DNA of 13,373 bases, taken from Promethearchaeota archaeon. GTDB taxonomy: Archaea; Asgardarchaeota; Lokiarchaeia; Sigyniarchaeales; SOKP01. Under the pieces are notes generated by a model. The model had not been told where the DNA came from. It searched no databases and saw nothing but the letters and a program-made list of their open reading frames with translations. The position numbers and the translations under genes are program-made. The stretch covers positions 1 through 13,373 of the forward strand of contig JAFGOA010000015.1 in the NCBI GenBank assembly GCA_016926735.1. The letters are read 5' to 3'. Within the stretch, counting starts at the first letter, position 1. Each line of letters begins with the position of its first letter. Positions 1 to 13,373 of this stretch are shown here, piece by piece.

Positions 1-2
1 CA

Positions 3-263
3 ATGAAGAATTGTTTAAATTCAAAAAAAAAAAAAAAGAGATTTTCTACAAAATTAATATTTTTTGCTCCTAAAGAACTAAGCTCTAATTCAATCAAAAA
101 AATAAACAAAATAAAACATATTCATGATAAAACTGAACCTCATAAATCAATAAATAAACACGAACCAGTTTGTTCTATTTTAACTAAAAGCAATAATTTT
201 ACAAAATCTTACCAAAAGGCTATGAAAATAGTAAAAAAAATCAATAATATAATTATTTTCTAG
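3..263 (+). CDS. C-terminal fragment of a probable ATP-grasp domain protein (COG2232-like), truncated by the window edge
   Basis: KLIFFAP...IHDKTEPHKSINKHEPVCSILT...AMKIVKKI resembles the K-I-[LY]-AP...D-P--G--I--GEP-C-[TV] C-terminus of archaeal COG2232 ATP-grasp proteins (recognised from memory). The Met at 3 is probably internal. Its stop overlaps the convergent Roadblock gene by 11 nt. Confidence 0.55.
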   Translation: MKNCLNSKKKKKRFSTKLIFFAPKELSSNSIKKINKIKHIHDKTEPHKSINKHEPVCSILTKSNNFTKSYQKAMKIVKKINNIIIF

Positions 264-1014
264 TTAAATCTTTATCTAAAATAGTTTTAATCTCAGCTAT
301 ATAAGCACCAAGCTTTTTTTCGTCTGATTCAGGTACTGCGACACATAATACTCTTGTTTCATCAAGTTCATGAACGATTATCGAACCATTTTCTCCTCCA
401 ATAATAGAATATTCTAGATCGCTATTTTCTAATATAACACCTGATAATTTATAAAAAGCAGCTAAAAGTGCTGAAAGCATAGGTTCTGCCATTGTAGATT
501 GAACTTTAACAGGTAAACCATCTTTTGTTATAATTGCAGTAACTAAAGCATTTGGAATAGCTCTTTTTAATCCCACAAATACTTCTTCTTTTATAATTTC
601 GGAAGTTTCTACAATTGCAGAAATTTTCAAAGCAAATTCTTTTAATTTTGAGATATATTTATTTACTCCTTCTAATTCTGCTAATTCCCTATTTAAAAAA
701 GCAATTAAAGTAATATTATTTGTGATAATTGAAAGAATAATTCTTAATTTTCCAGTAATTAAATCATATGAAATATCCTGATTAAGGGAATTTTTTAATA
801 ATTTAGAAGAGAGGAAAAGGATACTACTATTTGCTGCTGCTATTTCATGATCTTTCATTTTTATTTGCTTTTTAAAATTACTCGCAATAAATGTTCCTCC
901 ATGTGTTCCAATTGCTATTCCTAATAATGCATGGTATTCTTCTAATTGTTTTTCAATCAGTCCAATAAGATCTTTACTTACTTTTTTTATTTTATCCTCT
1001 AAATTATCACTCAT
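253..1014 (-). CDS. Tandem (double) Roadblock/LC7 domain protein (MglB/LAMTOR-like)
   Basis: Two ~120-aa Roadblock-like units: LLGIAIGTHGGTFIASN...EIAAANSSILFLS and LVTAIITKDGLPVK...MLSALLAAFYKLS...YSIIGGENGSIIVHEL...VLCVAV...KLG. AGGT lies just upstream of the ATG on the minus strand. Confidence 0.85.
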   Translation of the reverse strand: MSDNLEDKIKKVSKDLIGLIEKQLEEYHALLGIAIGTHGGTFIASNFKKQIKMKDHEIAAANSSILFLSSKLLKNSLNQDISYDLITGKLRIILSIITNNITLIAFLNRELAELEGVNKYISKLKEFALKISAIVETSEIIKEEVFVGLKRAIPNALVTAIITKDGLPVKVQSTMAEPMLSALLAAFYKLSGVILENSDLEYSIIGGENGSIIVHELDETRVLCVAVPESDEKKLGAYIAEIKTILDKDLTRK

Positions 1015-1107
1015 AAATACCTAATATAAAGAAATCTTTTTAACTGTATCGAAAATTCTATCTTCTTAATTCTAGCTTATGATTAGGTAAAGATCGTTTT
1101 TTTGAAA

Positions 1108-1179
1108 TTTATCAACTGATATCATCCTTAAAACAATTATAGTTATTCGAAAATAGGATCTTATTTTATCAACCGATAT
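1108..1179. promoter_or_regulatory. Pair of 15-bp direct repeats TTTATCAAC[T/C]GATAT (1108-1122, 1165-1179), putative operator sites
   Basis: 14/15 identity, 57 bp apart, with an internal ATCA-N2-TGAT dyad, in a divergent intergenic region. Confidence 0.4.
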
Positions 1180-1522
1180 TCTTATAGAAATTGTTCTGGT
1201 TTTTTTATAAATCAATACTCTGTTAATATTAATTTAGATTTGCACGAATAAGGAATCCGTTTTATTCTTCGTAAGAACAAGGGATAGTAGAAAATTGTTG
1301 TATTTTATAATATTTTTAATAATTTTAATACCCTAATATGATAAAAATATAGAATCAATAAAAATTAAGTTATCTTTAATAATGTATATAAAAAAAAAAG
1401 GTTTTTAAATTGTCAGTAATACAATTTTATTAATTTTTAAATTCAAAATGTTATAAAATTTATCTTATTAAATATTTAATTTTGATTTATCAATATAAAT
1501 TTACAACTTAGAGAATGATAAA

Positions 1523-2341
1523 ATGGAAGAACTAAAAAAACAATTACTAATAAAAGAAAAGTTGATAAATACTCTCCAAGAATCATTAAAAATAAAGGAT
1601 GAGCAAATAAATACAGTTAAAGAATCATTAAGACTAAAAGATGAACAGATAAATAACTTAGAAAGTTCTTTAAATCTAAAAGATCAAAAAATAGATACTA
1701 TGCAAAAATCGTTGGAAATTAAAGAACAACAAATGGTGGTAATAGAAAACTCTCTGATTGATAAAAGTATTTTGCAAGAGAAAGAAGAAAAAATAAAAGA
1801 ATTAGAGAATAATATTGATCTGTTAAATGATGAATTAAATAAATCAGATGATGAATTTGAAAAACTTGAAGCTGAAATTGAAAAGATTAAAAACTCATCT
1901 TTAAAATCGTTAGAAAATAAAATAATAGATTTTACATATGTAAATATTTCAAGTGAGGATATTCTTAGTAAAATGAAAGAAATCTTAGCAGATTCTGTTC
2001 ATAATGTTATGATCGTAACACCAACAATTCTAGATTTACAGGAACTACAATTATATGAAATACGATCTTCTGTTAGTTTAAAAATATCAACTCTAATTAA
2101 TCCCGGAATTGATGAACATGCTCAATTATTAGAAGAATTTGAAAGTCTAGATAATATTTCAATTAGATTATATGAAGGTCAAGATCGTTTTCTTATATTA
2201 AAAGATGGAGAAGAATTGTTATTTGGAGTCATAGGGGATAAAATTAATAATTTTTTAGTATTTCATACAAAAGATGCAAAACATATTTCACTTTTTAATG
2301 CTCTTGTAATGGAAACATGGTTGAGAAGTAAGAAAATCTAA
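1523..2341 (+). CDS. Coiled-coil protein with a C-terminal PLD-like/TrmB-type domain lacking an intact HKD motif
   Basis: The N-terminal ~130 aa are a heptad coiled coil. The C-terminus (ILSKMKEILADSVHNVMIVTP...NISIRLY..DRFLILKDGEELLFG...ETWLRSKKI) has the PLD-fold pattern. Confidence 0.6.
   Translation: MEELKKQLLIKEKLINTLQESLKIKDEQINTVKESLRLKDEQINNLESSLNLKDQKIDTMQKSLEIKEQQMVVIENSLIDKSILQEKEEKIKELENNIDLLNDELNKSDDEFEKLEAEIEKIKNSSLKSLENKIIDFTYVNISSEDILSKMKEILADSVHNVMIVTPTILDLQELQLYEIRSSVSLKISTLINPGIDEHAQLLEEFESLDNISIRLYEGQDRFLILKDGEELLFGVIGDKINNFLVFHTKDAKHISLFNALVMETWLRSKKI
1544..1753 (+). repeat. Five imperfect 42-bp (14-aa) coding tandem repeats
   Basis: LLIKEKLINTLQES / LKIKDEQINTVKES / LRLKDEQINNLESS / LNLKDQKIDTMQKS / LEIKEQQMVVIENS. 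Confidence 0.85.
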
Positions 2342-2393
2342 TAACTATTCATATTAAAAAAATATTAAATATTATTTAATTATTGGATTTTAT

Positions 2394-3290
2394 ATGAGGA
2401 TTTTTATAACTGGGGGTACCGGATTTATTGGTTCTTATGTTGTACAAGAACTCTATAATCATAACCATGAAATAACAATACTTGCAAGAAATCCAAATAA
2501 AGTACCTAATCTCAAAGCATTAAAAGGAGTACTAATAATAAAAGGAGATCTCTCTGAAAAAAAAATTATTTATGAAAATCTAATAGATAAAGATATTTGT
2601 ATACATGTAGCTCTTGGTTGGGGAAATGAGGCAATGACTATGATGACAAATGATACAGTTCCCTCAATATATATTTTTGAGACTTCTGCTAAGTTAGGTA
2701 TAAAAAAAATGATTTATACATCTTCAACAGCAGCAATAGGTAGATATGATATAAACATTGATTCTAGTACAAAATGTCTACCAAAAGATTTTTATGGAGC
2801 TACAAAAGCTTCAAGTGAAAATTATTTACATGCAATTTCATATCAATATCCTATGTTATGCAATATTATAAGACCGGGATATACATTTGGAAATCCAGTT
2901 GTTAAGGGGGCAAATATGGAATCAGATACTCGATTTAGGAACATTATTGAAAGTGTTAAAAACAATGAAGATATAACACTTATTAAATTTGATGGAACTC
3001 AATTTATTTGGGCAGGTGACCTTGCAAAAATCTACTTGAAACTATTAGAATCTAATTTTAACAGAAAATATTATTTTGGATTAGGATATAAATATATTTC
3101 TTGGGAAGCAATAGCAAAAGAAGCAATTATACAAGCCAAATCATCAAGCAAGATCAATTTAATAGATAAAAATTATAATTCAATACCAAAATTATTTGAT
3201 GTTTCTCCTTTAAAAAAGGATTTTGGATTGGAATTTGATTCTTGGGAAAAAATTAGGGAACATATCAAATTTTTGTTAGATAAGTCTTAA
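2394..3290 (+). CDS. NAD(P)-dependent epimerase/dehydratase (extended SDR)
   Basis: TGGTGFIG Rossmann motif, YTSSTAA, catalytic YGATK, IIRPG. Confidence 0.92.
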   Translation: MRIFITGGTGFIGSYVVQELYNHNHEITILARNPNKVPNLKALKGVLIIKGDLSEKKIIYENLIDKDICIHVALGWGNEAMTMMTNDTVPSIYIFETSAKLGIKKMIYTSSTAAIGRYDINIDSSTKCLPKDFYGATKASSENYLHAISYQYPMLCNIIRPGYTFGNPVVKGANMESDTRFRNIIESVKNNEDITLIKFDGTQFIWAGDLAKIYLKLLESNFNRKYYFGLGYKYISWEAIAKEAIIQAKSSSKINLIDKNYNSIPKLFDVSPLKKDFGLEFDSWEKIREHIKFLLDKS

Positions 3291-3294
3291 TATT

Positions 3295-4014
3295 TTAAAA
3301 AAAAAGACACATATCTTTAATACATTTATCATTTTTAATAGAAAAACTGCATTTTTTATGTTTAAAGGGTAAATCTATTTCAAACTTCTCTTTTAGAAAA
3401 GTAATTGCTTCAGAAATTGATATTTTTACTGATCTTTTACAACAATGTTCAAAATTATCTGCTATTTTTGCTAAAGAACAAGAAGTCACTTCATTTGCTA
3501 AACTTCGAGGTATAGCTTTTGACGGTGTAGCTTCTGTAAAGATACTTATAGCAACTCCAGAACCCATAGCTGCTCCACATGATCCATAGAATCCACACCA
3601 TCCTCCTGGGATTTTAGAACTACGGTTTATAGCTTCTTTAATATCATCATATGTAATCTCTTTATCATTTGGTTTTTTTATTCCATTATTTTTTAAAAAA
3701 GTAAGCAGAATAGCAGAAGTTAAAATATGATGTTCAGGACCATACATCTTGAATTTAGGATGGTTCATAACTATTTCAACCATTTTAAATGGGTTTTTTA
3801 GTTTGGTTGATTCACAAAATTCTTTTATTATTTTTTGTGGTTCTTTAGAGTGACATTCATTACAAATATAATGTCCATTTGGACAGTATATATTTGTATT
3901 GAATTCATTTCTGCATAAATTGCATAAGATATTTTTATAATCATTTTGATTAGTAGAATAGAATAAGTCTAATCCACAAATCTCACATTTATCTTGTTTT
4001 GACATAGGTATCAT
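3295..4014 (-). CDS. DUF5714-family Cys-rich protein (N-terminal metal-binding CxxC motifs plus C-GCAxxG-C-C-like domain)
   Basis: CEIC, CNLC, CPNGHYICNECH, GPEHH, GGWCGFYGSCGAAMGSG, CCKRS and a C-terminal Cys cluster. The start may be the second Met (4005). Confidence 0.8.
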   Translation of the reverse strand: MIPMSKQDKCEICGLDLFYSTNQNDYKNILCNLCRNEFNTNIYCPNGHYICNECHSKEPQKIIKEFCESTKLKNPFKMVEIVMNHPKFKMYGPEHHILTSAILLTFLKNNGIKKPNDKEITYDDIKEAINRSSKIPGGWCGFYGSCGAAMGSGVAISIFTEATPSKAIPRSLANEVTSCSLAKIADNFEHCCKRSVKISISEAITFLKEKFEIDLPFKHKKCSFSIKNDKCIKDMCLFF

Positions 4015-4026
4015 TAAATATATTAA

Positions 4027-4881
4027 TCAATTTATATCTACAAAGGAACGCTTTCCTTTTTCATAATGAGCTAATTGAGAAAAGCCAATTTTTTTAAGAG
4101 TTTTCAAAATTTCTTCAAACATATGAGCAATTTCATCAGGTTTATGTGCATCAGAACCTAATAAAATGGGAATATCAAGTTCATATATTTTATCAATAAT
4201 TTCAAAACTAGGATATTGTTCTTTTACTTCTTTTCTGAAACCTCCAGTATTAATTTCTATAGTGAGATTTCTATTTTTTATATTTTCCAAGACTTGTATT
4301 ACTTTTTCCATAATTATTTTTGGGTTTTCAGGAAAATAATTAAATTTTTTAACTAGATCTAAATGAGAAACAATGTTATAATTAAATTCTAGATTAGATA
4401 TCATTTCTATTTGAGTTTTATAATATTGTTCATATACTTCATCAATAGAGTTATAGGATATTTTATATTCTTCTTTTAATAAAGGATCATCAATAGTCCA
4501 TAAACCCTTCATTGAAGGTAATATATGAATTGATCCTAAAAGATAATCTAATTTATTTTTAAATTTTTCAATATGTTTATTTAGTTTGATATACTGATTT
4601 TGAATGTAGTCTATTTCAAAAGCAGTTCTTATATTGATTTTATCTCTGTATTTCATTTTTAAATCATCTATTGTTTCCAAATATTTTTCAACTTGAACCA
4701 TTGTCATAGCATATCCTTGATAAGGAATCTTTTCAAAATTGCTATAAAATTCATAAGGAAAATGATCGCTTATTCCTAAAGTTTCTATTCCCATTTTTAT
4801 AGCATATTGAATATAATCTTCAATAATTCCCTCAGCATGCCCACACATACTATTATGAGTATGCCAATCTTCAAATTTCAT
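4027..4881 (-). CDS. PHP-family histidinol-phosphatase (HisJ/HisK-like)
   Basis: DWHTH, CGHA, ISDHFP, EIDY, GSIH, SHLDLVKK, EINTGG, GSDAH motifs. Confidence 0.9.
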   Translation of the reverse strand: MKFEDWHTHNSMCGHAEGIIEDYIQYAIKMGIETLGISDHFPYEFYSNFEKIPYQGYAMTMVQVEKYLETIDDLKMKYRDKINIRTAFEIDYIQNQYIKLNKHIEKFKNKLDYLLGSIHILPSMKGLWTIDDPLLKEEYKISYNSIDEVYEQYYKTQIEMISNLEFNYNIVSHLDLVKKFNYFPENPKIIMEKVIQVLENIKNRNLTIEINTGGFRKEVKEQYPSFEIIDKIYELDIPILLGSDAHKPDEIAHMFEEILKTLKKIGFSQLAHYEKGKRSFVDIN

Positions 4882-5175
4882 TATAATCTTGAAAATTATA
4901 AAGAATAAATAAAATTATCTGTTAATTATAATAAATTAATCTTAATTAGACACCCTTATTTATTTCTTTTTTATTTTAATAATCAATTTCGAGAAAAACA
5001 CATAAAATGAAAAAAGAATTTGATTTATAATTATTATATCTAATAATATTATATTCATATTAATAAAGAAGAAGGTTCCTATTAGGATTAAATAATAAGA
5101 TTTAAATATGAAATTTGATACTAAAATTCAACAATAGTGTATAGATAATATAAAAAAAAATAATAACAAATGTGT

Positions 5176-5182
5176 AGGAGGT
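5176..5182 (+). promoter_or_regulatory. Shine-Dalgarno site AGGAGGT
   Basis: Perfect SD ending 7 nt before the ATG at 5190, in an otherwise G-poor region. Confidence 0.75.
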
Positions 5183-5189
5183 TATTATA

Positions 5190-5354
5190 ATGAAAGATAA
5201 AAAATTATTTGGTCCTGAAGATGATGATGAAGACTGGGATGATGATGATGATTGGGATGATGATGATGACGATTGGAATGAGGAATATGACGAAAATAAC
5301 GACGGAGATTGGGAAGACATAGATAGCGATGATGATTGGGTTGAAGATGATTAG
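5190..5354 (+). CDS. 54-aa Trp-acidic microprotein (absent from the ORF track)
   Basis: MKDKKLFGPEDDDEDWDDDDDWDDDDDDWNEEYDENNDGDWEDIDSDDDWVEDD*. Strong SD and GC/purine enrichment relative to the flanks. Confidence 0.75.
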   Translation: MKDKKLFGPEDDDEDWDDDDDWDDDDDDWNEEYDENNDGDWEDIDSDDDWVEDD

Positions 5355-5501
5355 AAAAAAAAAAATTAAAAAAGTATTATAATATTGGGATCCATTTTTC
5401 CTTAGTGTTATTTAATTTGATTTTTATAACTATTTTTTTATATAATTTATTTAAAAATATCATAAAGGTTTTAATGTAATATTACCTATTTTTTAAGTGT
5501 T

Positions 5502-5514
5502 AAAAATTTTATAA
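5502..5514 (+). promoter_or_regulatory. Putative archaeal BRE/TATA promoter of aIF1
   Basis: AAAAA-TTTTATAA about 30 nt upstream of the ATT at 5545. Specificity is weak in AT-rich DNA. Confidence 0.4.
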
Positions 5515-5544
5515 GTTAATCAAAAAATACCGTGACATAAAAAA

Positions 5545-5862
5545 ATTACCGAAGATGAAATTTGTCCATTATGCGGGCTCCCGAAATCATTATGTGTTTG
5601 TACTGATCTAAGCGCTGACGAGCAAGAGATTATAATATCCAATGATAGAAGAAAATGGAAAAAAATTGTAACTCTTATTTCTTTTGGTGGAAATACCGAT
5701 GCAGATCTAAAAGATCTTCTGACGAAAGCTAAGAGAAAAATTGGAGCGGGTGGTACCATAAGAGAAAATAGTATTGAACTTATGGGTGATCACCGATTTA
5801 AAATAAAGAAATTTTTAATTGATATGGGGTATGATGAGGATCGAATAAGAATTCAAGAATAA
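5545..5862 (+). CDS. sui1: Translation initiation factor aIF1 (SUI1/eIF1/YciH family), predicted ATT start; absent from the ORF track
   Basis: (I/M)TEDEICPLCGLPKSLCVCTDLSADEQEIIISNDRRKWKKIVTLISFGGNTDADLKDLLTKAKRKIGAGGTIRENSIELMGDHRFKIKKFLIDMGYDEDRIRIQE*. Shows the archaeal CxxCGLPxxLCxC knuckle, basic RRKWKK loop, GGT and IELxGDHR motifs. In-frame TGA upstream at 5533-5535. Confidence 0.95.
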   Translation: MTEDEICPLCGLPKSLCVCTDLSADEQEIIISNDRRKWKKIVTLISFGGNTDADLKDLLTKAKRKIGAGGTIRENSIELMGDHRFKIKKFLIDMGYDEDRIRIQE

Positions 5863-5872
5863 TGGGAGAATA

Positions 5873-5894
5873 TTTTTTTAAAATTTTTTTTTTT
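5873..5894 (+). terminator. Oligo-T tracts, putative archaeal intrinsic terminator of aIF1
   Basis: T7 and T11 runs directly after the stop codon at 5862. Confidence 0.45.
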
Positions 5895-5938
5895 GTTATT
5901 TTTATTTTATAATTTTTATCAAATTTTAGAATCAATTT

Positions 5939-6610
5939 TTAAAGAAAATAATTTGTATTTCTTTTAAGATGTGATTGTATAAATCTTTTTACTTCATCTG
6001 CTGGTGTTATAATTCCATAATGTCCTTCACATAAGAAATCTGCATTAAGATCAATGAGTTTTTTCATAGATTTATAATAATCATTTAGATTAGAATTAAA
6101 CTCTTCTGAAAAGGGCCCATGAATATCTTGACCAAAAAGAATTTTTTTTTGATTTATTTCCAAAAAAATAGAGATAGACCCTGGAGTATGACCTGGAGTA
6201 TGGATACATTTGAGATTTAGATTTCCAAAATTAAGCGTATTAATATCTCCAACAAGTTTTTTATATAATTTTATCGGTTTATATTCAATACCATACCAAG
6301 AAGCTGCTGTTCTATTATTAAACCCTTCTTCTTCTATTGCATTGGCATCTAATTCATGAGCATAAAATTTAATATCAGGATTGAATTCTCTCAATTGAAA
6401 ACATGCATCAATATGATCAATATGACAATGAGTTATAATACAATGTTTGATATACATTGGATCTAAATTTTCCTCTTTTATTGATTTTATTAATTCTAAA
6501 TCCATTCCGCAATCAATTAATATTAAACCATCTTCACTTTTAGAATTAATAATGTAAATATCACACCCGGAGCTTCCAATAAAATAAACATTATCAGTAA
6601 TCTTTTTCAT
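5939..6610 (-). CDS. MBL-fold metallo-hydrolase (glyoxalase II-like)
   Basis: LIDCG, THCHIDH (HxHxDH), HTPGHTPGS, FGQD, EGH. Confidence 0.92.
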   Translation of the reverse strand: MKKITDNVYFIGSSGCDIYIINSKSEDGLILIDCGMDLELIKSIKEENLDPMYIKHCIITHCHIDHIDACFQLREFNPDIKFYAHELDANAIEEEGFNNRTAASWYGIEYKPIKLYKKLVGDINTLNFGNLNLKCIHTPGHTPGSISIFLEINQKKILFGQDIHGPFSEEFNSNLNDYYKSMKKLIDLNADFLCEGHYGIITPADEVKRFIQSHLKRNTNYFL

Positions 6611-6720
6611 AAATTAAAACTTCTATATTAATTTCCTTAAGAAAGATTTTTATTGTAATTAAGTTTTATAATCAAAAAACAATATAATAAATTACTTAAT
6701 TTTAAATTATTTTGATAATA

Positions 6721-7560
6721 ATGGATGATTCTAAGAATATAGTTGATGATTTAAAGAAAAAAGCTTTTTCAGCAAAAATTAAGAATTATTTTAAAAATCT
6801 AGTAGATTTTTCATCTTATAGTAGAAAAACTATAATCTATATTATAATAATGATTATAATTATAGCTATTTCTGCATATTTATTATATATTTTAGTCTTT
6901 GTGGATAGTCAAATTCTATATAGGATAGTTGTAGAATGGTTTGTTAATCCAATATATAGGCTTGGAATTGGTGGTGTATTTCTATTTATTGGGATTATGG
7001 CTCTTCAAGGTTTGCTTATTCCTCTTCCTTCTGAAGTTGTATTATCTGCAGCAGGAATGATTTGGGGGATATTAGTAGGAGGATTAATGGGAATAATAGG
7101 ATCTATGGCAGCAGGGTTATTGTGTTTTTATCTTACAAGAAAGGGAGGGAGACCATTAGCCGAAAAGTTTGTAGGAAAAAATGCTATTGATATCGCAGAT
7201 AAATTTATTCAAAAATATGGAACAAGTGCGATAATAATTGGAAGAGTACTCCCTGTCATACCTTTTGATCTAATAAGCTACACAGGGGGATTAGTTGATA
7301 TTGACACAAAAAAATACACATTAGGTACTTTTATAGGATCTATACCTCGTGCTTTTTTTTATTCTTGGATTGGAGGTACTTTAATAGATGAGGGTTCAAT
7401 CACTTTACCTATTAATTTTAGCACAATGCCAATTGATCTAATAGATAAACAAGCTAATACATTTAATCTAATTCTCTTAATCATTGCTATTGTTTTTATT
7501 GCAATTTTTCTCACATATTATTTTATTGGTCTATACCTAAAGAGGAAATCTTCAAATTAA
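6721..7560 (+). CDS. DedA/TVP38/TMEM64 (VTT domain) membrane protein
   Basis: LIPLPSEVVLSAAGMIWG, GSMAAGLLCFYLTRKGGRP, GRVLPVIPFDLISYTGG, TFIGSIPR. ATG at 6721 is preferred over TTG at 6712. Confidence 0.9.
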   Translation: MDDSKNIVDDLKKKAFSAKIKNYFKNLVDFSSYSRKTIIYIIIMIIIIAISAYLLYILVFVDSQILYRIVVEWFVNPIYRLGIGGVFLFIGIMALQGLLIPLPSEVVLSAAGMIWGILVGGLMGIIGSMAAGLLCFYLTRKGGRPLAEKFVGKNAIDIADKFIQKYGTSAIIIGRVLPVIPFDLISYTGGLVDIDTKKYTLGTFIGSIPRAFFYSWIGGTLIDEGSITLPINFSTMPIDLIDKQANTFNLILLIIAIVFIAIFLTYYFIGLYLKRKSSN

Positions 7561-7645
7561 GATAAAATTTATTCAGATAAATTATTATATTTTTTTTCTT
7601 ATTTTACTATTATATATTCAAATTTAAGGTTCTAAAATAAAAATA

Positions 7646-9445
7646 ATGAATAAAAGTAGGACTTCTATAATTCGAATAATTCAATATTATTGTGAATTAA
7701 ACATAATAATTAATTTTTTAACGATTTGTTGTGTTTTAATTAATTATATCTGTATTCTAAGCTACTTTCTCTCTAATCTTTTTGGTTATATAATATTAAT
7801 AAGCTGGCTTTCTAATATCATTCTATTGATATTAATTGATAAATTTGTGATTAAAGAAAGAGACATTAAAATTAAGTTAAATAAATCATCATATCAATTT
7901 CTTATTACATTTTTTCTAGGTATTTTTTTAATTATTGGAAGTATTACTATTTCAAATCTAATCATTACTGGAATATCATTTACAATTTGGATTTTCATTT
8001 CAAATATGCTTCAAATTATTGGATTCTTGATTATTTCTATTTTTAGCATCAAACTGTCCTATGAATCTATTTTATTCACATCAAAAGATAAAATTGTTAA
8101 AGAAATTATCGATAATTTTAATATTCAATCTAAAGGAAAAAAAATAGTAAAATTATTCTGCTTTATAATTGGTGTTTCGGGAATCTATTTTGTTATTATC
8201 CTCTTATTACCTTTAGAATTCCTTTCTCCAGAATTAGCTATGATAATACCTCAAGTTTCTGTATTTTTGATTTTCCTTTTTATAATAAATTCATTAATTC
8301 TATTCAAATTGATTCCAAAAGATAGAAATAAAATTGAATATAAGAAAAATTCATTTTTTAAAATTAAATCGTTGACAAATAGAAAACGTTATAGACAAGG
8401 GTTATTATCTATGGGATTTATTTTGTCTTTTTTTTTTACATTACCTCTTTTATCAACTCCATTTTCCATTATACATGCTGAAAAAGAGTTTAATGATGTT
8501 TATGGTGAAAATTGGAGGGAACTCATACCTTCAAATTTTAACTCTTTCTTTTTAGAATCTCAATTCAATATGTACAGTTATTTCATGGGAATTCCTCATA
8601 AAGAATGTAATATTATATTAGATACGTTATATTATGAAAACAATAATACTAAATTATTTTTTGATGTATATTTTCCAAAAGGATTAGGTGAAGAACTCCC
8701 TGGAAATAATTCAATTATAATTAAGATTCATGGTGGTGCTTGGAAAATAGGAGATAAAGGAATATTAAATAATCCCGTTATTAGTAAGTATTTAGCTAAC
8801 CAAGGATATATTGTTTTTGATATTCAATATGGACTTATGGCTTTTCAAAACATAAATTTAGATCTAACTCCAGAATATGTTAAAGGAAATTTTACCCTTC
8901 ATGATATGATTTTTCAAATAGGGTATTTTACTAAACAACTTGAATCAACATATGCAACAGAGTATAATGGAAATTTAAATTCTGTTTTTATCATGGGAAG
9001 TTCAGCAGGAGGCCATCTAGCCAGTATTGTAGGTCTTGGTTATGATGATCCTTATTTTGCAGGCAACTTTTCAAGCGCAATCACATTAAAAGGGATAATT
9101 CCTCTTTATCCCCCAAATTCCGCTAACTATTATTTTAACAGATATGAATATAAAAATTTAATACCTGGTGATCCAATCACAAATCCACTTGCTTATCAAA
9201 AATTCACTCCAAGCAATTTAGTTTCTCTTAATGATCCATCTGTATTAATCTATCAAGGTACTCAAGACAGATTAGTTCCTCCAATAAATTCAGAACAAAT
9301 TGAAAATGCTCTTGAAGATATTGGAAAAGATTGCATCAGACTTATGTTTCCTTTTGCTACTCATTGTAATGATTTCTTAACAAATAACAATTTTGCTCAA
9401 GTTTGGTTATATTATTTAGAGCGATTTTTATATTTAAGTAGATAA
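7646..9445 (+). CDS. Multi-TM membrane-anchored alpha/beta hydrolase (HSL-type esterase/lipase)
   Basis: About 7 hydrophobic segments in the first ~275 aa, then HGGAW oxyanion motif, GSSAGG nucleophile, QGTQDRLVP (Asp) and ATH (His). Confidence 0.88.
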   Translation: MNKSRTSIIRIIQYYCELNIIINFLTICCVLINYICILSYFLSNLFGYIILISWLSNIILLILIDKFVIKERDIKIKLNKSSYQFLITFFLGIFLIIGSITISNLIITGISFTIWIFISNMLQIIGFLIISIFSIKLSYESILFTSKDKIVKEIIDNFNIQSKGKKIVKLFCFIIGVSGIYFVIILLLPLEFLSPELAMIIPQVSVFLIFLFIINSLILFKLIPKDRNKIEYKKNSFFKIKSLTNRKRYRQGLLSMGFILSFFFTLPLLSTPFSIIHAEKEFNDVYGENWRELIPSNFNSFFLESQFNMYSYFMGIPHKECNIILDTLYYENNNTKLFFDVYFPKGLGEELPGNNSIIIKIHGGAWKIGDKGILNNPVISKYLANQGYIVFDIQYGLMAFQNINLDLTPEYVKGNFTLHDMIFQIGYFTKQLESTYATEYNGNLNSVFIMGSSAGGHLASIVGLGYDDPYFAGNFSSAITLKGIIPLYPPNSANYYFNRYEYKNLIPGDPITNPLAYQKFTPSNLVSLNDPSVLIYQGTQDRLVPPINSEQIENALEDIGKDCIRLMFPFATHCNDFLTNNNFAQVWLYYLERFLYLSR

Positions 9446-9498
9446 TTAAATCTTTATTAATTATGAATATTAATTTTAAGAATAAAATGAGATAATAA

Positions 9499-10461
9499 TT
9501 GAATATAAGTAAAAAACAGCAAGGATATATTATTTTATTGATAGCTGTATTTTCTTGGTCATTTAGTGAAATTATAGTTAAACTCCTACATAGCAATATA
9601 GGAGTATTAACATTATCTGTTTTTAGATTTTTTATTGGGAGTCTATTCTTACTCTCAATTTTAATAATAAGAAAAGATTTTGTGGGGTTAAAAAAAATTA
9701 TTTTGAATAATCTTCCTATTTTTCTTATTTCAAGCTGTTTTGCTCTAGGATTTTCAAATTTTATATATTTTTTAGGAATCACTTATACAGAAGCAAATAT
9801 AGGTGCTGCAATATATACAACTTACCCAATTTGGATTACGATTTATTCAATATTTATTCTTAATGAAAAAGACAATCTGAAATTTAAATTTCTTGGGATA
9901 TTTTTTGGTGTAATAGGTACGATTATATTAATCACTAAATTTAATTTTTCAGGATTTATCTCGACCGAATATCTAATTGGTAATCTCTTAGTTCTATTGG
10001 GATCTATAATTTGGAGCTTATATTCTGTTTTAGGAAAAAAAATCCAGTTTTCCAATGATGAAATCACTAATTATTCAATAAAATTTGCTATGCTTTCCTC
10101 CTTATTTGCTTGTATTCCATTAATATTGTTCTTAATTTTTTCTCCTGAATTAAAATATTTTTTCAACTATCACCCAGATGAGTGGTTTTGGGTATTATTT
10201 CTTGGGATAATCTGTACCGGTGTCGGTATTTGGTTATTATTTGAAGGTATTTCTTGTCTTGAAGTCTCAAAGGGGATGTCTTTTGCTTTTTTCAAACCTA
10301 TTTTTGCTACAATTTTATCATTTTTTATTTTATCTGAACTTCCCTCACCAATTTTAATCATTTCAATTATAATTATTATAGTATCTATTTTTTTGATTAA
10401 TAAAAATCCAAAAAATCAACATCGATTATTTTATATAATATCTCAGGATCGAAGCAATTGA
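9499..10461 (+). CDS. EamA/DMT family transporter
   Basis: About 10 TM helices in two repeats, with motifs WSFS..IVK, FRF, AAIYTTYPIW...FILNEK, GNLLVLLGSIIWSLYSVLGKK, KPIFATILSFFILSE. TTG start. Confidence 0.9.
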   Translation: MNISKKQQGYIILLIAVFSWSFSEIIVKLLHSNIGVLTLSVFRFFIGSLFLLSILIIRKDFVGLKKIILNNLPIFLISSCFALGFSNFIYFLGITYTEANIGAAIYTTYPIWITIYSIFILNEKDNLKFKFLGIFFGVIGTIILITKFNFSGFISTEYLIGNLLVLLGSIIWSLYSVLGKKIQFSNDEITNYSIKFAMLSSLFACIPLILFLIFSPELKYFFNYHPDEWFWVLFLGIICTGVGIWLLFEGISCLEVSKGMSFAFFKPIFATILSFFILSELPSPILIISIIIIIVSIFLINKNPKNQHRLFYIISQDRSN

Positions 10462-10859
10462 CCTATTTACTCAATTTTGAATCTTATAATAATATCAAAA
10501 GGGAAAAAAAAAACATAGTATAAATTCTTTTTTCTCAAGAATTTTCAACATTTTTTGATATTCATTGTTTTAATTCAATAAATAATATATTTCATGTATA
10601 TTCTATCATTTAAACGTAAATATGATATAATTATTTTATTCTTTCTAGAATTTCATCAATAAGGATGAAAATGAAAAAAAATTGAATATTTTTTCAGGAG
10701 TGTTTATTGAGACTAAAATTTTTTGTACAAAAATCAGAAAATTTTTGTTCGTTTCACTAAAAAGAACTTCGAAAATTATGTCGAATTTTTAATAGAACTG
10801 CTAATATTACTATTTTGGTATTAAATTAACTAACAGAGTTAGGGGTAAGGTATTAAATC

Positions 10860-11114
10860 ATGGAATTTTTTGAAAATTTTAGAGAAAATCTGGAAAATTC
10901 GGTAAAATGGGATTTAAAATGGTTAGAAGAGGAGTTTAAAATACTTTTTAAAGATAATCATTTATCAAATAGTACTAATGTAAATCTTTTAGCAAAAAGA
11001 ATTTTAGAGGTATTTGTTGATAATTTATGTATTAAAAATGATCAAAAAATTTTAGATCTTCTAGACGAAACAATAAGAAAAATCGATACGGACTTTCCCG
11101 GAGTTTTTATCTAG
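10860..11114 (+). CDS. Small helical hypothetical protein (84 aa)
   Basis: SD-like AGGGGT/AAGGT upstream and protein-like amphipathic composition. No family recognised. Confidence 0.6.
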   Translation: MEFFENFRENLENSVKWDLKWLEEEFKILFKDNHLSNSTNVNLLAKRILEVFVDNLCIKNDQKILDLLDETIRKIDTDFPGVFI

Positions 11115-11331
11115 AATAATCCTCGATCTAAAAAAAAAATTCATTTTTTGTACAATATCTCGAAATCTTTAAGAATTAAATAAAAAGATATTTTTTATTT
11201 CTTATTCTCTTAAACTTTGTAAATAAGGACTTTGTAGAGATAATTTTTATATAAATATATTTATTAGTATCTAATATATTTGTTAGAATTAGTGGATTTA
11301 ATTTTTAATACAATAAGATTATTTTAAAGTA

Positions 11332-12432
11332 ATGGAAAGAATTGTAATTGTGCATTGGAACAAAAGTACAGGACCACAGACATTAATACAATATCCTCCA
11401 GAAAAAGAAACTCTACCTAAAGAACTTTTTCTGAAAATTTGGACAATCCATGAATTAAATAAACAAGATAAAATGATTCAATTTACTCCAGATATTATGA
11501 ACACACAATTCATTTCAATTCTTCATAAATACGAAGGTGAGATTTATTTCTTAATCTTAGCTTATAACAAAAAAGATAATATTGAAAATATAGTCAATGA
11601 TTATCCTGATATTTTAGCTAATATTGGAAAAAATCTTATAGATTTAATCAATACAAATAATATAACAAGGGCTATTTCAGAAGCTTTCAATACAATTAAA
11701 AACTATTCTAAATTAGATAAAGAAGAAAATTTATTAAACTTTTTTAAAGATAAAATAAAACATACTATATTAAAGATAATGAGAAATGGAGTAATATCAA
11801 AGACAAAATTAAAAAATATTCTAAAGAATGAATATGGTTTTTCAACAATAAATCTTGATCTTATATTAATGTCTTATATAAGAGAACATTTAATAATAAA
11901 AGAAAACATCCCAGGAAGTAAGGACTGCTACCTTTTAATTAACGATTTAATCTACATGCGATTACCGCCTCAAAACAGTTATAAAACATTAGATAACGTT
12001 GACACAGATAATAAAAATGAAATTTATAATAAATATTTGGAAGAATTAATGAAATTTTATGAGAAATATAATTGTATTCAAGAAAGTAGTAATCTTATGA
12101 TACTTAATTTTCTTTTTGATAAGCAAGTTTACTCACTTTTTAAGGAACTTAGATTAAATGCTTTAACAGTAAATCAATGTTTAAATATATTGAATAATAA
12201 TGAGGTTCTGTTTAATGATTTATTAGAGAATAAATTCATATTTGAGGCCAAAGGAATCGTATTACTTTTTACAGATTTACGATTCATGAGATGTTTTCCC
12301 CAATATCTCCTTAAAATACTTTTAATAAGATATCAGGAAAAAAGGATTACCACAAATGAATTCTTATCTCATTTGAAATTATTATCTAATAAACTAATAG
12401 AATCTCCAAATTTGATATATGAAATTATTTAG
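11332..12432 (+). CDS. Longin/uDENN-like N-terminal domain protein with probable C-terminal winged-helix-like domains
   Basis: N-terminal IVIVHWNKSTGPQTLIQYP matches the hhh-[FW]-x3/4-GP-xh-x2-YP start of longin/uDENN domains (NPRL2, FLCN, DENN). Later ILKIMRNGVISKTKLKNIL...LIIKE looks wHTH-like. Confidence 0.6.
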   Translation: MERIVIVHWNKSTGPQTLIQYPPEKETLPKELFLKIWTIHELNKQDKMIQFTPDIMNTQFISILHKYEGEIYFLILAYNKKDNIENIVNDYPDILANIGKNLIDLINTNNITRAISEAFNTIKNYSKLDKEENLLNFFKDKIKHTILKIMRNGVISKTKLKNILKNEYGFSTINLDLILMSYIREHLIIKENIPGSKDCYLLINDLIYMRLPPQNSYKTLDNVDTDNKNEIYNKYLEELMKFYEKYNCIQESSNLMILNFLFDKQVYSLFKELRLNALTVNQCLNILNNNEVLFNDLLENKFIFEAKGIVLLFTDLRFMRCFPQYLLKILLIRYQEKRITTNEFLSHLKLLSNKLIESPNLIYEII

Positions 12433-12452
12433 TTGATATTTTAGAGGATTAT

Positions 12453-13136
12453 TTATAATAATTTATCTAATTTGATATCAAATTCAAGATTTTTATCAAG
12501 GAATTTATTTTCTTTTCTAATTTTATATGATAATGTTCTTTTAGCACATTCATAAAAACTTTGATATATATTTTTTTCTTTATTAATTAATGCACAAGTT
12601 TCATATATTTTTGGATTTAAGACATAGGGATCATCTTCAGAACCTATCCATAATTTCTCCTGTTTTAAAATATTAATAAAATCAGCAGTTTTTATAGTAT
12701 TTTCTAAATCTTGTTTATTTAGCATAATTATTAGAGGTATCTCATGAATTAATTTATTTTTTGAAAGACTTTTTAATTCTTTTAAAAATTCTATATTCTC
12801 ATCTAAAAGATGTGATTGAGAATCAACAACAAAAATTATTCCATCTGATCCTTCAAATACTTTTTTCCTAAGTGCTGAGAAGCTTCTTTGACCTGAAACT
12901 GTATATGTCATATAAAAAATTTCCCTAGAGGAGGTTGATTGAAATAGTCCTCTATCAAAATATAGTGTAGAACCACTAGCTCTCTCGATTTTTGTAATTT
13001 CTCCCACAGGAGTAATATATTTTCCATTCTTTTTTGTTAGAGTATATAATGTGTCTAATATAGTTGTTTTACCTGAAGCATACATTCCCCAATAAAGAAT
13101 TTTGATATATGTTTTTCCTGATTTAATTGTAACCAT
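12453..13136 (-). CDS. MglA-like small P-loop GTPase (Ras superfamily)
   Basis: KILYWG and G1 GMYASGKTT, G2 STLYFD (MglA RTLFFD), atypical G3 YTVSGQ (MglA YTVPGQ), DGIIFVVDSQ, G4 NKQD, G5 TCA. Confidence 0.9.
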   Translation of the reverse strand: MVTIKSGKTYIKILYWGMYASGKTTILDTLYTLTKKNGKYITPVGEITKIERASGSTLYFDRGLFQSTSSREIFYMTYTVSGQRSFSALRKKVFEGSDGIIFVVDSQSHLLDENIEFLKELKSLSKNKLIHEIPLIIMLNKQDLENTIKTADFINILKQEKLWIGSEDDPYVLNPKIYETCALINKEKNIYQSFYECAKRTLSYKIRKENKFLDKNLEFDIKLDKLL

Positions 13137-13373
13137 TTAATAATATCTCTTTGAATGATATTTTGTCATAGATGAGCTCTAGCATAAATCTTTGATGTTT
13201 CAAGATTTTTTATGGAGTTCAATATTAAATATAATTTATATATTCCTTAAAATATCTTACGATAAGGATCAAATTTAAAAATCTACTTTATAAAATATAA
13301 TTTTTTTATAGCATATTTTGATCAAACTTATAAGTATTATCTGATAAAGAATTTTAAATTAAAAAATAATAAA

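Follow-up and report, generated by a model that had tools for sequence, protein, structure and literature searches.

Disordered ligands that combine acidic tracts with aromatic residues are a hallmark of eukaryotic regulatory complexes. DSS1/Sem1, a small acidic, tryptophan-containing subunit of the eukaryotic proteasome lid and of the BRCA2 and TREX-2 complexes, carries a few conserved aromatic anchors and acts as a DNA mimic, and acidic activation-domain-like peptides, in which acidic residues are combined with W, F or L, fold on binding. Asgard genome annotation systematically overlooks small proteins. Competition between an acidic C-terminal tail and single-stranded DNA for a shared surface is an established mechanism, as in gp2.5 of phage T7 (reference 29 of PMC5009744, as cited in passages of that paper), and the same passages describe a conserved terminal (E/L)DIDDI motif of eIF1A that binds domain 4 of eIF5B. 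The protein described here, P0001, is encoded in a stretch of 13,373 nucleotides of Promethearchaeota DNA (the window). It shares with these systems an acidic and aromatic composition, and is a member of a previously unnamed microprotein family that is so far restricted to one Promethearchaeia (Asgard) family.

The gene for P0001 occupies positions 5190..5354 of the plus strand, including the TAG stop codon at 5352-5354, and encodes 54 residues. Its translation contains 26 Asp and 7 Glu, or 33 acidic residues in all, with a net charge of about -30 and a molecular weight of 6.6 kDa. The N-terminus reads MKDKK-LFGPE, with acidic tracts after it, and five Trp (positions 16, 22, 29, 41, and 50) are each directly preceded by Asp. 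The G+C content of the window is 24-26%; Asp is encoded by GAT (21) and GAC (5), and Glu by GAA (6) and GAG (1). The length, the acidity, the Asp-preceded Trp, and the GGAGGT motif ahead of the start had all been listed in an earlier, sequence-only reading, and were borne out by translation and coordinates. That reading had also called the Trp regular, which does not hold: the intervals are 6, 7, 12, and 9, and the spacing is not conserved, since Trp41 alone is invariant in 18 aligned relatives. P0001 is unique in its own 3.88-Mb genome (G000), where a single ORF passes a filter for any 30-residue window with at least 17 Asp/Glu and at least 2 Trp.

The Shine-Dalgarno (SD)-like GGAGGT lies at 5177..5182 (plus strand), with a spacer of 7 nt to the ATG; the A preceding it, at 5176, had been taken as the start of the feature. 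A lone GGAGGT is weak evidence in G000, because a control word precedes ATG as often: an ATG follows 4-10 nt on at 126 of 900 GGAGGT sites and at 122 of 838 GGTGGA sites. The weight for the gene therefore comes from conservation across relatives. The TATA-like box TTTAAATA at 5101..5108 (plus strand), 89 nt 5' of the ATG, is judged by its sequence to be the probable archaeal TATA element of the gene. A T5 tract at 5395..5399 on the same strand, about 40 nt past the stop codon and present at the homologous place in all three aligned same-genus genomes, is a possible archaeal oligo-T terminator. In these three genomes, a 35-nt block at 5100-5134 is identical and has variable flanks. It consists of the TTTAAATA box and the beginning of the presumed 5' UTR, and its role may go beyond that of a promoter.

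Among 41 related genomes, a protein search returned in-frame homologues in two genera, with an N-D-G-D-W core common to them; in P0001, the core comprises residues 37-41 (codons 5298..5312, plus strand, placed in alignment A4). A degenerate 24-nt pattern for D-[DE]-x-N-D-G-D-W was scanned over public genome contigs and metagenome contigs. None of the 20 matching stretches in genome contigs was confirmed by tblastn, and all 20 were then inspected directly. Seven of them were small acidic ORFs of the same build, from records labelled Promethearchaeota, Promethearchaeia or "uncultured archaeon", and the other 13 lay inside larger non-acidic ORFs of at least 115 aa in bacterial records. Metagenome contigs contributed 27 matching stretches, 6 of them small acidic ORFs.

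A shorter, 15-nt pattern for N-D-G-D-W gave 62 matches in 49 of the 154 genomes of the order, against 7 for a reversed control, and all 62 places were inspected. The sequence-only reading had proposed a pattern search of Asgard intergenic regions for acidic-Trp small ORFs led by an SD motif, and such ORFs were indeed recovered: a small acidic ORF with the core is present in 23 of the 154 genomes, with an SD-like purine motif 5-11 nt 5' of the start in 14 of the 18 members aligned. The 23 genomes belong to 8 genera, all within family f1: g1 (4/4 genomes), g3 (2/7), g6 (4/6), g7 (1/1), g10 (1/1), g12 (1/1), g11 (6/54), and g2 (4/42). One more genome, G064, retains only a 22-aa remnant and stands outside this count, and the pattern found no copy in the 19 genomes of the other three families. 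The figure of 23 is a lower bound, because motif variants such as N-D-G-E-W, seen in one of four independently found relatives, are missed. Protein and profile searches (A2/A3) also miss true copies: G001 and G155 scored none, yet the ORF is present (L020, L092; contig C144 of G001). Profile tallies thus undercount the family, because acid-rich candidates crowd the first look. Two large, unrelated proteins account for most of the other N-D-G-D-W matches. In 14 genomes, N-D-G-D-W-[SN]-D-G-I occurs in a conserved large protein, with partial ORFs of at least 740-850 aa, that explains many of the pattern matches and is unrelated to the microprotein (loci L064, L075, L077-L080, L087, L090, L105, L108, L111, L113, L116, and L117).

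Members of the family are 32-75 aa long, the 32-aa member being encoded at L081. The NDGDW core is invariant in all 18 members of alignment A4, a figure biased by the use of this motif to collect the set; among the four relatives found independently by protein words, three carry NDGDW and one NDGEW. The rest of the signature consists of a short N-terminus with an aromatic residue, G-P, and then Glu or a Lys/Arg cluster, which in P0001 takes the form F-G-P-E (5208..5219, plus strand). G-P is present in 11 of the 18 members of A4; genera g6 and g10 have a basic cluster after it. The acidic tracts are punctuated by W, Y or F, and these aromatics interchange or are lost while acidity is kept. The C-terminus is acidic, with Y, F or W as the last residue in 8 of the 18.

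Comparison of these sequences indicates that the microprotein gene is very probably genuine and under purifying selection. Indels among three same-genus genomes measure 15 and 3 nt only. The genes of G000 and G003 differ by 8 synonymous and 3 non-synonymous changes over 49 codons, and dN/dS values for the five pairs with finite dS are 0.04, 0.15, 0.28, 0.19, and 0.12 (Nei-Gojobori), two further pairs being saturated at synonymous sites. At the aligned start codon, 15 of the 18 members have ATG (12) or GTG (3), with an SD-like motif before each, and 12 of the 18 carry a TTTAAA(T/A)A box 76-94 nt 5' of the start. With the frame kept, dN/dS well below 1, and start codon, SD, and promoter conserved, the earlier claim of selection at the protein level rather than a GAT microsatellite is upheld. 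The same reading had named a lost frame, indels out of step with codons, and unconserved Trp spacing as grounds against itself; the frame is conserved and the indels are multiples of three, but the Trp spacing is not maintained.

The next gene 3' of the microprotein on the same strand encodes the initiation factor aIF1 (5545..5862; Pfam SUI1, E 2.8e-13), as the sequence-only reading had proposed. A TTTTATAA box of its own precedes it by about 30 nt, so the two genes are probably separate transcription units. In g1, the order is DUF5714 and PHP hydrolase genes (both on the opposite strand), the microprotein, and aIF1. In g3, this order is interrupted by an alpha/beta hydrolase gene and a dipeptidase-like gene, with aIF1 about 2 kb away; across the g1 and g3 loci with wide flanks, the distance between the ORF and aIF1 is about 0.2-2 kb. 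The ORF adjoins an alpha/beta hydrolase gene in g7 and g12 (in g12 a PHP gene as well), where the loci are too short to reach aIF1. In g2, g10, and part of g11, the neighbouring genes encode a cyclophilin, a coiled-coil protein, and a CoA-binding protein; in g6, a metallo-beta-lactamase-fold protein is encoded next to it, with a glycoside hydrolase-like gene in some members; and in another g11 subgroup, the neighbour is one conserved ORF of about 360 aa. These names in relatives' loci were read from sequence, the Pfam scan covering the aIF1 domain match. No aIF1 gene was found in the g6, g10, g11, and g2 loci within about 1.2-2.5 kb on each side. The proposed synteny with sui1 is therefore seen only in closely related genera, and since gene order differs between genera, it points to near relatedness and not to a functional pairing that has been conserved.

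Elsewhere in the window, Pfam identified genes for a Roadblock/LC7 protein (253-1014, minus strand), an Arf-family small GTPase (12453-13136, minus), a DUF5714 protein (3295-4014, minus), and a VTT/DedA membrane protein (6712-7560, plus). This gene content is typical of Asgard archaea. The DUF5714 protein also shows weak, sub-threshold zinc-ribbon-like matches near its N-terminus.

The aIF1 gene has an unusual beginning. Between the in-frame TGA at 5533-5535 and the zinc-knuckle cysteines, there is no ATG, GTG or TTG. A survey of aIF1 loci (L118-L164; positions 5533-5862, plus strand, of the window) showed that a canonical start is absent in all 30 loci of family f1, where the codon at the expected N-terminus is a conserved ATT (28) or ATC (2), with GTGA or a GGTTGTGA word 3-12 nt upstream. 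Another 17 loci, from other families or second copies, have TTG, ATA or ATT at the homologous codon, often right after a GAGGTGA-type SD; four of these are ambiguous, with no placeable candidate in two and a possible GTG in two, and none has a clear ATG. According to passages of a review (PMC4705826), aIF1 discriminates against AUU, and eIF1 is described in part of another paper (PMC6237735) as autoregulating its synthesis through a poor start context. Rejection of AUU by aIF1, combined with a conserved ATT start in its own gene, suggests negative autoregulation of aIF1. By analogy with bacterial infC and eukaryotic eIF1, the survey suggests that start-codon-based autoregulation of aIF1 may operate across the class; the passages of the literature that were searched contained no statement on such autoregulation in archaea. 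Second aIF1 copies occur in several genomes (G001 C91, G008 C390, G148 C9, G020, G022, and G145), three of them interrupted by stop codons and possibly pseudogenes.

Weak starts were also seen in the microprotein family. ATT stands at the aligned start, with an intact SD ahead, at L002 (G003; 1501-1503) and L006 (G017; 1492-1494), and the ORF at L028 (2486-2638) is without a canonical start. The microprotein of some species may share the weak-start regime of aIF1.

Searches of family libraries gave the microprotein no name. Pfam contained no family for P0001 at E<=0.01, and none for five of five members at E<=10; NCBIfam and PHROGs likewise yielded no family, the only hits being three single-member matches with a best E of 0.013. 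An exhaustive profile search against 1.84 billion cluster representatives returned 0 matches, and a word-indexed protein search with alignment A3 scored 8000 candidates with 0 at E<=0.01, probably because it was swamped by poly-Asp words. With a g6 member as query, four unnamed predicted proteins (JGI, Logan) from a sister subgroup of P0001 matched at 74-87% identity, and no fused longer form was found (3 candidates, 0 scored). Nothing significant was found in the PDB with two profiles and two single sequences; two chance-level matches, one with a SART3 peptide (E 0.055) and one with CD163 SRCR repeats (E 0.034), were rejected. Candidate C/D-box sRNAs from Rfam (sR18, sR20, and others) were also rejected, the best scoring 20.8 bits against a threshold of 44; such matches arise because Asp codons give repeated GAUGA, and these repeats are a trap for the RNA annotation of poly-Asp genes. 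At the level of titles and abstracts, no description of the family was found in the literature, including that on Asgard microproteins and on acidic disordered small proteins. At that level there was also nothing on Asgard archaea together with DSS1, and "NDGDW" occurred only in an unrelated context.

P0001 is predicted to be intrinsically disordered. AlphaFold2, run on the G000 protein with an 18-row alignment, gave a pLDDT of 61, a pTM of 0.12, and no secondary structure. One helix was predicted in a g6 member, at residues 15-25, over the D-F-W..Y..I segment, with a pLDDT of about 67-70. Co-folding of the microprotein (A4) with aIF1 (A5), run without controls, scored 0.00 against a mark of 0.32, which counts neither for nor against such a pairing.

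We tentatively favor a reading in which the microprotein, a disordered polyanion, serves as a ligand or nucleic-acid mimic and uses its aromatic anchors to dock on a basic surface of a protein. Like other acidic/aromatic disordered ligands, it would fold on binding. Its acidic tracts would imitate the backbone of a nucleic acid and cover a basic surface on a protein that binds nucleic acids or is related to translation, with specificity coming from the NDGDW turn and the aromatic side chains. The effect would be competition with DNA or RNA, or the bridging of partners. The acidic and Trp-rich composition, the interchange of W, Y, and F at constant acidity, and the predicted disorder are consistent with this reading; at least four different gene contexts across genera, and the lack of a sequence relation to any known acidic ligand (0 PF05160 matches, chance-level PDB matches), count against it.

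In g1 the gene immediately precedes aIF1 on its strand, and in g3 it lies within about 2 kb of aIF1. These positions would fit a role as a translation-initiation accessory that supplies an acidic/aromatic tail in trans, like the eIF1A C-terminal tail on eIF5B domain 4 or like other acidic segments of eukaryotic initiation factors; its targets would be aIF5B, aIF1 or aIF2. According to passages of PMC5009744, the eIF1A tail binds a helical subdomain of eIF5B domain 4 that archaeal aIF5B also has, and archaeal aIF1A is without the tail. The aIF1A of G000 (PF01176, E 7e-20), encoded on another contig (C18; L165 1420-1776, minus strand), likewise ends without an acidic tail; its gene apparently starts at TTG after AAGGTG. 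The C-terminal peptide of human eIF1A, DDIGDDDEDIDDI, as given in part of PMC12249807, resembles the W-D-D-I-G-E-D..D-L-D-I-E-D of g3 members. This resemblance is one of low complexity, however, and no eIF1A chain appeared in the four PDB sequence searches at E<=10. Furthermore, the C-termini of members are unconserved and the D-I-D-D-I-type end is absent, and aIF1 is missing from the g6, g10, g11, and g2 loci within the flanks searched. We consider this role unlikely. Its boldest form would make the microprotein a free-standing archaeal counterpart, possibly a precursor, of eukaryotic acidic/aromatic modules, tuning initiation through aIF5B domain 4 or another factor beside an AUU-controlled aIF1; this too we regard as a doubtful proposition.

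A peptide that binds or buffers divalent cations, with poly-Asp tracts and an N-D-G-D turn chelating Ca2+, Mg2+ or a metal, has a similarly slim chance of being correct. N-D-G-D looks like the middle of an Asp-rich calcium loop, and 26 Asp in 54 residues would suit cation binding. The DxDxDG/EF-hand register is not kept, however, loop position 3 being Y, F, L, N or D across members, and Pfam matched no EF-hand or other calcium motif. Cation binding would also leave the conserved Trp and the aromatic punctuation unexplained.

The partners named by the sequence-only reading fare worse. It had suggested a multivalent acidic-Trp ligand of actin/Arp-like or coat-like proteins, modelled on the WASP/WAVE A motif or on the W-acidic motifs bound by delta-COP and kinesin light chain, or alternatively a histone chaperone. 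The composition, with several D/E-W units in a chain predicted to be disordered, agrees with such a ligand, and the window encodes eukaryote-like proteins of trafficking type in its Arf-family GTPase and Roadblock/LC7 protein. Multivalency is not conserved, however: a single Trp is invariant, the L081 protein has only 32 residues, and g6 members have 2 Trp. The microprotein contains no WH2, central-helix element or Pfam domain, no conserved neighbourhood with cytoskeletal or coat genes was seen, and a W-x-x-[LIV] reading of the core fits only 5 of 18 members. We consider these partners highly unlikely.

Least credible, and largely refuted, is the view that 5190..5354 is no protein gene but either an ORF that arose by chance in a GAT-rich simple repeat or a small RNA of C/D-box-like type: period-3, -18, and -21 arrays over 5216-5293 (TRF), weak C/D-box sRNA matches of 15-21 bits over 5217-5270 on the plus strand (Rfam), and open reverse frames lend it some color, but all Rfam matches lie far under their gathering scores of 38-45 bits, and the dN/dS of 0.04-0.28 in the plus frame, the in-frame indels, the conserved start codon, SD, and TATA box, and a non-repetitive N-terminus and NDGDW core kept across 8 genera with different flanks all argue against it. 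No RNA run was listed as containing the sequence. In a comparison with two metatranscriptome contig sets, from the study that also supplied the best DNA match, and two salt-marsh DNA runs, RNA contigs reached only 5223-5273, the GAT-repeat part; these come from other organisms, as their likeness is below 95% and their flanks are unlike, and they do not bear on expression of the gene.

The microprotein belongs to no scanned family library (Pfam, NCBIfam, PHROGs), yet shows clear purifying selection across 8 genera. As a conserved, stand-alone example of a disordered acidic/aromatic protein in the closest archaeal relatives of eukaryotes, it provides a concrete 54-residue bait for partner finding. 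If the partner turns out to be an initiation factor, a chromatin protein or a DNA-repair protein, the family bears on the origin of such eukaryotic modules; if the microprotein is only a lineage-specific polyanion, it adds modestly to the archaeal microproteins on record.

Several described motifs and proteins resemble the microprotein in part. With Gly39 set at position 6 of an EF-hand/DxDxDG loop, position 3 is N in 3 of the 18 members, the remaining 15 having Y, F, L or D there, and the LIR/AIM motif W-x-x-[LIV] is approached by the 5 of 18 members with I or L at +3 of the invariant Trp. Unlike the VCA region of WASP/WAVE, the microprotein is without the WH2 (V) and central (C) helices, and no helix is predicted in the G000 chain. 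Acidic activation-domain-like peptides share its acid-aromatic composition and, in the g6 subgroup, a short predicted amphipathic helix, but the microprotein is without a DNA-binding domain, and to our knowledge no archaeal co-activator target has been described. With the acidic tails of ssDNA-binding proteins and with DNA mimics, it has in common its polyanionic nature, an aromatic residue often at or near the end (8 of 18), and a presumed competition for basic grooves; it differs from them in having no OB-fold domain and no homology. Acidity, disorder, and scattered hydrophobic or aromatic residues also mark the C-terminal tail of eIF1A, and here the genomic neighbour is an initiation factor. 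The local likeness of the microprotein to the D-D-I-G-D-D-D..D-I-D-D-I end does not amount to a significant alignment. That tail is fused to an OB domain while the microprotein is free-standing, and the (E/L)DIDDI end occurs in 0 of the 18 members, whose C-termini differ.

Among small acidic/aromatic disordered ligands, DSS1/Sem1 (PF05160) is the closest in build. The two are alike in size class, extreme acidity, few conserved aromatic anchors, predicted disorder, and an own stand-alone gene; for P0001 these features amount to 54 residues, 33 of them acidic, an invariant W41, and a pLDDT of 61. This is a likeness of kind and not homology. The PF05160 profile gave 0 matches at E<=10 in six frames of the whole genome, no DSS1 chain appeared in the PDB searches, and the NDGDW core and the G-P motif are features of the microprotein that are absent from DSS1. 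As it fails to match the DSS1/Sem1 profile while sharing the build, the microprotein represents a new family within a known kind.

What the first reader, a model, noticed from the sequence alone, without database searches (positions are those of the whole stretch)
5532..5862. aIF1/SUI1 apparently initiated at a non-canonical AUU codon: candidate autoregulation of start-codon fidelity in an Asgard archaeon
Seen in sequence: an intact SUI1 frame that the ORF caller missed. Between the in-frame TGA (5533-5535) and the conserved CPLC knuckle the codons are CAT AAA AAA ATT ACC GAA GAT GAA ATT, with no ATG/GTG/TTG. ATT at 5545 gives a normal-length N-terminus (105 aa) and sits 9 nt after an SD-like GTGA. 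The first in-frame ATG is at residue 80, too late to give a functional protein. Established: eIF1 and its bacterial functional analogue IF3 discriminate against poor start codons and autoregulate this way (AUU start of infC, poor AUG context of eIF1). Inference: this aIF1 limits its own synthesis through an AUU start. That would imply it does police start-codon choice and would link the bacterial and eukaryotic feedback loops. I cannot say whether this has been reported for this lineage.
Basis: partly seen in the sequence, partly recalled or inferred. Interest (0 to 1): 0.9.

Follow-up and report, generated by a model that had tools for sequence, protein, structure and literature searches.

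The report
aIF1 gene starting at AUU
In this Loki-type Asgard archaeon, the gene for aIF1, the factor that checks start codons, itself begins at the weak codon AUU, and its whole family keeps that start, which suggests, but does not prove, self-limiting feedback like that of bacterial IF3 and eukaryotic eIF1.

Summary
An intact, single-copy aIF1/SUI1 gene (5545-5862, +) has an in-frame TGA at 5533-5535 and no ATG/GTG/TTG before its zinc knuckle. Translation must start at ATT 5545, 9 nt after GTGA.

This is not an error. A contig from an independent public run is identical across the region. In 82 species genomes of the same Promethearchaeia family, 77 have no canonical start (ATT 74, ATC 3), 4 are ambiguous, 1 has GTG and none has ATG. 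Period-3 conservation begins exactly at the ATT.

In the same relatives, aIF1A uses ATG in 25 of 30 loci. Two other ATT-started genes (rpo7, kae1) switch often to ATG. So the weak aIF1 start looks selected.

Other Asgard families also have aIF1 without a canonical start (CTG, ATA), and one large family has only GTG or CTG (0 ATG of 20). In 74 archaeal loci whose titles name no Asgard lineage, 71 start at ATG.

Two caveats:
- This genome uses ATT/ATA starts in roughly 50 genes, so AUU initiation is a habit of the lineage and not unique to aIF1.
- Feedback is inferred and untested.

A public gene call already starts at this ATT, but five literature searches found no paper on it. Earlier notes of this scan saw near-cognate starts, aIF1 among them, in other Asgard genomes.

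The parts
5464..5497 (+). Promoter-like block (BRE/TATA-like AAAGGTTTTAATGTAA... then T-rich ...TTTTTTAAG). It matches the block AAAGATTTTTATAAGATTTTATTCTATTATTTTTTAG seen by eye in many family rows. It implies a leader of about 45 nt; the transcription start is inferred, not mapped.
   Evidence: Upstream regions of 39 family loci anchored on the start codon. No transcription start data. A second, poorly conserved TATA-like TTTTATAAG at 5507-5515 could instead give a very short leader.
5532..5535 (+). SD-like GTGA, complementary to UCAC of the 16S 3' end (...GGATCACCTCCT). In most of the family it is the longer AAAGGTTGTGA. Its TGA (5533-5535) is the in-frame stop that closes the frame upstream.
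   Evidence: 16S 3' end read in contig C116. Motif and 9-nt spacing seen in 72 of 82 family loci by a filter that required them. The genome's aligned SD spacing peaks at 4-7 nt with a tail to 10.
5532..5540 (+). Mini frame GTG ACA TAA in another frame, opened by the GTG of the SD-like motif. In most relatives the corresponding 3-6 codon frame ends at a TAA overlapping ATT-AAA. Probably incidental.
   Evidence: Read directly. Not tested further.
5545..5547 (+). ATT (AUU), the inferred initiation codon of aIF1.
   Evidence: It is the only near-cognate codon at the right place. Kept as ATT (74) or ATC (3) in 77 of 82 family genomes and replaced by GTG in one. Period-3 conservation starts here. 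A public gene call starts here.
5545..5862 (+). aIF1 (SUI1 family) coding sequence: 105 codons plus TAA. N-terminal zinc knuckle C-P-L-C...C-V-C, then the SUI1 domain.
   Evidence: PF01253 50.7 bits against cut-off 25.5. NF002096 103.6 bits against cut-off 98. PDB 4mo0 aIF1 E = 5.3e-25 over residues 5-103. Single copy in the genome.
5872..5905 (+). T-rich tract after the stop codon, a likely archaeal oligo-T terminator. The gene appears monocistronic.
   Evidence: Read directly. The neighbouring ORFs (5190-5354 +, 5939-6610 -) are separate. Function inferred.

Best explanation
The window holds the genome's only aIF1 gene, intact.

Proposed course of events:
1. The gene is transcribed from its own promoter, probably as a leadered, unstructured mRNA.
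2. It is translated from AUU at 5545 by near-cognate pairing with initiator Met-tRNA.
3. A weak SD-like GUGA 9 nt upstream helps.

Shown here:
- There is no canonical start.
- The AUU and its geometry are kept across the family.
- The coding signature begins at the AUU.
- Other genes of this lineage also start at AUU/AUA/AUC.

Inferred from comparison: the weak start is held by selection. No ATG has replaced it in 82 species, while other ATT-started genes flip to ATG freely.

Most likely reason (inferred by analogy, untested): aIF1 destabilises initiation complexes on non-AUG codons. A rise in aIF1 would then lower initiation at its own AUU, and a fall would raise it. That is a negative feedback of the kind known for bacterial IF3 (AUU start of infC) and eukaryotic eIF1 (poor AUG context).

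My odds:
- AUU 5545 is the start: about 0.9.
- The weak start is selected: about 0.75.
- It works as feedback through aIF1 level: about 0.5.
For: No canonical start and an in-frame stop. Single copy in a genome that is 99.3% complete.

Family survey, 82 genomes read:
- 77 without a canonical start (ATT 74, ATC 3)
- 4 ambiguous, because an in-frame GTG lies inside the SD-like motif
- 1 with GTG at the homologous codon
- 0 with ATG

Coding signature (72 loci, 59 distinct sequences): mean entropy at codon positions 1/2/3 is 0.10/0.12/1.02 bits in the 5 codons after the ATT, and 1.0/0.65/1.16 in the 9 nt before it.

Independent DNA: the X3 contig is identical over 5467-5653.

Controls in the same relatives:
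- aIF1A: 25 ATG and 5 TTG of 30 loci, none non-canonical.
- rpo7, homologous start codon in 21 parsed family loci: ATT 11, ATC 1, ATA 1, TTG 1, ATG 7.
- kae1, 23 parsed family loci: ATG 14, no canonical start 6, ambiguous 3.

Other Asgard families, 65 loci read: ATG 33, GTG 19, no canonical start 12, ambiguous 1.
- The 12 are CTG in two families and ATA in two.
- One family of 20 genomes read has GTG 13, CTG-only 6, ambiguous 1, ATG 0.
- A second order of the same class has ATA 4 nt after GGTGAT.

Archaea whose record titles name no Asgard lineage: 71 of 74 loci ATG.

Leader: no fold beyond chance, z = +1.0.

Literature: aIF1 blocks 30S complexes on AUU but not AUG mRNA in S. solfataricus (passage of review PMC4705826 citing Hasenohrl 2009). 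The infC AUU-to-AUG result I saw only as a reference title. eIF1 feedback is in a passage of PMC6237735.
Against: - No expression, proteomic or ribosome data. No RNA run holds the stretch.
- The SD-like element is only GTGA in this genus, and 9 nt is longer than the genome's usual 4-7. If transcription starts at the proximal TATA-like box, it would not be in the mRNA at all.
- AUU/AUA starts are not rare here. There are 69 ATT and 54 ATA codons behind a 4-mer SD at the right spacing, against 39 and 35 at a control spacing, and many have convincing N-termini. So a weak start need not mean regulation, and the aIF1 of this lineage evidently tolerates AUU starts.
- 33 of the 65 Asgard loci outside the class, two sister-family genomes (f4) and one f2 genome of the same order, and 71 of 74 other archaeal loci use ATG. 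Any feedback through the start codon is lineage-specific.
- The family's 82 genomes descend from one ancestor. The count shows retention, not 82 events.
Confidence: 0.6

Rival explanations
1. The AUU start is real but is only one instance of this lineage's general use of AUU/AUA/AUC starts. It sets a low, constitutive aIF1 level, or is nearly neutral, and does not sense aIF1 concentration.
For: - rpo7 and kae1 of the same genome also start at ATT.
- There are about 50 more ATT/ATA codons behind an SD than at a control spacing, with many plausible examples.
- Earlier notes of this scan report the same habit in other Loki-type genomes.
- Many Asgard aIF1 genes use ATG.
Against: - rpo7 (7 ATG of 21) and kae1 (14 ATG of 23) flip to ATG within the family, while aIF1 never does (0 of 82).
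- aIF1A in the same genomes is ATG in 25 of 30 loci.
- Near-cognate or GTG-only aIF1 starts arose in several separate Asgard families with different codons: AUU, AUA, CUG.
- This speaks for selection on aIF1 in particular, though selection for low output alone would fit as well as feedback.
Confidence: 0.3
2. Ribosomes start at the GUG inside the SD-like motif and translate a 2-6 codon mini frame. In most relatives it ends at a UAA overlapping AUU-AAA; in the window it is GTG ACA TAA at 5532-5540. They then reinitiate at the nearby AUU, so the AUU is reached by termination-reinitiation and not by primary initiation.
For: The GTG and a short frame ending at or just before the ATT are present in the window and in most family loci (read).
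Against: - In a genome of 26% GC, short frames after any GTG are expected.
- The overlap follows from ATT-AAA, which is coding.
- The GTG has no SD at a usable distance: AGG lies 2 nt before it.
- In the window the mini frame ends 4 nt before the ATT, without overlap.
- Other Asgard lineages have plain AGGAGG + 9 nt + ATA without such a GTG.
Confidence: 0.05
3. Translation starts at the second ATT (5560), the Ile codon just before the first Cys, giving a 100-residue protein.
For: It is the only other near-cognate codon in frame before the knuckle.
Against: - The four codons between the two ATTs show period-3 conservation, so they are translated.
- The Ile before Cys is a conserved residue in archaeal aIF1 that follows the Met by 2-4 residues.
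- In one relative the upstream ATT is replaced by GTG (L057).
- 5560 lies 24 nt from the GTGA.
Confidence: 0.04
4. Artefact or decay: an assembly error, a pseudogene, or a frameshift from the out-of-frame ATG at 5555.
For: ATG 5555 followed by a one-base slip would read M-K-F-C-P-L-C. The region holds A and T runs.
Against: - The contig of another public run is identical.
- It is the only aIF1 gene in a genome that is 99.3% complete.
- 77 of 82 species share the layout.
- ATG 5555 is not kept outside the genus.
- The frame is intact to a normal stop, with full-length similarity to a solved aIF1.
Confidence: 0.01

Closest known systems
Bacterial infC (IF3): AUU start codon and translational autocontrol
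   Same: A factor that rejects non-canonical start codons is itself made from an AUU start behind a Shine-Dalgarno-like site, and the odd start is conserved. Same logic, same codon.
   Different: IF3 and aIF1 are unrelated in fold (stated in the review PMC4705826). Here the control is only inferred. The AUU-to-AUG experiment was done for infC (reference title seen), not for aIF1. Other genes of this genome also use AUU.
Eukaryotic eIF1 (SUI1): poor AUG context and negative feedback
   Same: aIF1 is the homologue of eIF1 (eIF1 chains matched at E about 1e-3). A weak initiation site on the fidelity factor's own mRNA is the proposed sensor (passage of PMC6237735).
   Different: Eukaryotes weaken the context of an AUG on a scanned mRNA. 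Here the codon itself is near-cognate, on an mRNA with an SD-like site.
Archaeal aIF1 of M. jannaschii / P. abyssi (PDB 4mo0, 5jb3, 5jbh) and of S. solfataricus
   Same: Same family and length, with zinc knuckle plus SUI1 domain. The Sulfolobus factor discriminates against AUU in vitro (review passage).
   Different: In my sample the genes of non-Asgard archaea start at ATG (71 of 74 loci; Methanocaldococcus sp. locus L229 has ATG CCA GAA ATT TGT). No own-start regulation is described in the three archaeal initiation papers I searched by terms.
Near-cognate AUU/AUA/AUC starts in Loki-type Asgard genomes
   Same: Same lineage-wide habit. One note lists aIF1 among the genes, and another reports AUA-started aIF1 in another Asgard group.
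   Different: Those are AI notes on other DNA. New here: the family-wide count for aIF1, the contrast with aIF1A, rpo7 and kae1, and the survey across the phylum and other archaea.

Membership tests
aIF1 / SUI1 family (PF01253) | SUI1 domain above Pfam's gathering score | tested here: met
   50.7 bits against cut-off 25.5, residues 26-96; 50.9 bits in the genome search.
aIF1 / SUI1 family (PF01253) | Archaeal N-terminal zinc knuckle CxxC...CxC before the domain | tested here: met
   C-P-L-C-G-L-P-K-S-L-C-V-C in the translation. These Cys columns are invariant in 19 Asgard sequences.
aIF1 / SUI1 family (PF01253) | Full-length similarity to an aIF1 solved on the archaeal 30S subunit | tested here: met
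   4mo0/5jb3/5jbh chain, E = 5.3e-25, query residues 5-103 on chain residues 3-101.
aIF1 / SUI1 family (PF01253) | Binds the 30S P-site region and rejects non-AUG codons | not testable with these tools
   Known for S. solfataricus and P. abyssi from papers. Not tested for this protein.
NCBIfam NF002096 (named 'stress response translation initiation inhibitor YciH') | Score above the curated cut-off | tested here: met
   103.6 bits against cut-off 98. The bacterial name is what public records give the relatives. In an archaeon the protein is aIF1.
Self-limiting fidelity factors with a weak own start (infC, eIF1 type) | Weak or non-canonical start conserved on the factor's own gene | tested here: met
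   0 ATG in 82 family genomes; 77 with ATT/ATC only. A second Asgard family has 0 ATG in 20.
Self-limiting fidelity factors with a weak own start (infC, eIF1 type) | Conservation of the weak start exceeds that in comparable genes | tested here: met
   aIF1A 25 ATG of 30; rpo7 7 ATG of 21; kae1 14 ATG of 23. The genomes are related, and no tree-based test was run.
Self-limiting fidelity factors with a weak own start (infC, eIF1 type) | Synthesis falls as the factor rises; a change to AUG abolishes the control | not testable with these tools
   Needs toeprinting, in-vitro translation or reporters.
SD-led near-cognate initiation (bacterial-type AUU/AUA/AUC/CUG starts) | In-frame stop upstream, no canonical start, coding signature beginning at the codon | tested here: met
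SD-led near-cognate initiation (bacterial-type AUU/AUA/AUC/CUG starts) | Shine-Dalgarno pairing at a working distance | tested here: inconclusive
   Only GTGA (4 nt) at 9 nt in the window. The family has AGG-TT-GTGA, 7 of 9 pairs to the 16S tail. The genome's spacing peaks at 4-7 nt and 41 of 277 sites lie at 9-10. The transcription start is unknown.
SD-led near-cognate initiation (bacterial-type AUU/AUA/AUC/CUG starts) | The same codon position holds a canonical start in some orthologues | tested here: met
   GTG at the homologous codon in L057. For rpo7, ATT, ATG and TTG interchange at one position.

The most novel reading that the evidence does not exclude
Asgard archaea have repeatedly put their start-codon proofreader aIF1 under a near-cognate or weak start codon: AUU/AUC in this family, AUA and CUG in others, GUG/CUG only in another. 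The purpose would be to make aIF1 synthesis report on, and correct, the stringency of start selection. That would be an archaeal counterpart of the IF3 and eIF1 feedback loops, in the lineage closest to eukaryotes. The set point of this loop would also govern a hidden regulon of the 1-3% of genes, including rpo7 and kae1, that start at AUU/AUA/AUC.
Probability: 0.35. Interest if true: 0.85.

Novelty: new variant of a known kind. Interest (0 to 1): 0.74.

Why it matters
A fidelity factor that limits its own synthesis through a poor start site is known from bacteria (IF3) and eukaryotes (eIF1), with unrelated proteins. If aIF1, the archaeal homologue of eIF1, does the same in Asgard archaea, the principle holds in all three domains. 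The eIF1 loop might then predate eukaryotes.

The family-wide conservation makes this directly testable: compare AUU and AUG leaders under aIF1 titration.

In practice, gene callers limited to ATG/GTG/TTG cut off or lose the zinc knuckle of aIF1 in these genomes. JGI, Logan and ENA entries of 84-97 residues are examples. They also shorten dozens of other genes in this genome.

Tried and rejected
- **Frameshift or indel from ATG 5555.** Rejected: an 18-codon frame, not conserved beyond the genus, and an independent contig is identical.
- **Length change of the A7 run 5539-5545.** No frame gains a canonical start (read).
- **Read-through of TGA 5533.** Only six further codons lie upstream before TAA 5512-5514, and none is a start.
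- **Leader structure.** MFE -5.9 kcal/mol, z = +1.0, 172 of 200 shuffles fold as well. No regulatory hairpin.
- **RNA evidence.** No RNA holder is listed. The two metatranscriptome runs of the source study hold next to none of the words, and the source run X1 gave only short partial pieces. This says nothing on expression.
- **First genome-wide SD test.** It showed no excess of ATT/ATA, but it was flawed. It dropped every site with GTG/TTG within 12 nt, so it dropped GGTG-type SDs. I replaced it.
- **Count of 'startless' ORFs.** 53 of 3306 non-overlapping ORFs of 80 or more codons have their first canonical start beyond the midpoint. Most look non-coding, so this is not a clean control, but it led to rpo7.
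- **Initiator tRNA.** ARAGORN, with and without introns, finds one tRNA-Met(CAU) in a three-tRNA cluster on contig C157 and no clear initiator. I could not ask whether the initiator is unusual.
- **Hasenohrl 2009 (PMC2779686).** Not held. I cite it only through the review.
- **Loci my patterns failed to parse, dropped from counts.** rpo7: L112, L119, L123-L129. kae1: L329, L330, L333. aIF1: L248, cut by a contig end.
- **Naming the coded families.** I did not try to name f7, f10, f12 or f18.
Full report
**1. The observation**

The + strand reads TGA (5533-5535) CAT AAA AAA ATT ACC GAA GAT GAA ATT TGT CCA TTA TGC and runs open to TAA 5860-5862.

- No ATG, GTG or TTG lies between the stop and the CPLC knuckle. 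The canonical-start ORF list has nothing on this strand here.
- The first canonical in-frame codon is an ATG at codon 82 of the 108-codon stop-to-stop frame.
- From ATT 5545 the product has 105 residues.
- It matches the SUI1 domain: 50.7 bits against cut-off 25.5.
- It matches NCBIfam NF002096: 103.6 bits against cut-off 98.
- It matches the solved M. jannaschii aIF1 over its full length: 4mo0, E = 5.3e-25, query residues 5-103 on chain residues 3-101. The N-terminus from 5545 is thus two residues longer than that of a characterised aIF1.
- It is the only SUI1 match in a genome that is 99.3% complete.
- Record titles of close relatives name Promethearchaeota/Promethearchaeia. Neighbours include Roadblock/LC7 and Arf-family genes.

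**2. Not an artefact**

- A 187-nt contig from another public run (X3) is identical over 5467-5653. A contig of X2 covers 5408-5561 with two differences, and none is listed in 5530-5560.
- The out-of-frame ATG at 5555 opens 18 codons and arises from GAA GAT GAA, which only the genus keeps.
- Changing the length of the A run 5539-5545 by one base brings no canonical start into frame. Upstream of the TGA only six codons remain before TAA 5512-5514.

**3. Conservation in the family**

I read the 5' end of the aIF1 gene in 82 species-representative genomes of the same family: the window, 21 relatives, 20 more and 40 more. The family search had found a match in 102 of 121 genomes.

| Class | Genomes |
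|---|---|
| No ATG/GTG/TTG between the in-frame stop and the first Cys: ATT | 74 |
| Same, with ATC | 3 |
| Ambiguous: an in-frame GTG lies inside the SD-like motif (L016, L020, L022, L023) | 4 |
| GTG at the homologous codon (L057) | 1 |
| ATG | 0 |

The usual layout is AAAGGTTGTGA, 9 nt, ATT AAA GAC GAC GAx ATT TGT. The TGA of the motif is in frame. The genus of the window has CCGTGA in place of GGTTGTGA.

Among 72 loci that carry ATT/ATC 18 nt before the Cys codon and GTGA 9 nt upstream (59 distinct sequences), I measured mean entropy at codon positions 1/2/3:

| Region | Position 1 | Position 2 | Position 3 |
|---|---|---|---|
| Five codons after the ATT | 0.10 | 0.12 | 1.02 |
| Nine bases before the ATT | 1.0 | 0.65 | 1.16 |

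So the coding signature begins at the ATT. This also argues against the second ATT (5560) as the start.

**4. Transcript and ribosome-binding site**

- In the rows of 39 family loci aligned on the start codon, many share a promoter-like block AAAGATTTTTATAAGATTTTATTCTATTATTTTTTAG about 50-85 nt upstream. The window's version is at 5464-5497. This suggests a leader of about 45 nt, but no 5' end is mapped. A weaker TATA-like box at 5507-5515 could give a very short leader.
- The leader does not fold beyond chance, z = +1.0.
- The 16S rRNA ends ...GGATCACCTCCT. GTGA can therefore pair with it, and AGG-TT-GTGA pairs at 7 of 9 positions.
- Only 277 of 2168 ORFs whose first canonical start is ATG have a 5-mer SD. 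Their aligned spacing peaks at 4-7 nt, with 41 sites at 9-10 nt.
- The aIF1 site is thus weak in both pairing and spacing.

**5. AUU is a start codon of the lineage, not only of aIF1**

A scan of the genome for real-looking frames without an early canonical start turned up rpo7.

- **rpo7.** In 21 parsed family loci, the codon before TTT AAA (M-F-K-L) is ATT 11, ATC 1, ATA 1, TTG 1, ATG 7, each 6-7 nt after GGTG. Nine of the 30 loci were not parsed.
- **kae1.** It starts at ATT 6-7 nt after AGAGGT in this genome. In 23 parsed family loci, 14 have ATG, 6 have no canonical start and 3 are ambiguous.
- **Genome-wide.** I counted in-frame ATT and ATA codons that lie upstream of the first canonical start and have a 4-mer SD in front.

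| Codon | SD at spacing 4-9 | SD at control spacing 14-19 |
|---|---|---|
| ATT | 69 | 39 |
| ATA | 54 | 35 |
| AAT | 53 | 45 |
| AAA | 52 | 59 |
| TAT | 23 | 25 |
| TTT | 30 | 31 |

AT-rich control codons show no such excess. That is an excess of about 50 sites. Many have textbook N-termini, among them an ABC ATPase, small GTPases, a GPN-loop GTPase and an XPD-like helicase.

Earlier notes of this scan describe the same habit in other Loki-type genomes. One lists aIF1 among the genes, and another reports AUA-started aIF1 in a different Asgard group. I treated these as leads and tested the claims on this genome.

**6. Is aIF1 special?**

In the same relatives:

| Gene | Loci counted | ATG | Other |
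|---|---|---|---|
| aIF1 (family) | 82 | 0 | see section 3 |
| aIF1A | 30 | 25 | 5 TTG, none non-canonical |
| rpo7 | 21 | 7 | see section 5 |
| kae1 | 23 | 14 | see section 5 |

The aIF1 start did change within the family (ATT to ATC, GTG and perhaps ATA) but never to ATG.

In the sister families of the order the picture is mixed:
- TTG in four genomes.
- GTG in two.
- ATA with no canonical start in one genus (two genomes).
- ATG in one f2 genome and both f4 genomes.
- One genome with both ATG and TTG in frame.

Another order of the class has ATA 4 nt after GGTGAT.

Across the other Asgard families I read 65 loci:

| Start | Loci |
|---|---|
| ATG | 33 |
| GTG | 19 |
| No canonical start | 12 |
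| Ambiguous | 1 |

- The 12 without a canonical start are CTG about 10 nt after AGGAG in family f10, CTG after GGAAGGTG in f7, and ATA 9 nt after AGGAGG in f12 and f18.
- Family f10 has GTG 13, CTG-only 6, ambiguous 1 and ATG 0 among 20 genomes.

Among 80 loci found across Archaea with an aIF1 alignment, 74 have titles that name no Asgard lineage (some say only 'uncultured archaeon'). Of these, 71 start at ATG, two at GTG, and one Hadarchaeota locus has only CTG 8 nt after AGGAGGTG.

Weak or near-cognate aIF1 starts are therefore a recurrent Asgard trait, not an archaeal rule.

**7. Mechanism**

- **Shown:** an intact, single-copy aIF1 gene that can only begin at a near-cognate codon, and that codon and its geometry retained across a family.
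- **Inferred from comparison:** selection keeps the start weak.
- **Inferred by analogy:** feedback.
  - In S. solfataricus, 30S complexes bind AUG and AUU mRNAs without aIF1 but only AUG with it. I saw this as a passage of review PMC4705826 citing Hasenohrl 2009. The original paper is not held.
  - infC loses autocontrol when AUU is changed to AUG. I saw this only as a reference title.
  - High eIF1 inhibits its own poor-context AUG. I saw this as a passage of PMC6237735.
- A constitutively low output without sensing fits the sequence data almost as well, and it is the main rival.

**8. Novelty**

- Five full-text searches found no paper on a non-canonical start or self-control of archaeal aIF1, or on AUU/AUA starts in Asgard archaea.
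- Term searches inside three archaeal initiation papers found none either.
- The gene call itself is not new. A 105-residue protein MTEDEICPLCG... is on record for the window's own DNA, and NCBI relatives of 105-106 residues are named 'stress response translation initiation inhibitor YciH'. JGI, Logan and ENA entries are cut to 84-97 residues and lose the knuckle.
- What is new is the reading: a conserved, apparently selected near-cognate start on the start-codon proofreader, in the archaea closest to eukaryotes.

**9. Verdict**

- AUU initiation is very likely (about 0.9).
- Selection for a weak start is likely (about 0.75).
- Autoregulation is plausible but untested (about 0.5).
- It is a new variant of a known kind of control, embedded in a wider and, as far as my searches show, unpublished use of AUU/AUA/AUC starts in this lineage.

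Noticed in passing
L100:1498-2094 (G000 contig C16:64473-65069, +): rpo7 (RNA polymerase subunit E') has no canonical start near its N-terminus. It begins ATT TTT AAA (M-F-K-L) 7 nt after GGTG. In 21 parsed family loci the same codon is ATT 11, ATC 1, ATA 1, TTG 1, ATG 7.
   Followed up: yes
L303:111-1112 (G000 contig C16:67510-68511, +): kae1 (t6A synthesis; GIESTAH motif) starts at ATT about 7 nt after AGAGGT. Family relatives: 14 ATG, 6 without a canonical start and 3 ambiguous, of 23 parsed.
   Followed up: yes
G000 genome-wide (contigs listed): About 50 more in-frame ATT/ATA codons lie behind an SD at the right spacing than at a control spacing. Examples include an ABC ATPase, small GTPases, a GPN-loop GTPase, an XPD-like helicase, an amino-acid-kinase-fold protein, a metallophosphoesterase (C4:27773-28333, ATC) and Cas2 (C182:9688-9990). 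Canonical-start gene calls would shorten all of them.
   Followed up: partly
L290-L295 (second aIF1 loci in six genomes of the family): Some family genomes carry a second, divergent aIF1 copy (47-51% identity) with GAGGTGA in frame, 8 nt, then ATT or ATA. I did not resolve whether these are paralogues or contamination. G000 has only one copy.
   Followed up: partly
L220 (Hadarchaeota MAG): This is the one locus in my sample, among those whose titles name no Asgard lineage, with an aIF1 lacking a canonical start: AGGAGGTG, 8 nt, CTG. Two other Hadarchaeota/Hadesarchaea loci have ATG.
   Followed up: no
L024 and L027 (genus g17 of the sister family): The aIF1 frame has GTG-xxx-TGA immediately upstream in frame, then AAA AAC ATA CCA. 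It looks like an ATA start with a two-codon start-stop frame in front.
   Followed up: no
G000 contig C157:7347-8122: Three tRNA genes (Ile-UAU, Met-CAU, Ile-GAU) lie within about 800 bases. ARAGORN finds no other tRNA-Met and no clear initiator tRNA in the assembly.
   Followed up: no
window 253-1014 (-) and 12453-13136 (-): A Roadblock/LC7-domain protein and an Arf-family small GTPase, genes of eukaryotic type that (from recall) are typical of Asgard genomes.
   Followed up: no
G000 contig C18:8975-9181 (-), locus L153: aIF1A of this genome starts at TTG 6 nt after AAAGGTG, while most relatives use ATG.
   Followed up: partly
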